This document shows positions 1 through 64,000 of a stretch of DNA of 64,000 bases, one piece after another (within the stretch, counting starts at the first letter, position 1; each line of letters starts with the position of its first letter). The notes below the pieces were generated by a model. That model was not told the origin of the DNA. It saw only the letters and a list, made by a program, of their open reading frames with translations, and made no database searches. Origin of the DNA: a virus; IMG/VR virus record IMGVR_UViG_3300018080_000002, positions 1-64,000 of that record, one strand, 5' to 3'. The position numbers were made by a program, and so were the translations under genes.

Positions 1-516
1 GAAGCTGGATGAGTTCGTAGTGGAGTTCTGTAAGCAGATAAGTTACAGGGTTCCACTACAGTTTTTTGAAGATGAGGAGGTTTGGGGTTTATATAAGGAC
101 GGAAAACTTGTTGGTGGATTTGCATTGATCAGCAAAAAACCTCTGAGATCGTTAGAGCAGATACCTAATGCGAGTTGGGAATCGTTATGGGATACCGATT
201 ATTTTTGTGAGTTTACTGGATATTGGATTGACGATAAGAAATTGGGTGTTCCGTTTACGATTTGGTTGGTGATTCGATCGTTATTACGCAAAGAGAGCTA
301 TTTCGTTTACAGTTATCCGGTGAGTGATACCAAATTAGAGAGGTATTATTCGTATGGCAAACCGATCAAAATATATAAGGGTGAGCCTCAGAAATTAGAG
401 GGTCATACGAGTTTCATGGAACCGGAATTTGTGGAGATATTAACGAAGCTCGGAATTGTGAGGATTTTTTGGTATCGTACTAAAAAGGTATTGAAACGAA
501 TGTTTGGAGTTTCAGG

Positions 517-1323
517 ATGAGTGCAATAAGTTCGTTGGCTAGTGTCGTAAAAATGGCGTTTGGTTCGGAGCCTGTTTATGCAACTATCGTTCCTTTGAAA
601 GACGATGGTACACAGGACGATGATTATGAGCGAGGGTTTCAGTATTTCCCAGAAACCATCACCTCGACGAGAGGTGCCAATTGGGTTGCTAAACCTGTTC
701 CTGGTGGATCTCACCCATTGTATCAATTCATAAACGGGACAGATCATGCGATATCGTTTCCTGCTATTTTTACGGCTGACGAAAAACCGTTTGAGGCATC
801 TATTGGAGGAGTTTTAGATGCGTTAAGTGGTGGATTTAGTGTTTCATCGGCTGTTGGCGGTATGTTTGGAAAAGTTAAAAAGCATACTGCTGATGTGGGT
901 GCTGCTGTTGGTTGGCTGAGATCGTTCACATATCCTGACTATAAGGGAAAGACGGGTGAGGCCAAGCCGCCTCCGGTCCTTCGTTTATATTTGCCGAATA
1001 GCGGTATCAATGGAAAAGTTGGCAATAATGTTGTGAAAGACTCTATTGATGTGATCATGACTCAGTGTGATGTTACCTATGAGGCGTTTTATCGATCGGG
1101 TCATCCAAGGATCGTCGTTGTTCAGTTATCGTTTTTTGAGACGGTTCAGGTTGGTTCTAACTGGGGATTTGTTAGTAGGACAGCCTTTGATAAAGGTAGC
1201 AATTGGGCTAGTAGTTATGGTCGAGGAAAAGGGAAAAATGCTGGCCTTAGCTCCAAATCAGCGGAATCATATGCAGGACTTTCAGATTATGCTTCAAAAA
1301 AAGCTGCGGCTGTGTTTGGTTAA
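517..1323 (+). CDS. Contractile-tail tube-initiator / CIS tube-like protein
   Basis: FQYFPETITSTRGANW..VPGGSHPLYQFINGTDHAISF and ..CDVTYEAFYRSGHPRIVVVQLSFFE resemble the CIS-tube N-terminal domain of myoviruses. Confidence 0.6.
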   Translation: MSAISSLASVVKMAFGSEPVYATIVPLKDDGTQDDDYERGFQYFPETITSTRGANWVAKPVPGGSHPLYQFINGTDHAISFPAIFTADEKPFEASIGGVLDALSGGFSVSSAVGGMFGKVKKHTADVGAAVGWLRSFTYPDYKGKTGEAKPPPVLRLYLPNSGINGKVGNNVVKDSIDVIMTQCDVTYEAFYRSGHPRIVVVQLSFFETVQVGSNWGFVSRTAFDKGSNWASSYGRGKGKNAGLSSKSAESYAGLSDYASKKAAAVFG

Positions 1324-1541
1324 GATTTTATTGATTATATATGGCTTATTGGATTCTTCGATAGCATTAGGATGGTAATGATGAGTGATGGAAAACCGAA
1401 TGTTGATTTAGTCATGATTTTGGTGGATCAAGAGACTTATGATGAAATTCGTAAGATTGCAGTATCGCAACAAAGAGATGTTGCGGAAGAGACTGCAATC
1501 GCATTGAAATCCCATATTGACAAACACAACTCAAAAAACGG

Positions 1542-1571
1542 TTGACCAACACTATATTAATAAGATATAAT
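1542..1571 (+). promoter_or_regulatory. sigma70-like promoter
   Basis: TTGACC-18 nt-TATAAT at the start of an AT-rich intergenic region. Confidence 0.5.
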
Positions 1572-2626
1572 GCCTATATAATCAGGTTTATCTGCCTGAT
1601 TTCGTTTGGAAATACATTTTTTCAAAAAAAAGTTAAAGTTTTTTGTTTAATATGCCGATAAGGCAGTTACCACCCGTTTATTCGGGTATGGGGGATCATC
1701 ATGATTTGGTGGATACTGGGCATCGGATGGCTCGTTAGTGGCGTGTTATTAGTGATGTTTTTCAAAGGTGCTCATATGCGTGAGGAGCCTCAGCCAGATC
1801 CAGATAATAATAGTTAATGACCCTCTGTTCATCTTATACGGCAAGGTTTATGGGGGATGTGCTATACTTTAGTGCATCCCTCTCCTTGATTGTCGCCAGC
1901 GATTTCGCTTTTTTGGAGGTATATTATGCTTGAGCGGTTAAAACGGCGTTTAAAGCTCCTTGAGGATAGGCGTGATACGATATCAGGTAACGAATATTTG
2001 ATCGTCTACGGGCAAATTAAAGAGCTTAAGGCGATTATTTGTTGGCTGGAATCTCCACTGGCGAGATGCAATAACAATCGCAATCGATTGTATTTACGAC
2101 GAGATCAGGTTCGATTGCGAAAACCCTCATAATTTCTATCAAACCCCTCGATTTTTCCCCGAAGTTTAGTCCTTAAACTCTTGAAATCCCAATAAAAATT
2201 TAATACTAGGTTCTCATTGACAAACATGATATTAACAGATACATCGTGGTATGGACTGGTAATGGTATTCATTTAGATGTTGATGCGGTTTTATTCTAAG
2301 ATTCTTTGTTTTACTCTTGGCAGCTATGATTTGTCATCCAGGAGTGTTTATGAAAATGATCAAGTCGGTTTATGTTTATACGATAGTTGAGCCTGGAACA
2401 AAAAAAGAATCCGTTGTCGTAGCGAATGTTGGCGGTGAGTTTTTGCCGTTGTTTGGCAACGATTTGAAATCGGTTCAGGAGTTGCGAGATATTGCAGTCA
2501 ATCTTGCATTAGAATCTGGTTGCGATGTTTGTTTGAAAAAATTTTCAGGTGGTGAGTTGATGGATATCATTACTCCGAGAGATCGTTATTACATGAAATC
2601 GGACAATTTACATTAGGAGGATAGTT

Positions 2627-3070
2627 TTGAAAAACGATGTTGAGACTAAGGTGATGGAATCTCCTGTTAGGATCTCTGTGATTTATGCAGACGGTAGTGA
2701 GGATGATTACGGTTTAGATGAGGCTGGTGATGAGATCGCGGCGTCATGTGATAGCGGAATCATGGCTAGATCTATCAGAGGTTTGGGTAAAACTGGAGAC
2801 GAGGTATGTCGTTTTAAAATGATATTTAAGGTTTCGTTGGTGGAGCGTAAGCATGATCATGATACTCCAGACAGCAAGCCAGATAAAATTGCGGTAGTTT
2901 ATCGCAATGGTAGGGATGATGTTTACGATGTACCGAGTGCAGCAGATCGTATTGCGGCATTTTGTGATCGTGGATTAATGCCTCGTCGGACAGCGGGATT
3001 GAACGCTAAGGACGAGGTGATTTGTCATTATAATATTAGATTTAAGGTTAGATTAGAAAGGATTGTTTAA
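2627..3070 (+). CDS. Hypothetical protein with two tandem ~55-aa repeats
   Basis: ISVIYADG..IAASCDSGIM..FKVSL versus IAVVYRNG..IAAFCDRGLM..FKVRL; AGGAGG RBS upstream. Confidence 0.6.
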   Translation: MKNDVETKVMESPVRISVIYADGSEDDYGLDEAGDEIAASCDSGIMARSIRGLGKTGDEVCRFKMIFKVSLVERKHDHDTPDSKPDKIAVVYRNGRDDVYDVPSAADRIAAFCDRGLMPRRTAGLNAKDEVICHYNIRFKVRLERIV

Positions 3071-4574
3071 TGAGCGACACTCGTAAAGTGGGTAAGGAAG
3101 TTAACAAGAATCATCAGGATCATTTGGAGCTGAGAACTTATAGGGCAAAATTAGATGTTTTAAAGCTTATAGGTCCGATTATTAGTGTTTTGATTGGTAT
3201 GGATGCAGAGGTCACTAAGATTGCGGAAAAGGAGCAAGTAAATTCCAAGTATTTATGGGAATGGCTTAGGGATCAACTTCCTCTTGAAAATATTGTTAGC
3301 GAGGATGTCTTAGATGACAATGATGAAGGTGTTGAGGACGACGAGGACGTTGAATAGATGATATTCTGTAAGATAGCTCGAACTATTACAGGATATTTTT
3401 ATGAGGTATCTATTTTTAGCGGTGATGTTGTTTGGTGGTTGCAGAGTTGATGAGGTTTATGTGTGTAAATGGGTGACTGCCAGACAGCGATATTTTGAAG
3501 AGATGTGCATTTATTTAGATGTCGAGAATGGGAAGGATCGGGAAAACGCTACTATTGATTGTTATCAATTATCGGCAAAGGTTTTCTGCGATAAAAAAAG
3601 GTTAAAATAGGGGATAAAAGAAAGGGGATTTGTAGTATGAGTTGTGTCGTATCGTTATACTTCGTTAAGAGGTTATTTGATGAGATTATGGAGAAATACC
3701 AAATGCTGTTTATGCGGTACTCCGCATCCTCGTCGATTTCGTGTGAGGGTAGGAGATGTAGACGATCGCATAGACTATTGCTCGGTTTGTCTGAGTGATT
3801 TGTTGTCAATGTCTAACCATAGATGGTTGCATTTTGAGCGTTTAGCTCTATCTCGGATCAAGGATGAATTACAGAAAGTAATGTTTTTAACTTTGCCTGC
3901 TGATAGCAGGAGGATTTTAGTTTTAGCTATGATGGAAACGGGCATGTTGCCCAGAGAACCAACTTTAGATAAGGATGGAATAAATGTTAGACAAAGAAAA
4001 ATTAGAGCAAGATCTAAACTTGAACGATTTAATAAAAAACAAAATTTTGGAGGACAAAAACAAGTTCACCGAAAGAGTTTATGAGACTGCTATGGAGGAG
4101 CTTAGGTCATCTTTAAGCTGGCAATTTAAAGAGGAGGTCACAGCGGAGTTAGTAGAATTTGCTAAAGAGGAGTTAAGACCAGCTATTAGGGAATATTTCG
4201 AGAATAACAAAGAGGAGGTTTTGAAAGCTGTAGTGAATAGCGTTGCTCAATCGATGGCTGATGTTGGCACGATGATGTGCAAACGAGCGGCTGATAATGT
4301 TGGCAATAGCTGGCGGTTTGAGAAAGTTATTAAGGAATTGTTTGGAATATAGGGGGATTTGTATGGACCATATTGTTGATTGTTTAAATTCTATTACTCC
4401 AAAGCCTGATAAAATAGATGTTTTGGAGAAAGGTGTTGTTGGTATTTGGTATGATAGCAAGTTTCACGCATCTAATATGAGCAGGACGTTACTTCGTAAG
4501 ATCACTGATGCCAAATCGGTATCTGTTTGTATTCAGGACGTCAGATCTAATGGGACGGTGGTGGAGGTGGATGT

Positions 4575-5486
4575 ATGAGTCAATTTATAAACGTTGATAA
4601 TGGCACTGGATCAACCAGCATAACTGCTATGGGTGGATCTGTTGACAATCTGATTATATCTGGAGTTGCATCATCGGAGATAAAAACTCCTGCTGGAACG
4701 GAGGTATCTTTCTCGAAAGAGCGGGGTATATCTCCATCGTTGTATTTTCGGTTTGTGAAATCGAAATTGGAGCATATTCAGATTCGAGAGTTAGAGCGGT
4801 CGTTACAGAAATTGCAGATGATGATCGAAAGTGCGAAAGAACTTGGACAGGATGCTCTATATGAGGATTTGATGGTTCAATTGGCGGTGATTATCCGAGA
4901 GCAGGAGGCGGTTTCCTGCGGGATTGACAAGGTGATTATGCGGGAAGATATCGATAAATTTCGATATCAGCTTAAGGAAAAAAAGATTCTTTTTGTCAAA
5001 CTTGAGAATTTTTGTCGTCCTATTCCTGATGAAACAGAGAGAGAAATCAAAAAAGTTAGGGATAAACAGTTATTTGATGAGTATTGGGTATTAGCTATTG
5101 ATAGTGATGGAGCCAGTAAAAAGACGACGAAAGAGAAAATAGTTGAGAAAGATCCTATTTTGTTTGGTCAATATTCGTACAGTAAGGATAGGTTTTATTA
5201 CATAACGGATTGGGAAGATGAGTATTGTGATTTGTCATTAGATAAGATGATCAAAAAATACAATACCCCTGTGAAGGATGTATTGCCGATTACTGCTGAG
5301 ATAGCCGAGCAGATCAAGGATGAGGTTTTGAAACGTCATAAGGGGTTGCAGGATGCCAATCGAGAAAATTGGCGTCAAAAAGCCTTGGAGGAAGAGAATC
5401 GCAGGAAGCAGTTAGAGTCTGAGATTGCTCGTAAAAATCGATGGTTTGAGAGGATGAAAAAGTTTCTGAATATACGGGGACTTTAG
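4575..5486 (+). CDS. Hypothetical phage protein (coiled-coil rich)
   Basis: 303-aa ORF with GGAGG RBS; KDPILFG..FYYITDWEDEYCDL segment. Confidence 0.6.
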   Translation: MSQFINVDNGTGSTSITAMGGSVDNLIISGVASSEIKTPAGTEVSFSKERGISPSLYFRFVKSKLEHIQIRELERSLQKLQMMIESAKELGQDALYEDLMVQLAVIIREQEAVSCGIDKVIMREDIDKFRYQLKEKKILFVKLENFCRPIPDETEREIKKVRDKQLFDEYWVLAIDSDGASKKTTKEKIVEKDPILFGQYSYSKDRFYYITDWEDEYCDLSLDKMIKKYNTPVKDVLPITAEIAEQIKDEVLKRHKGLQDANRENWRQKALEEENRRKQLESEIARKNRWFERMKKFLNIRGL

Positions 5487-5534
5487 GTGTATAATTTGTT
5501 TTATGTTCAATGTTTTTTTTATGGAGGTTATTTT

Positions 5535-6032
5535 ATGTTAGTTAGATTACTATTTTTATCATTATTGATGTTTGGGTGTGGTGAGGAATGGGATGGTCGT
5601 GGTGATGATCAGGTCACGGTTGAGGCTCCTCCTGGAGAACGCGGTCCTGCTGGTCCTATTGGGGAAGATGGAGAGCCTGGAGAGCCGGGGGAACCTGGAG
5701 AACCCGGTCAGCCTGGAGAGCCAGGAGAGGCTCCTAAAGGCTGTTGTGCGGAGGATTTGGGAGATAGGATCAAAATCACCTGTGATTATGGAGATCCGAT
5801 CGAAATTCCAAAGCCTACTGAGTTTAAGTTGAAAGTTTGCGTTTGGGTAAGTGCGTTAGATGTTGAGACGATGGAGTTAGGCGTACAGGATATTAACGGT
5901 GGGAATTTTGATATCCTACATTTAGGTCAGTGCAGGAACGATAAGGATTATAAGAATCCTAGAACCAATGTTAGTCCTGCTGCTCAAAGACCAGTGGAAA
6001 CTAGAAATCAAAACGATGGAGGAACACAATGA
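5535..6032 (+). CDS. Collagen-like lipoprotein
   Basis: Signal peptide with lipobox (LMFGC), then Gly-X-Y run GERGPAGPIGEDGEPGEPGEPGEPGQPGEPGE; start set at the ATG after GGAGG. Confidence 0.7.
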   Translation: MLVRLLFLSLLMFGCGEEWDGRGDDQVTVEAPPGERGPAGPIGEDGEPGEPGEPGEPGQPGEPGEAPKGCCAEDLGDRIKITCDYGDPIEIPKPTEFKLKVCVWVSALDVETMELGVQDINGGNFDILHLGQCRNDKDYKNPRTNVSPAAQRPVETRNQNDGGTQ

Positions 6033-6571
6033 GATTTTTATTGATTGCAGCTTTTTTTATGAGTTGTTTAGCCTTTGGAGGCACAAAAAAGGGGGAGGTT
6101 TATTACGAAAAGTATAATGAAAAGCCGCCTAAAGCATTAAAAGACGGCAAAGTCAGGGTATATCTGAAAGATGGTAACTCGTATGAGTTCAGCTCCAATA
6201 CTCATAAGGTAATCCCTAGAGGATTGAAGTGCAAGGCTAGATGTACTGTGGATGAATGCAAAAAGCAATGTCCGAAATGCCCTAAGCAGAAAGAATGCGA
6301 GAACAGGCCGCCAGTGGTTAGAAAGGACAAGATCTGGTTGAAAAACCGAATATCGATTGTTGGTGGTTTAGGTCCAGCGGGTTTGAGGCATAAGGAGGAA
6401 GGTCATACTGTTGTTGTAGAGCAGGACATAACTCCGTTGATTGGTTTGAGGTATTCACGGTATTGGACGCCTGAATGGGATACAAGTATTGAAATCATGT
6501 CGGTTCCTAATGAGGAAATGCTTCAGGAGCATAACACAATTGGAGCGATAAGCTTAGGGTTTGGGTGGTAG
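6029..6571 (+). CDS. Exported protein, possibly outer-membrane
   Basis: Signal peptide, Cys-rich linker, C-terminal amphipathic strand ending in an aromatic residue (ISLGFGW). Confidence 0.45.
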   Translation: MRFLLIAAFFMSCLAFGGTKKGEVYYEKYNEKPPKALKDGKVRVYLKDGNSYEFSSNTHKVIPRGLKCKARCTVDECKKQCPKCPKQKECENRPPVVRKDKIWLKNRISIVGGLGPAGLRHKEEGHTVVVEQDITPLIGLRYSRYWTPEWDTSIEIMSVPNEEMLQEHNTIGAISLGFGW

Positions 6572-7226
6572 TGTCTACCCAAGCCTATTTTTGAGGTGAT
6601 GTATGAGTCGTTTTCGTGAGTTGTTTTCGTTTTTGTTTTCGGATCAGGCTGAGTTGAAAAAATTGTCTGATTATATAGCGGAGCGCAATGCTTTGGCTAA
6701 GACATTGACTGGGATAGATCCTATATCTCACCCCCTAGAGTTTCAGAAAAAGTTGAATACGGATGAAATAAAGGCTGCTATGGTTACGTTTACTCGTAAC
6801 AATTATCCTGAATTTATTGATAGAGGAGTATAGATGTGAACCCTTTTGACTTCAGTAATTTTGATGAAATGGAAAAGCATAAGGATGAGTTGTTGGAGAT
6901 GATGAAAAGTGCGTTGCCGTTTGGTCCTAATGATATTGTGATCCATGTCGCTGAGAAAGCCTTAGAAATGATGGACTACTCCAAGAGGATGTATCTGACG
7001 GCATGGAATGAGGGTGTCAAACGGGGTTTGAAAGAATTTGAAGAGAATAAGGCTAATGAGAATGGAGCCAAGGTGAAGTTTCTCAGCAGGGAGGAACGGT
7101 TTGTTGTGGCTGAGGATTTGAAAAAATTGACCGATGAGGAGCTGTTACAGTGTTTGGTTAGGTTCGAGACTTTACCTAGTTGTTTGCAATTGACGCATAA
7201 AGAGATTGAACGGAGGAAATTGAAAA

Positions 7227-7757
7227 TTGATGGACGAAACTAAAAAACAAAGAGCGATATTGGTGGATCTGGATAGCACCCTATGTAACTGTGATCACAG
7301 GGTTCATCACATCAAGACAGATAAAACTCCCAACGCAGATCGCAAAGGCAAAAAGAACTGGATGAAATTCTATGAGGAGTTGGTTAACGACACTCCGAAT
7401 AGCTGGTGCGTAGAGTTGATCAGGGGGATGGCGCATATCGGGGTTATTCCTTTGTATGTTACAGGCAGACCGCAGGAATATGAGTATATCACTCTGAAGT
7501 GGTTCGGGGATCAGTTTCCATTGATGCCGATGGATAATCCGCATTTTGTATTTTGTGAGCAGTATGTCGCCAGTCATTTGTTCATGAGAGCTGATAAGGA
7601 CTATCGGAAAGATTGCATTGTGAAAGAGGAGTTGTACCGGACATTCATAGAGCCGAAATACGATATTGTTTTCGCTTTGGATGATAGAAAACAGGTGTAT
7701 CAGCATTTTAGAAAAATTGGGTTGACGTGTTTAGCATGTGCCGAGGGAGATCATTGA
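7227..7757 (+). CDS. HAD-family phosphatase (PNK/PseT 3'-phosphatase-like)
   Basis: HAD motifs VDLDSTL, VTGRP, DCIVKEELY and LDDRKQV. Confidence 0.8.
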   Translation: MMDETKKQRAILVDLDSTLCNCDHRVHHIKTDKTPNADRKGKKNWMKFYEELVNDTPNSWCVELIRGMAHIGVIPLYVTGRPQEYEYITLKWFGDQFPLMPMDNPHFVFCEQYVASHLFMRADKDYRKDCIVKEELYRTFIEPKYDIVFALDDRKQVYQHFRKIGLTCLACAEGDH

Positions 7758-7758
7758 G

Positions 7759-8346
7759 ATGTTGTTCAGTAGCTATATCATTTTTGAGGGTGCAGACGGT
7801 ATTGGAAAAACGGTTTTAGCGAAGAATATGTGTGAGAAATACGGTTACGAGTTTACTTACGAGCCGTTTGGATTCGACTACCATACGGGGTTTTTGCGGA
7901 ATTTAGCTCTCATGAAAGATACCCCGAAATTAGCCAGAGAGTACCTGTTATTGGCGAATAGGGGATTAGGATACGAGAAAGTCAATGAGATCCTATCCAA
8001 TGGCGGCAAGGTTATCTCTGATAGGAGTTATATCAGCGGTGCTGTTTATGCTCATATGGAGGGATTTGATTTTAAGCAATGGTGGAAAATGGCTCGACCG
8101 TTGGTTAGGGATCATGGCATTAGAGTGAAACCGATGTATATTTTTTGTAAAAATAAAAAATACAAAAATAAAGATAACTCAGAGGATAGATACGATAGTC
8201 AGCCTGAGTCGTTTCATAGAGATGTGGAGACTGTGTTCAGGATGGCGTTTAACTATTTCGGGGTAGATCCTGTTGAGTTTGAGATAGATTTCGATCTGCA
8301 ACCTCTGGAAAACCTGGATCGATTATGTGAGGTGATAGATGCTTAA
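7759..8346 (+). CDS. tmk: Thymidylate (dNMP) kinase
   Basis: P-loop IFEGADGIGKT, TYEP, and ISDRSYISG motif. Confidence 0.8.
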   Translation: MLFSSYIIFEGADGIGKTVLAKNMCEKYGYEFTYEPFGFDYHTGFLRNLALMKDTPKLAREYLLLANRGLGYEKVNEILSNGGKVISDRSYISGAVYAHMEGFDFKQWWKMARPLVRDHGIRVKPMYIFCKNKKYKNKDNSEDRYDSQPESFHRDVETVFRMAFNYFGVDPVEFEIDFDLQPLENLDRLCEVIDA

Positions 8347-8941
8347 TAAAGTTTTTGCAGTTTGTTCTATTATAATTACTGTTATATGCACAGGGATATG
8401 TTGTTATTTGGTGATTTTTACGAGACCGAATCCTGTGAGTATGGCGTGTTTAGTTATCTCGTTGGTGTGTCTATGTATAGTTGGTTTATGTTCGTGTGTT
8501 ATTTGGAAATGAGGTGATAGATGGGTGAATCGATTTGGCAATATGTAGTCTCGTTAATAGTTGTAGCGGGAGTGTTTTTGGTATTTAAGGACGGTTTGTA
8601 TACCTGGAAAAACTGGAGACGAATTAAAAATACTGGAAAGGTAAGTAAAGATGATGAGACATAAAATTTTGCGAGCAAAAACAGTGGCTATGTATATTAA
8701 TTGGCCTGAAACATGTGAATGGGTTTTATTGGATGGTGATAAACGTCATTGGGATGGAGTTTATGTGAATAGTGATGGAGATAGGAATATTCAAAATGAG
8801 ATTGTGAATGAGATGTATTCGGATGAGGGTGAATTTAGAGGTTTAAAAATTACTAGAGAAACAGCCGAAACAGAGGTTCGTAACGGTGCTTACTTAATTG
8901 ATTGTGGGTTTATTTTATAGATTTAAGGAGAATGATGATCA

Positions 8942-9694
8942 GTGAAAACAACAGTAATGTCGAACCCGTTCACCGATGCCTACATGGCTAGGGAAGTAAA
9001 GGCGTATGGAGTTAAGGAGTATGAGAAAGGTGCTGTAAAGATCCGGTCTATGCCTATCATTGGTCGGTGCGATGACTACCTCAATGTCCAGTTCAGAACT
9101 AAAAGTCCTCTGATGCCGATTATGACTATCGATGGTGAGTTATGGATGAGTTTATCGTTCATGGAAATTCAGAGTCAGTATTTGCCTATCCTGAGAGCTA
9201 AGGGGAAAGTGGCAACTGGAGGCTTGGGTTTAGGCTATTACGCGATGAGAGTTGCACAGAAAGACGAGGTTGAATCGCTCGATGTCTATGAAAAAGATCC
9301 CAGAGTTATTGAGTTTTTCATGGACAAATTCAAACGAAGAAAATGGTTTAAAAAGATCACTTTGATTGAGGGTGATGTAAGACGTTTGATGAAAGATTGC
9401 ACGTATGACCTTGTGTATATGGATATTTATCAGACGTTATTGCCGGATGCTGTAATCAAAGATGCAGAGACGTTCCAGTGGGAGAATTATATCGATACCT
9501 ATCATTTCTGGGGACAGGAGTTGGTGCTGTGGAACGCTCTGGAGCAGGGTATCGATGTGCATATTGAGAAAGATGAGGGTTTGTTTTTCTCCAAGTTTAT
9601 GAAAAGTCCTGGGTTTCAGTTGAAAAATGCAGCTACGCTCAGTGAGAAATTTATACGAAATTGTTTATCGGCTATGGGTAGAGATTATTATTGA
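8942..9694 (+). CDS. Class I SAM-dependent methyltransferase (spermidine-synthase-like)
   Basis: GGLGLGY motif I, VYEKDPRVI, LIEGD, YDLVYMDIY. Confidence 0.7.
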   Translation: MKTTVMSNPFTDAYMAREVKAYGVKEYEKGAVKIRSMPIIGRCDDYLNVQFRTKSPLMPIMTIDGELWMSLSFMEIQSQYLPILRAKGKVATGGLGLGYYAMRVAQKDEVESLDVYEKDPRVIEFFMDKFKRRKWFKKITLIEGDVRRLMKDCTYDLVYMDIYQTLLPDAVIKDAETFQWENYIDTYHFWGQELVLWNALEQGIDVHIEKDEGLFFSKFMKSPGFQLKNAATLSEKFIRNCLSAMGRDYY

Positions 9695-11306
9695 GGTGAT
9701 AATGTTCCAGTTTATTAAAAAAGATTTGGAATTGTATGTAGAGTCTAAGCCGTATCCATGTGGTTGCGACAGATGGTTTAGTGCGTGGTGTTTGCCTGTA
9801 AGTCCAAACGGGAAGATGTATTCTTCGGAGCAGGTCTTTAGATGTAGTTGCGGTGAACGGTTTAAGGTTATTCACGATAGGGAAAATCGAGATTATAGTA
9901 TGGTGTTGCTATCCCTGACATCCGAATACGACAAAGGATAACGGAGCGTACTGGCTGGTGATCGTTCTCTCTGGTGTGAGAAAGAGTCAGCCCAACACCT
10001 CTTATTTAGGAGGCATTTATGAGTTTAATGGGTGAAGCGTACAGAAAGTTAAATGAGGATACGGAGAATAAGAAAAAAAGTGAGCGAGTGGAAAGGCATG
10101 GATTAGATCTAACGGTTCATAGGGTGACATTAGAGGTGGATTATGTTTTCTATCCTAGCACTACGAATGAAGATGTAGAGGAGATGTTTAGCGAACAGAA
10201 TATCAATGGATCTCATGCTTATAGGGATAGTGCTAAGTTTCGTAGTAAATTCGTTAAAGCTGAGAGATTGGGAAATATCATGGATGTGTTGAAATCGGAG
10301 AAAGAGCAGGAGAATGAGTCATGAGTATAGGTAAAGATCTGGCTAACGGTATATTGATTGGACTGCTGTTCTACGGGACTATATTGGTTTTGATAGGTAT
10401 TGGGATCGGATATTTGATATGGGGTTGATCTATGGAATGGGAATGTGAAGAGTGTGGTCATGAAAACATAAGTCCTACTGTTTGGGGTGAAGGTGTTACA
10501 TGCGAGAAATGTCAGACTGAATACGAGACTGATTGGGAGGAGCATTGGGACGGTGTTGATAATTGGATAGTATGTCGCAAGGAAATTGAAAAATTGCATT
10601 AGGGGGATATATGTCACTAGATTCGTTACTAAATGTCACTGCTTATTTTTATGATGCAGGGGATGATTTCGACTATTTGAATGAAGTTGATGATGGACGG
10701 TTTTGTAGTTTCGGACATCTGGAGACTGATACGGAGGACGAGTATATTTCTGGTATTCCTTCAGATGAAGAGGTTGAGAAATGGAATAAAGCTCAGAAAG
10801 ATGAGCACGAACGGTCTCGTGGTTTGTTCTGTAATTTTATAGAGGGTCCGAAAGCCAAGGTGATCAAAGATTTCGTGATGTTTGAGATTGATGTGATTGG
10901 GTTGCACCCTCAATCGTGTATTCATGGCACTGGGATTTCTCATGATATAGAGGCTCTTGGAGAGTATGACGCTTTTGATGGTTTACAGGATACGTTGGTT
11001 GGTTATGCGAAAGAGGTTAGGGCTGAGGTTATAAAAGGTCAAGAGGATCAATGGGAACAGAAAAATAAGTGGAAGAAACCTGAATATAGATCGGAGAAAA
11101 AATTCGAGAAAATAGATCGGGTGAATTTCTTGCTAGTTGGAGAATACGACTGCTATCGATGCAGTTATGAGTATGAGGAATATGATTGTGAGATAGATAT
11201 CGCTGGTCGGGTAACGAAACAGGATTTTAATGAAATGCTTGATATGAGGGAACATGAGGATAAAGGGGATTTAAGTGAGTTGGAATGATATTGAGGTGAT
11301 ATTAAT

Positions 11307-11735
11307 ATGACATATATTCGTTCAACATCGAGAGAGGTATATTTCAAAATCAAAGAGGATGGTTTACTGAGTAAACGACGATTAGAGGTTTATGAGATAC
11401 TTTATAAACATGGTCCATTAACAGCTAACGAGATTGTCAGGATAGCGAAAGAGAAATACCCGAATGCAAATCAAACTGGATTTAATGCTCGTTTATCTGA
11501 GTTAAAACGGATGGAGGCTATTATTGAGGTCGGTGAAAAACAGGATGCTGTCAGTGGTCATAGATGTTATTTATGGGATGTAACGGACAAAATGCCTAAA
11601 GCTCTGCCTAAAAACGCTCGTTTATCTAGGTCTCATCTTGAAAAATGTCGGAAAATATTGGTTGAGGTTTGGTCTGACAAATCCCTTCCGAAACATATCA
11701 AAGATTATATAACTAAAAGTTTTAAAGAGGAGTAA
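11307..11735 (+). CDS. Winged-helix DNA-binding protein
   Basis: VYEILYKHGPLTANEI..ARLSELKRMEAIIEVG. Confidence 0.6.
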   Translation: MTYIRSTSREVYFKIKEDGLLSKRRLEVYEILYKHGPLTANEIVRIAKEKYPNANQTGFNARLSELKRMEAIIEVGEKQDAVSGHRCYLWDVTDKMPKALPKNARLSRSHLEKCRKILVEVWSDKSLPKHIKDYITKSFKEE

Positions 11736-12634
11736 GCAAGATGGATGAAATAGATGATTTTGCAGCGGTTGGTAAGGATGATTCTATGGCATTGGATGTG
11801 ACTCAGGCGAAATTATTGTTGTCGTTAAGGTTTATGGATGAGCATGAGATCCCTAAAAAAAGTTTGGAGGAGGATTTTGTGTGTCAGGTAGTGATGAAAC
11901 GCATTAATGCCTGTGAATTACCTCTTAATATCGATAACCGAGCTATAGCCTATATCTCGGTATTGAGCAAAGGAAATCCTGGCCGAGCTGTGATTACCCT
12001 GATCGATATACTGGAGAGAGATATCGAGAATGTGACGTTGGATACTTTGGTTGGTTTATATCCGTTTGGTCATTATTCGGAGGATGCTTTATGTAGAAAA
12101 ATAGATGAGCATCAGGCTAGAAAATACAAATGGAGCAAAATTTACTAGGAGACGTTATGAAATTTATGAATTTATCGGTGAGTATTGGTGGTGTGATCTC
12201 GTTCAGTTGTGAGTATAACCAGGATGTTATGATCACGCTGAGACAGCATCGAAGTGACAGTATTCTTTGTCATAGTGAGTTAGAGGTTTATGAGAAAATA
12301 GAGGAGGGTGGATACGGTGATGTCATGTTTAGAAAAACCTATGACCGTTACACTCCGAGTATGGAGGAAATGGTTGCTGATATCAGAGAGGGTATAAAAG
12401 ATTGGGAAAGGGTGCAGGAGGATGATGTATGACTGATATTCCTACTATTAAAGAGTCGAAATCTGTTAAACCGTATCGGTATGTGGTAAAAAAGAATGGC
12501 AAAAACCATACGAAGCTGAGTGCTTGTCATGAAATCAGTCCTCCTGTTGAGGTTAGGATCGATGGTAAGCGACATTATTTAAAGGAGTTTGACCCTTCGT
12601 TTAGGGTTGCTTGGTATAACGATTCAATGACGTA

Positions 12635-13063
12635 TTGACGCTTATGAAGAGGTTTATTGTAATGTCTGAAAACAACAAAGAGGACACGGTATTTTCGAGG
12701 TTATTGAGTGAGATCGATGCTCACAAAAACTCTGGTAACAAAGGTTATCCTTTGCCTCTCCGCAAAAAAATCATGGATTACATTTCTACAACCAACATCA
12801 CCATTAATAATTTTGGGATAAGATCTGGGATTACTCCTGGCACTATTGGTCGTTGGTTTAAAGAGGATGGAGATGTTGAGGAGCCTAAAAAGAAAGAGCC
12901 AGTACCATTGTTAAATCCGGTTCCTAAAAGAGATCCGGTATCTGAAATTAGTAACCCAAAGCCAGTTGTAGATGTTAAGGCGACCATCAGAGTTGATGGA
13001 TTTGAGGTTGATGTGCCTATTAGTCATCTAGGATTGGTTTTAAAACAATTGCGTAATTCGTAA
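12635..13063 (+). CDS. HTH-containing protein
   Basis: YPLPLRKKI..INNFGIRSGITPGTIGRWFK resembles an HTH. Confidence 0.4.
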   Translation: MTLMKRFIVMSENNKEDTVFSRLLSEIDAHKNSGNKGYPLPLRKKIMDYISTTNITINNFGIRSGITPGTIGRWFKEDGDVEEPKKKEPVPLLNPVPKRDPVSEISNPKPVVDVKATIRVDGFEVDVPISHLGLVLKQLRNS

Positions 13064-13370
13064 AAGGAGGATTTTTGAAATGATGATCGTAGGACACATA
13101 GAGAAAAATGGAGTTAAGTTTACAGCTAGATGCGTCCCTATTGTGAAACGTAAGGGGTACGACAAACTGGGCTATCAGATTATTAGGTATGGAGACCATC
13201 AGGAATCTGAGGATAACATTTTTGATTTTATGATTTTAGATAGCATGTTGCCTCTTGACATCGATGCTAAGAATTTGGAGAAAGCCAGAGATCAGTTGAT
13301 CGAAATGTTAGGCAATAACTATTGTTCGTGTTGTTCGGTAGATAGGGATGCGAAAAAGTAGGAGTTATTA

Positions 13371-13781
13371 ATGGAATGTGATGTTTCTTGGGATGAGTGT
13401 ATTAAACGGTTTGAGCAGGAACAGATCATTGACAATATAGGGAAACATTTCAACCTAGTTGAGAAACGATATGATGGTTATAGATGGATGCACAATCTGT
13501 CTAAGGATTTGAGTGCTATCATGTCGTTCTCATATAGGGGTGAACAGGTTTGGAAACACGTATCGTTTGCTAGGCGAAAACAGATGATTCAGTATGAAAA
13601 ACTGGAGGAATTTAAATCGATATTTTGTGGTGACGATGTCTACGCGATGATCGTGTTTCCCCCGAAATCGAAATGGGTGAGCATTCATAAATATTGTGTT
13701 CATCTATGGGAACCGATGGAAACGTATCCGTTACCGGAGTTTTCTGGGTTTTTGCCTGGTAAAAATTTTAGGAGTATTTGA
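13371..13781 (+). CDS. Hypothetical phage protein
   Basis: WKHVSF..VFPPKSKWVSIHKYCVHLW, a motif pattern I recall from phage hypothetical proteins. Confidence 0.55.
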   Translation: MECDVSWDECIKRFEQEQIIDNIGKHFNLVEKRYDGYRWMHNLSKDLSAIMSFSYRGEQVWKHVSFARRKQMIQYEKLEEFKSIFCGDDVYAMIVFPPKSKWVSIHKYCVHLWEPMETYPLPEFSGFLPGKNFRSI

Positions 13782-14276
13782 AATCGAATGCGTTTTCGTA
13801 TTGTCGTATAGGAGTAAATTGATGAACAAATTTTTTAATGACAACCAAATGATGAAAAAATTGTCCAAAGTTCTGGTTTTAAATTGTGTCAGAAATACTT
13901 TTCTTGAGGATTTACATGCCGGAATAGTCCCTTCGTCGAAGGCGGGTGATTATAGCGATGTTAAAGTGGTATCACCCTATGGAGAGATCCCTTGGAATAG
14001 ATTGTCTCGGTTAAGTGATGATGAGATGAAGGATCTCATGAAGGAAATAGTAAATAAGGTTTATACTTTATTAGCTGGATTGTCTGTCGAGCAAGATCTT
14101 CCAACCGGGTATTTAGGATATCGTGTCCCTGATGAATGGGATGAGCCAGAGCTAGATGATGAACATATAAGGATATGGGATAAGTATTAATTTGGCTATA
14201 AACCCTTAGTATTGGACTTTGGGTAGAGCATATAATCATTACGCATAGCGTAAATTTCGTACAGGAGTAATGTCGT

Positions 14277-15251
14277 ATGACAGAAAAACAAGAGACTGCT
14301 GTTGCAGCAGAAACCAAAGAACCCGCCAAAAAGAAACCTACGAAGAAAGAGCGTAACTACAAACCGGAGGAAACGAATTGGGTCTACAAAAAGCTGTCGA
14401 TCCATTTGTTGAGACCGCAGTTAGGTACGTGTCCAGAGGCATCGATCTATCATGAGCATATTTTGAAAAAAGCTCAGAAAGAGATCAAAAAAGCGAACAA
14501 ACTTACCGCGAAACTGACGAAAGCACTGCAAAAATACAAGGATGTTGAGGAAATTCCTTTTCAGAAACAGATTGAGGAATTGTCCGGTATCATTCGAGCG
14601 TACCAGGAGATCGTCGGTAAAAAAGAGGACATCCCACAGGCTCTTGATGAATTGCTGGAGTATGCGAAAGAGCTGAAAGAGGAATGTGATGAGCTGCTGA
14701 AAGGTGGTGGAGCGCAATCTGCAACAGTTTTCATGAGAGATAAGGATGGTTGGCCGATGATCAGCACTCACATGATTCTCGGAAACCTGAAAGAGAATTT
14801 AAAAATCGTCGTGAATAACTCGGATCTGCCTAAAGAGAGTAGAATTTTAGCCAGCAAAGTAGCTGTTGGAGAGTCTATGGCTTTAGATATTAAGCCCGTA
14901 GAGCAGTTCATTCGACCATCTAAGGACATTGTAAGAAAACCTGATGGAGAACGAGAGTTGCTAGAACGTCCGATAGTCTTTGATAGGCAGGGAGTGAAAA
15001 CGACAGCAATCGCTATCTCAGAGTATTTGCCAGAGGGTACGGAATATGAGGTACATCTTCGTTGTCGTAAACATTCTCTGGTGTTAGAGGCACTTGAGGA
15101 GCTTTTTGACTACGCCAAGAACAACGGACTGGGTTCCTGGAGAGGGTCTGGAAATATGGGTGCCTATGTTTACAAGCTAGAGGATTTGTCTAAGGAACAG
15201 GCTGATGAGATAGCCATCCCTAAACATTTGAAAGATGCTGGCTGGAAATAG
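14277..15251 (+). CDS. Solitary RAMP / Cas7-like RNA-binding protein
   Basis: RAMP-like beta1 (LSIHLLRPQLG), P-x-I-x(5)-G motif (WPMISTHMILGNLKE), SEYLPEGTEYEVHL, and a C-terminal Gly-rich loop GLGSWRGSGNMGAY; no other cas genes adjacent. Confidence 0.75.
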   Translation: MTEKQETAVAAETKEPAKKKPTKKERNYKPEETNWVYKKLSIHLLRPQLGTCPEASIYHEHILKKAQKEIKKANKLTAKLTKALQKYKDVEEIPFQKQIEELSGIIRAYQEIVGKKEDIPQALDELLEYAKELKEECDELLKGGGAQSATVFMRDKDGWPMISTHMILGNLKENLKIVVNNSDLPKESRILASKVAVGESMALDIKPVEQFIRPSKDIVRKPDGERELLERPIVFDRQGVKTTAIAISEYLPEGTEYEVHLRCRKHSLVLEALEELFDYAKNNGLGSWRGSGNMGAYVYKLEDLSKEQADEIAIPKHLKDAGWK

Positions 15252-15315
15252 TTTCCAGTCTTTGTTTTGACGCTGTCTGTCCTCAATCCGGTCTGAGGTA
15301 AAGTTACAATTGAAT

Positions 15316-16446
15316 AGAGGTGGGATACCCTTATGTTTGATGCGTTCTTGTTCGTTGGTGGTTGAGTGATTTATGGTTGAGTCCTGTGAAGTGTTGGTAA
15401 GATCCGCTCTCATCTTATGATGTATGGTGCTATGTCGGTGGTGTCCGTTAAAGTGGTGTGATATCCAATGGAGCGATGGTTAGGTCAAGTCACACAAGAT
15501 GTTGTTTGGGTGGATTTACGCATGGTCAGGTTGTTTTTTGTGATGGTTTTGGTGATATAGGGCTAAATATTGCAGAGGTATACTTTAGATAGTATAGCGA
15601 GGTTTGGTAGCGGTATAGTGCCTTTTTGCTTGGTCGTATGTCGGTATCATGATGTGCTCTGAAGTACATTAGGGTTACGGTGAAATGTAGCATCGTTATG
15701 AATGTTAGGTCACGGTTCCGTAATTTATGGTCAATTGCGTTTTTGGTTTTATGACGTGATTTTGGGCTATGTTATCTGTGGGTTTTGTATGGTGATCTTT
15801 GACAACGCGGTTTTATGTGACGGTAAGGTGTCGTTGGATGTCATGCGGTTTTGTATTGGTAAGGTGCGATTGGGTTGTGTGAGCCAATGTATCGGCTATG
15901 TAATGTAACTTATAGTTCGGTATTGTCGCATATTGGTGCTATTAAGTAAGGCAAGATATAGTAATGCCTCGGTGAGTTTGGGCTATGCCTGACAAAGTAA
16001 TGTCGCGTGAGGTCTTGGTGATCCGATGTATGGTTCGATGCGTTTTTGTGTTGTTTTGGTGTTGTATGATTCAGTAACATAGAATGACTTTTAGTTTTGG
16101 TGGAATGTTGCGAATCTTTGCAGGATCATTTGGCGGTAAACTAAGGTAGCGTCTTATTTATTGTAGGTGTGGTGGATTAGTGTGGGATACTGTTCTGTGG
16201 GGTTTTGGTAAACTGAGCTGCTATGAGTTGATGTCTTGTTCGGGTAAGATTGCTTTTAGTATTGTAGGGCTGCGTTTAATGCAGGCGATGTGATATCCTG
16301 CTCAGTCCAGTTTTGTTATGGTATTTCTAATGTGATGTGCCTTTCGCTTTGCTCATGTGGAGTATCGGTTTAGTAGAGCAAAGTTAAGCTGCGCCGAGTC
16401 TCGTAGCGGTGAGTCGAAGTCACGCGGGATGTTGCTATGTAGTGGC
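15316..16446 (+). repeat. Non-coding 5-nt-periodic array of (NNNNY)n-NNNGGY units; putative guide-RNA array for the upstream RAMP protein
   Basis: Manual parse gives 185 pentamers all ending in T/C and 32 hexamers all ending GGT/GGC, with only three irregular blocks; unit lengths are mostly 31/36/41/46 nt. Confidence 0.85.
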
Positions 16447-16472
16447 ATCCCATACGTTTGTTTAATTTTTTT
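16426..16472 (+). terminator. Hairpin and T-rich tract closing the array
   Basis: GGGATGTTGCTA / TAGTGGCATCCC stem followed by a T-rich run. Confidence 0.5.
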
Positions 16473-17117
16473 GTAAGGAGTAATGTTTTATGGATCATGT
16501 TCAAGGTGATGCAGGAAGTTATGCAATGTCAACGGCCTTTGAGAATAAACGAAATTTAGCGGTATTGGCTGAGAGAGTATCTGTTTTAGAGAATTTTGTT
16601 TGTGAGAAATTAGGTTTTAATAAGGAGTTGGAGACTGTCAGGAATAGAGAGTTTCATACTCAGATGAAATTGTATGAGGACATGGAGGAGAAAATTGGAG
16701 AACTGAGAGGTCAATACCATCAGGTTAAGGAATCGATGCTGAGAGTTGATAAAACGATATATAAGTTAGCTGATGTCATTGAAAAATTGTCGGATAAATT
16801 GGGTGCAACTGAACCGCCAGTGGAGGGATAGATATGGATTTTGATCTTTGTAAATTCGATATGCCCATTTTTCCGGTGGTAGCGGGACAGCATTATATTG
16901 TTCCGTTTGATTCTGAGTTGAGCAATTGGGTGATTTCGTTTTTTGACTGTGAGCCGTTTCCCTGTAAATTGCAGTTTATCGGTTCCGATGAATCTGAGCC
17001 TGGTTTTGATTTTGAGAGAGGTGTTTTTGTTGCTGGTGGATCGAAATTGAATGCGTATTTTCCAGACGGGCAAAGGGGGGATGTAAGAATAACTGTTAGG
17101 TTGGAGAAAAGAAAAGT

Positions 17118-17813
17118 ATGAAACACGGTGAATGTAGATTTATGCTGGATATTGAGACTACTGGTATCCAGAAAGAGTTGCACGATTTATTGCAGATCGG
17201 GATTTTAGAGATTCGTTGGAACGAGAAATTTGGGTTGTGGGTTCCTGGGAGAACGTTTGAGTTTACGCAGCATTCGAGTCGTCAACCCGAAAGCGCATTC
17301 GCAAAAAAACATATGGTCGAGCTATATGAGAAAAGTAACAATGCTGATTGGATTTCTCGTAGTGAGGTGAGAAAAAACATTCGTAGTTTTTTTCAATCCT
17401 GTGGAGTTGGTTCTCAGCCGTATTATCGTGAGAAAGTGATTATTTCAGGATGGAACGTGAGCGATTTCGATCTGCCATTTCTCTGCTATCACGGTTATCT
17501 TGAGGCTCCAGGATATGTTGTTAAAAACGGAAAAGACGAAGAGGTAGGCGACTACAACTATCGGATAGACGAAATTAGTGGTGCGATCTATTTCGTTGCC
17601 GAGCAATATGGTTTTGATCGTGATAAACTCGTCAAATATATTCAGGACAAGATAGAAAACGGACAAGACTATTTCGAGATGCCAGAGGGTAAAGAGCATG
17701 ATGCGTTGTACGATTGCTATAAACAGGCTAAATTTAAAAACGTGCTATTGAGTTTTTGCAGGGAGTTGAAAGATGGGTTACATGAAAACCTTTCTGAGAT
17801 GGTTTCGTCGTAA
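17118..17813 (+). CDS. DEDDh 3'-5' exonuclease
   Basis: LDIETTG, GWNVSDFDLPFL and HDALYDC motifs. Confidence 0.85.
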   Translation: MKHGECRFMLDIETTGIQKELHDLLQIGILEIRWNEKFGLWVPGRTFEFTQHSSRQPESAFAKKHMVELYEKSNNADWISRSEVRKNIRSFFQSCGVGSQPYYREKVIISGWNVSDFDLPFLCYHGYLEAPGYVVKNGKDEEVGDYNYRIDEISGAIYFVAEQYGFDRDKLVKYIQDKIENGQDYFEMPEGKEHDALYDCYKQAKFKNVLLSFCRELKDGLHENLSEMVSS

Positions 17814-18697
17814 CTGGAAACGGTTGTGGTGCGATCACGATTTGAAAATAATCGGGTTCGCATCAGACGATTATTTTCATATGGAGATTTTCCGGTGTCG
17901 TAAATGCAATGCTATCGTATGTAAAGAGCGAGATAATTTTAATGGTTGAATAACATTATATTATCATTGATAATCTCTTAGCAGTCAAATTGTAATGGAG
18001 GTATATCGTTATGGATATCATGTATCGCATGGATTTTACTACTAAAGACGGTAAAAAACTGTTTTCTTTCAATTCACCATTTGCCATCAAAAAAACGCAG
18101 AAATTTTTAGAGGATGGAATCGTTTACAAAGTTACCAATATCACGAAACGCCAGGGTAGCGATTATGTCGATCTGGGTACGTTGTCGAAACGTCAATTGT
18201 TCAACCTCATCATAACTGTTGAGCCTATTAGCGATTTTACGGGATCGACAAGAGAGATCACGACTGGCATGGAGTTGCAATTATTGCATCGGGTGTATTA
18301 TCTTGAGAACCTTGTGAACAATTTAATTAGGCCGAGAGACCAGAATATGTATGGGTAATGATTATGGTGAAAAACATCAAACAGTGTGTTGAGGATGAGT
18401 TGTTTAGCCGTGGATATCGGAAAATCGTCTATGATAGTATCAGAGTGAAATATCATCTGCTGTATCGTAAATCGTTTAGTCCAGGGCTGAGGATAGATAT
18501 CTGGTACTGCAAATCGTCTGAGCTGTACGAGATGGATCGGGTATGTTTGAATCGGACAGATAATACCTTAGAGATCAACTCCAGTAGGATGTATCAGGTT
18601 TGTGGAGAAAAACTGCTTAGAAAATTGGACGAATATGAGATGAGTATATTAATGTTAAAAAACGGTCACTGATCCAATTCATTCTAAGGAGAAAAAA

Positions 18698-19069
18698 ATG
18701 TATAAAAAAGACGATGTGGTAGTTTTAGAAACGGTAAATGGCTTTTATATCGGGAAAATAGACAGCATTGACAATGACAGTATTAGCATGATGAAAGTAG
18801 CATCGCTGACCATGGTTCCGATTAGTGAGATGCCGCCAGAGATGCAAGCCAAAATTAGAAACAACCCTAATGCCTTTCCTATTGGTATGGGGTCGTTTCC
18901 TCCATTTTACGATACTAGCAAACCGATCAAATTTCTCAGATCTCAGGTGATCACTATGGGGTTGCCCGGAGTCAATGTTGAGCAACTATACACGAAAAAA
19001 ATGAGCGGAATAGTTATTCCTAACGGTCCCTTACCGAAAGAACCCGCAGTTGGTCGTCCCCTTGGCTAG
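18698..19069 (+). CDS. Sm/LSm-like hypothetical protein
   Basis: VVLETVNGFYIGKI beta pattern with an SGIVIP tail. Confidence 0.35.
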   Translation: MYKKDDVVVLETVNGFYIGKIDSIDNDSISMMKVASLTMVPISEMPPEMQAKIRNNPNAFPIGMGSFPPFYDTSKPIKFLRSQVITMGLPGVNVEQLYTKKMSGIVIPNGPLPKEPAVGRPLG

Positions 19070-20158
19070 TAGTTTTAAGTTAAGCTATAGTTATGACTTT
19101 GGGCAATTTTGGGGAGGAATAGGTATGCACATCTCGACTGATAGGAGTCATTCGTTTTCTGAGACTCCGTTTCAATGTTGGAAATATGGCGCGGGTAGTT
19201 TGGCTGGTCTGATGGCAGAGTATCGTTTCACGAATGAGGGAATAGATTCTCTGAACGGTTGGGCTGACCAATTCGATGATGAGGAATTGACAGATGCTCG
19301 TAGGGGTGAGCTGATGTTAGAATTTCGAGACATCATGGAGGATTTGGTCGCTGACGGTCACGCCTGGAAACAAAAAAATGATGAGTTTCGTATTACTGCA
19401 AAATGGTGGTTGACTACCACTCCCCAATCATAATGACATGACAAGGGGGATGGTATGGGTGAGATTCATGGAAAATTAAGGTCTAATTATGTTTATAGTA
19501 ATTTTGAAATTTTTATAGAAACCGGGAAAGGTAATAAGGCTTTTAATAAAGACGTTAGTGTTTTAGAAATGTTTCGATTTTTACATGGTCATGGCATAGG
19601 TGACATTATAGGCGAGATAAAATCAAAGGCAATTTCTAATAAATCTCCAGCTTTATTAATAGTTAGGTTTGATCAAAAAATGGCCAATCGGTTGAAAAAA
19701 TTGAGGGAGCCAGGTTTTCGGTTGTTTAATGAGCAAGAGTTCGATAAATTTGTTTCCGTTTTAGAGAACGTGATCCAGAAAAATTCTGGAGCTGGAGTTT
19801 TAGTCGCTTTAACGTAATTGTTTTTTTTTATGCTGCTAAAAACTTAGGCTCTAAACGGTCTAGGTTTTTTTTTACGTAAAAAACCCCCGAATCTTTTTAG
19901 GAAACGAGGGTTTTTATGGAACCACTTAGTTTGCGCTAAGTAGGATTCCGAAGAACCTCTAAATATACGCCAAGAGGTTCCAAACCGACTACTCTGTGTT
20001 GGAGTAATCGGGTAATTCCATATGAAACAGGCATAGGAATCACGTCATGATCCTATTAAATCCTCTGTTATATTTCAATCACGTTTTATACACAGATCTA
20101 TATTTTTCCTTATTTTTTGATGTTTTTTTTGCACAAGCTGTCTGTTATGGGAGGTCTC

Positions 20159-21811
20159 ATGCAGATTCCTGATGTTATGTTGTTAGATGGCGAACGTAGG
20201 CGTTTAACTCCTTGTGGCACAAAGGTTTACAACTTTTTGGCGAAAGCGTTCGGTTTTGATAAAAAATTTACCACGACATTCGAGTATATAGCTAATGGGT
20301 CAGGAGTAAGCCTGAGTACGGCTAAACGGGTTGTGCCTCATATGGAAAGGGTGGGTTTTTTAGATAAATTTTCCAATGGGTTTAATGTTGAGAAAAATAT
20401 AAATTGCCCGAATAGTTACATACTTAGACCAAAGATAGACGTTAGTTTGACTACTAAAGCCTCTGGTCATTTGATTTGCATCGAAACTCCTGAAAGAATT
20501 TCTACCATAACAAAAATTGCGAATATCATGGATCAGACGTCATCTCTATTGGATGGTCGGTCTGGTGTCAGGGTTGAAGGGTACGACAATTTGGTCAATG
20601 AGGTGTTTAGACTTAACACTGTCAAAGACAGCATTGATGCTCAAATTTCTCTCATAGAAAAGAAAATAGCGAACAGCAACATGACGGTGTCAGAGCCGCG
20701 TCAATTTTGTAGCATGGGTTCAAAAAATGACACCAATACTATACCTGAACCTAATCTATATAATGTAAATTTATATAATAAGAATTTAGACGATTCTAAA
20801 GAATCGCCAGATAATCCTCCCTCTCAGTTTTCTGGGGAAAATGACCGGATAGGAAAAAGGGAAGGAGAGTGCGAGAGTGATGAGAGGGTACGGGACATCC
20901 AGGTAGGATGTGAGAACTCCCCCCCTACCCCCCCCTCAGTCGATTTGACGTTAGTTAGGAACGATGATTTTAGCAATAATTTGGAGATTAAAACGATGGA
21001 TGACAAATTCAGTAGACCGAGCAAGAAAAAAGTGGCGAAAAACGATGATTTTGAGCATGTCAGTGAGATAAATGATGACGAGGTATGTGATAGCCCTCCT
21101 GAGCCTGTAAAACGATCTGAGCGCGTTTTACGGGTTTTAACGGAAACCAAACGGAATACCGAAATTGCGAGGGATGCCAAAACGGCTAAACAGGCGAAAA
21201 AAGCGAAATCGCTGGCGACTAAAAAACCGAAAAAACCGAATATCAGCCAAAACATGATGAATCTGTGGATTGGTCTGGTTCGGGAAAAATTCGGGGTTGT
21301 GGTTCCTCCGTTTATGGGGAAAGAGCGGAATATCATGAAATCCATCTACACCAGGTTAGGTGAGCAGCGGACAATTGAGCTATTGGAATATGCGGTGTCT
21401 AACTGGGATGAATTGCGGACAAGGTATTTCAAACTGAAAGATGGTCCAGGATATCCCGATATCAGCAAACTGGTTTTGGAATCCAACAATATCGTTTTGG
21501 AAATGGAAAACGGTGTCCGACCTATGCCAGTTAAACCGAAACCATGGGAAAAACCCAAAAAACCTGAGTTTAAATCGAAATATCCTCCTGAGCTGTTAGC
21601 CAAAGTGAAAGAGGCTACGTTCAACGAAACCCTCCAGGGTGGTTTTGGGGGTGAGGATAGCAATGGCAATTTGCTGTCTGGGGATGAGAGAAACGAATAT
21701 CTGATAGCATATTACGAGTTTAAAATGAAAAACGGTGGTCGGGAATGCCCATATGAGTTTCATTATGTAGTCCAATCGGCTGATGAACGCAGGAAAAATA
21801 GGTGGAGGTAA
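20159..21811 (+). CDS. Putative phage replication initiator (N-terminal HTH)
   Basis: TFEYIANGSGVSLSTAKRVVPHMERVGFL HTH followed by NSYIL, a disordered linker and a helical C-terminal domain; DnaC-like and DnaB genes lie downstream. Confidence 0.6.
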   Translation: MQIPDVMLLDGERRRLTPCGTKVYNFLAKAFGFDKKFTTTFEYIANGSGVSLSTAKRVVPHMERVGFLDKFSNGFNVEKNINCPNSYILRPKIDVSLTTKASGHLICIETPERISTITKIANIMDQTSSLLDGRSGVRVEGYDNLVNEVFRLNTVKDSIDAQISLIEKKIANSNMTVSEPRQFCSMGSKNDTNTIPEPNLYNVNLYNKNLDDSKESPDNPPSQFSGENDRIGKREGECESDERVRDIQVGCENSPPTPPSVDLTLVRNDDFSNNLEIKTMDDKFSRPSKKKVAKNDDFEHVSEINDDEVCDSPPEPVKRSERVLRVLTETKRNTEIARDAKTAKQAKKAKSLATKKPKKPNISQNMMNLWIGLVREKFGVVVPPFMGKERNIMKSIYTRLGEQRTIELLEYAVSNWDELRTRYFKLKDGPGYPDISKLVLESNNIVLEMENGVRPMPVKPKPWEKPKKPEFKSKYPPELLAKVKEATFNETLQGGFGGEDSNGNLLSGDERNEYLIAYYEFKMKNGGRECPYEFHYVVQSADERRKNRWR

Positions 21812-33613: not shown

Positions 33614-34783
33614 ATGGATTTGGAAGAGGCTAGAATTGTTTTAGAGCGGTTAGGATCTGTAAAATTTAAGTCAACGAATAGGGGGTTTCTGACTAATTGT
33701 CCTTTGAAAGACAGGCATAAAAATGGGGATAAAAACCCCAGTATGAATGTGTTTAGCGGAGATCCTACTATTTGTTATTGCTTTTCCTGTAAATTTAAGG
33801 GGAAGCTATTTTTTTTAGCAAAGGATGCTGGAGCCTCTAGCGATTTATTGGATTACATAGACGGTGCAGAGGGTCTTGATCTTATCAAGAGAGCTGGTCA
33901 TTTGCCAGATTATGAGACTGTTCCTTATGCCGCGACTATGTTATCTGATAAGGAGCGAAAAGCGCAAAATAGACTAAGGGATATACAGCGGAGGGGAGGG
34001 TGGTATTATTATGCCAAGGAAGAAAAATCAGCATATTTATCCAATATCCAAGAAAATGAGCTGTCGGGATGGCTCTCTAACCCCTATCCTGCCTATCTTA
34101 CTGAGCGTGGAATCACACAAGCTACGACCGAAAAATGGGGGATTGGTTACGATGATATTGGTTTGGTTGGGCTTAGAGAAAAAGAAACTGAGGATGGATC
34201 TAGGACCAAGTATTTTCTCTCGATTGGCGAAAGGGTTGTCTTTAGCATCCGAGACCAGTCCGGTAAAACGGTTGGATGGAGTAAAAGAACCATCCATGAT
34301 GAGAAAAGAGTGCAAGTCATCAGAAAATGGAAAGATGACATAGATTTGGTTATTATCAGGGGTGGTAATTGTAAATATTATCATATGCCTGGATTTGATA
34401 AGAAAAAGTACCTGTATGGTATGGATTTGATCGATTTAGAGCGGAGTCGGACGTGTATCGCAATGGAGGGTTTTACTGACGTCTTGAACTTATGGCAACA
34501 TGGATTGCCTAATGTATTGGGGTGTATGGGTGGAGATTTCAGCGATTGGCAGTTAAGCTTTATGGTGCGTAATTTTGATCGGGTTGTCTTTTTCCCCGAT
34601 GGTGATCAGGCGGGGTTGACGACTGTTGAGACTGCTTTTCAAAAAATATCTGGTCATGTTGATGTAAAAATTGCAGGATGGATTGATAAGAAAGACCCTG
34701 ATAGTTATGATGCGAAAACTGTCTATGAATTATTGGCTAAAACTCACAAGAAAAGCGTAAGGAGTCGTAATGTCGAAAAATGA
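33614..34783 (+). CDS. dnaG: DNA primase (zinc finger + TOPRIM)
   Basis: CP..H..D..PS..CFSC zinc finger, YLTERGI, MEGFTD, FPDGDQAG, KDPD. Confidence 0.85.
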   Translation: MDLEEARIVLERLGSVKFKSTNRGFLTNCPLKDRHKNGDKNPSMNVFSGDPTICYCFSCKFKGKLFFLAKDAGASSDLLDYIDGAEGLDLIKRAGHLPDYETVPYAATMLSDKERKAQNRLRDIQRRGGWYYYAKEEKSAYLSNIQENELSGWLSNPYPAYLTERGITQATTEKWGIGYDDIGLVGLREKETEDGSRTKYFLSIGERVVFSIRDQSGKTVGWSKRTIHDEKRVQVIRKWKDDIDLVIIRGGNCKYYHMPGFDKKKYLYGMDLIDLERSRTCIAMEGFTDVLNLWQHGLPNVLGCMGGDFSDWQLSFMVRNFDRVVFFPDGDQAGLTTVETAFQKISGHVDVKIAGWIDKKDPDSYDAKTVYELLAKTHKKSVRSRNVEK

Positions 34784-35426
34784 TGAAGTTAAGAACTTGA
34801 AAGCACAACAATTGCTGTTAGGCAAAGAGATTGATGAGTTAAAGAGGCAATACAATAGATTTGTTCAAACCATCAATAATTCTAATGAGTTAAATACTCT
34901 AAAAAAAGAACTGGGATCTGTGAAAAATGCTATGTTTGAGATAACTGAGTCGATTGATTCGATCGATCAAGTTCTGATAGACAAGGGCATTTATTCTTCG
35001 CAGGAGGTTAAGGACAAGCTGATTCAGTCCTTTTTAGACCGCAGAAATTACACGAAGGACGTTAAAAAGGAGGCGTTGGAAAGTGGTGATTTGACATTCA
35101 TCAAATTTGTTTGTGTTGATGAGAATAAACAGGTGGTGTTTGCAGAGCCTCATCCGGTCAAATATCAAATCGGTATAGGTGCGTTGCCGTTCGAGAGTAA
35201 GATTGTTTCTTGTAAGCCTGGAGCAACCGAGGAATTTGAAGTAGATTTTCCAGACAATTTCTTTAATAAAAATGCGGCAGGAAAGAAATTGAATGTTGTC
35301 TTAACTTGCCAGTTGTGGGCTACTCCTGATCCTAGCAAAAAAAAGACACCACAGAAAAACCCGCCAGCGATTTCGCCTCATGACAAACCTAAGACGATGA
35401 ACGATGATGGGGAGCTTGAGACATGA
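34770..35426 (+). CDS. Coiled coil fused to a trigger-factor-type FKBP domain
   Basis: GDLTFIKF..IGIGALPFESKIVSCKPGATEEFEVDFPDNFFNKNAAGK resembles the trigger factor PPIase domain. Confidence 0.65.
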   Translation: MSKNDEVKNLKAQQLLLGKEIDELKRQYNRFVQTINNSNELNTLKKELGSVKNAMFEITESIDSIDQVLIDKGIYSSQEVKDKLIQSFLDRRNYTKDVKKEALESGDLTFIKFVCVDENKQVVFAEPHPVKYQIGIGALPFESKIVSCKPGATEEFEVDFPDNFFNKNAAGKKLNVVLTCQLWATPDPSKKKTPQKNPPAISPHDKPKTMNDDGELET

Positions 35427-35790
35427 GTGATGTAGATGTTGGTAACATAATCTCAAAAATTAAAAAAAAACCTACTCGCAAAAAAAGAGCGCAAAAACAG
35501 AAAAAAGAATCGGCAAAACCGATAGTGGTTGAAGTTGAAAAGCAGGAGCCTGTTGCAGATATGTCCTTAGATCAGGATTTATCATATCTGGATAATCTGT
35601 CACCAGAGATGGTCAAATCTCTGAGGTTACAGGCTGGTTTACCTGAATTGAAGGTATTCAGTGTGTATCCGTATTGCATGAAACATGGGTTTATCAATCC
35701 GACAGATCCAAATGCAGCGAGGAGATTTTGCTCTATTTGCGGTTGTAAGATGATAGATAAAAAGTATCTCGGAGAGCTATAAAAAGTATG

Positions 35791-35989
35791 CGAATGCGTT
35801 GGGTAGTGTAAATCGGCAAGAGGCAGTCTCGATTTATAGAGAAAATGTGCTTGTCGGGGTAGCGGGTGCCAGGTTCCAGTACTGTCTAGGGTCTTGGCGG
35901 TGGCCATGTAAACACTGTCCAGTGAAGGGTTAAGGCAGACAGCCCGAAAAGGATCATTGGGGATGTACCAGCTCCCCCCCAACGCATCG
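35791..35989 (+). ncRNA. Candidate structured ncRNA, family unknown
   Basis: GC-rich intergenic segment closed by ATGCGTTGGG/CCCAACGCAT, with several internal stems and a 3' T-run. Confidence 0.5.
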
Positions 35990-37100
35990 TTTTTGTTTTG
36001 GAGTATGCGTTATGCCAAATGAGATTCCTGATAATTACGAGCATATCGATCGTATCGAGATTCATATGGTTACAGGGGAAAAGTTGGTTTTGAGCGGTGA
36101 TGATGCTTATGCGTGGGCTGAGGCAGTTGACTGGGCTATACGAAGATTCCATGTTGAGCAATATGCTAGGTATGACAAGATAAAACGTGATTTCATATGG
36201 CGAAAGGAGTAGATCGTGGAAATGAATAAAGAGCTGCTTGAGGCGGTTAATAAGTATTTGCAACCTAAACAGTATTTCAGAGCTGAGACAGTCAAAGGCA
36301 AAAAGACGATTATTACGATCATGGGGTTTGATAATCCAAGACAGCCGAGATGGGTTTATTTCGCTCATGCTGGAAGGGATAAGAGGACTGATAGAGCCAA
36401 GGTCACGAAACACACCGTTGGAGAAACTATCAGAGCGATAGAGGCTGGAGATATAGAGCCAGTCGCAAGAGAGACGATAGATCCGCATGATATGGGGATG
36501 CTGGCTATTGGCCTTACAGCTCTAGCAAAGGGTATGGGTGTTCATGAGTATTTGGACAGACGAACAGATGGAAGTTTGCCTCCAGAGGGGATGAAATGAA
36601 TATATTTGAAAAACCGAACAAAGGCGGTGGTTGGGAATGCCCTATATGTAAGACGAATAAGGATGGTCAAGTTATTTTAGCTGGGATCGTTGGAACTGAG
36701 GATGGAAACAACATGCAGGCTGAACAGATCCATGTCGATTGCCTTGAGCTGTATATTCACAAAGACCAGCATTGGATAGGGATGAAATATGACTAAGGAT
36801 GAAGCTAAAGAAATTTTAGAGGACGTTTTAGATACTTTGGTTGAAGTGGGTAATGGGACAACGGATGAGATGCTTCACGATGCTGCGAATAAGTTGTTTA
36901 GGTTTCGGGATGAATATTTCAACGAGGTTAATAGGAGGAATGAAAATGCAAGTAAGAAAGTATTGTCCGAAGTGTAAGAAAGACTATTACATTGAGCTGT
37001 CTCCAGTAATGAAATGCCCTAAGTGCGGCATGACGTTGAATGAATTGAATGAAATTATAGGTAATAAGGAGCAGCAAGACAAAGAATTGCAGGAAAACAA

Positions 37101-39620
37101 ATGAAAGAAAAAAAGACGTTATATTACCTAGTTAAGCAACTTGATGCTTGCTTTAGCTATCGGATTTTATGGCCGAGCAAATACCTCCAGAGGAATCACA
37201 ACTGGGAGTGTTACTACGACAAGATTGATGATTTGTTCTACATGAATCAGGATGGATCGTATAACTACGACAAGATCAAGCCTGGTCGGTTAGAGATCTT
37301 AGAGCAATGTGATTTAGTAGTTCTCCAGAGGGGTACGGATGCAGGACATTTGCAGTTGCTTCGGTTTATCCGAGATCAGTTCAAAAAGCCGATCATATAC
37401 GAATGTTTTACATATGATAATGAGGTGATGACTGAGTTTGGTCTCATGAGGATTGGAGATATAGTTGAAGAGGGATGGGATGTTAAAGTTTATAGCGATG
37501 ACGGTAAGTTGTATCCCATAGATAAGCATTTTTCAAGAGAGTTTGATGGATGGGTTTATCGAATAAAGACTTGGTATTTGTTTGATGAGATAGAGTGTAC
37601 GGATTCTCATAAGTTGATTGCTCATAAAGGCGGTTTTAACGATGAGATATTTGAAGAGATTGAAGTAAAGCATTTAAGAAAAGGTGATTTTTTAAAGATC
37701 CCATTTTTGAAGATCAATTGTGAAGTCCCGATGTCTTTTGATTTAGCGGATTATATTCCTGATGGATGGAATGTTGAAGATGATTTTGTTTATAAAGTGA
37801 GTAATTGTAAGACATTAAGATATATTGATTTTGATTACGATCTTAGTAGGCTGTTCGGTTATTTTTTATCTGAGGGATGCGTCAATAATAGTAATAGGTC
37901 GGTTACGTTTTCTTTCCATATAGATGAAAGAATATATATTGATGATGTTTTGTCTATTGTTAAGTCTAAGTTTGGTCATGATGCTAGTGTTTATTCCGAT
38001 TATCATGAAAGTTCTGTTAGGATTCAGATTAACTCTAAGATAGTAGGTTTATTTTTTAATGATATTTTTGGGGAGAATGTAAGAGCACCTACAAAGAAAG
38101 TGCCTAATTTTTATTTTTCTAGTATTGATCTGCGGTATGTTAAAGAAATGTTATTAGGTTTGTTTCGAGGAGATGGTAGTAACGTTAAAAATATCGGTTT
38201 TCGTCGTGGGGCTAGGTTAACAACATCGTCTAAGACTATGTTGTATCAGGTTCATAATTTGCTTTTAAGATTTGGGATCATTGCCAGTGTTTATAAGTTG
38301 TGGAGATCAGGGAAAGAACATGAAATCCGAGGAAGAACAGTTAATTCAGGTGATGGCTATGAGCTTAAGGTTAATGTAGTTGATGACATAGAAAGTATTG
38401 ATTTTAAAGAAAGATGCGAGTTAAAGACTAAGAATTTGAATCTAAAGGGTAAGGTGGATTTAGAGAATGAGTTTGCTTGGGTAGAGATCCAGAATATTTC
38501 AAGGGAAAAGAAGAAAGTCAAAGTTTTTAATATCTGTGTTAATCCCAGACATACTTATAATGTAAGAACTATCGCCAGTGCAAATAGCGACGACGACTAT
38601 ATTAACGTGCCGGAATGGAACACTGGCTATAGGTATTTTGCGCCAAGAAAAGCAGAGATAGTTCAGATGATTTCTGAGGTTGATGCTGTTACAGTCACAG
38701 TTCCGAGTCTTCGAGATTTGTATAGTAAGTACAATCCAAGAATTAAGATTCTGAAGAATTGTCTGGATTTCGAGAAAATAGATAAATCTCCTGCATTGGT
38801 GAATGACAGCAAGATGCTTAGAGCATCGATGTATAGATGTCCTAGAGATTATCTTGAGGAGTCCTTGAGAGATATTGTTTTAAAGCAGGTCGAGGCAGTC
38901 ATTAATAAAGAGGGTAAGCCTCTCAGCCAGGAGAACATCGATGCTGTTATGAATGGTCCCGTTCAGTTTAACGTGCCTGTGAATTTTGATTGGTATCGAG
39001 CGATACGTGATGACGAGAAAAAATTGTTGCTTGGTTGGGGTGGTTCTCCTACTCATATTCTCGATATTGAGGTGATGAGAGATCCTGTGATGAAAGTAAT
39101 GTCCAAGTATCGGTTTTTACACTTGGTATTTGTTGGATATTTGCATATGATGTCCTTATTGCGAAATTCTCCATATGGCGCGAATGTTCGTAAATGGCTT
39201 ATAGGGATGGATCTGAAGAGATTTTGGATATTCCATTTAGTAGGCGTTAAACACTACTATTCCCTATATAAAGCACTAGAATTTGATATTGGTCTGGCTC
39301 CTGTTTCTCCGGTCCAGTTTAACGCTTCCAAGAGCAATCTTAAGGTGATTGAGTACATGGCATTGGGCATGTATCCGATGGCTAGTGATTTCACCACTTA
39401 TCACGGCGTTATGGTTCCTGAAGGAAAAGAGAATGAGGATGTTGGAGTAGGGAGATTATGTAAGACCCAGGATGATTGGGAGCATAATCTTTATGATGTT
39501 CTGAATGATCACGATATGAGAGCTGAGTCGGTTTACCATAATGACCTGTTTGTAAGAAAGCACTACGACATTGATTTCGAGTCGGAACATTGGGATAAAT
39601 TTTATCGCAGCTTGCTGTGA
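37101..39620 (+). CDS. Glycosyltransferase (GT-B-like) interrupted by an intein
   Basis: Exteins read YRI.WP..LVVLQR..IIYE|SDDD, LGWGGSPTH..D, DIGLAP..FNASKSNLKVIEY. Confidence 0.75.
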   Translation: MKEKKTLYYLVKQLDACFSYRILWPSKYLQRNHNWECYYDKIDDLFYMNQDGSYNYDKIKPGRLEILEQCDLVVLQRGTDAGHLQLLRFIRDQFKKPIIYECFTYDNEVMTEFGLMRIGDIVEEGWDVKVYSDDGKLYPIDKHFSREFDGWVYRIKTWYLFDEIECTDSHKLIAHKGGFNDEIFEEIEVKHLRKGDFLKIPFLKINCEVPMSFDLADYIPDGWNVEDDFVYKVSNCKTLRYIDFDYDLSRLFGYFLSEGCVNNSNRSVTFSFHIDERIYIDDVLSIVKSKFGHDASVYSDYHESSVRIQINSKIVGLFFNDIFGENVRAPTKKVPNFYFSSIDLRYVKEMLLGLFRGDGSNVKNIGFRRGARLTTSSKTMLYQVHNLLLRFGIIASVYKLWRSGKEHEIRGRTVNSGDGYELKVNVVDDIESIDFKERCELKTKNLNLKGKVDLENEFAWVEIQNISREKKKVKVFNICVNPRHTYNVRTIASANSDDDYINVPEWNTGYRYFAPRKAEIVQMISEVDAVTVTVPSLRDLYSKYNPRIKILKNCLDFEKIDKSPALVNDSKMLRASMYRCPRDYLEESLRDIVLKQVEAVINKEGKPLSQENIDAVMNGPVQFNVPVNFDWYRAIRDDEKKLLLGWGGSPTHILDIEVMRDPVMKVMSKYRFLHLVFVGYLHMMSLLRNSPYGANVRKWLIGMDLKRFWIFHLVGVKHYYSLYKALEFDIGLAPVSPVQFNASKSNLKVIEYMALGMYPMASDFTTYHGVMVPEGKENEDVGVGRLCKTQDDWEHNLYDVLNDHDMRAESVYHNDLFVRKHYDIDFESEHWDKFYRSLL
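37404..38585 (+). mobile_element. Intein with LAGLIDADG homing endonuclease (394 aa)
   Basis: Block A CFTYDNEV, block B CTDSHKL, LAGLIDADG helices LFGYFLSEG and LLGLFRGDG, blocks F/G VFNICV..HTYNVRTIASAN, +1 Ser. Confidence 0.85.
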
Positions 39621-40159
39621 GGGATTCGTATGTCTTATGCGTTTTATGATGATGTTTATTCGCCTGTATTGGAGGGAAGGGCTGATCGCATTGTGGTTAT
39701 TGCTGGGGGTCATGAGGAGTTGGGGGATCTTTCCATACTAGCAAAATTGATGGGGATTGAAGAATGTGTTGATCGGCTTGTCTTTGAGTTCCCTTATGGT
39801 TATTTAGACGACCTAGAACTGATTTCAGTGTTTCCTAATTATACTCCTGATTCTAATCATCCAGTTATAAGGAGGAGAATATATAAAACTGATATTTTGG
39901 CGTTCTTCGCAGGCTTTGTTCATGAAGGAGATCGCATCGGTGAGAATGAAAATTACTGTTTAGGAAGCCGTAATTTATCTTGTGATACGTTTGGGCAATT
40001 GAAGGAATTGCAGAAACGAGATTTCTTTGAAAGAGGATACCAGCTCAAAAATACGATAAAGGATTTTATAGATCGGTTTGGGTTTGATAGATTGAATAGC
40101 ACAAGTCCAGAATATTTTTTAAAAATTTTCATGCCAAAGTTATCGATTGGAGAAATCGG

Positions 40160-40732
40160 ATGCCATTTGAGTTTAAAGAAACAGATATTGAAGGAGTCAT
40201 AGAGGTTTCCCCACAGATTTTTCCTGATAGTAGGGGAAAGTTTTTAGAATTTTTTAGGTGGGATCTCTTTAGTCAGGACGGGATTCATTCAGTATATAGC
40301 CAGGTTAATGTCTCAGTGTCTAAAAAGAACGTTATTAGAGGCTTGCATTACCAGGATGGATTGAAACCCCAGGCTAAATTGGTTGGAGTTATAGCGGGTA
40401 AGGCTACCGATGTGGTTGTCGATTTAAGAGCAGATTCCAATACCTATTTGCAATATAGGAAGTTCGATTTAGATGCCAAAGCTCACAAGCTGATCTTAAT
40501 TCCGGTTGGGTGTGCTCATGGTTTTGCTTCATTACAGGACAATACAGTGCTAATGTATATGTGTAGCAATGAGTATGACATATTGTGCGATAGTGGAATC
40601 AGGTATAATGATCCAGATCTCAATATAGATTGGGGTATAGAATCGCCTGTCGTGTCGTCAAAGGATAATCGATTACAATCTTTAAAAAGGTTTTTGGAAT
40701 GTGGTGGATTACAGGTGCGAACGGTCTGTTAG
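40160..40732 (+). CDS. rmlC: dTDP-4-dehydrorhamnose 3,5-epimerase
   Basis: DSRGKF, IRGLHYQ, DVVVDLR, GCAHGF, YNDPDLNIDW. Confidence 0.9.
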   Translation: MPFEFKETDIEGVIEVSPQIFPDSRGKFLEFFRWDLFSQDGIHSVYSQVNVSVSKKNVIRGLHYQDGLKPQAKLVGVIAGKATDVVVDLRADSNTYLQYRKFDLDAKAHKLILIPVGCAHGFASLQDNTVLMYMCSNEYDILCDSGIRYNDPDLNIDWGIESPVVSSKDNRLQSLKRFLECGGLQVRTVC

Positions 40733-41583
40733 GCAAGGAAATATCGGCTTTTTTCGGTGAGAATAATGTAGAATGTTATCTCACTGATTTTAATGTGGAT
40801 ATCACGAAAGAGAGATCTATTCTCAATTTCTTGAAGGATAGAAAAATTACTGGAATTATTAATTGTGCTGCTTATACGAATGTTGAGGAGTGTGAGGAGT
40901 GTCCGATTGATCATGTTAATGTTAATATGATCGGTGCATATAATTTGGCTTTAGTAGCCAAGAAATTCGATGTTCCTATTATTCATTTTTCGACTGATTA
41001 TGTATTTAGTGGCACCTCCAAACGTCCATACCAAGAGTCTGATATTACGGGTCCAATTAACAAGTACGGTCTGAGTAAACTGTATTCCGAGAATTACATC
41101 ATGACTAATTCTGATAAATATTTTATTTTTCGGATTTCCTGGCTATATGGCCGTTTTGGTAGTAGTTTTGTTAATAAGGTCATGGACAAGATTATGGCAT
41201 TTGAGGATCTTAAGATTGTTGATGATCAAGTCGGAAGTTTGACTAATGCGTTTGATGTTGCCAAGTTGGTTTATGCTTTAGCAGTTCAGCCTGTGGATAA
41301 ATATGGGGTGTATCATTTTACTGGCTATGGTGCTGCTAGTTGGTTTGATATAGCCAAATTCATCGGTAGGTGCATGTTTAGTATGGGTATTGTATCCAGA
41401 GAGCCAAAAGTGGAGCCTATCAGCTCATGGGCTGCGAATTTAAAGGCAAAAAGACCAGTTTATTCCTACTTGGATAAGTCAAAAATTGAAAATGAATTGG
41501 GAATTGCTTCAGCAGATTGGAAGGATTCCTTGGTCGGTTACATAATAAATAGGTACGAGCATGTCTATCGTAGTGATTGGTGA
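40699..41583 (+). CDS. rmlD: dTDP-4-dehydrorhamnose reductase
   Basis: ITGANGLLG, INCAAYTNV, STDYVF, YGLSK, VDDQVG, RPVYS. Confidence 0.9.
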   Translation: MWWITGANGLLGKEISAFFGENNVECYLTDFNVDITKERSILNFLKDRKITGIINCAAYTNVEECEECPIDHVNVNMIGAYNLALVAKKFDVPIIHFSTDYVFSGTSKRPYQESDITGPINKYGLSKLYSENYIMTNSDKYFIFRISWLYGRFGSSFVNKVMDKIMAFEDLKIVDDQVGSLTNAFDVAKLVYALAVQPVDKYGVYHFTGYGAASWFDIAKFIGRCMFSMGIVSREPKVEPISSWAANLKAKRPVYSYLDKSKIENELGIASADWKDSLVGYIINRYEHVYRSDW

Positions 41584-42550
41584 TTTGATTTTAGACGATT
41601 ATCGTTTTGTTGATGTCAGTAGAGTGAGTCCTGAAGCTCCATGTTTGATTGGTCTGGATAAATCTCAGGATTTGAGGCTTGGTGGTGCGGCCAACGTTGC
41701 CTGTAATATAAGACAATTGACTAACAATTTGCTGTTGGTTGGCCAGTGTGAGGAGAATGAGTATCGTCCGCTTTTGGATAAATACGATGTGGATTGTAAG
41801 ATTCTCGATGGCAAACACTCCATTAAGATGCGTTTTATTGATGAGAGAACGAACGTCCAGCTTTTTAGGTATGACATAGAAAAAGTGATTCCTCAGAACA
41901 GTCGGGATAATTTTACAAATTATGTTGATTTTGTTGATAAGATAGATTTTAAAAGCTTCAATATATGCGTAATAGTCGATTATAAAAAGGGCATGATAAG
42001 AACATGCGATATTAAAAGGCTATCTGGCAGTAAGATCAATATTGTCAGCACTAAGAATGAACGACCTCATCTGGTTTTACCAAGACCGAGACATTGGAAA
42101 CGCTTAAAAAATGCTCCTGTTAATATACTGATCTTTAATAATAAAGAATATAATGCAGCTAAGGAGATTTGGGGTTATAATTATATTATACGTACTGAGG
42201 GTGATCGTGGAATGACGATCTTTAAGGTGATTGAAGATCCTGAAGAGATAGATCACCGTGAAGATGTTCTGGCGAAAATAGATGCGATCAAGGTTGATAT
42301 TTTTGACGTTACTGGTGCTGGCGATACTGTGACAGCAGTAGTAGCATTCTGTTTGGATAAGTACGGATTCAGTGAAGAAAATTTGGTTAAGGCGTGTAGA
42401 TGCGCTAATTATGCAGCGTCTAAGGTGGTAACGATTTCAGGAACGGCGGTCGTTCAGGATAGTGTCGATGAAATCTCTGTGATGTTTGAGGGTGTGAATG
42501 AAGATAAACGTAAAGAGATCAAAGACGATTCGGAAAAATTGGGGAAGTGA
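41561..42550 (+). CDS. PfkB-family kinase, HldE/RfaE heptose-kinase-like
   Basis: IGDLILDDY..RVSPEAP, LGGAANVA, DYKKG, DVTGAGDT. Confidence 0.8.
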   Translation: MSIVVIGDLILDDYRFVDVSRVSPEAPCLIGLDKSQDLRLGGAANVACNIRQLTNNLLLVGQCEENEYRPLLDKYDVDCKILDGKHSIKMRFIDERTNVQLFRYDIEKVIPQNSRDNFTNYVDFVDKIDFKSFNICVIVDYKKGMIRTCDIKRLSGSKINIVSTKNERPHLVLPRPRHWKRLKNAPVNILIFNNKEYNAAKEIWGYNYIIRTEGDRGMTIFKVIEDPEEIDHREDVLAKIDAIKVDIFDVTGAGDTVTAVVAFCLDKYGFSEENLVKACRCANYAASKVVTISGTAVVQDSVDEISVMFEGVNEDKRKEIKDDSEKLGK

Positions 42551-42884
42551 GGAAATCATCTGCAATAGTGAAAAATATTGCGGAAAAATTATGGTTTTGT
42601 TGAAAGATAAGTATTGTTCTCTTCATTATCATAAGCTTAAGGAAGAGGATTTTTATGTAATGGTCGGTCGTATTAAGCTTGAGATGCAGCAGAGTGACCC
42701 AGATGGTCAGCCTGTGGGTGAGAAAGCTGAAACGATTTTAGAGGTAGGCGATTCTGTAAACGTCAAGCCTGGAATGTTGCATAGATTTACTGGCTTAGAA
42801 CCAGAGAATTTATTTGTAGAATTTTCATCTCAAGATTTTGCCGAAGATAGTTACCGCATAGAGCCTAGCTGTCCTGCCGAATAA
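42498..42884 (+). CDS. Cupin sugar-isomerase-like protein
   Basis: WGSEEII..YCGK..CSLHYHKLKEE..HRF..DSYR. Confidence 0.7.
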   Translation: MKINVKRSKTIRKNWGSEEIICNSEKYCGKIMVLLKDKYCSLHYHKLKEEDFYVMVGRIKLEMQQSDPDGQPVGEKAETILEVGDSVNVKPGMLHRFTGLEPENLFVEFSSQDFAEDSYRIEPSCPAE

Positions 42885-42937
42885 TACGTCATTGTGATAC
42901 ATTATAAATAGAGATAACAACCATACAGGAGGGTATC

Positions 42938-43558
42938 ATGTATCTAATTACAGGTATTCCGAGGAGTGGTACGTCTTTTTTACAAAGATGTTTTGATTTG
43001 TATGGTCATTCGATGAGTCCAAAATGTTATTCTGATTTTGTGCCTAGAGATCCGTTAACGTTGGCTGAACCTGTGGCTGTTGCAAGGGGAATCAGTAATG
43101 GTTGTAATCGACATGAGCTGATTGGTATTTTTGATTCAATTAAATCAAGGGCGAAGGGGTTTAGCGATGGTATTCCTGTAATGAAAACACCGCAAATGGT
43201 GTTTAGAAAACCAGAAATTGAGTATTTTGATTTTGTTATTGTATGTCTTCGTTCCATAGATGAAGGCTGGCTAGATTCAGCTAGATTTCAGAATATGCCG
43301 ATGTGGATATACAATATGAGTAATGTTGCATTTCTACGACCGTATGCGAATAGAATTAATAGATCGAATGATAAGTTGAGAGAGCTTGGTTTGATCTGGA
43401 GGCAGTGTTCTCAGGAGGTCATTAAATCTCTCGATAACAGTAAAGTTTTCATTTTTGATTTTGATAATGCCAAGGAGTCTTTTGGCAAGTTAGCCGATAG
43501 ATTCTCGATAGGGGAAGAGGTTTTTGATTCCGTCTGGCATAGGAGGAGAAAAAAATGA
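42938..43558 (+). CDS. Sulfotransferase-like protein
   Basis: N-terminal PAPS-binding loop ITGIPRSGTS and KTP; located next to cysC. Confidence 0.6.
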   Translation: MYLITGIPRSGTSFLQRCFDLYGHSMSPKCYSDFVPRDPLTLAEPVAVARGISNGCNRHELIGIFDSIKSRAKGFSDGIPVMKTPQMVFRKPEIEYFDFVIVCLRSIDEGWLDSARFQNMPMWIYNMSNVAFLRPYANRINRSNDKLRELGLIWRQCSQEVIKSLDNSKVFIFDFDNAKESFGKLADRFSIGEEVFDSVWHRRRKK

Positions 43559-43737
43559 AGATAGCATTAAAGACTCTGTCTTGGCGTCTTTGTGCTACCG
43601 CTATTACTGCTATCGTAACTTGGTTTGTCACAGGTAGCGTTGACATCGCTGCTAAAGTTATGTCGGTAGAATTTATTGTTAAAATGTTTGCTTATTATGG
43701 ACATGAACATATATGGAGGAGGATAGGTAATGTCTAA
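43555..43737 (+). CDS. DUF2061-like small membrane protein
   Basis: LKTLSWR..YYGHEHIW. Confidence 0.75.
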   Translation: MKIALKTLSWRLCATAITAIVTWFVTGSVDIAAKVMSVEFIVKMFAYYGHEHIWRRIGNV

Positions 43738-44647
43738 GTGTCTGTTTTTAACTGGTATTCCTTGTAGTGGAAAGACCACTATAGCTAAGGAGTTGATGAA
43801 GTATTATCCTAGAGTTCAGCTCTTGGATGGTGATGAGATTCGTGACACTCCGATTTCTGCCGGAGCTGGTTTTACGCCAGAGGATCGAAAACGGCATTTG
43901 CTTCGGGTTGGATACCTGGCTAAGATGTTTGTTGATCAGGGAATTTGGACTATTTGCTCATTTGTATCGCCGTTAAAAGAGGTAAGAAATGAAATTAGAT
44001 CCATGTTTAAGGAAGGGGATTTTTTAGAAATATATGTAGATCCTGGCATCGAAGAATGTAAGAAAAGAGATGTCAAGGGAATGTATGCAAAGGCGATCAA
44101 GGGTGAAATTAAAAATTTTACGGGTATTTCGGCTCCTTATGAGGCTCCTGATAATCCAGAGTTGGTTATTGATACCAGCAAAGAATCGGAGACAGTTGAG
44201 GTAAGTGCTGCTAGAATACTCGAAATAGCGTCTCCGTTTGATGATCCTGTTAGCATTTTTATTGGCAGATGGAATGGCGTGTACCATAATGGGCATGACC
44301 ATATCGTACATGAGCCTCTGAAAAAAGGTCGTAGAGTTTTGATGTTGATTAGGAATGTTGAACCTGACGAAAAGAATCCGATGACTGCATCCGAGGTTAA
44401 GGAAATGCTTGATTTCAGGTTTCAAGATGATTCAAGAGTGGAGACAATGATCATTCCAGATGTAAAAAGTGTGGAATATGGTCGAGGCGTAGGTTATGAA
44501 GTTAATGAAATAAAAGTTGACAAGAAAATAGCCGGGATTTCTGGTACTGAATGTCGAAAATTGATTGCTGAAGGTAACGATTCTTGGAAGGAATTTGTTC
44601 CAGGTCGGATTGTAGAGTTTTTAGAGAATAAGATATCTGTTAAATGA
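43730..44647 (+). CDS. cysC: Adenylylsulfate kinase fused to a nucleotidyltransferase-like domain
   Basis: TGIPCSGKTT, LDGD, RDVKGMY, FTGISAPYEAP; C-terminal IGRW..HNGH..YGRGVGY..ISGT. Confidence 0.85.
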   Translation: MSKCLFLTGIPCSGKTTIAKELMKYYPRVQLLDGDEIRDTPISAGAGFTPEDRKRHLLRVGYLAKMFVDQGIWTICSFVSPLKEVRNEIRSMFKEGDFLEIYVDPGIEECKKRDVKGMYAKAIKGEIKNFTGISAPYEAPDNPELVIDTSKESETVEVSAARILEIASPFDDPVSIFIGRWNGVYHNGHDHIVHEPLKKGRRVLMLIRNVEPDEKNPMTASEVKEMLDFRFQDDSRVETMIIPDVKSVEYGRGVGYEVNEIKVDKKIAGISGTECRKLIAEGNDSWKEFVPGRIVEFLENKISVK

Positions 44648-44698
44648 ATGTTGTGTGGGGAGGGAAATCTTCCCCACGGTTGTTAATTGGAGTAAATT

Positions 44699-46390
44699 AT
44701 GCCTGTCACTCTTGTTATCCCCACGATAAACCAAACTCAGATGATTGATGATTGTTTAACGTCCTTTTTTAAATTTCATAAAGACGAACATGAGATAATT
44801 GTTGTTGACGATGGTAGTCCACCTGACACTCAAAAAGCGGTTCAAGCAATATGCGAGAAACATGGTGCGGATTTTTTATCAAATTCCTTTAATGTTGGAT
44901 TTTCCAATACAGTCAATCGTGGGATTGATAGAGCTACGAATGACATCGTTATTTTGGTGAACAATGATATTGTTTTTACCGAAGAAATTACGAGTAAATT
45001 TGAGAGCAGTTTCAAGAATGATGAGCGGATCGGTATCGTTGGCGGTTTATTGTTCTATCCGAACGGTACGATTCAGCATGGAGGCATATTTAGGACCGAA
45101 AGCTGGTTTATGCATAGAGCTTGGCATAAAACCCTGAAAGATTCTCCGGTGGTCAAACAGGATTGTTACATTATAGCGGTTACAGGCGCATTATTTGGCA
45201 TCAGGAAAGCGATGTCGGATAAGATAGGGGTTATGAACCCAACGTATTTCATCGCCTGTGAGGACACTGAGATGTGTCTGAGAGCGTGGAAAAATGGCTG
45301 GCGGGTTTTTTATAATGGATCGATCCAAGCGATTCATGCTGAAGGAGCCACTAGAGGCCATAACAACGAAGTCAAAATGAAAAAAGGCCGAGATTGGATG
45401 ATCAAAGAAAAGGAAACCAATCGTCGGTTTGCCCAAGATATGAAAAGATTTGATTTCAAGGTGATTGAATCTCGCATTAAAGATGCAAACTCGAATATTA
45501 GTCGAGTCAAGTTGGCTAAGTTAGATCAAGGTTGTGGAGTGGTGGGTGTTAACAGAGCGGGTGCGTTGGGAGACGTTCTCCTAACCACTGGATTGATTAG
45601 GAAATTGAAGAAAAAGTTTCCAAATTATGACATTCATGTTGCTACTGGTTGTGGCGCAGTCTTTAAAAATAATCCAAATATTAGTCGGCTGGTGAGGTCA
45701 AGGGATCAGTTAGTAGGCAATATCATTTTTGACCTGGATCTGGTTTATGAGAAATCTCCTAAAATGCCGATTGTCGAAGCATACCATCGGTCGGTTTTTG
45801 GCGATGGAGATCTGGTGTCAGATACACAGCCTGAGATGTTCCCAGATGAAAATGACGAAAAGTCTTTAATGGAAAAATTACCGCCAAGATTTTTAATTCC
45901 TCCAGTTGCAGTAGTCCATATGGGGGTTGGCTGGCCGAATAGAACATGGCAAAGGCAAAAATGGTTGAGAGTAATTGATCATTTGGTCAGTAAGGATGTT
46001 CGGATTGCGGTTGTCGGTAAGGCTGGAGATTTTAAGCCAGAGACCAAAAACAATGTTTTAAATCTGACAAATAAGCTTTCTATTCATGAGATCATGATAT
46101 TGATTCAGAAAAGCAATGTTTTTATCGGCATGGATACAGGTTTGTTGCATATAGCATCATGTACGGATACTCCTTTAGTGGGTCTATTTACGTGTGCTAA
46201 TCCGATTTATCGATTAGTTGAGAGAAAAGCTCAGAGTGTAGCATTGATTCCCAAAGTGAGTTGCCGTTTTTGTTTGCATGAAGAGGAGCCTCCTGTCACC
46301 TTTGCAGGATGTAAACGGGGGAATTATCAGTGTTTGAATGATATCACTGTAGCGGATGTTATCAAGTCTGCGAATAAGTTTTTGTTTTGA
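44699..46390 (+). CDS. GT2 + GT9 (heptosyltransferase-like) fusion glycosyltransferase
   Basis: IIVVDDGS, LVNND, EDTEMC (GT2); ALGDVLL, FIGMDTGLLHIA (GT9). Confidence 0.85.
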   Translation: MPVTLVIPTINQTQMIDDCLTSFFKFHKDEHEIIVVDDGSPPDTQKAVQAICEKHGADFLSNSFNVGFSNTVNRGIDRATNDIVILVNNDIVFTEEITSKFESSFKNDERIGIVGGLLFYPNGTIQHGGIFRTESWFMHRAWHKTLKDSPVVKQDCYIIAVTGALFGIRKAMSDKIGVMNPTYFIACEDTEMCLRAWKNGWRVFYNGSIQAIHAEGATRGHNNEVKMKKGRDWMIKEKETNRRFAQDMKRFDFKVIESRIKDANSNISRVKLAKLDQGCGVVGVNRAGALGDVLLTTGLIRKLKKKFPNYDIHVATGCGAVFKNNPNISRLVRSRDQLVGNIIFDLDLVYEKSPKMPIVEAYHRSVFGDGDLVSDTQPEMFPDENDEKSLMEKLPPRFLIPPVAVVHMGVGWPNRTWQRQKWLRVIDHLVSKDVRIAVVGKAGDFKPETKNNVLNLTNKLSIHEIMILIQKSNVFIGMDTGLLHIASCTDTPLVGLFTCANPIYRLVERKAQSVALIPKVSCRFCLHEEEPPVTFAGCKRGNYQCLNDITVADVIKSANKFLF

Positions 46391-46627
46391 TTGGTGATTT
46401 TATGTTTATAGAAAAATATGTATTGATTGGTGTGATATGCCTGATCGCGGGATATTGTATTCGTGGGGTTCAATCGGCAATTGCAAAACGTCTTTTTGAA
46501 AGAAAGATGACGGTCGAAAGAGAAAAGTTAAAACAGTCTGCAATCGAGTCTGGATTTTTTGAAGCTAGAACATTACATCCAGAAAAAAAATCTAATATAA
46601 ATAATTGATTTTTCAGCGATAATCGAG

Positions 46628-46656
46628 TTGACTTACGATGGTTTATTAAGTATATT
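46628..46656 (+). promoter_or_regulatory. sigma70-like promoter
   Basis: TTGACT-17 nt-TATATT upstream of the SSB/helicase genes. Confidence 0.5.
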
Positions 46657-46697
46657 CTTTTAGGATTATTTAATGATTCATAGTGAGGATTATTGAT

Positions 46698-47414
46698 ATG
46701 AGTTGGTATTCAACAGGTTATGAAGGAGCTTCGGCTGCTGCTAAAAAATCGGATAACAATCGTAAAATTCCTAGATTTTGGATGCCATCTGGCGTGTCTA
46801 AGGAACTTATTTTTATTGATGATGTTTGTTTTGCTATTGACGAACATAATTTAAAAATTAACGGGAATTGGGGAAATTATTATACCTGTTTGGGAAAAGA
46901 AACGGGTTGTCCTTATTGTCAATTGGGAGATCCTAAGTACACTGGATTTTTTACGGTTCTCGACTTGACTGGTTACATAGACAAGAAAGGTCAGGTTCAA
47001 GACAAGAATACGGTCAAATTATTAGCGGCTCATGCAAAGGTCGTTGAGACTATCGAATCTTTGAAAAAGATGAGAGACAATCAGTCCTTGATTGCGTGTA
47101 GGTTTCGAGTTAGCAGGAAAAATACTAAGAATGATTTTAGTACAGGCAGTTCATTTGAATTTTTGCAGGCATATGATCCACAACAGCTATTAGCGAAATA
47201 CCAGGCATATGATTATGTTGATTTGTTAAAGCCGTGGGATAGATCCTCTGCAACTAATTTGGTGTCGAGAATTATGGGTCATATTCCGAATAGCAATGGA
47301 CCGATGTATAATGCAGCACCTCAACAGCAGCAGCCACAGAATCAACAGCAGGGTAGTCCTGTTGGTCAGCCAGGTGTTGAAGGATGTCCATCGTTAGACG
47401 ATATTCCATTTTGA
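46698..47414 (+). CDS. gp32-like single-stranded DNA-binding protein
   Basis: H..C..CPYC zinc site and an acidic DDIPF tail. Confidence 0.6.
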   Translation: MSWYSTGYEGASAAAKKSDNNRKIPRFWMPSGVSKELIFIDDVCFAIDEHNLKINGNWGNYYTCLGKETGCPYCQLGDPKYTGFFTVLDLTGYIDKKGQVQDKNTVKLLAAHAKVVETIESLKKMRDNQSLIACRFRVSRKNTKNDFSTGSSFEFLQAYDPQQLLAKYQAYDYVDLLKPWDRSSATNLVSRIMGHIPNSNGPMYNAAPQQQQPQNQQQGSPVGQPGVEGCPSLDDIPF

Positions 47415-47425
47415 TGTAAGGTTTA

Positions 47426-48835
47426 TTGATGAAAGTTCGTATAAACTCTTTAGCTTGGCTTTCTAAGTCGTTGTTTAGTGAAGTCGATCTATATGTGTTG
47501 AAAAGAAAATTGATTATAGTCCCGAAGAAAACCTCAGAGTTTAGTGATCCCAATCCTATTCAAATGTATGCCGAAACCGATGATGAAATTGGTGTTCCGA
47601 GAGAGTATTTTTTTACGAATATAAATAGAGGGTATGAAGTAGATGATCAAACATCAATGGGTCATCCTTTTAATTCCAGTTTTGGTCCTATTAAGCTAAG
47701 AGATTACCAGATTGGTTCTGTAAATAAATTTTTAAACTATTTGAAGGATCATTTCGGGGGTAGCTTTGAAGCAGTTACCGGATTTGGAAAAACGGTCTGT
47801 GGCCTGTATATATCCAGGGAATTAGGCGGGACAACGTTGATTGTGGTCCATAAAGATTCATTAGCGCAGCAATGGATAAAAAGAATCAAAGGAGATCCAA
47901 ATGAGGATGAGCCTTTGTTGAAAAAAGGGTTTATGCCTGAAGCGTCTGTTGGTCTGGTCGGTGATGGAAAAGTTGATTATCAAGGAAAAGATTTCGTTAT
48001 CGGGATGATCCAGACATTATCTCAAAAAGAGCTGGATGATGATTTTTACTCTTATTTTCGTACAGTGATAATTGATGAGCTTCATAGATCTGGTGCTGAA
48101 AAGTGGGGTACTGTTGCTCCGAAAATAAACTCACGTTACAGGATAGGGCTTTCAGCTACTATTCGCAGAAAAGACAAAGCCGAGAACGTGTTTTTTTGGC
48201 ATATAGGGAAAATAGTAGCCAAAGGTGAAAAAGGCGGTGTTTTAGATCCTGCCATTTATTTTATGGAAACTGGATTTTCTTTGATTGAGACACCAGGATT
48301 TAACCCTGATTCATTGACGAGGGTTCAGGTTATAAGCGCATTGATAGACTCTTCATATAGAAATAGCATCATCATGACTGAAATGATGAAAGCTGTAAGG
48401 GCTAAGAGGCGTATAGTTGCTGTGAGTGATAGGGTTAAACATTTAGAGAAATTTATAATTGCTTTAAAGGCTTTTAGGGATAGGGAAAAATTAGAATTTA
48501 CCATAGGCGAATTTTACAAAGGAGGTAGACGAGTTACAAAGGAAGATTTGGCAAACGCAAAAAAACGTGATGTCGTGATGGCTACGTTTAAGATGATAGA
48601 GGATGGAGAGGACGTTAAGGAGCTGGATTGTCTCTTCATGCTTACACCATGCTCTGATCCAGAGCAACTTACAGGTCGAATTTTAAGGGACAAGGATGGC
48701 AAAAAATCTCCTGTTATAGTTGATTTTATTGACAATGATATTTTGAAGTGTCGCCAACTATATTTTTGCAGGAAACGATTTTATGCAAAAAAAGGGTGGA
48801 AAGTATATGAAGTCAAAAGAGACTCCCAAAGATAG
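47426..48835 (+). CDS. SF2 DExH helicase (UvsW-like)
   Basis: LRDYQ, TGFGKT, IIDELH, GLSAT, QLTGRILR. Confidence 0.85.
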   Translation: MMKVRINSLAWLSKSLFSEVDLYVLKRKLIIVPKKTSEFSDPNPIQMYAETDDEIGVPREYFFTNINRGYEVDDQTSMGHPFNSSFGPIKLRDYQIGSVNKFLNYLKDHFGGSFEAVTGFGKTVCGLYISRELGGTTLIVVHKDSLAQQWIKRIKGDPNEDEPLLKKGFMPEASVGLVGDGKVDYQGKDFVIGMIQTLSQKELDDDFYSYFRTVIIDELHRSGAEKWGTVAPKINSRYRIGLSATIRRKDKAENVFFWHIGKIVAKGEKGGVLDPAIYFMETGFSLIETPGFNPDSLTRVQVISALIDSSYRNSIIMTEMMKAVRAKRRIVAVSDRVKHLEKFIIALKAFRDREKLEFTIGEFYKGGRRVTKEDLANAKKRDVVMATFKMIEDGEDVKELDCLFMLTPCSDPEQLTGRILRDKDGKKSPVIVDFIDNDILKCRQLYFCRKRFYAKKGWKVYEVKRDSQR

Positions 48836-49301
48836 GAGCCAATACTGGTCTGAATATTGGGGTAAGAATCGTGATGATATTTTAAAAAGGCGTAGAGACA
48901 GGTATAACTCTGATCCAGAATATAAAAAAAGGATGCAAGAAATCAGAAAACGCAATTATGAGAAAAACAAGGTTTTGAAAGTGAAAAAACCTGAAAGCGA
49001 TTTCGTTTCAATCAGGTCCAAGCCTATTATTTTAGAGTTAAATGGGCAAAAAATGCTCATGTATGATATCGAGTATTTTGCTAAGAAAATTGGTCGGAGT
49101 GTTGCTACAGTTAGATACTGGGAACGAAAGGGTATCCTGCCGAAAACTCCGTACAAAGGAAGTCGAAAATGCCTGTATTCTAAGGAAATGATCAAAGCAG
49201 TTTACAATGCTCTGGAGGAACAGGGATTTCCTGGTAATATAGATCTGGAAGATTTTTCGGATTATGTTTATGCCTGTTGGCAATCGTTAGAGGTTATATA
49301 G
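48783..49301 (+). CDS. MerR-type HTH protein
   Basis: YDIEYFAKKIGRSVATVRYWERKGILP. Confidence 0.7.
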   Translation: MQKKGGKYMKSKETPKDRSQYWSEYWGKNRDDILKRRRDRYNSDPEYKKRMQEIRKRNYEKNKVLKVKKPESDFVSIRSKPIILELNGQKMLMYDIEYFAKKIGRSVATVRYWERKGILPKTPYKGSRKCLYSKEMIKAVYNALEEQGFPGNIDLEDFSDYVYACWQSLEVI

Positions 49302-49980
49302 AGATGTTAAGTTTGTCGTTTGAGTATTTGTCGTATGTGTTTTTTTCGTGGTCTTTTTCGTTGTTTTTGACTAGATTGTTGACAGTCTATATGAGGATGA
49401 AATTAGTTAAAGATAAGCCAATTGGGTTTAGCTTTACTGATCCTCTTATGATATTGATTTTAGGTTTGTTTTTAAGATTTTTGTCAGAGATTGATTGGAG
49501 TATGTAATATGATTGATTTTGATAATCTTAAGCAGTTCGTTATTTGGCTTTTCTCGAAATTTGGCCTATCTGAGCGAGAGAAATTCAAGCAACCAGTCGC
49601 ATATGTTAAGTCTGAAAAATTTATTATTGGGTTTGATGGAAAAAAGGTTTCTGCTGGGGTTCTGGAAGATAGACAATATGATTTTGATATTGAACCAATT
49701 ATTGGTCCTCATGAAACGATCGGTCTTGGGATAGAGAGAACGATAAATATGGGTAATTATGAGTCTATCAAAATGTCGGTTTTCAGGAGTATGCCAGTAC
49801 ATCCTGGGTCAGAAAATATTGAATCGGCTTATGTAAAATGTAAGGAATGGGTAGGAGGTAAGCTGACGGATCAGGTTAAGAAAGTGGTAGATTATCGTGA
49901 TAGTAGATCAAAGCCTATTTCTAATTCTGGAGATCGAAATATTGTCAATAAAGTAACTTATTAATGTGATTGGAATGATT

Positions 49981-51228
49981 ATGGCTGGTAAAAAAGATGC
50001 AGAGGTAAAGGACAAAGAAAAAGGTAAGACGAAGGAAAAAAAAGAGGAAAAAAAGAAAGAAAAGGAGAAAAAACCACCGACAAGGTTAGAACGATTAGGT
50101 GGTATAGTTAAGAGTGTGAACGATAAATTTGGCGTTAACACTCTTATGGTTGGATATAAGAATTTCTATGTCGGGACTAGGGTTAGTACCGGGTCTATTC
50201 TGATGGATCTAGCGACAGGTGGTGGTATCCCTATTGGTCGAGTGGTCCAATTTCACGGAAAGGAAAGTAGCGGCAAAACTAGCAATGCTATTAGGGTTGC
50301 AGGAAATTTACAGAAATTATGTACGAAATGCTATACTCCTATCAATGGGATCATTGATCCTGTGACTTTAAAGCCTATTTCGGAGGTATGTAAATGTGGC
50401 GTTCAAAGACGTGGTATGGTTGTTTTTGTTGATGTGGAAGGAACATTTGATCCCGATTGGGCTGAGTGCCTTGGTTTACTGATTGATCCTGAATTTTTCA
50501 TATATTGCCGACCTGAGAGTGGGGAAGAATCAATCGATATTGTTGAGGCTCTTATCAGGAGCGGAGATATTGATATGATTATTTACGATAGTATTGCTGC
50601 TTTTGCTCCGTTGGAAGAGATGAAGAAATCAGCAGAGGAAAATACGGTGGGTCTTGGAGCGAGGCTCTTAAACAGAGCTTGGCGTGTTTGGGGTTCTGCT
50701 ATGAGCGATGCTGCAAATAAGAATGGTGTTGCTCCTACTGTGATCACGATCAATCAACAAAGATTAAAAATAGGCGTTATGTATGGCAGTCCGATTACTA
50801 GACCTGGTGGTGAAGGTCAGAAATTTGCCAATTCAATCGAAATTGATATGAAACGTGCTACTGAAGATAAAACCAAAGATGAGGATGGTAATTTCCTCCC
50901 ATTAGTGACCTTTGCGGGGAAGGTTACGAAGAATAAGACAGCTCGACCATTCTTGGAATATGAGTTCCAGGTTGCTACAGAGGCATTTCAATACAAGAAC
51001 ATCCGATATAACAAGGGTGATATAGCCGAGCTAAAAACTCTCAGGGATCTTGCTTATCGGTATGGGATTATGGGCAAGGATGAATCTAGTAAAAAGTATT
51101 TTTATAAAAAACATAAATTTGATCGACAGATGGATCTATTTGATAAGGTTTTATATACAAATGCCGGGATAATTGCTTTAAAGCAGGATATTTTAGAGGT
51201 TATGCGGCATGGAAAAGTTTCAGCGTGA
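49981..51228 (+). CDS. recA: RecA/UvsX-like recombinase
   Basis: STGS..DLATGGGIP.GR, GKESSGKT, DSIAA, INQ.R.KIGVMYGSP..PGG; Cys-rich insertion. Confidence 0.9.
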   Translation: MAGKKDAEVKDKEKGKTKEKKEEKKKEKEKKPPTRLERLGGIVKSVNDKFGVNTLMVGYKNFYVGTRVSTGSILMDLATGGGIPIGRVVQFHGKESSGKTSNAIRVAGNLQKLCTKCYTPINGIIDPVTLKPISEVCKCGVQRRGMVVFVDVEGTFDPDWAECLGLLIDPEFFIYCRPESGEESIDIVEALIRSGDIDMIIYDSIAAFAPLEEMKKSAEENTVGLGARLLNRAWRVWGSAMSDAANKNGVAPTVITINQQRLKIGVMYGSPITRPGGEGQKFANSIEIDMKRATEDKTKDEDGNFLPLVTFAGKVTKNKTARPFLEYEFQVATEAFQYKNIRYNKGDIAELKTLRDLAYRYGIMGKDESSKKYFYKKHKFDRQMDLFDKVLYTNAGIIALKQDILEVMRHGKVSA

Positions 51229-51601
51229 GTCCAAGAAAAAGAAAGTAGATAAGTTTAAATCTGATTCAAGTGAGTTCTGGGTAACTCATGAAGATGATGT
51301 CGCTGAGACCTTTCAAGGTGATAAGACCATCGGTAGTGGTAATAAACCTTTTTATAAAGGTGACGTGAAATCAGACATGTTTCTGGTTGAGGCCAAGAGT
51401 TCTGAGCAGAAAAGCATCGGTATTAAGGCTGAATGGCTCAAAAAGATATCTGATGAAGCTTATGGGTATCAAAGGTTGCCAGCGGTTCATTTGAGATTTG
51501 GTTCGATAGAGGATGGATTATGCGAGAGGGATTGGGTTATGGTCCCTCAGAGCGTGTTTAAAAGGATGTTAGCTAGGTTTGGGGATGATGATGTTAGATG
51601 A
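51209..51601 (+). CDS. PD-(D/E)XK nuclease (Hjc-like)
   Basis: E..VA..GSG..KGDV..LVEAK. Confidence 0.6.
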   Translation: MEKFQRESKKKKVDKFKSDSSEFWVTHEDDVAETFQGDKTIGSGNKPFYKGDVKSDMFLVEAKSSEQKSIGIKAEWLKKISDEAYGYQRLPAVHLRFGSIEDGLCERDWVMVPQSVFKRMLARFGDDDVR

Positions 51602-52397
51602 AATAGCCAGTATTGGGAATAGTCCTGTGGGTGATAAATGTGTTTTGTTTGAAGAAAAGATCAAGAGATTTGTGACATCAGAATTTGTTCGGGGGAATTA
51701 TCGAGAAAAACTTGATCCTGATGGTTATATCAGAGTGTCCAGTATTCCGTATATGTGTCCCAGGGACGAAGTCTGGTACGCATTGACTGACGAGCTTCAG
51801 TATAAAGAGAAAGAACGTCTCAGGATCACTTTTGATTTTGGTAAAGCCTTTGAAGGTATAATTCGTGATAATTACCTGGCTCCGATGGAGATATTGAAGG
51901 GGGATTGGGAGTGTGCGAAGTGTGGTTATGTCGTACAGTCTGAAGAAGAAAAGCTGATTAAGCCTTATTATGGATGTCCGTCATGTAATGCTATTCGATG
52001 GAAATATCATGAATCTGAGTTGGTCAATGAGCAGTATAAGATAACAGGCCATTGTGATGGTATTGTAGAGCTGGACGGGAATGACTATGTGCTAGAGATA
52101 AAATCTTGTAATGCTTACTTTTTCAAGCTTTTCAAGAATGACGCTTACTCATGCTCTTTTTTCTCGAAATACCTGATTCAGATACAGATGTATATGTGGT
52201 TGAGTGGGATTCATAACGGTATTTTTTTATTTTTTAACAAGGATAGTAGCACAATGTATTCATTGCCTGTATCTTATAGCGAATCAATTGTTGATGACGT
52301 TTTGAAGTTTGTTTCAGATATCAGGCATTGTATTAGAAATAGTATTTTGCCTGAGTGTACCTGTAAGAAACAGGATCATGTGGACTTGAAATTATGA
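51579..52397 (+). CDS. Cas4-like PD-(D/E)XK exonuclease
   Basis: CPR, GHCDGI, LEIKS, QIQMYM and C-terminal cysteines; sits in the recombination cluster. Confidence 0.7.
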   Translation: MGMMMLDEIASIGNSPVGDKCVLFEEKIKRFVTSEFVRGNYREKLDPDGYIRVSSIPYMCPRDEVWYALTDELQYKEKERLRITFDFGKAFEGIIRDNYLAPMEILKGDWECAKCGYVVQSEEEKLIKPYYGCPSCNAIRWKYHESELVNEQYKITGHCDGIVELDGNDYVLEIKSCNAYFFKLFKNDAYSCSFFSKYLIQIQMYMWLSGIHNGIFLFFNKDSSTMYSLPVSYSESIVDDVLKFVSDIRHCIRNSILPECTCKKQDHVDLKL

Positions 52398-52945
52398 GTG
52401 ATTTTAGTGTCATGGGTATAGATCCGTCATTGACTGCAACGGGAATTGCGGTGATAAAATCCGATGCTACAGCTATGGGTTGGACGAGAGGGGTTTCTGT
52501 TAAAAAAAAGGCATCCAACCTTACAAGACTAAAAAGGTTATTGTTTTTGGCGAGTTCTATTATAGAGATTGTTGATGAACATAATGTTAGGTACATTGGT
52601 GTAGAACAAGCAACATTTGGTTATTCTGTCAGAGCTATGGAGCTAAGAGAACTTTTGATTGTTTTAAATACTCAGTTGTTTTTAAAGTATGGATTCATGG
52701 CTGTAAATATTCCGTTTGCGACTATTCGGAAGTATTTTTTGGGTGATGGTAAGACTGGCAGGACCAAAAAGGATGATATTGTGGCTCATGTCAGAGAGGA
52801 ATTTGGTTATACATTATCAAGCACAGATGAGTATGAGGCTTTAGCTGTGGCTAGAATAATGTATGAAAATCGCAAATTTGATCGATCTAGTTTTTGCTCC
52901 TATAAACGAGAGGTACACGGTCGTATTGATAAGGTGTTGGCATGA
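52394..52945 (+). CDS. ruvC: RuvC-like Holliday junction resolvase
   Basis: MGIDPSLTATGIA, GVEQ, DEYEALAVA. Confidence 0.75.
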   Translation: MSDFSVMGIDPSLTATGIAVIKSDATAMGWTRGVSVKKKASNLTRLKRLLFLASSIIEIVDEHNVRYIGVEQATFGYSVRAMELRELLIVLNTQLFLKYGFMAVNIPFATIRKYFLGDGKTGRTKKDDIVAHVREEFGYTLSSTDEYEALAVARIMYENRKFDRSSFCSYKREVHGRIDKVLA

Positions 52946-53235
52946 CGATAGGTTTAAATTTTGCGTTTATTTCAGGGAATGTCGGGGAAGTAACTTTTAG
53001 TACGACTGGAAGTAATGTTCCTTGTTGCAGTTTTTTCATTGCGTCTGAAAGGCAGGGCTATGATGCTGTATGGGTTCGCGTGAATGTGTATGGCAAAAAT
53101 ACGAATATATGCAAGGATAAGCTTGCTAAGGGTGTTTACGTTATTGTTAAGGGTGAAATGATGAATCGGACGTCTGGTGGTAAAAATGAGAAATTTCTTA
53201 CAGAGGTAAGATGCCATGAGATCGTGTTTCCATGA
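52942..53235 (+). CDS. ssb: Short bacterial-type SSB (OB fold)
   Basis: LNFAFISGNV..WVRVNVYG..LAKGVYVIVKGEM. Confidence 0.75.
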   Translation: MTIGLNFAFISGNVGEVTFSTTGSNVPCCSFFIASERQGYDAVWVRVNVYGKNTNICKDKLAKGVYVIVKGEMMNRTSGGKNEKFLTEVRCHEIVFP

Positions 53236-54481
53236 AAGGTGGGTGTGATGATGGAAAATAATGAGAATAAGGAATTGGAAGTAGTTGATGATAGCAATGG
53301 TTATCTCGATGAAATTGAGGAAGAAAATACTGAGGTTGAAGAAATGGATAACCTCAATCAAGAGCAGCTAGAACAGCTCAGGCAGGAGACTAAAAAGCTG
53401 TCTGAAGCTGGTGATGCTGCATACATTACAATGGCTGGAAACTTATATGAGATACGTAAGAGCAAGTCATATAAGGGTTGGAAATATGATAAATTCCGAG
53501 ATTATGTTGAGACAGAGTTAAGCATCTCTTTGAGAAAAGCTGAATATTTGATGCAAATTTGGGATTATTATGTGGAGAAAGTTGGTGGTGGTAGCAAGGC
53601 ATTATTAGACAAGGTGAAAGGTCTTGGTCTTACCAAGCTCAAAGACTGTATCAATGTAATCAAGCCAGATAATGTCGACAAGGTGTTGGATCAAATTAAG
53701 GATCTGTCTGTTCGTAGAGTTGCGGAGATCAAAAAAGAAATCAATATTAGCGTAGATATTGCCAAAGATACCGAGTCTGATTCTAAGACGGTGGATTCAG
53801 AGGACGTTGATGATTTAGCAGCATCCACTAAACATTCTATGAATTTCAAGCTCTATTCTGAGCAATATAAATCAGTTAAAGATGCTCTTGAATTGTCTGG
53901 TAAGATAGGGAATACCAAGTGCCGAAACACTCAATTGAGGTATATCTCGGAAGAATTTTTAAGTCTACATCAGACAGGCGATTCGGATAAGAGTCGTTTG
54001 GATGCCTGTGAGAGATTTGAAAAGCTATATAATGTGAAGATTTTGGTAGCTGATGCGGTTTCTGGTACTATTTTATATGGAGAGGATATTGAGGAAAAAT
54101 TATCAACCATTGTAAAGGCTAGTTAATATGGCAATTAGGCTACCTATAAGTCGTGCTAGAGTCGATTTTCTTGCTGACTGGTTAGAGGAAAGAACTGGTG
54201 TTGAGGCTAGATATTTTAAGACTAAGCTGACGAATAAGTTTCCTGGTATTTCTGAGGTAGAGGCTGATGAAGGTGTATCGGGATTACATCTATATCTTGA
54301 GGCAACAGACATTAGTTCTGAGACGATATGGTTTGGGAAGTTAGATGATCTTAGATCTGATGATCAGGATGTATTTTTTACTATTTTTGCTCCGAAAGAT
54401 TTTACAGGTTCCAGATATTTTCAGTACGTAGGAGAGGTGTCAGGGGTTCCAGATCTTTCATATGTTTAGTCGAAAGGGGTA

Positions 54482-54802
54482 ATGATGATTTCTAAAGCGT
54501 TCAGGGATTGTCATCATATTAATGGCGTAAAAATCGATAGAGCCAGTTTAGGCACATCATCTGATTTGGTTATTGCATATGATGATAAAGCGGAAAGCCT
54601 GTTCTTAAAATTTCAAAAAGGATCGGTTAGGAAAAATGGCGTTGTAGAGGATGATTTGCTGGATATTGTGGAAAAGCTTATCGTTTCCAATGATGATGGT
54701 TGTGGTGATTTTTCGTCTAATTGGAATAAAGCTGCTTTAGAGGGTATTGCCGTAGCTCGTAAGGCTTTAAAAGAAAGAGCTAAGACGTATCCGTTGAAAT
54801 AA
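54482..54802 (+). CDS. Tad1-like protein (candidate nucleotide-signal sponge)
   Basis: LKFQKG..NGVVEDDLLDIV..GDFSSNWNKAAL resembles the Tad1 core (KFQKG..GV..DLLEIV..GPFSS.EN..AL). Confidence 0.55.
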   Translation: MMISKAFRDCHHINGVKIDRASLGTSSDLVIAYDDKAESLFLKFQKGSVRKNGVVEDDLLDIVEKLIVSNDDGCGDFSSNWNKAALEGIAVARKALKERAKTYPLK

Positions 54803-54823
54803 CGTAATTGTAAGGAGGTTTCG

Positions 54824-55096
54824 ATGTCTAATAGTAATGATGTTCATTTCTCAAATAAGGTAATCAGCACGTTAAGCGATAATGATATACTTCATTTGAG
54901 CGTATCTCACCGTTGTAAGCCGGAGGTGGGTGAAAAATTCAAGCAAATTAATGAGGGCTGTGAGAAATTCATCAAGCTCATTAGAGATACATGCCCAGGT
55001 TGCGCGGATTCGCAGAATGCGATGCGATGTATCAGGGAAGCTAGAATGTGGGCAAATTCTGCCTTGGCTTTGGATCAAAAGAATTGGGATGACTAG
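54824..55096 (+). CDS. Acb2/Tad1-hairpin-like small protein
   Basis: H..KPE..EKFKQI..LI..TCP..D...A...IREARMWANSALA helical-hairpin pattern. Confidence 0.5.
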   Translation: MSNSNDVHFSNKVISTLSDNDILHLSVSHRCKPEVGEKFKQINEGCEKFIKLIRDTCPGCADSQNAMRCIREARMWANSALALDQKNWDD

Positions 55097-55106
55097 GAGG
55101 AATAAG

Positions 55107-55511
55107 GTGACGATTACATATAGGGTATATGATTCATATAAAGTAAGACCTGTCGTAGATGCGTTGAATAGGCGTAGAGAGGTTGAAGAGTTTCCTCTTG
55201 TGGTCGGTGATACATTGCCCTATCTGGATTTTAGTCTGATTGATGAGGATGAAAATCCGTATGATCTTACTGGGCATACAGTCAAATTTTACTTTAAAAA
55301 ATATGGGCTTGGGTATCATTCAAATAGTAGTACTGAGTGTGATATTGTCGAGGCGGTTTCTGGCACATGTAGATACAGTTGGAGCGAGGGTGATATTGAA
55401 GAACCTGGGCTGCATGTCGGAGAATTAGAATTAACTACTCAAGATCATAAGAAATTATCGATGCCTTACGTGGTCCGATTTCGAGTCAGGGATCAGTTAG
55501 AACAAACTTGA
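55107..55511 (+). CDS. BppU N-terminal-like domain protein
   Basis: GDTLPYLDFSLID..PYDLTGHTVKF..G.CRYSW..GD...PG...GE; GTG start after AGGAGG. Confidence 0.55.
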   Translation: MTITYRVYDSYKVRPVVDALNRRREVEEFPLVVGDTLPYLDFSLIDEDENPYDLTGHTVKFYFKKYGLGYHSNSSTECDIVEAVSGTCRYSWSEGDIEEPGLHVGELELTTQDHKKLSMPYVVRFRVRDQLEQT

Positions 55512-55608
55512 TAATATATTAGTTATCAATTCTTGTTTGTTTTTCCTTGGATTTATGTTAATATTCAATAACAAACTGTTTTTGTTGATTTTAGTTAGGT
55601 TGTTGATT

Positions 55609-56844
55609 ATGTCTGTACTCAGGATTCAGGGGGAGAACGATAAAATATATGAGATTACGAGAGAGGGGAAAAAATATATTTGTCCTTGCTCTGGATATAC
55701 TCATGGTCGTTGCTCTCATACTGCTAAAGCCAAAGATTTTTTAGAAAATGACTTCAAATCATATAAAGATGCCTTGTTTTCTGCGTTTCATAAAGAGGTC
55801 AGGCGTTGTGATCTACAGCGGGGTATGACCTGGGCTTATATCATCAAAAAATTTAATAGCGATAAGGAAGTTCGGGATTTTTATTTGAAAATCTGCATTG
55901 AGGATACTCGGAATTTTGATCTATACAATTTGATCATCAATCAGTGGGGTGTCAAAGGTCAGATTGAAATTGCGAAGCTCTTGATTTTGTCAAAAAAGCG
56001 ATGGATGAACAATAAAGACGATTGGTTGGAAAAGCTGGTAAAGGGCTATATTGCTCAGATTGATGACGACCATTGGCCTGAAGATAAGGTTCGGAGGACG
56101 ATTTTTAACAGCTCTGATTTAGCCGAGTGGTACTCCTGCGTTTTTGCGGTTTTCAATTCGGATGATCGATCCAAGATGATTCGTGCTTTTGTTGAATCAT
56201 TGAAAAATCGGATGTATTCACAAACTCGTTTGCCGAATAGAAACGAGAGCAAATTTTTGATGGCTACGACTTTGGGATTTAATGAACTTTTGGCTTTATG
56301 CGATTTAGGTTTAGGATATTGGAATAGTGGAATGAATGAATATATGGGTGATGAAGAATATGTGAAACCTAATTACATCCCAAAATTTCAAGATTATACT
56401 CATGATAATATGACTACTACGGGCAAAAACCGCTTATACAAGCATTGGTTTTCGATACGTTTCGGAAAAAAACAACCTCCTAAAATTGATATGCGTTGGT
56501 CGGGAATGATGTACGGGCTGCTATGGAGACAATTAGCTTTTCGTAAAGTTAAAGGCGATTTGAGAGAAATTGATTGGAAGGAAATTGAAGTAGATGGTAA
56601 GTTTTTAGAATTGGCTCAAAGACTGGATGGATGTCTGCATAAATTGTTTTATGGAATGGTTCATTTCATGAACTTTAGGTTGGATGATGATCCGTTATTT
56701 ACGCGAATTGTGTCCGATTGTAAGGGTCATGAGGATCTAGTCAGACCTGTCGAGTTTTTCGGGACTAAGAGAGACAATGTATTATTTAAGCAGGAATGCG
56801 CTAGGATTTATGGAAACATAGATGATCAGGTTCAACTTTCATAA
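55609..56844 (+). CDS. SWIM zinc finger + MgsA/RarA C-terminal-like domain
   Basis: YICPCSGYTHGRCSH; SAFHKEVRRCD; no Walker motifs. Confidence 0.45.
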   Translation: MSVLRIQGENDKIYEITREGKKYICPCSGYTHGRCSHTAKAKDFLENDFKSYKDALFSAFHKEVRRCDLQRGMTWAYIIKKFNSDKEVRDFYLKICIEDTRNFDLYNLIINQWGVKGQIEIAKLLILSKKRWMNNKDDWLEKLVKGYIAQIDDDHWPEDKVRRTIFNSSDLAEWYSCVFAVFNSDDRSKMIRAFVESLKNRMYSQTRLPNRNESKFLMATTLGFNELLALCDLGLGYWNSGMNEYMGDEEYVKPNYIPKFQDYTHDNMTTTGKNRLYKHWFSIRFGKKQPPKIDMRWSGMMYGLLWRQLAFRKVKGDLREIDWKEIEVDGKFLELAQRLDGCLHKLFYGMVHFMNFRLDDDPLFTRIVSDCKGHEDLVRPVEFFGTKRDNVLFKQECARIYGNIDDQVQLS

Positions 56845-56855
56845 GGAGTATTAAC

Positions 56856-57269
56856 ATGCGAATGAAATTTTTGATGGCAACGATTTTTTTGGCGTTATTT
56901 TCATGCGGAGAAAGAGAGGATCAGGAAAAGAAACCAAATTATGACAAATTGTTGGTTGGTGTATGGGAAATGGTTAGGCAAACCCCTACAGCAGAGGATG
57001 TGGTTAAATGCGGTGATATCATGATCCTTCACTCAGATCAGACGGTGACGAGACAGTACAAATGCGGGAATGAGGTAAGGACTACGGTAAATAGGAATTT
57101 CAGAGGTCACTATGAGCGTTTCGGAGACAGATTACATTTCAGATATGCAAATGCCATGACTGAGATCTATTTTTTCACTCTCGATGATAATGAATTGACG
57201 TTGGTTAAGAGTAATCAGGAGATCGTTTATTACCGGAGACCTTCAGACGGGTTAAGGATTGAGGACTAA
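56856..57269 (+). CDS. Lipocalin-like lipoprotein
   Basis: Lipobox LFSC and LLVGVWEM. Confidence 0.55.
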   Translation: MRMKFLMATIFLALFSCGEREDQEKKPNYDKLLVGVWEMVRQTPTAEDVVKCGDIMILHSDQTVTRQYKCGNEVRTTVNRNFRGHYERFGDRLHFRYANAMTEIYFFTLDDNELTLVKSNQEIVYYRRPSDGLRIED

Positions 57270-57755
57270 GAAATGTATGTAAAGTTCGTTTTCGTACTCG
57301 TATGTTCCGTATTTTTGTTAGGTAGTAAGATCCCGAATAGAAAACCGGATGTTGTTTCACAAAGAGCTAAAATTTCTGACTACTATATTTATGATAAAAA
57401 ATCTCGGAAATGGATCTGGAAACCAGATTACTATGCTGCCGTTAGAAAAAAAATGGCTAAAAATAGGAAAAAATATCGGAAATTGCAGGCAAAAAAGAAA
57501 CCAGTTATCAAGAAAAAGCGAAAAGTTGAGCCGTTCATATATAGAGATGATCCTGTTATACAATACATATTAAAATAGTTGACTCCAATTTGCTTATCGA
57601 TTACAAGGGTATGGTCTATTGAACTTGTAGGACAATGGACGACTGGTATCTGAATGACACAGCTTCGAGAGTTTCACTCTTTTTTTGTCATTTAGATGCC
57701 AGCCTGCTTGTGTTTTGATGTTTGATGTATTGCGTACTTAAAACCGTTCAAAAAC

Positions 57756-57825
57756 GGTAGCGAGATGTAAGTGAGGGCTACTTCGGCCATTATGAAATTC
57801 CCCTTGCTGATTTGTTTCCGCTATC
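57756..57825 (+). ncRNA. YrlA-type Y RNA unit 1 (scaffold only)
   Basis: GGTAGCG/CGCTATC stem, AGATGTA..CTACTTCG..TGTTTC shared motifs, inner stem AGTGAGGG/CCCTTGCT. Confidence 0.6.
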
Positions 57826-57838
57826 ATAGTATTTGTAC

Positions 57839-57950
57839 TGACGAGATGTATGTGAGAGTTACTTCGTAAGTTCGACTCTTATCCCTCCCTCCATTCCATT
57901 ACGGGGGGGTTGTCCAGTGGGGACATTTCTCTTACAGTCTGTTTCCGTCA
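57839..57950 (+). ncRNA. YrlA-type Y RNA unit 2 (circularly permuted tRNA-like module)
   Basis: Same scaffold; payload order is T arm (TTCGACT), closed acceptor-like stem, D-like arm. Confidence 0.7.
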
Positions 57951-57966
57951 TCAATCAGGTAAAATT

Positions 57967-58078
57967 TGCAGAGTAGTGTAGGTTAGAGATACTTCGTGTA
58001 ATGGTTACACATCTGACTCGAAATCGGACGTAGCGGTTCAAATCCGCAGTTTTCCTCTTACTGATTGTTCTCTCTGCA
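57967..58078 (+). ncRNA. YrlA-type Y RNA unit 3 (D-anticodon-T payload)
   Basis: TGCAGAG/CTCTGCA stem; D arm, anticodon arm TCTGA-CTCGAAA-TCGGA, T arm TTCAAAT; no acceptor stem. Confidence 0.7.
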
Positions 58079-58092
58079 TTAACGATATTTGA

Positions 58093-58230
58093 TATAGGCG
58101 CAGTGTAGATTATGCTTACTTCGCATTGAAAGCGGCGGGTCGTTGGTTCGAGTCCAACTCTGGGGGTTTCCCCAGATAGCTCAGTTGGTAGAGCAGCTTC
58201 GTATGGCATTATTGATTGTTCTCGTCTATA
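58093..58230 (+). ncRNA. YrlA-type Y RNA unit 4 (circularly permuted tRNA-like module)
   Basis: GTTGGTTCGAGTCCAAC, then TCTGGGG/CCCCAGA closed stem, then TAGCTCAGTTGGTAGAGC, all inside the scaffold. Confidence 0.8.
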
Positions 58231-58247
58231 CTAATTTTGCTGATAAT

Positions 58248-58387
58248 GAGAGCGTGATGTAGATTATAGACTTCCTTCGCATTTTAGCTCACTTGGTAGA
58301 GCACAAAAGTTAGAATTTTGAGGTAGCGGGTTCAATCCCCGCAAATGTGACCATTAGGTCGGGTCTTATTCGCCTGTTTCCGCTCTT
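58248..58387 (+). ncRNA. YrlA-type Y RNA unit 5 enclosing a complete tRNA-like cloverleaf
   Basis: GAGAGCG/CGCTCTT stem; cloverleaf at 58278-58353 with anticodon loop GTTAGAA and an ACCA end. Confidence 0.7.
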
Positions 58388-58407
58388 TTAATACGTTAGG
58401 TGATATT

Positions 58408-59127
58408 ATGCTTGTTGTTGATCAGAGTCAGTTTGATAGATTTTTTTCCATCCTAGAAAAACCCGAAAAAGATGAAGTATATTTTGTGTCTCTGTCAGCC
58501 AGAAACAAGTATTTGACTGATGAAGAACGCCAACGCTTTCGCCTTGGCAAAACGGAGATGTTTGGTCGGACCACTATCAAGGATTTTAACGATCTTCCAT
58601 ATATCGTGCGGAAGCTAGAGGGGTTCCTTGGCGCATATCGCACCAGGAGCGGTTTAGAGATCCCTGAGCAAGCGAGAGTGGTTTACATCAATGTCAACCC
58701 ATCCTCAACAATTAAGGCGTATACAGCCTTGACTAAGGATCTTAATGACGCTTTATTTCGTTGTCATCTCGGCACTTGTGATTACTCGATGTTCAAGTCT
58801 ATTGAGCGCAGGATTTTGAATCATGTCCAGAGATCCAGATCTCGGCAGGTTTTCGTAGATATTGATTTTGATAACGTATCGGAAACGCTTGTTAAGGTGT
58901 TTAGAGGTCGTATTAGAGATACCGAGAATTACTTGATACGAACGAAATCAGGTGTTCATGTTTTGATCAAAAAAGAGACTTTAACGAAAGATATCAAGCT
59001 TGGTGTGATCATTGAGAATTTCAATGATGAAGCTAAAACGAGCGGTGGAGAGGTCGAGATAAACCAGAACCAGATGGTTCCTATGCCGGGAACAATGCAA
59101 GCTGGTCATTTGGTTACGATCGAGTAA
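58408..59127 (+). CDS. Hypothetical protein with AEP/primase-like motifs
   Basis: VFVDIDFD and IRTKSGVHVLI resemble AEP motifs I and II. Confidence 0.4.
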   Translation: MLVVDQSQFDRFFSILEKPEKDEVYFVSLSARNKYLTDEERQRFRLGKTEMFGRTTIKDFNDLPYIVRKLEGFLGAYRTRSGLEIPEQARVVYINVNPSSTIKAYTALTKDLNDALFRCHLGTCDYSMFKSIERRILNHVQRSRSRQVFVDIDFDNVSETLVKVFRGRIRDTENYLIRTKSGVHVLIKKETLTKDIKLGVIIENFNDEAKTSGGEVEINQNQMVPMPGTMQAGHLVTIE

Positions 59128-59223
59128 TATCTGTCTGAAGAAACTAGAAAATCCCTAAAATACCTTATTTGACTGTTTTGTGGTATAATATAGCCAGAAA
59201 CCATTCCAAAAGGAGGGCTGGCT

Positions 59224-60084
59224 ATGTTTAGATTAGCAATCATAGCTTTGTCGTTTTGCCTCTCCTGCTCGATGTTTGCCCGTACAAATGTTAAGACGTT
59301 CATGCCTGAAAATGACTTACATTTAGAGGATGATCTTTTTTCTCTATATGGTACTTCCGAACAAGAATTTTATGACGTTATCGAGGATGCTGAGAGGGTA
59401 TTTGCTCCTATCGTAGAAAGGCTTGGGGGTAGATTGTATATCTATAAAAAGTGGTATGATAGCACTGTTAATGCAATGACTTATAGACAAGGAGATTGGT
59501 GGATCATTGAAATGTATGGTGGTTTGGCTCGTAGACGAGAAATAACTAGAGATGGTTTTAACATGGTTCTTTGTCATGAGTTTGGTCATCAACTTGGAGG
59601 ATTCCCTTTCGTTCAAGATTGGGCTGCGGCTGAAGGTCAATCGGATTATTATGCGACTCATGCGTGTGCTAAACTGCTTTGGGCTAATGACGACAATTCT
59701 TGGACAAGACGCCAAATTCCCGCTTTTCCGAAGGGATTATGTGATAGGACTTGGAAGTCTCAAGCTGATCGTGATCTGTGCTACAGGAGCATGTTAGCGA
59801 GTAAATCGACAAATGATTTGCTGGCTGTTTTGAGTGGAGAGAGGGTTAATTATAATACGCCAGATCGATCTGTGGTTAGACGGACGAATACCAGTTATCC
59901 GAGAACTACTCAGTGTAGGCTGGATACCATGATGGCGGGAAGTGTCTGTGTAGCTCGCTGGAATCATGGAAGAATCCCGTCAACTGAAAGGAGTTCAGTT
60001 TATTATTTGTGTTCTACGGCTAGAGGTTATAGTATGGGGGTTAGACCGCGTTGTTGGTTTGCTCCTAGAATTGGGTTGCATTAG
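59224..60084 (+). CDS. Exported zinc metalloprotease
   Basis: Signal peptide or lipobox, VNA, GGLARR, CHEFGH (HExxH), EGQSDYYA, Cys-rich C-terminus. Confidence 0.75.
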   Translation: MFRLAIIALSFCLSCSMFARTNVKTFMPENDLHLEDDLFSLYGTSEQEFYDVIEDAERVFAPIVERLGGRLYIYKKWYDSTVNAMTYRQGDWWIIEMYGGLARRREITRDGFNMVLCHEFGHQLGGFPFVQDWAAAEGQSDYYATHACAKLLWANDDNSWTRRQIPAFPKGLCDRTWKSQADRDLCYRSMLASKSTNDLLAVLSGERVNYNTPDRSVVRRTNTSYPRTTQCRLDTMMAGSVCVARWNHGRIPSTERSSVYYLCSTARGYSMGVRPRCWFAPRIGLH

Positions 60085-60154
60085 TATGAGTGATGTTGTA
60101 TATCAACAAATTATAAGGTTGATCTTGTAAGAGAGGATTATTCGCATGTTTTTT

Positions 60155-60270
60155 TTAGCACCACAAAAGCCAGAGATTAATGGTCATCAAGATTGGTACG
60201 ATGATCCGTAGGTGCTAATAAATAAAGTTTTCCCAACGCCTTAGCACCAAAAAGCTGAGGCGTTTTTTTT
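60155..60270 (+). promoter_or_regulatory. Terminator/antiterminator-like leader of the Ro60 gene
   Basis: AACGCCTTAGC/GCTGAGGCGTT plus T-run; GGTGCTAA is complementary to two copies of TTAGCACC. Confidence 0.5.
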
Positions 60271-60295
60271 ATCCCGTATTTTTCGGAGGTGTAAG

Positions 60296-61876
60296 GTGTC
60301 AAGGTTTAATTCAACAGCAACTAAGGGGGTTCAGACTGTAAAAAATCACGGTGGAGCTGATTCGTACAAACTATCCAAGGAAGTAGAATTGTATTCGGTT
60401 GTTTGCAATAGTTTGATAACGGACAAGTATTACGAGAGTGGAGATAGTCAGCTCGCTAGAATCATAGAGTTGGTAAAAGACTGCGATCCAGTTTTTGTCG
60501 CTAACTTGGCATCCTATGCGCGTAACGAAATGAATTTGAGGACGGTTCCTGTGGTCTTGAGTACGTTGTTATGTAGGAATGTGGGTGGATCTGTAGCCAA
60601 AGATGCGGTTTTCAGGACGGTAAAACGTGCTGATGAAATCACTGAGGTTCTTGGTTATTTCGCTCAATTAAACAAAGACAATTGGAAAAAGATTAGCGAA
60701 AAAGGCCATATCAAGACTAAGAAAATGTCGAAATACTCTCACTCTTTAAAGAGAGGTATTGCGAAGGTATTTGAGTCTGGAAGGTTCGATCGATACCAAT
60801 TTTCTAAGTATAACAGGCAACGAGAATTTTCGTTCAAAGATGCTTTGTTTCTTTGCAATCCTAAGCCTCAGAACGATGAGATGGCTGAACTATTCAAGTT
60901 GATTGCGAGTGATGAATTGGGGTCTGCTGATACTTGGGAAGCTAAACAATCGGCTCTAGGTCAGGAGAATAAGGAGAAATCGGAGGATGAGGCGAAGGTA
61001 TCCAAGCTAGAGGTTTGGAAAGAGATGATTGCGAACAAAAAGCTTGGACACATGGCTTTGCTGAGAAACCTCAACAACATCCTTAAATGTAAGCCTGACT
61101 CTGCTTTTATGGATGATGTATGTCGAGAGCTGGTTCGTGGTGCTAAGAAAAGTAAGCAGTTTCCTTTTAGGTACTGGAGTGCCTATAAGACATTACAGAA
61201 AGATCATGGTCATCACTCAGATCCATTTCTGTTTCAGAAAGTATCTGATGCTCTGGAGCAGGCGATTAGGGATAGTATCAAGAGTATGAGTAAGTTTGAT
61301 GGAAATACTTTGATTGCCTGTGACGTTTCGGGATCGATGGTTACACCTGTTTCAGATAAGTCGATCATTCAAAATATCGATATAGGTTTGGTTCTTGGTT
61401 GTTTGTTAAAAAACGTTCAGAAACTAAATACTATTTTAGGTGTTTTCGGTGACGAATTTAAGATCATTACAGGTATCGGTAATGGGGTTTTGGCTGATGT
61501 CAGGAGTTCATTTGACTGGTCTCATAAAGTCGGTTGGTCGACTATGGGATACAAGGTCATTGAATACCTGAACAAAAGAAATTTGGATGTGAATCAGGTT
61601 CTTGTTTTCACTGACTGTCAGGTTTATGGATCTGCTGGAAATGGATACTACAGCAATGGTAATGAGATGGAGAGACAGTGGAGTATTTACAAGAGCAAGC
61701 ATCCTAATGCAAAGCTCTATATGTTCGATCTTTCTGGATATGGAAACGTGCCTCTAAGATTGGACAAAGGCGATGTTATTCATGTCGCTGGCTGGTCCGA
61801 TAGGATCTTTGAGGCGGTTGAGTATCTAAGAAAGGGATCTGATGCAGTAGATATGATTATGAACTATACTAGGTAA
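60296..61876 (+). CDS. rsr: Ro60/Rsr TROVE-domain RNA-binding protein
   Basis: YARNEMNLRTVP, RADE, KYNR, TWE, MALLRNL, QFPFRY, vWA MIDAS motif CDVSGSM, FTDCQ, GWSD. Confidence 0.9.
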   Translation: MSRFNSTATKGVQTVKNHGGADSYKLSKEVELYSVVCNSLITDKYYESGDSQLARIIELVKDCDPVFVANLASYARNEMNLRTVPVVLSTLLCRNVGGSVAKDAVFRTVKRADEITEVLGYFAQLNKDNWKKISEKGHIKTKKMSKYSHSLKRGIAKVFESGRFDRYQFSKYNRQREFSFKDALFLCNPKPQNDEMAELFKLIASDELGSADTWEAKQSALGQENKEKSEDEAKVSKLEVWKEMIANKKLGHMALLRNLNNILKCKPDSAFMDDVCRELVRGAKKSKQFPFRYWSAYKTLQKDHGHHSDPFLFQKVSDALEQAIRDSIKSMSKFDGNTLIACDVSGSMVTPVSDKSIIQNIDIGLVLGCLLKNVQKLNTILGVFGDEFKIITGIGNGVLADVRSSFDWSHKVGWSTMGYKVIEYLNKRNLDVNQVLVFTDCQVYGSAGNGYYSNGNEMERQWSIYKSKHPNAKLYMFDLSGYGNVPLRLDKGDVIHVAGWSDRIFEAVEYLRKGSDAVDMIMNYTR

Positions 61877-61878
61877 AT

Positions 61879-61916
61879 ATAGCGACGATGTTAGAACATA
61901 GCATTGTCGCTATTTT
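61879..61916 (+). terminator. Hairpin after the Ro60 gene
   Basis: ATAGCGACGATG/CATTGTCGCTAT followed by TTT. Confidence 0.5.
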
Positions 61917-61992
61917 GGGGTATGGGACTGCAAGGAGTGGTCACTGGCCTGTCACGCCAGAAATCAGGCGGGTTCAATTCCCGCATATCCCG
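61917..61992 (+). tRNA. tRNA-Asp(GTC)
   Basis: Cloverleaf; anticodon arm CTGGC-CTGTCAC-GCCAG. Confidence 0.8.
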
Positions 61993-61997
61993 TTTAC

Positions 61998-62069
61998 GCG
62001 GCTATAGGACAATGGCTAGTCCATCGGATTTTCAGTCCGGGCATCGGGGTTCGACTCCCCGTAGCCGTA
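61998..62069 (+). tRNA. tRNA-Glu(TTC)
   Basis: TCGGA-TTTTCAG-TCCGG; T loop TTCGACT. Confidence 0.85.
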
Positions 62070-62134
62070 TTTTGTATGACTGCTTCCGGTTTTTTTACGG
62101 AACCATATGTAGCAACGTTGGGAGAGTAAGGTTT

Positions 62135-62207
62135 GGAAGGGTAACTCAGTTGGTAGAGTGGCATCCTGATAAGGTGCTGGTCGATGGTTCAAGTCCATCC
62201 CTTTCCA
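62135..62207 (+). tRNA. tRNA-Ile(GAT)
   Basis: GCATC-CTGATAA-GGTGC. Confidence 0.9.
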
Positions 62208-62217
62208 CTTGTTTTAG

Positions 62218-62287
62218 GGGGCATCCTGTAGACGAGGTAACGCTCAAGTACGGGGGGATGTTGCGGGTTCGATCCCCGTGTGCTCCA
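62218..62287 (+). ncRNA. tRNA-like element with a G3-U70 acceptor stem and no D arm
   Basis: GGGGCAT/GTGCTCC-A acceptor; T arm GCGGG-TTCGATC-CCCGT; non-canonical middle. Confidence 0.5.
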
Positions 62288-62296
62288 CTTGAATGA

Positions 62297-62368
62297 TGGG
62301 ATGTAGCTCAGTGGTAGAGCAAGCGGCTGTTAACCGCTAGGTCGCGGGTTCGATCCCCGCTTTCCCAG
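62297..62368 (+). tRNA. tRNA-Asn(GTT)
   Basis: AGCGG-CTGTTAA-CCGCT. Confidence 0.9.
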
Positions 62369-62373
62369 CTTAA

Positions 62374-62446
62374 GCAACGGTAGCTCAGTCGGTAGAGCAC
62401 CAGACTGAAAATCTGGGTGTCGTTGGTTCAATTCCAACCCGTTGCA
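62374..62446 (+). tRNA. tRNA-Phe(GAA)
   Basis: CCAGA-CTGAAAA-TCTGG. Confidence 0.9.
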
Positions 62447-62456
62447 CTGGTTTTAA

Positions 62457-62529
62457 GGGTCATTAGTTCAGATGGTAGAACACGACACTTTTAATGTCGG
62501 GGTCGCTGGTTCAAGTCCAGCATGACTCA
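62457..62529 (+). tRNA. tRNA-Lys(TTT)
   Basis: CGACA-CTTTTAA-TGTCG. Confidence 0.9.
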
Positions 62530-62538
62530 TTTGATTAT

Positions 62539-62611
62539 TGGGGTGTAGAGCAGTTGGTAGCTCAACAGTTTTTGATGCTGTCGGTCGCTGGTTCGAGTCC
62601 AGCCACCCCAG
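62539..62611 (+). tRNA. tRNA-Gln(TTG)
   Basis: ACAGT-TTTTGAT-GCTGT; U1-A72 and G73. Confidence 0.85.
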
Positions 62612-62730
62612 TTTTTAACTCATATGAGTCGAAAACTGCCCTAAAGTTATCGTTTAAAGACATTTTATGGGTAGTTTAGAGGTTGTTTGGGCTGTTAAAT
62701 ACAAATTGTGAGTATTTAGATGTTTTGTTT

Positions 62731-62804
62731 AGGGGAATAGCTCAGTTGGCTAGAGCGATAGATTCCAAATCTATAGGTCATGGGTTCGATCCCTATTTCC
62801 CCTG
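62731..62804 (+). tRNA. tRNA-Trp(CCA)
   Basis: ATAGA-TTCCAAA-TCTAT. Confidence 0.9.
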
Positions 62805-62863
62805 TTTGATTCGACACCGTTTGTAGGTTTGTCGGTGACTAAGTTTAAAAAACCTGCGCTTAT

Positions 62864-62937
62864 GGTGGGCTTATCTCAGTTGGTAGAGAGACGGGTTGTG
62901 ATCTCGTAGGTCGTGGGTTCGAGTCCCACAGTTCACC
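62864..62937 (+). tRNA. tRNA-His(GTG)
   Basis: ACGGG-TTGTGAT-CTCGT; G-1 and C73. Confidence 0.9.
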
Positions 62938-62948
62938 CTTTTTTATAT

Positions 62949-63025
62949 CGGGGTATAGCGCAGTCAGGTAGCGCACTTGCTTTGGGAGCAAGTGGTCATC
63001 CGTTCAAATCGGATTACCCCGACCA
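62949..63025 (+). tRNA. tRNA-Pro(TGG)
   Basis: CTTGC-TTTGGGA-GCAAG; encoded CCA. Confidence 0.9.
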
Positions 63026-63317
63026 TAAGATTGCTACAGGCGTTGAAAGATCATTAATTTTTAGCCGACGACAGAGTGCTGAGATCCTTTGACGCCTTTT
63101 TATTGACATTCATTTTTACCAATGAGAAACTTGAATTTTAGGCTTTGTGTCTATTTATCTTTATTTTAGGCTTATGTATATGTTTTTAAGTTTGTACTCA
63201 AGTTTATATCTATCCTTACTCTATAAGAGTCAGGGGGTTGGTATGGTTTGATACGCTTATAGCATTGCATGAAAAACCCCTGATGTCTTAACCGATTTCA
63301 GGGGTTTTTTGATTTTT

Positions 63318-63408
63318 GGGGGAGCTGCGAAGATTGGCTGGTTTCGCATCGGATTGTAAATCCGGTCCCACAGGGTAAACGTTGTAGGTTCGAGTCCTAC
63401 CTCCCTCA
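63318..63408 (+). tRNA. tRNA-Tyr(GTA)
   Basis: TCGGA-TTGTAAA-TCCGG; long variable arm. Confidence 0.85.
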
Positions 63409-63413
63409 CTTAT

Positions 63414-63487
63414 GGCTCAGTATCCCAATTGGTAGAGGAAGCTGGCTTAGACCCAGTTGGTTGTCAGTTCGAGTCTGACCTGAGCTA
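63414..63487 (+). tRNA. tRNA-Leu(TAG), short variable loop
   Basis: GCTGG-CTTAGAC-CCAGT. Confidence 0.8.
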
Positions 63488-63497
63488 CTTGTTTTTT

Positions 63498-63572
63498 GGT
63501 CCCGTAGCCCAACTTGGTAGAGGCAATGGATTTAAAATCCATGAGTTATCAGTTCAAATCTGATCGGGACTA
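63498..63572 (+). tRNA. tRNA-Leu(TAA), short variable loop
   Basis: ATGGA-TTTAAAA-TCCAT. Confidence 0.8.
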
Positions 63573-63576
63573 CTCT

Positions 63577-63660
63577 GGAGGGATGGCCGAATGGTAAGGC
63601 TCTGGATTTGAAATCCAGTGGCGGGTAAAACCGATGGGGGTTCGATTCCCTCTCCCTCTG
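63577..63660 (+). tRNA. tRNA-Ser(TGA)
   Basis: CTGGA-TTTGAAA-TCCAG; long variable arm; G73. Confidence 0.85.
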
Positions 63661-63669
63661 CTTTTCTTT

Positions 63670-63755
63670 GGAGAGTTGCCCGAATGGTTAAGGGAGCACA
63701 TTGCTAATGTGTCGGTCTGAAATATGATCTCAGGGTTCGAGTCCCTGACTCTCCG
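63670..63755 (+). tRNA. tRNA-Ser(GCT)
   Basis: GCACA-TTGCTAA-TGTGT; long variable arm; G73. Confidence 0.9.
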
Positions 63756-64000
63756 TTTTTCTTCAAGTCTTTATTCAATTGATACAATTGCTGAAATGGA
63801 GGATAATGACAAAAAAGAATTTATGTCCAAATTGAGAGATAATAATGTTTAATGAATTAAATTTGATTACGAATAATTGTTTTGAGAGTTTTCCTGGTAG
63901 TAGTCATCCTATAAATCGTAGGATGCAGCCTATTGTTGATTCTATTGTTGGCATGGGGACAGAGAACATTTCATTTATGATCAATGAATTGGTTCGTTGT

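Follow-up and report, generated by a model that had tools for sequence, protein, structure and literature searches.

A probable VIPR locus with a hexamer-punctuated guide array in a complete 157-kb phage genome

Within the 64,000-nt stretch of viral DNA analysed here (the window; positions 1 to 64,000 of IMG/VR record IMGVR_UViG_3300018080_000002), a solitary Cas7-like gene is followed by a long non-coding tract with a five-nucleotide rhythm. This raises the question of whether gene and tract form an RNA-guided system outside CRISPR and, if so, how its guides are written and what they recognize. We propose that the complete 157-kb phage very probably encodes a VIPR (Viral Interference Programmable Repeat) system at this locus, i.e. 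a further example of the CRISPR-related RNA-guided DNA silencers first described in 2026 (bioRxiv 10.64898/2026.04.26.720920). The earlier note on this DNA had arrived at a two-component, VIPR-like, non-CRISPR system, and the RAMP fold, a chain of homology and the arrays at 9/9 homologue loci support that view.

A solo RAMP gene beside an ORF-free tract

The phage genome is complete (157,357 bp with direct terminal repeats, an uncultured virus record), and the vipr gene at 14277..15251 (+), present in the ORF list as previously claimed, encodes a 324-aa Vipr-family RAMP (Cas7-like) protein. A terminator-like hairpin with a 9-bp stem (15240..15260, +), identified in a consensus scan, extends across the vipr stop codon and is followed by a T-run; its fold reaches -12.4 kcal/mol (z -2.1), and its role as a terminator is putative. 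The adjoining gap at 15252-16489, 1,238 nt long, is the largest ORF-free stretch of the window apart from the tRNA region, in agreement with the protein-coding gap of ~1.2 kb before the tRNA cluster noted earlier. It is T/G-rich (T 471, G 366, A 246, C 155), and the longest ORF in the array tract is at most 68 aa. At the array 3' end, a hairpin with an 11-bp stem (16426..16472, +; -20.9 kcal/mol, z -2.8) precedes a U-rich tract and represents a possible terminator, and the period-5 signal stops there.

Structure prediction places the 324-aa protein in the Cas7/Csm3 (RAMP) fold, consistent with the RAMP signatures initially read from its sequence. The AF2 model (pLDDT 78.7) aligns to Csm3 with a VIA-align Z of 12.7 over 159 residues, the top 35 matches all being RAMPs. 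Foldseek returns Csm3, Cas7 and Cmr4 as best matches (E about 1e-5 to Csm3 and type VII Cas7), and the top matches of a BFVD structure search are solo phage RAMPs. In the model, a helical insertion of ~90 aa (residues ~56-142; 14442..14702, +) separates strand beta-1 from the remainder of the RRM core. It comprises three helices, with pLDDT <50 at residues 55-91, and is missing from relatives of ~210 aa and from SUSP1 Vipr, being gapped in the profile alignment of the window family to these short relatives.

Pfam and PHROGs searches with the 324-aa protein returned no match, and none of its homologues, at least 135 at 45-60% identity, has an assigned name. Profile comparison using hhalign connects the window family to the short relatives (probability 100%, E 1e-44), and the short relatives to the SUSP1/type II Vipr clade (94.6%, E 7e-8, 175 columns); a joint profile reaches the same clade at 75% (E 2e-5). 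Compared directly, the profiles of the window family and the SUSP1 clade give no significant match (probability 3%, with the G-loop alone aligned), hence membership by sequence depends on the bridging family, and homology to the experimentally characterised Vipr (SUSP1 / X1U2U4 clade) holds only transitively. A cluster look-up between the bridging family and the UniProt accessions named in the VIPR paper gave no link.

The glycine-rich loop occupies residues 284-297 (15126..15167, +) and is followed by 27 further residues, placing it near the C-terminus and not at the very end of the protein as the earlier note had it. In an alignment of 32 sequences, G284, G286, R289, G292 and G295 are invariant, and W288 is found in at least 90%. 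The loop aligns with G-D177-W178-R179 of SUSP1 Vipr, W288 and R289 taking the positions of W178 and R179, which cryo-EM assigns to G2 and Y3 of the repeat, while D177 is assigned to G1 (bioRxiv 10.64898/2026.04.26.720927). At the position of this Asp the window family carries S, A, Q or similar, and Asp occurs in 0/32 aligned sequences. The retained Trp-Arg in conjunction with the replaced G1-contacting Asp agrees with an RNA repeat whose sole conserved part is G-Y.

A search of the complete 157,357-bp genome for Cas1 and for CRISPR-like repeats found neither, which bears out, genome-wide for these two, the stated lack of cas1 and of a repeat-spacer array. Across the homologue loci, no conserved ORF other than vipr itself was found around the gene. 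A class 1 CRISPR-Cas effector was rejected given the lack of repeats, of Cas1 and of conserved neighbouring genes. The locus and 20 kb of the window gave no megablast match to cultured phages, tblastn with the protein produced two weak gut-phage matches, and a helicase search for a host clue returned no close cultured relative. No relatives were found in 185,579 GTDB species genomes, which rules out a prophage of a named host.

Grammar of the pentamer array

Autocorrelation, a parse with shuffle control and 36-nt tiling delimit a vrRNA array of about 222 Y-N-N-N-G units in 32 blocks at 15304..16445 (+). Against a shuffle baseline of 0.286 +/- 0.012, identity within the gap rises to 0.367 at lag 5, 0.376 at lag 36 and 0.370 at lag 72, lag 36 being the strongest autocorrelation peak in the window. 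The proposed 5-nt periodicity is upheld at 6.6 SD over shuffles, the gap is the sole sustained period-5 region of the 157,357-bp genome, and the pentamer/hexamer parse scores 132.6 vs 5.3 +/- 4.6 in shuffles. The dinucleotide recurring at lag 5 is GT, and the unit profile, T 0.82 / N / N / N / G 0.62, corresponds to YNNNG and does not meet canonical GGY/NN.

The register is not strict throughout the gap, contrary to the earlier claim: 32 hexamers, 30 of them ending in GG, each shift it by +1, with one extra base per 26-46 nt. Each block is closed by a Y-N-N-N-G-G hexamer, giving block lengths of 5n+1, i.e. 36 nt (11 blocks), 41 nt (11), 31 nt (3) and 46 nt (1), and because the register slips at each hexamer, lags of 5n+1 dominate. 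Among the 32 hexamer-closed blocks, 26 have 6-9 units, close to the roughly 30 guides anticipated earlier. The expected absence of identical repeats also stands, as TRF and a repeat finder gave short, weak pairs only. The looser grammar with hexamers that the earlier note described corresponds to the YNNNG and staggered-array variants named by the VIPR authors. The array matched no family in an Rfam search, hence no hammerhead ribozymes, and neither a conserved leader downstream of vipr nor a conserved 3' tail on the blocks was found. In-frame stops in the decoded triplets are mildly depleted (7 seen vs 12.9 expected).

Periodicity beside the gene, which the earlier note had made a test of its reading, recurs among relatives, with a same-strand pentamer array adjoining the gene at all 9 homologue loci examined. 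These 9 loci have GT at lag 5 and 5n+1 super-periods, with block periods of 21, 26, 31 or 41 nt rather than 36; SUSP1 arrays have pure 5n lags. Of 13 arrays, 12 are rich in G+T on the strand that carries vipr.

Guide blocks and their target matches

Gapped-pattern searching, as envisaged in the earlier note, succeeded for a single guide, the six others tried being without a clear target (1/7 convincing). This guide is the 9-unit block at 15973..16018 (+), with variable triplets GAGTGGTATCTGAAAAATCGCGAGCTT (EWYLKNREL). An IMG/VR scan with its third bases left open gave 4 matches, 3 of them in one gene family, and against these three homologous phage genes the guide agrees at 26/27, 24/27 and 26/27 positions on the sense strand and in codon register. 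All 18 read positions match (18/18), the third bases match at 8/9, 6/9 and 8/9, and the agreement stops at the block borders. The target gene encodes a His-Me/endonuclease-VII-like nuclease (annotation phrog_1035), matched at codons 14-22. It belongs to unrelated phages with a GC content of 50-55%, vs about 40% in the window, where it is placed between the head genes and the tail genes of those phages. For each of the 7 guides tried, a match of at least 26/27 somewhere in the collection has an estimated chance probability of about 1e-3. The phage's own genome contains neither the target gene nor a guide self-target, the back-translated guide peptide had 0 matches in bacterial genomes, and the other guides gave nothing over the shuffled-triplet control when compared with the full target contigs.

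With third bases open, guides 15783, 16019 and 15896 gave 49, 34 and 78 IMG/VR matches, respectively, whose third-base agreement looks random. Guide 15896 matched one element on 4 contigs with third bases at 6/8, which is not significant. For guide 15783, a primase zinc-finger motif in a complete 20-kb virus encodes the same peptide (FMDLNGYD) and agrees at 16/16 read bases; with 2 same-peptide matches seen vs about 0.2 expected, this motif is suggestive only as a target. We note that third-base agreement of this candidate pair is only 4/8. Guides 16168, 16369 and 16328, searched with purine/pyrimidine third bases, had 0 matches. Likewise, relatives' guides compared with the window phage genome and with each other's loci gave nothing above control level.

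The published VIPR rule has two bases read, three held and one target base skipped. The nuclease pair agrees at all read positions (18/18), and the base that should be skipped matches too, at 6-8/9, which exceeds what the rule requires. Since guide 15973-16018 matches its target at all three variable bases of each step, this clade may not use the gapped target code that had been claimed. Its third bases equal the target majority base at 8/9, with ~2.5/9 expected under free drift (p roughly 4e-4), a figure that derives from this one guide. Tentatively, and with some doubt, we consider that this Vipr clade may use a code of three bases read and two held, in which a guide of n repeats would specify a contiguous target of 3n nt. 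The loss of the G1 pocket, with the G-loop Asp replaced and repeat G1 variable, would free a base to carry target information, and the extra G of the hexamer would form the only full GGY, acting as a guide boundary or processing mark. Alternatively, a recent templated origin of guide 15973-16018 could account for the third-base agreement.

Alternative readings, mechanism and relation to known systems

Other explanations for the locus have to be weighed against VIPR. The array could act as DNA. It might be, for instance, an origin, a packaging site or a nucleoid-like scaffold, in which a phased protein-binding or bent-DNA element is bound directly by the RAMP-like protein or another factor. The continuity of the array, its lack of conserved handles, ribozymes or similar marks of processed RNA, and promoter-like matches below shuffle expectation in the region would all suit such an element. 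However, the RAMP fold is an RNA-binding one, with the G-loop residues by which Vipr grips G and Y in the solved vrRNA complexes, the signal is strand-specific (the G+T bias of 12/13 arrays lies on the vipr strand), and one decoded block agrees with a foreign gene in register with its codons. Moreover, a period of 5 with +1 resets is unlike DNA curvature, which has a period of 10-11 nt, and we regard the DNA-element explanation as improbable. If the locus were instead a decayed CRISPR or TIGR-type array accompanied by a stray Cas7, TIGR-like units or eroded CRISPR repeats would explain the prominence of lag 36; TIGR guide RNAs are reportedly 36 nt long according to the 2025 TIGR-Tas paper. The period of TIGR arrays is given as 18 nt in a more recent report (bioRxiv 10.64898/2026.10.21.760802). 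Against this, the 36-nt unit resolves into 6 pentamers and 1 hexamer, relatives use 21, 26, 31 or 41 nt, no conserved direct repeat of any length was found, the protein is a RAMP and not a Nop-domain Tas, and the genome has no Cas1, so that this origin, to which we assign hardly any weight, is refuted as far as sequence analysis reaches.

The array may also serve mainly as a decoy or sponge, its vrRNA-like transcripts titrating or misdirecting the Vipr of rival phages instead of forming an offensive guide set. Satellite solo vrRNAs that redirect rival VIPR machinery have been reported (bioRxiv 10.64898/2026.10.15.759431), and 6/7 decoded guides lack a clear target. Yet in all relatives the array directly adjoins the cognate vipr gene, the match of one guide to a gene of a rival phage is highly specific, and relatives' guides match neither the window phage nor each other's loci above control. 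We regard a predominant decoy role as improbable.

Taking the locus as a VIPR system, we propose the following mechanism by homology. The array would be transcribed as a staggered string of ~30 short guides with 6-9 repeats each, in which the extra G recreates a full GGY once per block and may mark the guide end. The Vipr-family RAMP would polymerise along the array RNA with one protomer per 5-nt repeat, the Trp-Arg of the glycine-rich loop holding each G-Y while the variable bases are presented. Each guide would then bring the filament to its matching site on the DNA of a rival mobile element, resulting in silencing. Transcription, processing at hexamers, filament formation and silencing are all suggested here by analogy.

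The Cas7/Csm3 backbone of type III, IV and VII CRISPR effectors shares the RRM core, the thumb, the glycine-rich loop and guide-RNA polymerisation with this protein, but has a 6-nt period, CRISPR repeat handles and Cas5/Cas10/Cas11 partners, which the window locus is without. The type II VIPR of the Escherichia phage SUSP1 consists of a 195-aa Vipr, vap1 and four ~100-nt vrRNAs (cryo-EM, bioRxiv 10.64898/2026.04.26.720927). In common with it are the fold, the G-loop Trp-Arg, the (here assumed) single protomer per 5-nt repeat and a target register of 3 nt per repeat whose third base falls on the wobble position of the codon. SUSP1 however has vap1 and vrRNAs of 9-16 GGYNN repeats that are spaced at pure 5n and carry a conserved structured tail, whereas in the window only G-Y is conserved, the G1-contacting Asp is replaced, and about 30 guides, as 6-9-repeat blocks with an extra G, occupy one 1.15-kb tract with no tail and no vap. 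A type II (SUSP1-like) assignment was rejected, as tail-less abutting 6-9-repeat blocks, the lack of a conserved leader and the lack of a conserved neighbouring ORF or vap are not those of a type II system.

The closest counterparts are the alternative VIPR repeats, which according to the VIPR report include NNNGG, YNNNG and NNNNG as well as staggered arrays (bioRxiv 10.64898/2026.04.26.720920). The YNNNG/staggered systems described there likewise have a solo RAMP gene in a phage, long flanking non-coding pentanucleotide tracts with conserved G-Y, guides that abut without spacers or tails, no cas genes and targets in other phages in codon register; the window protein differs by its size, 324 aa (about 37 kDa) with the ~90-aa helical insertion, vs about 20 kDa. 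From the legend text of figs. S17-S18 of that report, we infer that the 5n+1 blocks are the published staggered arrays. In the collection searched, neither the window family nor the short relatives are tagged as nr or UniRef entries, so both were probably outside the NR-based census of 667 VIPR systems. Non-canonical VIPR arrays (WGT/NN, TGH/NN and others), detected by language-model entropy periodicity (bioRxiv 10.64898/2026.10.21.760802), share the period of 5, a degenerate first base of the fixed trinucleotide and an adjoining Vipr-like fold. They are modelled as XYZNN units at exact 5-nt spacing, the accessible part of that report describing neither hexamer punctuation nor a third informative base.

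In conclusion, VIPR is only months old and most knowledge stems from one clade (SUSP1 and P. fulva). This locus contributes a well-delimited case from a clade known only through metagenomes; its Vipr is larger, and about 30 guides share one tract. The G-loop, with Trp-Arg kept and the G1-contacting Asp lost, provides an independent sequence rationale for the looser repeat, and the nuclease match supplies a concrete guide-target pair, a 27-bp site within the structural operon of other phages. If the third base is truly read, the recognition code would vary across VIPR types, which would matter for target prediction and engineering.

The Vipr-family protein and its relatives

The vipr ORF (14277-15251, + strand) encodes a 324-aa protein for which Pfam and PHROGs searches found nothing. 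More than 135 homologues share 45-60% identity with it, all metagenomic and unnamed, the longest of their contigs reaching 306 kb. Searching the full library extended this set by a tail of shorter relatives, ~210 aa in length. The AF2 model, built from 32 sequences (pLDDT 78.7), resembles Csm3, Cmr4 and Cas7 (types III, IV, VII and I), with RAMPs as all of the top 35 VIA-align matches (Z 12.7 across 159 residues), Foldseek E-values of ~1e-5 and solo phage RAMPs as the best BFVD matches. A helical insertion at residues ~56-142 is of low confidence in the model and is missing from the short relatives.

As described in 2026 preprints, VIPR (Viral Interference Programmable Repeat) comprises the RAMP protein Vipr and vrRNAs of GGY/NN pentamers; each repeat is bound by one protomer, the NN dinucleotides read DNA while one target base is skipped, and the systems are mostly phage-borne and target rival elements (bioRxiv 10.64898/2026.04.26.720920). 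We placed the SUSP1 Vipr at KT454805 28474-29058 (- strand), with GGYNN arrays on its flanks, and built profiles of the window family (A1), its short relatives (A2) and the SUSP1 clade (A3). A1 matches A2 with 100% probability (E 1e-44) and A2 matches A3 with 94.6% (E 7e-8, 175 columns); a joint profile, A5, reaches 75% against A3, and the direct A1-A3 alignment is confined to the G-loop (3%), so that VIPR membership by sequence is transitive. According to cryo-EM of the SUSP1 Vipr G-loop, G-D177-W178-R179, the repeat bases G1, G2 and Y3 are contacted by D177, W178 and R179, respectively (bioRxiv 10.64898/2026.04.26.720927). The window family retains the Trp-Arg pair (W288-R289), whereas the Asp is replaced by S, A, Q or similar in 32/32 sequences, a loss that would agree with an RNA repeat conserving only G-Y. 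Since alternative array types have been published, including the WGT/NN type in a later paper (bioRxiv 10.64898/2026.10.21.760802), the locus falls within the published VIPR range. The window clade carries no nr or UniRef tags in the searched collection, and an NR-based VIPR census has therefore probably missed it.

Array grammar and its conservation

The 1,238 nt that follow vipr lack a credible ORF, forming the largest such gap of the window outside the tRNA region, and are T/G-rich. Base identity within the gap is 0.367 at lag 5, 0.376 at lag 36 and 0.370 at lag 72, compared to 0.286 +/- 0.012 in shuffles, while neither TRF nor a repeat finder detected real repeats there and an Rfam search of the array region matched no family. 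An EM/Viterbi parse yields 222 units of the form Y-N-N-N-G (T 0.82 at position 1, G 0.62 at position 5), scoring 132.6 versus 5.3 +/- 4.6 in shuffles, and a model-free test likewise identifies GT as the dinucleotide recurring at lag 5. Among these units are 32 hexamers, the extra base of which is G in 30 (background G 0.30), supplying one full GGY per block. The blocks, i.e. runs of pentamers closed by a hexamer, measure 5n+1 nt (36 nt in 11 blocks, 41 nt in 11, 31 nt in three and 46 nt in one), which accounts for the peaks at lags 36 and 72. The array (15304-16445, + strand) is preceded by a terminator-like hairpin overlapping the vipr stop codon (15240-15260), and a hairpin followed by a U-tract (16426-16472) lies where the periodicity stops.

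The virus record is complete (157,357 bp, direct terminal repeats), the window being its first 64 kb, and no sustained period-5 signal was found elsewhere in this genome. A lone 200-nt bin in a glycosyltransferase ORF (45401-45600) has a lag-5 excess of 0.10 without lag-36 signal, most likely noise. Neither Cas1 nor CRISPR-like repeats were found in the complete genome. The window has ~40% GC, and its + strand carries nearly all genes, essentially every long ORF; GC skew is strongly positive in each 1-kb bin (0.1-0.45). A cluster of 17 tRNA genes occupies 58-64 kb, and the 526-aa ORF right before the main cluster (60296-61876) matches phrog_850, 'RNA-binding protein' (E 6e-42). Two genes 3' of the array, a 231-aa ORF (17118-17813) carries a DEDD/RNase T-type exonuclease domain (PF00929, E 1e-5; phrog_192), which is probably unrelated to guide processing as its adjacency to vipr is not kept in relatives.

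Period-5 tracts adjoin the vipr homologue on the same strand in all nine loci compared (eight IMG/VR, one NCBI MAG). In nearly all, the periodic dinucleotide is GT; lags are 5n+1 (21, 26, 31 or 36), in contrast to the purely 5n lags of SUSP1 arrays, and the hexamers end mostly in G. No conserved ORF other than vipr was found around the loci, arguing that there is no vap gene. In one IMG/VR relative (L008, 109-kb contig), ~4 kb of unbroken array follows vipr (6871-10800; 764 units, 113 hexamers), on the order of 100 guides. The NCBI MAG relative (L001) has a second period-5 tract at 1-700, on the opposite strand ~4.3 kb upstream of vipr (C-rich on the + strand; lags 26, 31, 57 and 62), indicating that arrays can be scattered and inverted relative to vipr.

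Guide decoding and candidate targets

For decoding, G and Y were removed from each unit and the three variable bases joined across the block. Block 15973-16018 (nine units) gives a 27-mer reading EWYLKNREL. Scanning IMG/VR with its nine third bases, the position skipped in the published code, left free returned four matches, three of which fall in a 152-aa gene annotated as phrog_1035 (endonuclease VII), at codons 14-22, and end precisely at the block borders. The fourth lies in an integrase, agrees at 5/9 third bases and probably arose by chance. The match counts (34-78) of three 16-base patterns led to an estimate of ~2e11 searchable positions in the collection, whereby a match of 26/27 or better is expected ~1e-3 times per guide, with seven guides tried. 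The six other guides gave no convincing target, no second guide matched the target contigs, the site was not found in bacterial genomes, and the phage's own genome holds neither the target gene nor a self-target. Guide 15783-15823 decodes to FMDLNGYD and matches a primase-like ORF, in the region of its CHC2 zinc finger, in a complete 20-kb virus (L039:4678-4701) at 16/16 read bases with the same peptide, but at only 4/8 third bases, and is not statistically secure.

In the three endonuclease VII-gene matches the third bases agree at 8/9, 6/9 and 8/9. From this one guide, it may be that all three variable bases of each step are read in the window clade; a recent templated origin of guide 15973-16018 would explain the agreement equally well.

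The target contigs have 50-55% GC and ~72% mutual identity, and the target gene is flanked by major head and tail-fibre genes, as in target phage L016, where an endonuclease-VII/His-Me-like gene lies between those for a major head protein and a tail-fibre-like protein (5969-8348). HNH-type nucleases adjoining packaging genes are often required for cos cleavage. A roadblock at the nuclease gene could also affect the downstream late genes.

Proposed mode of action

We propose that the locus most likely operates by the published VIPR mechanism, in which the protein would assemble as a filament on short guides, and the guide-bearing filament would silence matching DNA in a rival phage. Compared to published VIPR, the window clade would do so using a reduced repeat and numerous short guides that abut one another, without an accessory gene.

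What the first reader, a model, noticed from the sequence alone, without database searches (positions are those of the whole stretch)
15316..16446. Array grammar: NNNNY pentamers reset by NNNGGY hexamers, giving unit lengths of 5n+1
Manual parse, for example from 15825: aaggt gtcgt tggat gtcat gcggt tttgt ATTGGT | aaggt gcgat tgggt tgtgt gagcc aatgt ATCGGC | tatgt aatgt aactt atagt tcggt attgt cgcat ATTGGT. Hexamers end at 15321, 15362, 15398, 15439, 15480, 15511, 15547/15553, 15579, 15614, 15645, 15681, 15716, 15747, 15783, 15824, 15860, 15896, 15937, 15973, 16019, 16060, 16101, 16137, 16168, 16209, 16245, 16286, 16322, 16369, 16410 and 16446. All 185 pentamers end in T or C. Position 4 was G in 36 of 59 pentamers in a counted sample. 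All 32 hexamers end GGY and 25 are NNYGGY. Only three blocks are irregular (two 4-mers and one extra 6-mer). Units share no sequence beyond this register, so standard CRISPR and tandem-repeat finders would probably miss it. Inference: the +1 phase break marks guide boundaries or processing sites.
Basis: seen in the sequence. Interest (0 to 1): 0.9.

Follow-up and report, generated by a model that had tools for sequence, protein, structure and literature searches.

The report
Phage VIPR staggered guide-RNA array
The odd 5-base rhythm is real and marks a roughly 30-unit guide-RNA array of a phage VIPR system, a CRISPR-related RNA-guided DNA silencer first described in 2026, so it is a striking new example of a known kind.

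Summary
In window 15316-16446 (+), every fifth base is T or C. The frame is reset by NNNGGY hexamers, giving units of 31, 36, 41 or 46 nt. One unbroken chain runs for 122 blocks. Markov shuffles reach at most 21 blocks, and the rest of the 157-kb phage genome at most 19.

The gene just upstream (14277-15251) folds as a lone Cas7/Csm3-like RAMP. It shares the G-loop GxGxWR with the proven Vipr protein of phage SUSP1. Six related phage contigs have diverged completely in array sequence. All carry the same grammar, five directly downstream of their homologue, and no other neighbouring gene is conserved.

This matches VIPR systems (bioRxiv 10.64898/2026.04.26.720920 and .720927). In those, one Vipr protomer binds each 5-nt repeat, a narrow pocket admits only a pyrimidine, and variable bases read dsDNA. 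The preprint also names YNNNG repeats and "staggered" arrays offset by 1 nt.

Only Y is fixed here. The base before it is G in about 60% of blocks, and full GGY occurs only at unit ends. There is no conserved 3' tail.

Base composition suggests the first two bases of each block spell codon positions 1 and 2. No targets and no RNA data were obtained. This scan has already met VIPR on other DNA, including staggered arrays. Verdict: new member of a known kind.

The parts
14277..15251 (+). vipr gene: a lone Cas7/Csm3-like RAMP of 324 aa (P0001). It has a Lys-rich N-terminus, a long helical insertion (about residues 55-145) and the G-loop GLGSWRGSGNMG (residues 284-295).
   Evidence: AlphaFold model pLDDT 82, pTM 0.76. 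Best PDB matches are all Cas7 backbone subunits: Csm3 9g9a_D Z 12.5, 6ae2_B Z 12.4, type VII Cas7 8yhd_A Z 11.8; Foldseek E 4.5e-6. BFVD match to lone phage RAMPs of about 195-250 aa. G-loop, helix-1 and beta-1 motifs align with SUSP1 Vipr. More than 135 homologues; 959 by profile search.
15240..15270 (+). Terminator-like hairpin plus T-run overlapping the vipr stop codon. It may separate or attenuate vipr and array transcription.
   Evidence: Consensus scan. Function not shown.
15316..16446 (+). Staggered vrRNA-like array of about 31 units, each made of 4-8 NNNNY pentamers (one longer) plus one NNNGGY hexamer. There are no ORFs, no conserved repeat and no per-unit tail.
   Evidence: The same grammar occurs next to vipr homologues in L001, L003, L005, L007, L008 and L009.
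16426..16472 (+). 11-bp hairpin (16426-16452) overlapping the last unit, followed by a T-rich tract. Candidate array terminator or 3' end structure.
   Evidence: RNA fold -20.9 kcal/mol, z -1.9. Read in sequence. Function inferred.

Best explanation
The tract is the guide-RNA array of a phage-encoded VIPR (Viral Interference Programmable Repeat) system, and the upstream gene 14277-15251 is its Vipr protein.

By analogy with the solved SUSP1 system, the array is transcribed and Vipr protomers polymerise on the RNA, one protomer per 5-nt block. The invariant pyrimidine of each block sits in a pocket too narrow for a purine. The preceding, mostly-G base stacks on the G-loop tryptophan. The first two bases of each block are presented to read double-stranded DNA with one target base skipped per block, so the target is read in steps of 3. 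The resulting filament silences transcription of rival mobile elements.

The NNNGGY hexamer adds one base and breaks the 5-nt register. This delimits about 31 separate guides of 5-9 blocks, a 'staggered' array.

Shown here: the grammar, its statistical reality, its conserved linkage to a Cas7-like gene, and motif-level homology to a proven Vipr.

Inferred: transcription, filament formation, the pairing rule, DNA silencing, and what the hexamer does physically (cleavage site or filament stop).
For: (1) The grammar is real and unique in the genome.

(2) The adjacent protein has a Cas7/Csm3 fold and stands alone. In 7 loci no other gene within about 8 kb is shared.

(3) It is homologous to bona fide SUSP1 Vipr (KT454805, L006:28474-29061:-, whose D177/W178/R179 numbering fits the cryo-EM paper):
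- blastp of SUSP1 Vipr against family member P0041 gives 27% identity over 182 aa, E 2e-5 in a 263-sequence database;
- a profile of the short relatives scores SUSP1 Vipr at 16.9 bits;
- hhalign and MAFFT align GVGDWR with GLGSWR, EM (71-72) with HM (165-166), and keep L15, K78, G174, R179 and G183 invariant.

(4) Contacts fit the array. The residues that hold Y3 and G2 in SUSP1 (R179, W178, M72) are kept. D177, which reads G1, is S287 here, and H17 has no counterpart. The array in turn keeps Y at 100% and G2 at 58-62% but has lost G1.

(5) Six diverged relatives (40-60% protein identity, no DNA similarity) carry the same grammar, five of them directly downstream of vipr (L001's main array lies 4.4 kb away on the other strand). 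These arrays span 0.8-3.9 kb. Pooled, they give 196 clean units, mostly of 5-9 blocks.

(6) My chain parser also picks out the known SUSP1 vrRNAs, a positive control.

(7) The literature describes one protomer per pentanucleotide, a purine-excluding Y pocket, alternative YNNNG/NNNGG/NNNNG repeats, staggered arrays offset by 1 nt, and seven types with only six vap genes. Non-canonical 5-mers such as WGT/NN are reported in 10.64898/2026.10.21.760802.

(8) N1 best fits sense codon position 1 (log-likelihood +45.6, next best -6.5). N2 best fits sense codon position 2 (+14.8, next best -14.4). N3 fits no codon position. This is what the published Y-opposite-wobble, NN-reads-codon-positions-1-2 rule predicts.
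Against: There are no RNA data.

No target was found:
- the phage's own genome plus six related loci under 11 pairing rules gave nothing above shuffles;
- blastn of decoded guides against 50,697 phages gave nothing;
- four exact pattern scans of IMG/VR and JGI metagenomes gave nothing.

Sequence homology to SUSP1 Vipr is weak (hhalign probability 4.9%) and rests on motifs plus fold.

No conserved accessory (vap) gene and no conserved 3' tail or pseudoknot are present, unlike the characterised type II systems. With only two informative bases per block, a 6-9-block unit specifies just 12-18 nt, fewer than the 9-16 repeats of SUSP1 vrRNAs.

The codon-like composition could instead reflect RNA-protein contact preferences.
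Confidence: 0.88

Rival explanations
1. The Cas7-like filament on this array targets RNA, as type III Csm3/Cmr4 backbones do, or uses a different pairing rule (3 or 4 bases read per block), rather than silencing dsDNA by the published 2-plus-1-skip code.
For: The closest solved folds are RNA-targeting Csm3/Cmr4/Cas7-11. Position 3 of each block is free, and in the window it resembles codon position 3. Stop triplets in N1N2N3 are under-represented, 53 observed against 76.8 expected.
Against: N3 does not track codon position 3 across loci. The stop deficit is largely general TA avoidance: CTA, GTA and ATA are also depleted, while TGA is not. The G-loop and helix-1 motifs match a DNA-silencing Vipr. 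An exact 21-mer built under the 3-base rule had no hit, and blastn of five decoded guides had none.
Confidence: 0.07
2. The array is a decoy or sponge. It does not guide its own Vipr. Instead it titrates or redirects Vipr proteins of rival phages, like the satellite-borne solo vrRNAs.
For: Solo vrRNAs that redirect VIPR are documented (10.64898/2026.10.15.759431). No targets were found for any unit.
Against: The array sits directly downstream of its own vipr gene, and this linkage holds in five of the six other loci examined; L001's main array lies 4.4 kb away on the opposite strand. The scaffold relaxation matches changes in the cognate protein's own G-loop.
Confidence: 0.03
3. The tract is a decayed pentanucleotide satellite or a DNA-level structural element (origin, packaging site or curved DNA) with no RNA function.
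For: It is G+T-rich, non-coding and periodic. The mean period of about 5.14 bp is close to half a helical turn.
Against: Pyrimidine is kept in 217 of 219 blocks while all other positions are free. The strand asymmetry is strict. The same grammar is kept in relatives with no sequence similarity, always linked to a Cas7-like gene. No other place in the genome shows it.
Confidence: 0.02

Closest known systems
VIPR systems with staggered vrRNA arrays and YNNNG-type repeats (bioRxiv 10.64898/2026.04.26.720920 = PMC13142463; fig. S18 legend and supplementary methods)
   Same: Phage-encoded lone RAMP (Vipr) next to a long intergenic tract of pentanucleotide repeats with a fixed pyrimidine. Successive guides are offset by 1 nt. 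There are no CRISPR repeats and no cas genes.
   Different: I could read only the legend, not the figure or the tables, so identity of architecture is inferred. Here the full GGY occurs only in the boundary hexamer. Internal blocks fix only Y, with G at 58-62% before it. Arrays reach about 31 units here and at least 84 in L005. According to the preprint, staggered arrays were not validated by sRNA-seq.
Type II VIPR of Escherichia phage SUSP1 (KT454805; Vipr 195 aa; cryo-EM in bioRxiv 10.64898/2026.04.26.720927)
   Same: One protomer per 5-nt repeat is expected. G-loop W and R, helix-1 M and the beta-1 RPxL motif are shared. Both have a helical bundle inserted after beta-1. Both are phage-borne, with the array downstream of vipr.
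   Different: SUSP1 has 9-16 strict YNNGG repeats per vrRNA, an invariant 3' tail with a pseudoknot, only four vrRNAs and a vap1 partner. Here there are 5-9 relaxed blocks per unit, no tail, about 31 contiguous units and no conserved partner. The protein is 324 aa with a much longer helical insertion, and D177 and H17 (the G1 readers) are not kept.
Non-canonical period-5 VIPR-like clusters (bioRxiv 10.64898/2026.10.21.760802: GAC/NN, CAC/NN, WGT/NN, TGH/NN)
   Same: 5-nt periodic arrays next to Vipr-like folds, with a relaxed or altered fixed trinucleotide.
   Different: Those clusters are described as three constrained plus two free positions, repeated about 10 times. Here effectively one position is fixed and one is biased, with a +1 hexamer reset.
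Type III CRISPR-Cas backbone (Csm3/Cmr4) on crRNA
   Same: Best structural match of the protein. An oligomeric RAMP backbone reads the guide with a fixed nucleotide period and flips bases with a thumb.
   Different: Its period is 6 nt, not 5. It has repeat-spacer arrays, Cas10, Cas5, Cas6 and Cas11 partners, and it targets RNA. None of these is present here.
TIGR-Tas (PMC12045711)
   Same: Phage-borne, non-CRISPR tandem guide arrays with 36-nt units that standard repeat finders miss.
   Different: TIGR needs a Nop-domain Tas protein and conserved edge/loop repeats or stem-loops with box C/D motifs. Here the protein is a RAMP and there are no conserved repeats.

Membership tests
VIPR (Vipr + vrRNA) | Lone RAMP-fold Vipr protein with RRM core, G-loop, thumb hairpin and helical bundle | tested here: met
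   Model pLDDT 82. Csm3, Cmr4 and type VII Cas7 are the top hits, Z 10-12.5 over 140-180 residues. A beta-hairpin at 229-248 and helices at 55-142 are present. The G-loop is GLGSWRGSGNMG.
VIPR (Vipr + vrRNA) | Sequence homology to an experimentally proven Vipr (SUSP1) | tested here: inconclusive
   blastp of SUSP1 Vipr against family member P0041 gives 27% over 182 aa, E 2e-5 in a 263-sequence database. The profile of short relatives scores 16.9 bits. hhalign aligns only the G-loop, probability 4.9%. MAFFT keeps L15, K78, G174, R179 and G183 invariant, and W178 nearly so. The motifs agree but the statistics are weak.
VIPR (Vipr + vrRNA) | Adjacent non-coding tandem pentanucleotide repeats with a fixed pyrimidine (GGY/NN or a related consensus such as YNNNG) | tested here: met
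   217 of 219 blocks end in Y, and G precedes it in 58%. The same holds in six relatives. It is the relaxed YNNNG-like form, not strict GGY/NN.
VIPR (Vipr + vrRNA) | Viral location, with no CRISPR repeats or other cas genes at the locus | tested here: met
   The genome is a 157-kb phage-like contig encoding DnaB, primase, RecA and an exonuclease. TRF and Rfam find no repeat array. No neighbouring gene is conserved besides vipr.
VIPR (Vipr + vrRNA) | Accessory vap gene in an operon with vipr (typical, not universal) | tested here: not met
   No ORF within about 8 kb is shared among the 7 loci except vipr. The preprint lists seven types but six vap genes, so a vap-less type is compatible.
VIPR (Vipr + vrRNA) | Conserved 3' tail or pseudoknot capping each vrRNA (type II architecture) | tested here: not met
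   Units abut directly and share no sequence. There is only one hairpin, at the array end. This fits the 'staggered' architecture rather than type II.
VIPR (Vipr + vrRNA) | Array is transcribed and the RNA co-purifies with Vipr | not testable with these tools
VIPR (Vipr + vrRNA) | Guides match natural dsDNA targets under the 1-nt skip (xNN) rule | tested here: inconclusive
   No target was found, but the databases and the exact-match scans were weak tests. The N1/N2 composition fits sense codon positions 1 and 2.
CRISPR-Cas class 1 (type III/I/IV) | Repeat-spacer array and a multi-subunit effector with 6-nt guide periodicity | tested here: not met
   There is no direct repeat family, the period is 5 rather than 6, and there are no other cas genes nearby.
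TIGR-Tas | Nop-domain Tas protein plus edge/loop repeats or stem-loop units | tested here: not met
   No Pfam Nop hit, and the fold is RAMP. There are no conserved repeats and no inverted repeats in the array.

The most novel reading that the evidence does not exclude
In this tail-less clade the +1 hexamer itself is the punctuation. Adding one base (NNNGGY) throws the next pyrimidine out of the 5-nt register. A Vipr filament therefore stops and a new one nucleates, cutting a single transcript into dozens of 5-9-protomer guide particles without conserved repeats, tails, ribozymes or perhaps any nuclease. Loss of the G1-reading residues (D177 to S287, no H17 counterpart) has freed a third base per block. 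This would be a minimal way to encode large guide libraries (31 units here, at least 84 in a relative).
Probability: 0.25. Interest if true: 0.6.

Novelty: new member of a known kind. Interest (0 to 1): 0.45.

Why it matters
VIPR is a months-old class, and the published experiments cover mainly type II loci with a few tailed vrRNAs. This locus and its relatives document the little-described staggered, tail-less architecture at scale: about 31 units here and at least 84 units over 3.9 kb in L005.

They give an explicit grammar: 5n+1 units, only the pyrimidine fixed, and full GGY only at boundaries. They link the relaxed scaffold to specific changes in the protein's G-loop. They also give compositional evidence that the codon-position-1/2 reading rule still applies.

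This yields a simple detector for such arrays, namely a chain of Y every 5 nt with GGY-gated +1 steps. It also offers a compact natural system for testing how guide boundaries are set without repeats or tails.

It does not overturn anything. This scan has already met VIPR loci, including staggered ones, on other genomes.

Tried and rejected
- **Standard detectors.** TRF found only an 11-nt micro-repeat. Rfam at E <= 1 found nothing. blastn of the tract against phages found nothing.
- **Relatives by pattern.** The search for related loci with Vipr in IMG/VR found none. Relatives came instead from the protein search.
- **Protein-coding reading.** Rejected: there are no long ORFs and the period is 5, not 3.
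- **TRAP-like ring-binding RNA, DGR-mutated template, primase or packaging site, half-helical-turn DNA phasing.** I considered these before the protein fold was known and dropped them once the neighbour proved to be a Cas7-like RAMP with a Vipr G-loop.
- **TIGR-Tas.** Rejected on protein fold and lack of edge/loop repeats.
- **Targets.** The phage's own genome with Y masked, and 241 kb of own genome plus related loci under 11 pairing rules, gave nothing above shuffles. blastn of five decoded guides under a 3-base contiguous rule against phages gave no match. Exact IUPAC scans also found nothing: one 21-mer under the 3-base rule in IMG/VR, two xNN patterns from L005 units in IMG/VR, and one in JGI metagenomes. 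These are weak tests because they need exact matches and the host is unknown.
- **'Whole codon' reading (N1N2N3 as in-frame codons).** Triplet usage correlates with codon usage, and stops are about 30% depleted. However, the deficit is mostly TA avoidance and N3 does not follow codon position 3 across loci, so I do not adopt it.
- **Phase heterogeneity between units.** Not significant, z 1.45.
- **Shared ancestry of units in the window.** No excess over shuffles. Only L005 shows duplicated units.
- **Thumb residue R138 equivalence.** Two alignments disagree, so I make no claim.
- **Not run.** Complex prediction, because filament formation needs the RNA.

Full report
**Observation**

The tract between the stop codon at 15251 and the next gene at 16490 has no long ORF and is G+T-rich: T 471, G 366, A 246, C 155.

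27 of 31 units are exact 5n+1 strings whose pentamers all end in T or C. The irregular units are two of 35 nt, one of 47 nt and one lone extra hexamer.

An optimal parse of 15322-16446 gives 187 pentamers, 31 hexamers (30 ending GGY) and one 4-mer. Only 2 of the 219 blocks do not end in a pyrimidine.

In the 168 regular pentamers, position 5 is T 141 and C 27. Position 4 is G in 58%. Positions 1-3 are free.

All 32 hexamers end GGY, and 25 of them are NNYGGY.

The pyrimidine autocorrelation peaks at lags 5, 10 and 15 and then at 21, 26, 31, 36 and 41. The +1 reset is therefore visible without any parse.

A chain statistic allows a step of 5 to any Y and a step of 6 only through GGY. It gives 122 consecutive blocks. 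The maximum was 21 in 500 Markov-1 simulations, and at most 19 anywhere else in the 157,357-bp genome on either strand.

TRF, Rfam and blastn see nothing. Units do not share sequence beyond chance.

**The neighbouring gene**

ORF 14277-15251 (P0001, 324 aa) has no Pfam or PHROG hit but has more than 135 homologues in metagenomic phage-size contigs.

Folded with 43 homologues, the model has pLDDT 82 and pTM 0.76. Its best matches in the PDB are exclusively Cas7-family backbone subunits:
- Csm3 9g9a_D, Z 12.5, 160 residues, rmsd 4.0;
- Csm3 6ae2_B, Z 12.4;
- type VII Cas7 8yhd_A, Z 11.8;
- Cmr4, Csf2 and Cas7-11 domains.

Among viral models it matches lone phage RAMPs of about 195-250 aa.

**Conserved linkage**

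I fetched six other contigs carrying homologues at 40-60% protein identity.

- Each has a gene-free tract with the same grammar, on the same strand and directly downstream of the gene. The exception is L001, whose main array lies 4.4 kb away on the other strand.
- L005 carries 3.9 kb with at least 84 units, and L009 has 34 units.
- Pooled, there are 196 clean units, mostly of 5-9 blocks (26-46 nt). Position 4 is G in 62% and position 5 is T 83% / C 17%. The hexamer is NNNGGY with Y at its third position in 66%.
- Boundaries have a signature. G is enriched at positions 3 and 4 of the first pentamer, and position 4 is G in 79% of last pentamers.
- No other ORF within about 8 kb is shared among the seven loci.

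**Identification**

A literature search found the VIPR preprints.

- VIPR systems are phage-encoded. They consist of a lone ancestral RAMP (Vipr) plus vrRNAs made of tandem pentanucleotide repeats, canonically YNNGG.
- One Vipr protomer binds each repeat. Y sits in a pocket that sterically excludes purines. G2 stacks on W178, and G1 is read by H17 and D177.
- The NN bases pair to dsDNA with one target base skipped. That base usually falls on the codon wobble position, and binding silences rival phages and satellites.
- The supplementary methods list alternative NNNGG, YNNNG and NNNNG repeats.
- The text and the fig. [quoted passage not shown]
- A later preprint reports 21 period-5 clusters with non-canonical scaffolds.

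As a control I located the SUSP1 locus in KT454805. GGY runs at period 5 flank a 195-aa gene whose D177/W178/R179 numbering fits the cryo-EM paper. My chain parser flags those vrRNAs.

**Membership**

Direct homology to SUSP1 Vipr is weak but consistent.

- blastp of SUSP1 Vipr against family member P0041 gives 27% over 182 aa, E 2e-5 in a 263-sequence database.
- A profile of the shorter relatives found in the 1.8-billion-protein search (959 hits) scores SUSP1 Vipr at 16.9 bits.
- hhalign and MAFFT align GVGDWR with GLGSWR and E71-M72 with H165-M166. They keep L15, K78, G174, R179 and G183 invariant.

The residues that hold Y3 and G2 are retained. D177 is serine here (glutamine in most relatives), and H17 has no counterpart. 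This parallels an array that keeps Y, half-keeps the preceding G, and has lost the first G except in the boundary hexamer. The correspondence is an inference from alignment, not a structure.

The equivalence of thumb residue R138 is ambiguous, so I make no claim about it.

**Pairing rule**

No targets were found by any route: the phage's own genome, related loci under 11 rules, blastn against phages, and four exact scans of IMG/VR and JGI metagenomes. These tests have little power, because the host is unknown and the scans needed exact matches.

Composition is informative, though. Using codon-position frequencies from each locus's own long ORFs:
- block position 1 best fits sense codon position 1 (log-likelihood +45.6, next best -6.5);
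- block position 2 best fits sense codon position 2 (+14.8, next best -14.4);
- block position 3 fits no codon position.

This is what the published rule predicts for guides identical to the coding strand, with Y opposite the wobble base.

The alternative that whole codons are read had some support: triplet usage correlates with codon usage, and stops number 53 against 76.8 expected. I set it aside because the deficit tracks general TA avoidance and N3 is inconsistent across loci.

**Anatomy in the window**

- A terminator-like hairpin overlaps the vipr stop codon.
- The array runs from about 15305/15316 to 16446.
- An 11-bp hairpin at 16426-16452, followed by a T-rich run, ends it.
- No sigma-70-like promoter stands out.

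**Verdict**

The inference that the +1 break marks guide boundaries agrees with the published notion of staggered vrRNA arrays, but it remains untested at the RNA level.

The element is a VIPR system of the relaxed-scaffold, staggered, tail-less kind, with no conserved accessory gene. The class was published in 2026, and this scan has already reported VIPR loci on other genomes, including staggered ones. It is therefore a new member of a known kind.

The added value is an explicit grammar, the protein-array co-variation, and compositional support for the reading rule.

Noticed in passing
window 60296-61876 (+): A 526-aa protein with a TROVE (Ro60-like) domain, E 5.8e-18. A phage-encoded Ro homologue would be expected to have a Y-RNA-like partner nearby. 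I did not look for one.
   Followed up: no
window 37101-39620 (+): An 839-aa ORF carrying LAGLIDADG and intein-splicing domains. Another first-reader note says the intein splits a glycosyltransferase.
   Followed up: no
window 1-64000: Nearly all long ORFs are on the + strand, with a strong, uniform G>C skew of about +0.3 throughout. The unconstrained array positions share this composition.
   Followed up: partly
L003 1930-3053: In a related phage contig (GCA_975848745.1), IS605 OrfB/TnpB-like genes (HTH_OrfB_IS605, OrfB_IS605, Cas12f1-like TNB) lie about 2 kb upstream of vipr. Arrays lie on both sides of vipr.
   Followed up: no
L007 9335-9544: A 69-aa ORF between vipr and the array is a fragment homologous to Vipr, 33-49% identical to the family. 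It suggests a partial duplication of the effector gene.
   Followed up: no
L008 11165-12898 and L009 10472-12193: Two relatives share a roughly 575-aa gene immediately after the array, 41% identical to each other; the L008 copy has a Pfam SMC_N hit. It is a possible lineage-specific accessory gene and is absent from the window's locus.
   Followed up: no
L005 7687-7753 vs 7913-7985, and 9505-9545 vs 9589-9629: Near-identical duplicated units inside the 3.9-kb array. They differ mainly at block positions 2 and 4, which shows that units can spread by local duplication.
   Followed up: partly
window 15756-15771 vs 15972-15987: Two units share a 16-nt in-register stretch at 94% identity. Overall sharing in the window is not above chance.
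   Followed up: yes

What the first reader, a model, noticed from the sequence alone, without database searches (positions are those of the whole stretch)
57756..58387. Five tandem Y-RNA scaffolds, carrying four different payload topologies
Seen: five units share a covarying closing stem, a GATGTA/AGTGTA motif, an inner stem, T(A/C)CTTCG, a payload and TGTTTC/TGTTCT. The payloads are: none (unit 1); circularly permuted T arm, closed acceptor, D arm (units 2 and 4); D, anticodon, T arms with no acceptor (unit 3); and a full cloverleaf (unit 5). Established: bacterial YrlA RNAs combine a Ro60-binding stem with a permuted tRNA-like module and lie near rsr; a Ro60 gene is ~1.9 kb downstream here. 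Inference: a modular panel of Ro60-tethered tRNA mimics, possibly decoys for anticodon nucleases or adaptors for RNA repair and decay enzymes.
Basis: partly seen in the sequence, partly recalled or inferred. Interest (0 to 1): 0.8.

Follow-up and report, generated by a model that had tools for sequence, protein, structure and literature searches.

The report
Five phage Y RNAs beside Ro60
A 157-kb phage carries, 1.9 kb upstream of its Ro60 gene, five tandem genes for Y RNAs that share one Ro60-type stem but carry different tRNA-shaped inserts, one of them a complete tRNA; the RNA class is known, but some of these inserts appear undescribed.

Summary
Five units lie at 57756-57825, 57837-57952, 57967-58078, 58094-58229 and 58248-58387 (+). 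Each has a covarying closing stem, a conserved internal loop (RUGUA / GNYUGUUYY), a covarying inner stem and a YACUUCG motif.

A covariance model built mostly from other phages finds exactly these five in the 64-kb window, and nothing else.

The scaffold is a diverged form of the Ro60-binding module of YrlA (Rfam RF02553). The same scaffold occurs 240 times beside Ro60 genes in 84 other viral contigs, 239 of them on the Ro60 strand. It also occurs beside Bacteroidota Ro60 genes. Arrays of 4-11 units are common there, so five in tandem is typical.

Payloads:
- Unit 1 has none.
- Units 2 and 4 are YrlA-type: T arm, closed acceptor, D arm.
- Unit 3 has D, anticodon and T arms on a short pseudo-acceptor helix, as in Deinococcus Yrn1.
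- Unit 5 is a full class-I tRNA with anticodon UAG, A73 and an encoded CCA.

Scaffold-nested complete tRNAs recur in two distant phage contigs. Published YrlA descriptions that I could read say YrlA lacks an anticodon loop and a free CCA end.

Verdict: real Y RNA genes, and a new variant of a known kind.

The parts
57756..57825 (+). Unit 1: minimal Y RNA, scaffold only. Closing stem 57756-57762/57819-57825. Loops AGAUGUA 57763-57769 and GAUUUGUUUC 57809-57818. Inner stem 57770-57777/57801-57808. CUACUUCG 57778-57785. 15-nt apical region.
   Evidence: R1 56.8 bits; R2 49.6 bits; MFE fold gives the scaffold, z -3.2; coordinates
57837..57952 (+). Unit 2: YrlA-type Y RNA. Scaffold: 5-bp closing stem 57839-57843/57946-57950 and inner stem 57851-57858/57929-57936. 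Payload: T arm 57867-57881; acceptor-like hairpin CCCUCCC 57883-57889 / GGGGGGG 57903-57909, whose 13-nt loop begins U-CCA; D arm 57912-57924.
   Evidence: R2 46.0 bits, E 4e-10; MFE fold recovers scaffold plus three hairpins; coordinates
57967..58078 (+). Unit 3: scaffold carrying a payload in tRNA order. D arm 57996-58010. Anticodon arm 58012-58028 with loop CUCGAAA. T arm 58033-58047. The short pseudo-acceptor AUACU/AGUUU is continuous with the inner stem, so there are no free ends.
   Evidence: R2 58.3 bits; Rfam tRNA 35.7 bits with two mismatched acceptor pairs; ARAGORN anticodon cga; fold
58094..58229 (+). Unit 4: canonical YrlA-type Y RNA. V hairpin 58121-58135. T arm 58142-58158. Closed acceptor hairpin 58159-58176 with GUUU loop. 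D arm 58179-58194.
   Evidence: Rfam YrlA 39.4 bits on model positions 24-84, E 6e-7; R2 45.2 bits although not in the training set
58248..58387 (+). Unit 5: scaffold enclosing a complete class-I tRNA at 58278-58353. The tRNA has a 7-bp acceptor stem, anticodon loop GUUAGAA (UAG), A73 and an encoded CCA. Closing stem 58248-58254/58381-58387. Inner stem 58262-58271/58363-58371 with a 2-nt bulge. The tRNA starts inside the UUCCUUCG motif.
   Evidence: Rfam tRNA 59.7 bits; ARAGORN; R2 35.8 bits, E 3e-7, not in the training set; same arrangement in L083 854-991 and L036 6877-7011
60296..61876 (+). Ro60/Rsr (TROVE) protein gene, 526 aa: the presumed protein partner of the five RNAs.
   Evidence: Pfam TROVE 5.8e-18; PHROG 850 'RNA-binding protein' 6e-42; full-length match to Thermus phage phiLo Ro60 structures 9KOP/9L5Y, E 5e-30, and to Xenopus Ro60 1YVP

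Best explanation
The stretch encodes five Y RNAs of the YrlA class, probably made as one precursor and cut into units.

Shared module: each RNA has a two-helix stem whose conserved internal loop (5' RUGUA, 3' GNYUGUUYY) is the docking site for the phage's own Ro60 ring protein. That protein is encoded 1.9 kb downstream on the same strand.

Variable module: the distal end is exchangeable.
- Nothing (unit 1), which would act only as a lid on Ro60.
- A permuted tRNA shape without anticodon loop or free end (units 2 and 4).
- A tRNA shape fused to the stem through its acceptor end, displaying an anticodon arm (unit 3).
- A whole tRNA (unit 5).

By analogy with Deinococcus and Salmonella Y RNAs and with Thermus phage phiLo, the tRNA-shaped ends would tether Ro60 to proteins that grip tRNA-like RNA. 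Candidates are PNPase, RNase P, and CCA-adding or modification enzymes. The phage would thereby make several differently targeted Ro60 particles for RNA surveillance or decay during infection.

Shown here: the scaffold, its covariation, its kinship with YrlA, its strict linkage to Ro60, and the payload shapes. Inferred: transcription, processing, Ro60 binding and tethering.
For: 1. Scaffold covariation:
- Five window units: 92% paired, 11 of 15 pairs compensatory, 0 of 500 shuffles.
- 61 distinct family members: 92.1% paired, 15 of 15 pairs compensatory, slid controls 43-51%.
- 150 members: 92.6% paired, slid controls 45-52%.

2. Linkage to Ro60:
- A model built only from the five window scaffolds finds 68 matches in 84 other viral Ro60 loci, all on the Ro60 strand. 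The median distance to the gene is 195 nt, and 57 of 68 lie within 1 kb.
- The family model gives 240 matches, 239 on the Ro60 strand.
- 58 of 58 matches beside cellular Ro60 genes, almost all Bacteroidota, are on the Ro60 strand.

3. Kinship with YrlA:
- The Rfam YrlA model aligns end to end with scaffolds of this type. In L005 its closing stem, 5-nt loop, inner stem and CUAC map onto the same parts.
- It covers units found by my models in L047, L041, L032, L060, L034 and L043.
- Unit 4 matches its tRNA-like core.

4. Protein partner: the Ro60 protein is full length and resembles phiLo Ro60. That protein binds two Y-like RNAs encoded upstream of it and joins host PNPase (PMC12135203).

5. Literature: Y RNAs are described as modular tethers (bioRxiv 10.1101/312249). 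YrlA-like RNAs lie within 4 kb of Ro60 on the same strand in 254 bacteria and 22 phages (PMC4201824).
Against: - No expression or binding data could be obtained.
- All Rfam YrlA scores are below the family's gathering score of 69. The best is 39.4 bits in the window and 53.5 bits in relatives.
- The published Ro60-contact motif GNCGAAN0-1G is not present as such. The window has GNUGUAG-like sequences.
- Two unrelated protein genes and a terminator-like hairpin (60235-60264) lie between the array and Ro60, whereas most relatives have the array directly adjacent.
- Units 3 and 5 would be expected substrates of RNase P and 3' trimming, so the mature forms may differ from the genes.
Confidence: 0.7

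Rival explanations
1. Processing cassette. The scaffold is mainly a leader-trailer stem of precursors. RNase P and 3' exonucleases release a free class-I tRNA (UAG) from unit 5, and perhaps cut units 2 and 3. Ro60 would act, if at all, as a chaperone or 3'-end gate during maturation. The functional product of unit 5 would then be an ordinary free tRNA.
For: - In all three scaffold-nested complete tRNAs the tRNA starts within two bases of the conserved CUUC: directly after it in L083 and L036, one base further on in window unit 5.
- CCA is encoded in two of the three.
- The tRNA scores as a normal tRNA, 59.7 bits, with all tertiary-interaction bases present.
- M. smegmatis YrlA is cleaved by RNase P in vitro and receives CCA in vivo (PMC4201824).
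- The acceptor-like loop of unit 2 starts U-CCA, and the same N-CCA recurs in L075, L064 and L060.
Against: - Only 3 of 278 plus-strand tRNAs in the viral loci sit in a scaffold. The phage's 15 ordinary tRNAs have none, so the stem is not needed for tRNA maturation.
- Most scaffolds carry no tRNA at all: 80 of 149 are short.
- After RNase P cleavage, the 15 scaffold pairs would still hold the two pieces together.
- The phage already has a separate tRNA with anticodon UAG at 63414-63488.
Confidence: 0.15
2. Decoy panel. The tRNA-shaped payloads are baits that soak up host tRNA-targeting defence enzymes (anticodon nucleases, CCA-end modifiers). Ro60 protects the bait or brings a nuclease to the trapped complex.
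For: - Units 3 and 5 display canonical 7-nt anticodon loops with U33.
- Scaffold-borne anticodon arms recur in other phages.
- The nested complete tRNAs in the window and in L083 both carry NAG (leucine) anticodons on class-I bodies.
- The locus sits in a phage tRNA island. By general knowledge, such islands often counter tRNA depletion.
Against: - Loop sequences at the anticodon position are not conserved among unit-3-like payloads and often lack U33.
- Most family members have no anticodon arm or no payload.
- The same scaffold family sits beside chromosomal Ro60 genes of Bacteroidota, where a counter-defence role is less obvious.
- No defence or anti-defence gene was recognised nearby.
Confidence: 0.1
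3. Not Ro60-related. The units are generic repeated hairpins (terminators, REP-like elements or decayed tRNA genes) that happen to lie near a TROVE gene.
For: No direct binding evidence; Rfam scores are below threshold; two terminator-like sites fall inside units 2 and 5 in a crude scan.
Against: - 239 of 240 and 58 of 58 family matches are on the Ro60 strand, next to the gene, in distantly related viral and cellular loci.
- Covariation is strong with conserved loop sequence.
- The motif occurs nowhere else in the 157-kb genome apart from one chance match.
Confidence: 0.03

Closest known systems
YrlA / YrlB Y RNAs (Rfam RF02553; Salmonella, Mycobacterium, many bacteria and 22 phages; Chen et al. 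2014, PMC4201824)
   Same: - 5'/3' terminal stem of two helices around a conserved internal loop.
- CUAC/UUAC after the inner stem.
- T arm, closed acceptor-like hairpin and D arm in permuted order (units 2 and 4).
- Optional long variable-arm hairpin.
- Encoded within 4 kb of Ro60 on the same strand, with several RNAs per locus.
   Different: - Scores stay below the Rfam threshold.
- The 5'-strand motif is GNUGUAG-like instead of GNCGAAN0-1G.
- Five units lie in tandem.
- Three of the five do not carry the YrlA payload: none, tRNA order with anticodon arm, and a whole tRNA with encoded CCA.
- Published YrlA is said to lack an anticodon loop and a free CCA end (10.1101/312249).
Deinococcus radiodurans Yrn1 (Y RNA that tethers Rsr to PNPase)
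   Same: Per Chen et al. 2014, the stem-loop between its D-like and T-like arms occupies the anticodon-arm position. The Ro60-binding stem therefore takes the acceptor's place, which is the topology of unit 3.
   Different: Yrn1 has a metazoan-like Ro60-binding helix and is judged to have arisen independently of YrlA. Unit 3 uses the YrlA-type scaffold. I made no sequence comparison with Yrn1.
Thermus phage phiLo Yrl1/Yrl2 with phiRo60 (NAR 2025, PMC12135203)
   Same: A phage-encoded Ro60 with Y-like RNAs encoded upstream on the same strand. The window's Ro60 matches phiRo60 over its full length (E 5e-30).
   Different: - Two RNAs, not five.
- They are described as stem-bulge-stem RNAs with a CGAA motif, and no tRNA modules are reported in the text I read.
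- The Ro60 proteins are only about 27% identical.
Circularly permuted tRNA genes and two-piece tmRNA
   Same: Unit 2 has the order T arm, 3' acceptor strand, N-CCA, linker, 5' acceptor strand, D arm. This is the gene order of a permuted tRNA.
   Different: The anticodon arm is replaced by the Y scaffold. No processing into two pieces was shown here. This resemblance rests on my own knowledge and was not tested.

Membership tests
YrlA (Rfam RF02553) | Score at or above the Rfam gathering threshold (69 bits) | tested here: not met
   The only match in the window is unit 4 at 39.4 bits, a partial match to model positions 24-84. Related phage units score 32-53.5 bits.
YrlA (Rfam RF02553) | Terminal stem of two helices separated by an internal loop, followed by CUAC (the Ro60-binding module) | tested here: met
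   All five units have it, with covariation. The Rfam model's stems map onto the same parts in L005.
YrlA (Rfam RF02553) | 5'-strand motif GNCGAAN0-1G (Chen et al. 2014) | tested here: not met
   No CGAA occurs in any 5' strand. The units read GCGAGAUGUA, ACGAGAUGUA, GAGUAGUGUA, GCGCAGUGUA and GCGUGAUGUA. Bacteroidota relatives read GYCGUAG, an intermediate form.
YrlA (Rfam RF02553) | tRNA-like effector module in the order T arm, closed acceptor-like hairpin, D arm | tested here: met
   Met for units 2 and 4. Not met for units 1, 3 and 5.
YrlA (Rfam RF02553) | Encoded within 4 kb of a Ro60 ortholog, on the same strand | tested here: met
   The array ends at 58387 and the TROVE gene starts at 60296, both on the + strand.
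Y RNA (functional definition) | Bound and stabilised by Ro60 in vivo | not testable with these tools
tRNA (Rfam RF00005), for the unit 5 payload | Cloverleaf above the gathering score, with conserved tertiary bases and a 7-nt anticodon loop | tested here: met
   59.7 bits against a threshold of 29. U8, A14, G18, G19, A21, U33, G53, T54, T55, C56, A58 and C61 are present. A73 and CCA are encoded.
tRNA-Leu (bacterial), for the unit 5 payload | Class II body with a long variable arm | tested here: not met
   It is 76 nt with a 5-nt variable loop AGGUA. The class II expectation for bacterial tRNA-Leu is from my own knowledge.

The most novel reading that the evidence does not exclude
The YrlA scaffold is a general display platform, and some phage Ro60 particles carry a complete tRNA body with an anticodon loop that stays tethered to Ro60. 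The window and L083 copies have NAG anticodons, A73 and an encoded CCA; the L036 copy has GCU and no encoded CCA. This would be a caged or bait tRNA, not an ordinary tRNA gene and not a YrlA-type mimic. The arrangement is conserved in at least three distant phage lineages (window unit 5, L083 854-991, L036 6877-7011). Alongside it are units that display only an anticodon arm. A single phage would thus field a graded panel of Ro60 RNPs, from lid-only to full tRNA.
Probability: 0.3. Interest if true: 0.8.

Novelty: new variant of a known kind. Interest (0 to 1): 0.6.

Why it matters
Y RNAs are the obligatory partners of Ro60 from bacteria to humans, yet what their variable ends recruit is largely unknown outside PNPase in Deinococcus.

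This locus, and the roughly 240 relatives found here, show a natural series in which one Ro60-binding stem carries nothing, a partial tRNA shape, an anticodon-displaying shape, or a whole tRNA. That series is a ready-made experiment for asking which tRNA features matter for the partner protein.

It also shows that standard annotation misses these RNAs, since every score is below the Rfam threshold. In addition, large phages often place Ro60 and long Y RNA arrays inside their tRNA islands. That placement points to a role in tRNA or RNA surveillance during infection.

If the nested tRNAs stay tethered to Ro60, that would be a kind of tRNA-containing RNP I found no description of.

Tried and rejected
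- Close relatives by DNA: megablast of 57600-61900 against cultured phages found nothing.
- Model R1 with filters off cannot span long payloads and split units 2-5. This was solved with R2.
- R1 found no scaffold beside the Ro60 genes of phage csAssE-Sib, Vibrio phage Va1 or crAss-like cr111_1, so no cultured model phage was identified.
- The two reviews on bacterial Y RNAs (PMC10870794, PMC6047535) are not held, and the supplements of Chen et al. 2014 are not held. My statement that nested tRNAs are undescribed therefore rests on the papers I could read.
- The two genes between the array and Ro60 have no Pfam family, only two weak PHROG matches of unknown function for the 239-aa protein (none for the 286-aa), and no significant PDB sequence match. 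The Atlas gave only leads: AEP-like for the 239-aa protein and M48-like metalloprotease for the 286-aa protein. Homologs of the 239-aa protein lie near Ro60 in only 2 of 84 loci, so I do not count either gene as part of the system.
- Host assignment to Bacteroidota was considered, because the nearest cellular Ro60 genes and the scaffold type point there. I left it open because 66% of the phage's ORFs have a Shine-Dalgarno-like motif, against 25% at random positions.
- A sixth unit upstream was considered. The 17-bp hairpin at 57643-57701 contains AGCUUCG but lacks the loop motifs and is not hit by either model.

Full report
**What is there**

The window is the first 64 kb of a 157,357-bp viral contig with direct terminal repeats. 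Between 57756 and 58387 on the + strand lie five units separated by spacers of 11-18 nt. Each unit is built from these parts, in order:
- a closing stem of 5-7 pairs;
- a 7-nt 5' loop ending in UGUA;
- an inner stem of 8-10 pairs;
- the motif YUACUUCG (UUCCUUCG in unit 5);
- a payload;
- the 3' strand of the inner stem;
- a 9-10-nt loop GNYUGUUYY;
- the 3' strand of the closing stem.

The 5' motif pattern occurs five times here and only once more, by chance, in the whole 157-kb genome on both strands.

**Is the scaffold more than chance?**

I aligned the five scaffolds with the payloads removed (A3).
- 92% of cells pair, and 11 of 15 pairs carry changes on both sides.
- None of 500 shuffles reaches these values, and sliding the 3' partner drops pairing to 29-53%.

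A covariance model made from these five alone (R1) was run on 84 other viral contigs that encode a Ro60 relative.
- It gave 68 matches at E <= 1, all on the Ro60 strand.
- 51 lie upstream and 17 downstream of the gene. The median distance is 195 nt, and 57 of 68 lie within 1 kb.
- On the 61 distinct matches, 92.1% of cells pair and all 15 pairs show compensatory changes. Slid controls pair at 43-51%.

A second model built from those matches (R2) was trained on 68 sequences, only three of them from the window; units 4 and 5 were not among them.
- In the 84 viral loci it finds 240 matches at E <= 0.01, 239 on the Ro60 strand.
- The one exception lies beside a minus-strand YrlA match.
- On the best 150 matches, pairing is 92.6% against 45-52% for slid controls.

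**What family is it?**

Evidence that the scaffold is a diverged member of the YrlA lineage:
- The Rfam YrlA model (RF02553) has the same architecture: closing stem, short 5' loop, inner stem, CUAC, tRNA-like core, inner stem, 8-nt loop, closing stem.
- It aligns end to end with a unit of this type in L005 at 53.5 bits, part for part.
- It overlaps units in L047, L041, L032, L060, L034, L043 and L036.
- In the window it matches only the tRNA-like core of unit 4, at 39.4 bits.

Two membership tests fail:
- All scores are below the family's gathering score of 69.
- The published 5'-strand motif GNCGAAN0-1G (PMC4201824) is absent. The window reads GNUGUAG-like sequences.

Cellular relatives supply an intermediate form. 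I fetched 80 cellular Ro60 loci, almost all from Bacteroidota. R1 finds 58 scaffolds there, all on the Ro60 strand and mostly just downstream of the gene. Their motif reads GYCGUAG, which lies between the published motif and the window's.

The gene at 60296-61876 is a full-length Ro60. It matches the TROVE domain and PHROG 850. It also matches the solved Ro60 of Thermus phage phiLo over residues 15-519.

**The payloads**

- **Unit 1** has only about 15 nt between the motif and the inner stem.
- **Unit 2** has a 4-bp T arm and a 7-bp acceptor-like hairpin whose 13-nt loop starts U-CCA, followed by a D arm.
- **Unit 4** has a small V hairpin, a T arm, an acceptor-like hairpin closed by GUUU, and a D arm.

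Units 2 and 4 follow the YrlA order.

- **Unit 3** has a D arm, an anticodon arm with the canonical loop CUCGAAA, and a T arm. Its acceptor position is taken by AUACU/AGUUU stacked on the scaffold, so the RNA has no free acceptor end.

Chen et al. 2014 describe this orientation for Deinococcus Yrn1.

- **Unit 5** encloses a 76-nt cloverleaf at 58278-58353. It scores 59.7 bits as a tRNA and has all the usual tertiary bases. It has a 7-bp acceptor stem, anticodon UAG, A73 and an encoded CCA, but a class-I body.

**How unusual is this?**

Array size is not unusual. By my count of the rows:
- L043 has 11 units in the 1.9 kb before its Ro60 gene.
- L034 and L037 have 8 each.
- L009 has 7.
- L036, L060 and L078 have 6 each.
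- Several others have 4-5.

Payload classes among the 149 best plus-strand matches (rough classification):

| Payload class | Count |
|---|---|
| Short, no T or D arm found | 80 |
| T then D arm (YrlA order) | 36 |
| T arm only | 20 |
| Long, no arm recognised | 9 |
| D then T arm (tRNA order) | 4 |

Complete tRNAs beginning within two bases of the scaffold's CUUC are rare but recurrent. They make up 3 of 278 plus-strand tRNAs in the viral loci:
- window unit 5 (anticodon UAG);
- L083 883-958 (anticodon CAG, A73, CCA; 60.4 bits);
- L036 6906-6978 (anticodon GCU; 45.2 bits).

The Ro60 proteins of L083 and L036 are only about 28-31% identical to the window's, so this arrangement is conserved or recurrent across distant phages.

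Unit-3-like payloads occur in L083 724-839, L043 165-293 and L049 4604-4739. Their anticodon-position loops are not conserved and often lack U33.

An N-CCA right after the 3' acceptor strand, as in unit 2, also occurs in L075, L064 and L060.

**What is known**

- Y RNAs are described as modular, with a Ro60-binding stem and an effector end (10.1101/312249).
- YrlA-like RNAs were predicted near Ro60 in 254 bacteria and 22 phages. M. smegmatis YrlA is cut by RNase P in vitro and receives CCA in vivo (PMC4201824).
- Salmonella YrlA is stated to lack an anticodon loop and a free CCA end (10.1101/312249).
- The Ro60 of Thermus phage phiLo binds two upstream Y-like RNAs and joins host PNPase (PMC12135203).
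- A Listeria phage has three abundant RNAs upstream of an Rsr-like gene (PMC12282133).

I found no description of Y scaffolds that enclose a whole tRNA, or of long phage arrays with mixed payloads. However, two key reviews were not available to me.

**Mechanism**

Most likely (0.7), these are five Ro60-binding Y RNAs whose distal modules tether Ro60 to tRNA-recognising proteins. Unit 1 would act as a lid only. This rests on family membership and on analogy, not on data from this phage.

Three rivals remain:
- The scaffold serves as a processing stem that releases a free tRNA from unit 5 (0.15).
- The payloads are decoys for tRNA-targeting defences (0.10), which is weakened by the unconserved loops.
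- The repeats are unrelated to Ro60 (0.03), which is contradicted by the strand and distance statistics.

The first two rivals concern what the payloads do and are not exclusive of Ro60 binding.

**Limits**

- No expression, processing or binding evidence could be obtained.
- The host is unknown. The nearest cellular Ro60 genes and the scaffold type point to Bacteroidota, but the phage uses Shine-Dalgarno-like motifs before 66% of its ORFs.
- E-values from my models are rough, and the model-fitted alignments lean towards the structure. The slid controls and the strand bias are the independent checks.

Noticed in passing
window 57643-57701 (+): A perfect 17-bp hairpin (57643-57659 with 57685-57701). 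Its loop holds AGCUUCG and a small GAGAGU/ACUCUU hairpin followed by a U run. MFE -29.2 kcal/mol, z -5.5. It lies between the upstream ORF and unit 1. It could be a terminator, an RNase III site or a decayed unit. Neither scaffold model hits it.
   Followed up: partly
window 63414-63488 and 63498-63573 (+): Two tRNAs of the downstream array carry leucine anticodons (UAG, UAA) but are only 75-76 nt, so they have class-I bodies without the long variable arm expected of bacterial tRNA-Leu. Similar short tRNAs with Leu anticodons lie near Ro60 in cellular loci L112, L136, L158, L159 and L160.
   Followed up: partly
window 62218-62287 (+): A tRNA-like element between tRNA-Ile and tRNA-Asn has a T arm and acceptor-like ends but no normal D or anticodon arms. 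R1 gives only a weak 8.3-bit match at 62249-62280. Another first-stage note flagged it.
   Followed up: no
window 58408-59127 and 59224-60084 (+): Two genes of unknown function lie between the array and Ro60. The Atlas gives an AEP-like lead for the 239-aa protein (TM 0.62 to a cluster where 51% of members carry PF24387) and an M48-like metalloprotease lead for the 286-aa protein. Homologs of the 239-aa protein lie near Ro60 only in L086 and L066.
   Followed up: partly
window 60235-60264 (+): An 11-bp G+C-rich hairpin followed by a T run lies 30 nt before the Ro60 start codon. The array and Ro60 may therefore be separate transcription units, or the site may be regulated.
   Followed up: no
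L043 17-1892; L034 4136-4978; L037 2049-4225: Very long Y-scaffold arrays in other viral contigs: 11 units directly upstream of Ro60 in L043, and 8 each in L034 and L037.
   Followed up: partly
L036 3114-3471: A full-length tmRNA (160.9 bits) lies in a viral contig about 1.5 kb upstream of its Ro60 gene, along with tRNAs and six Y scaffolds.
   Followed up: no
L047, L050, L032, L060, L083 units (V hairpins): In typical family members, UACUUCG is the 5' strand of a 5-bp hairpin with a 7-nt loop shaped like an anticodon loop (CU-NNN-AA). The loop is most often CUGUUAA, which contains the U33-G34-U35 triplet. By my own knowledge, that triplet is what tRNA-guanine transglycosylase recognises.
   Followed up: no
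L160 4588-5243; L093 4520-5060: Chromosomal or MAG Bacteroidota Ro60 loci carry alternating Y scaffolds and tRNAs downstream of Ro60. ARAGORN miscalls one L093 Y unit as tRNA-Leu.
   Followed up: partly
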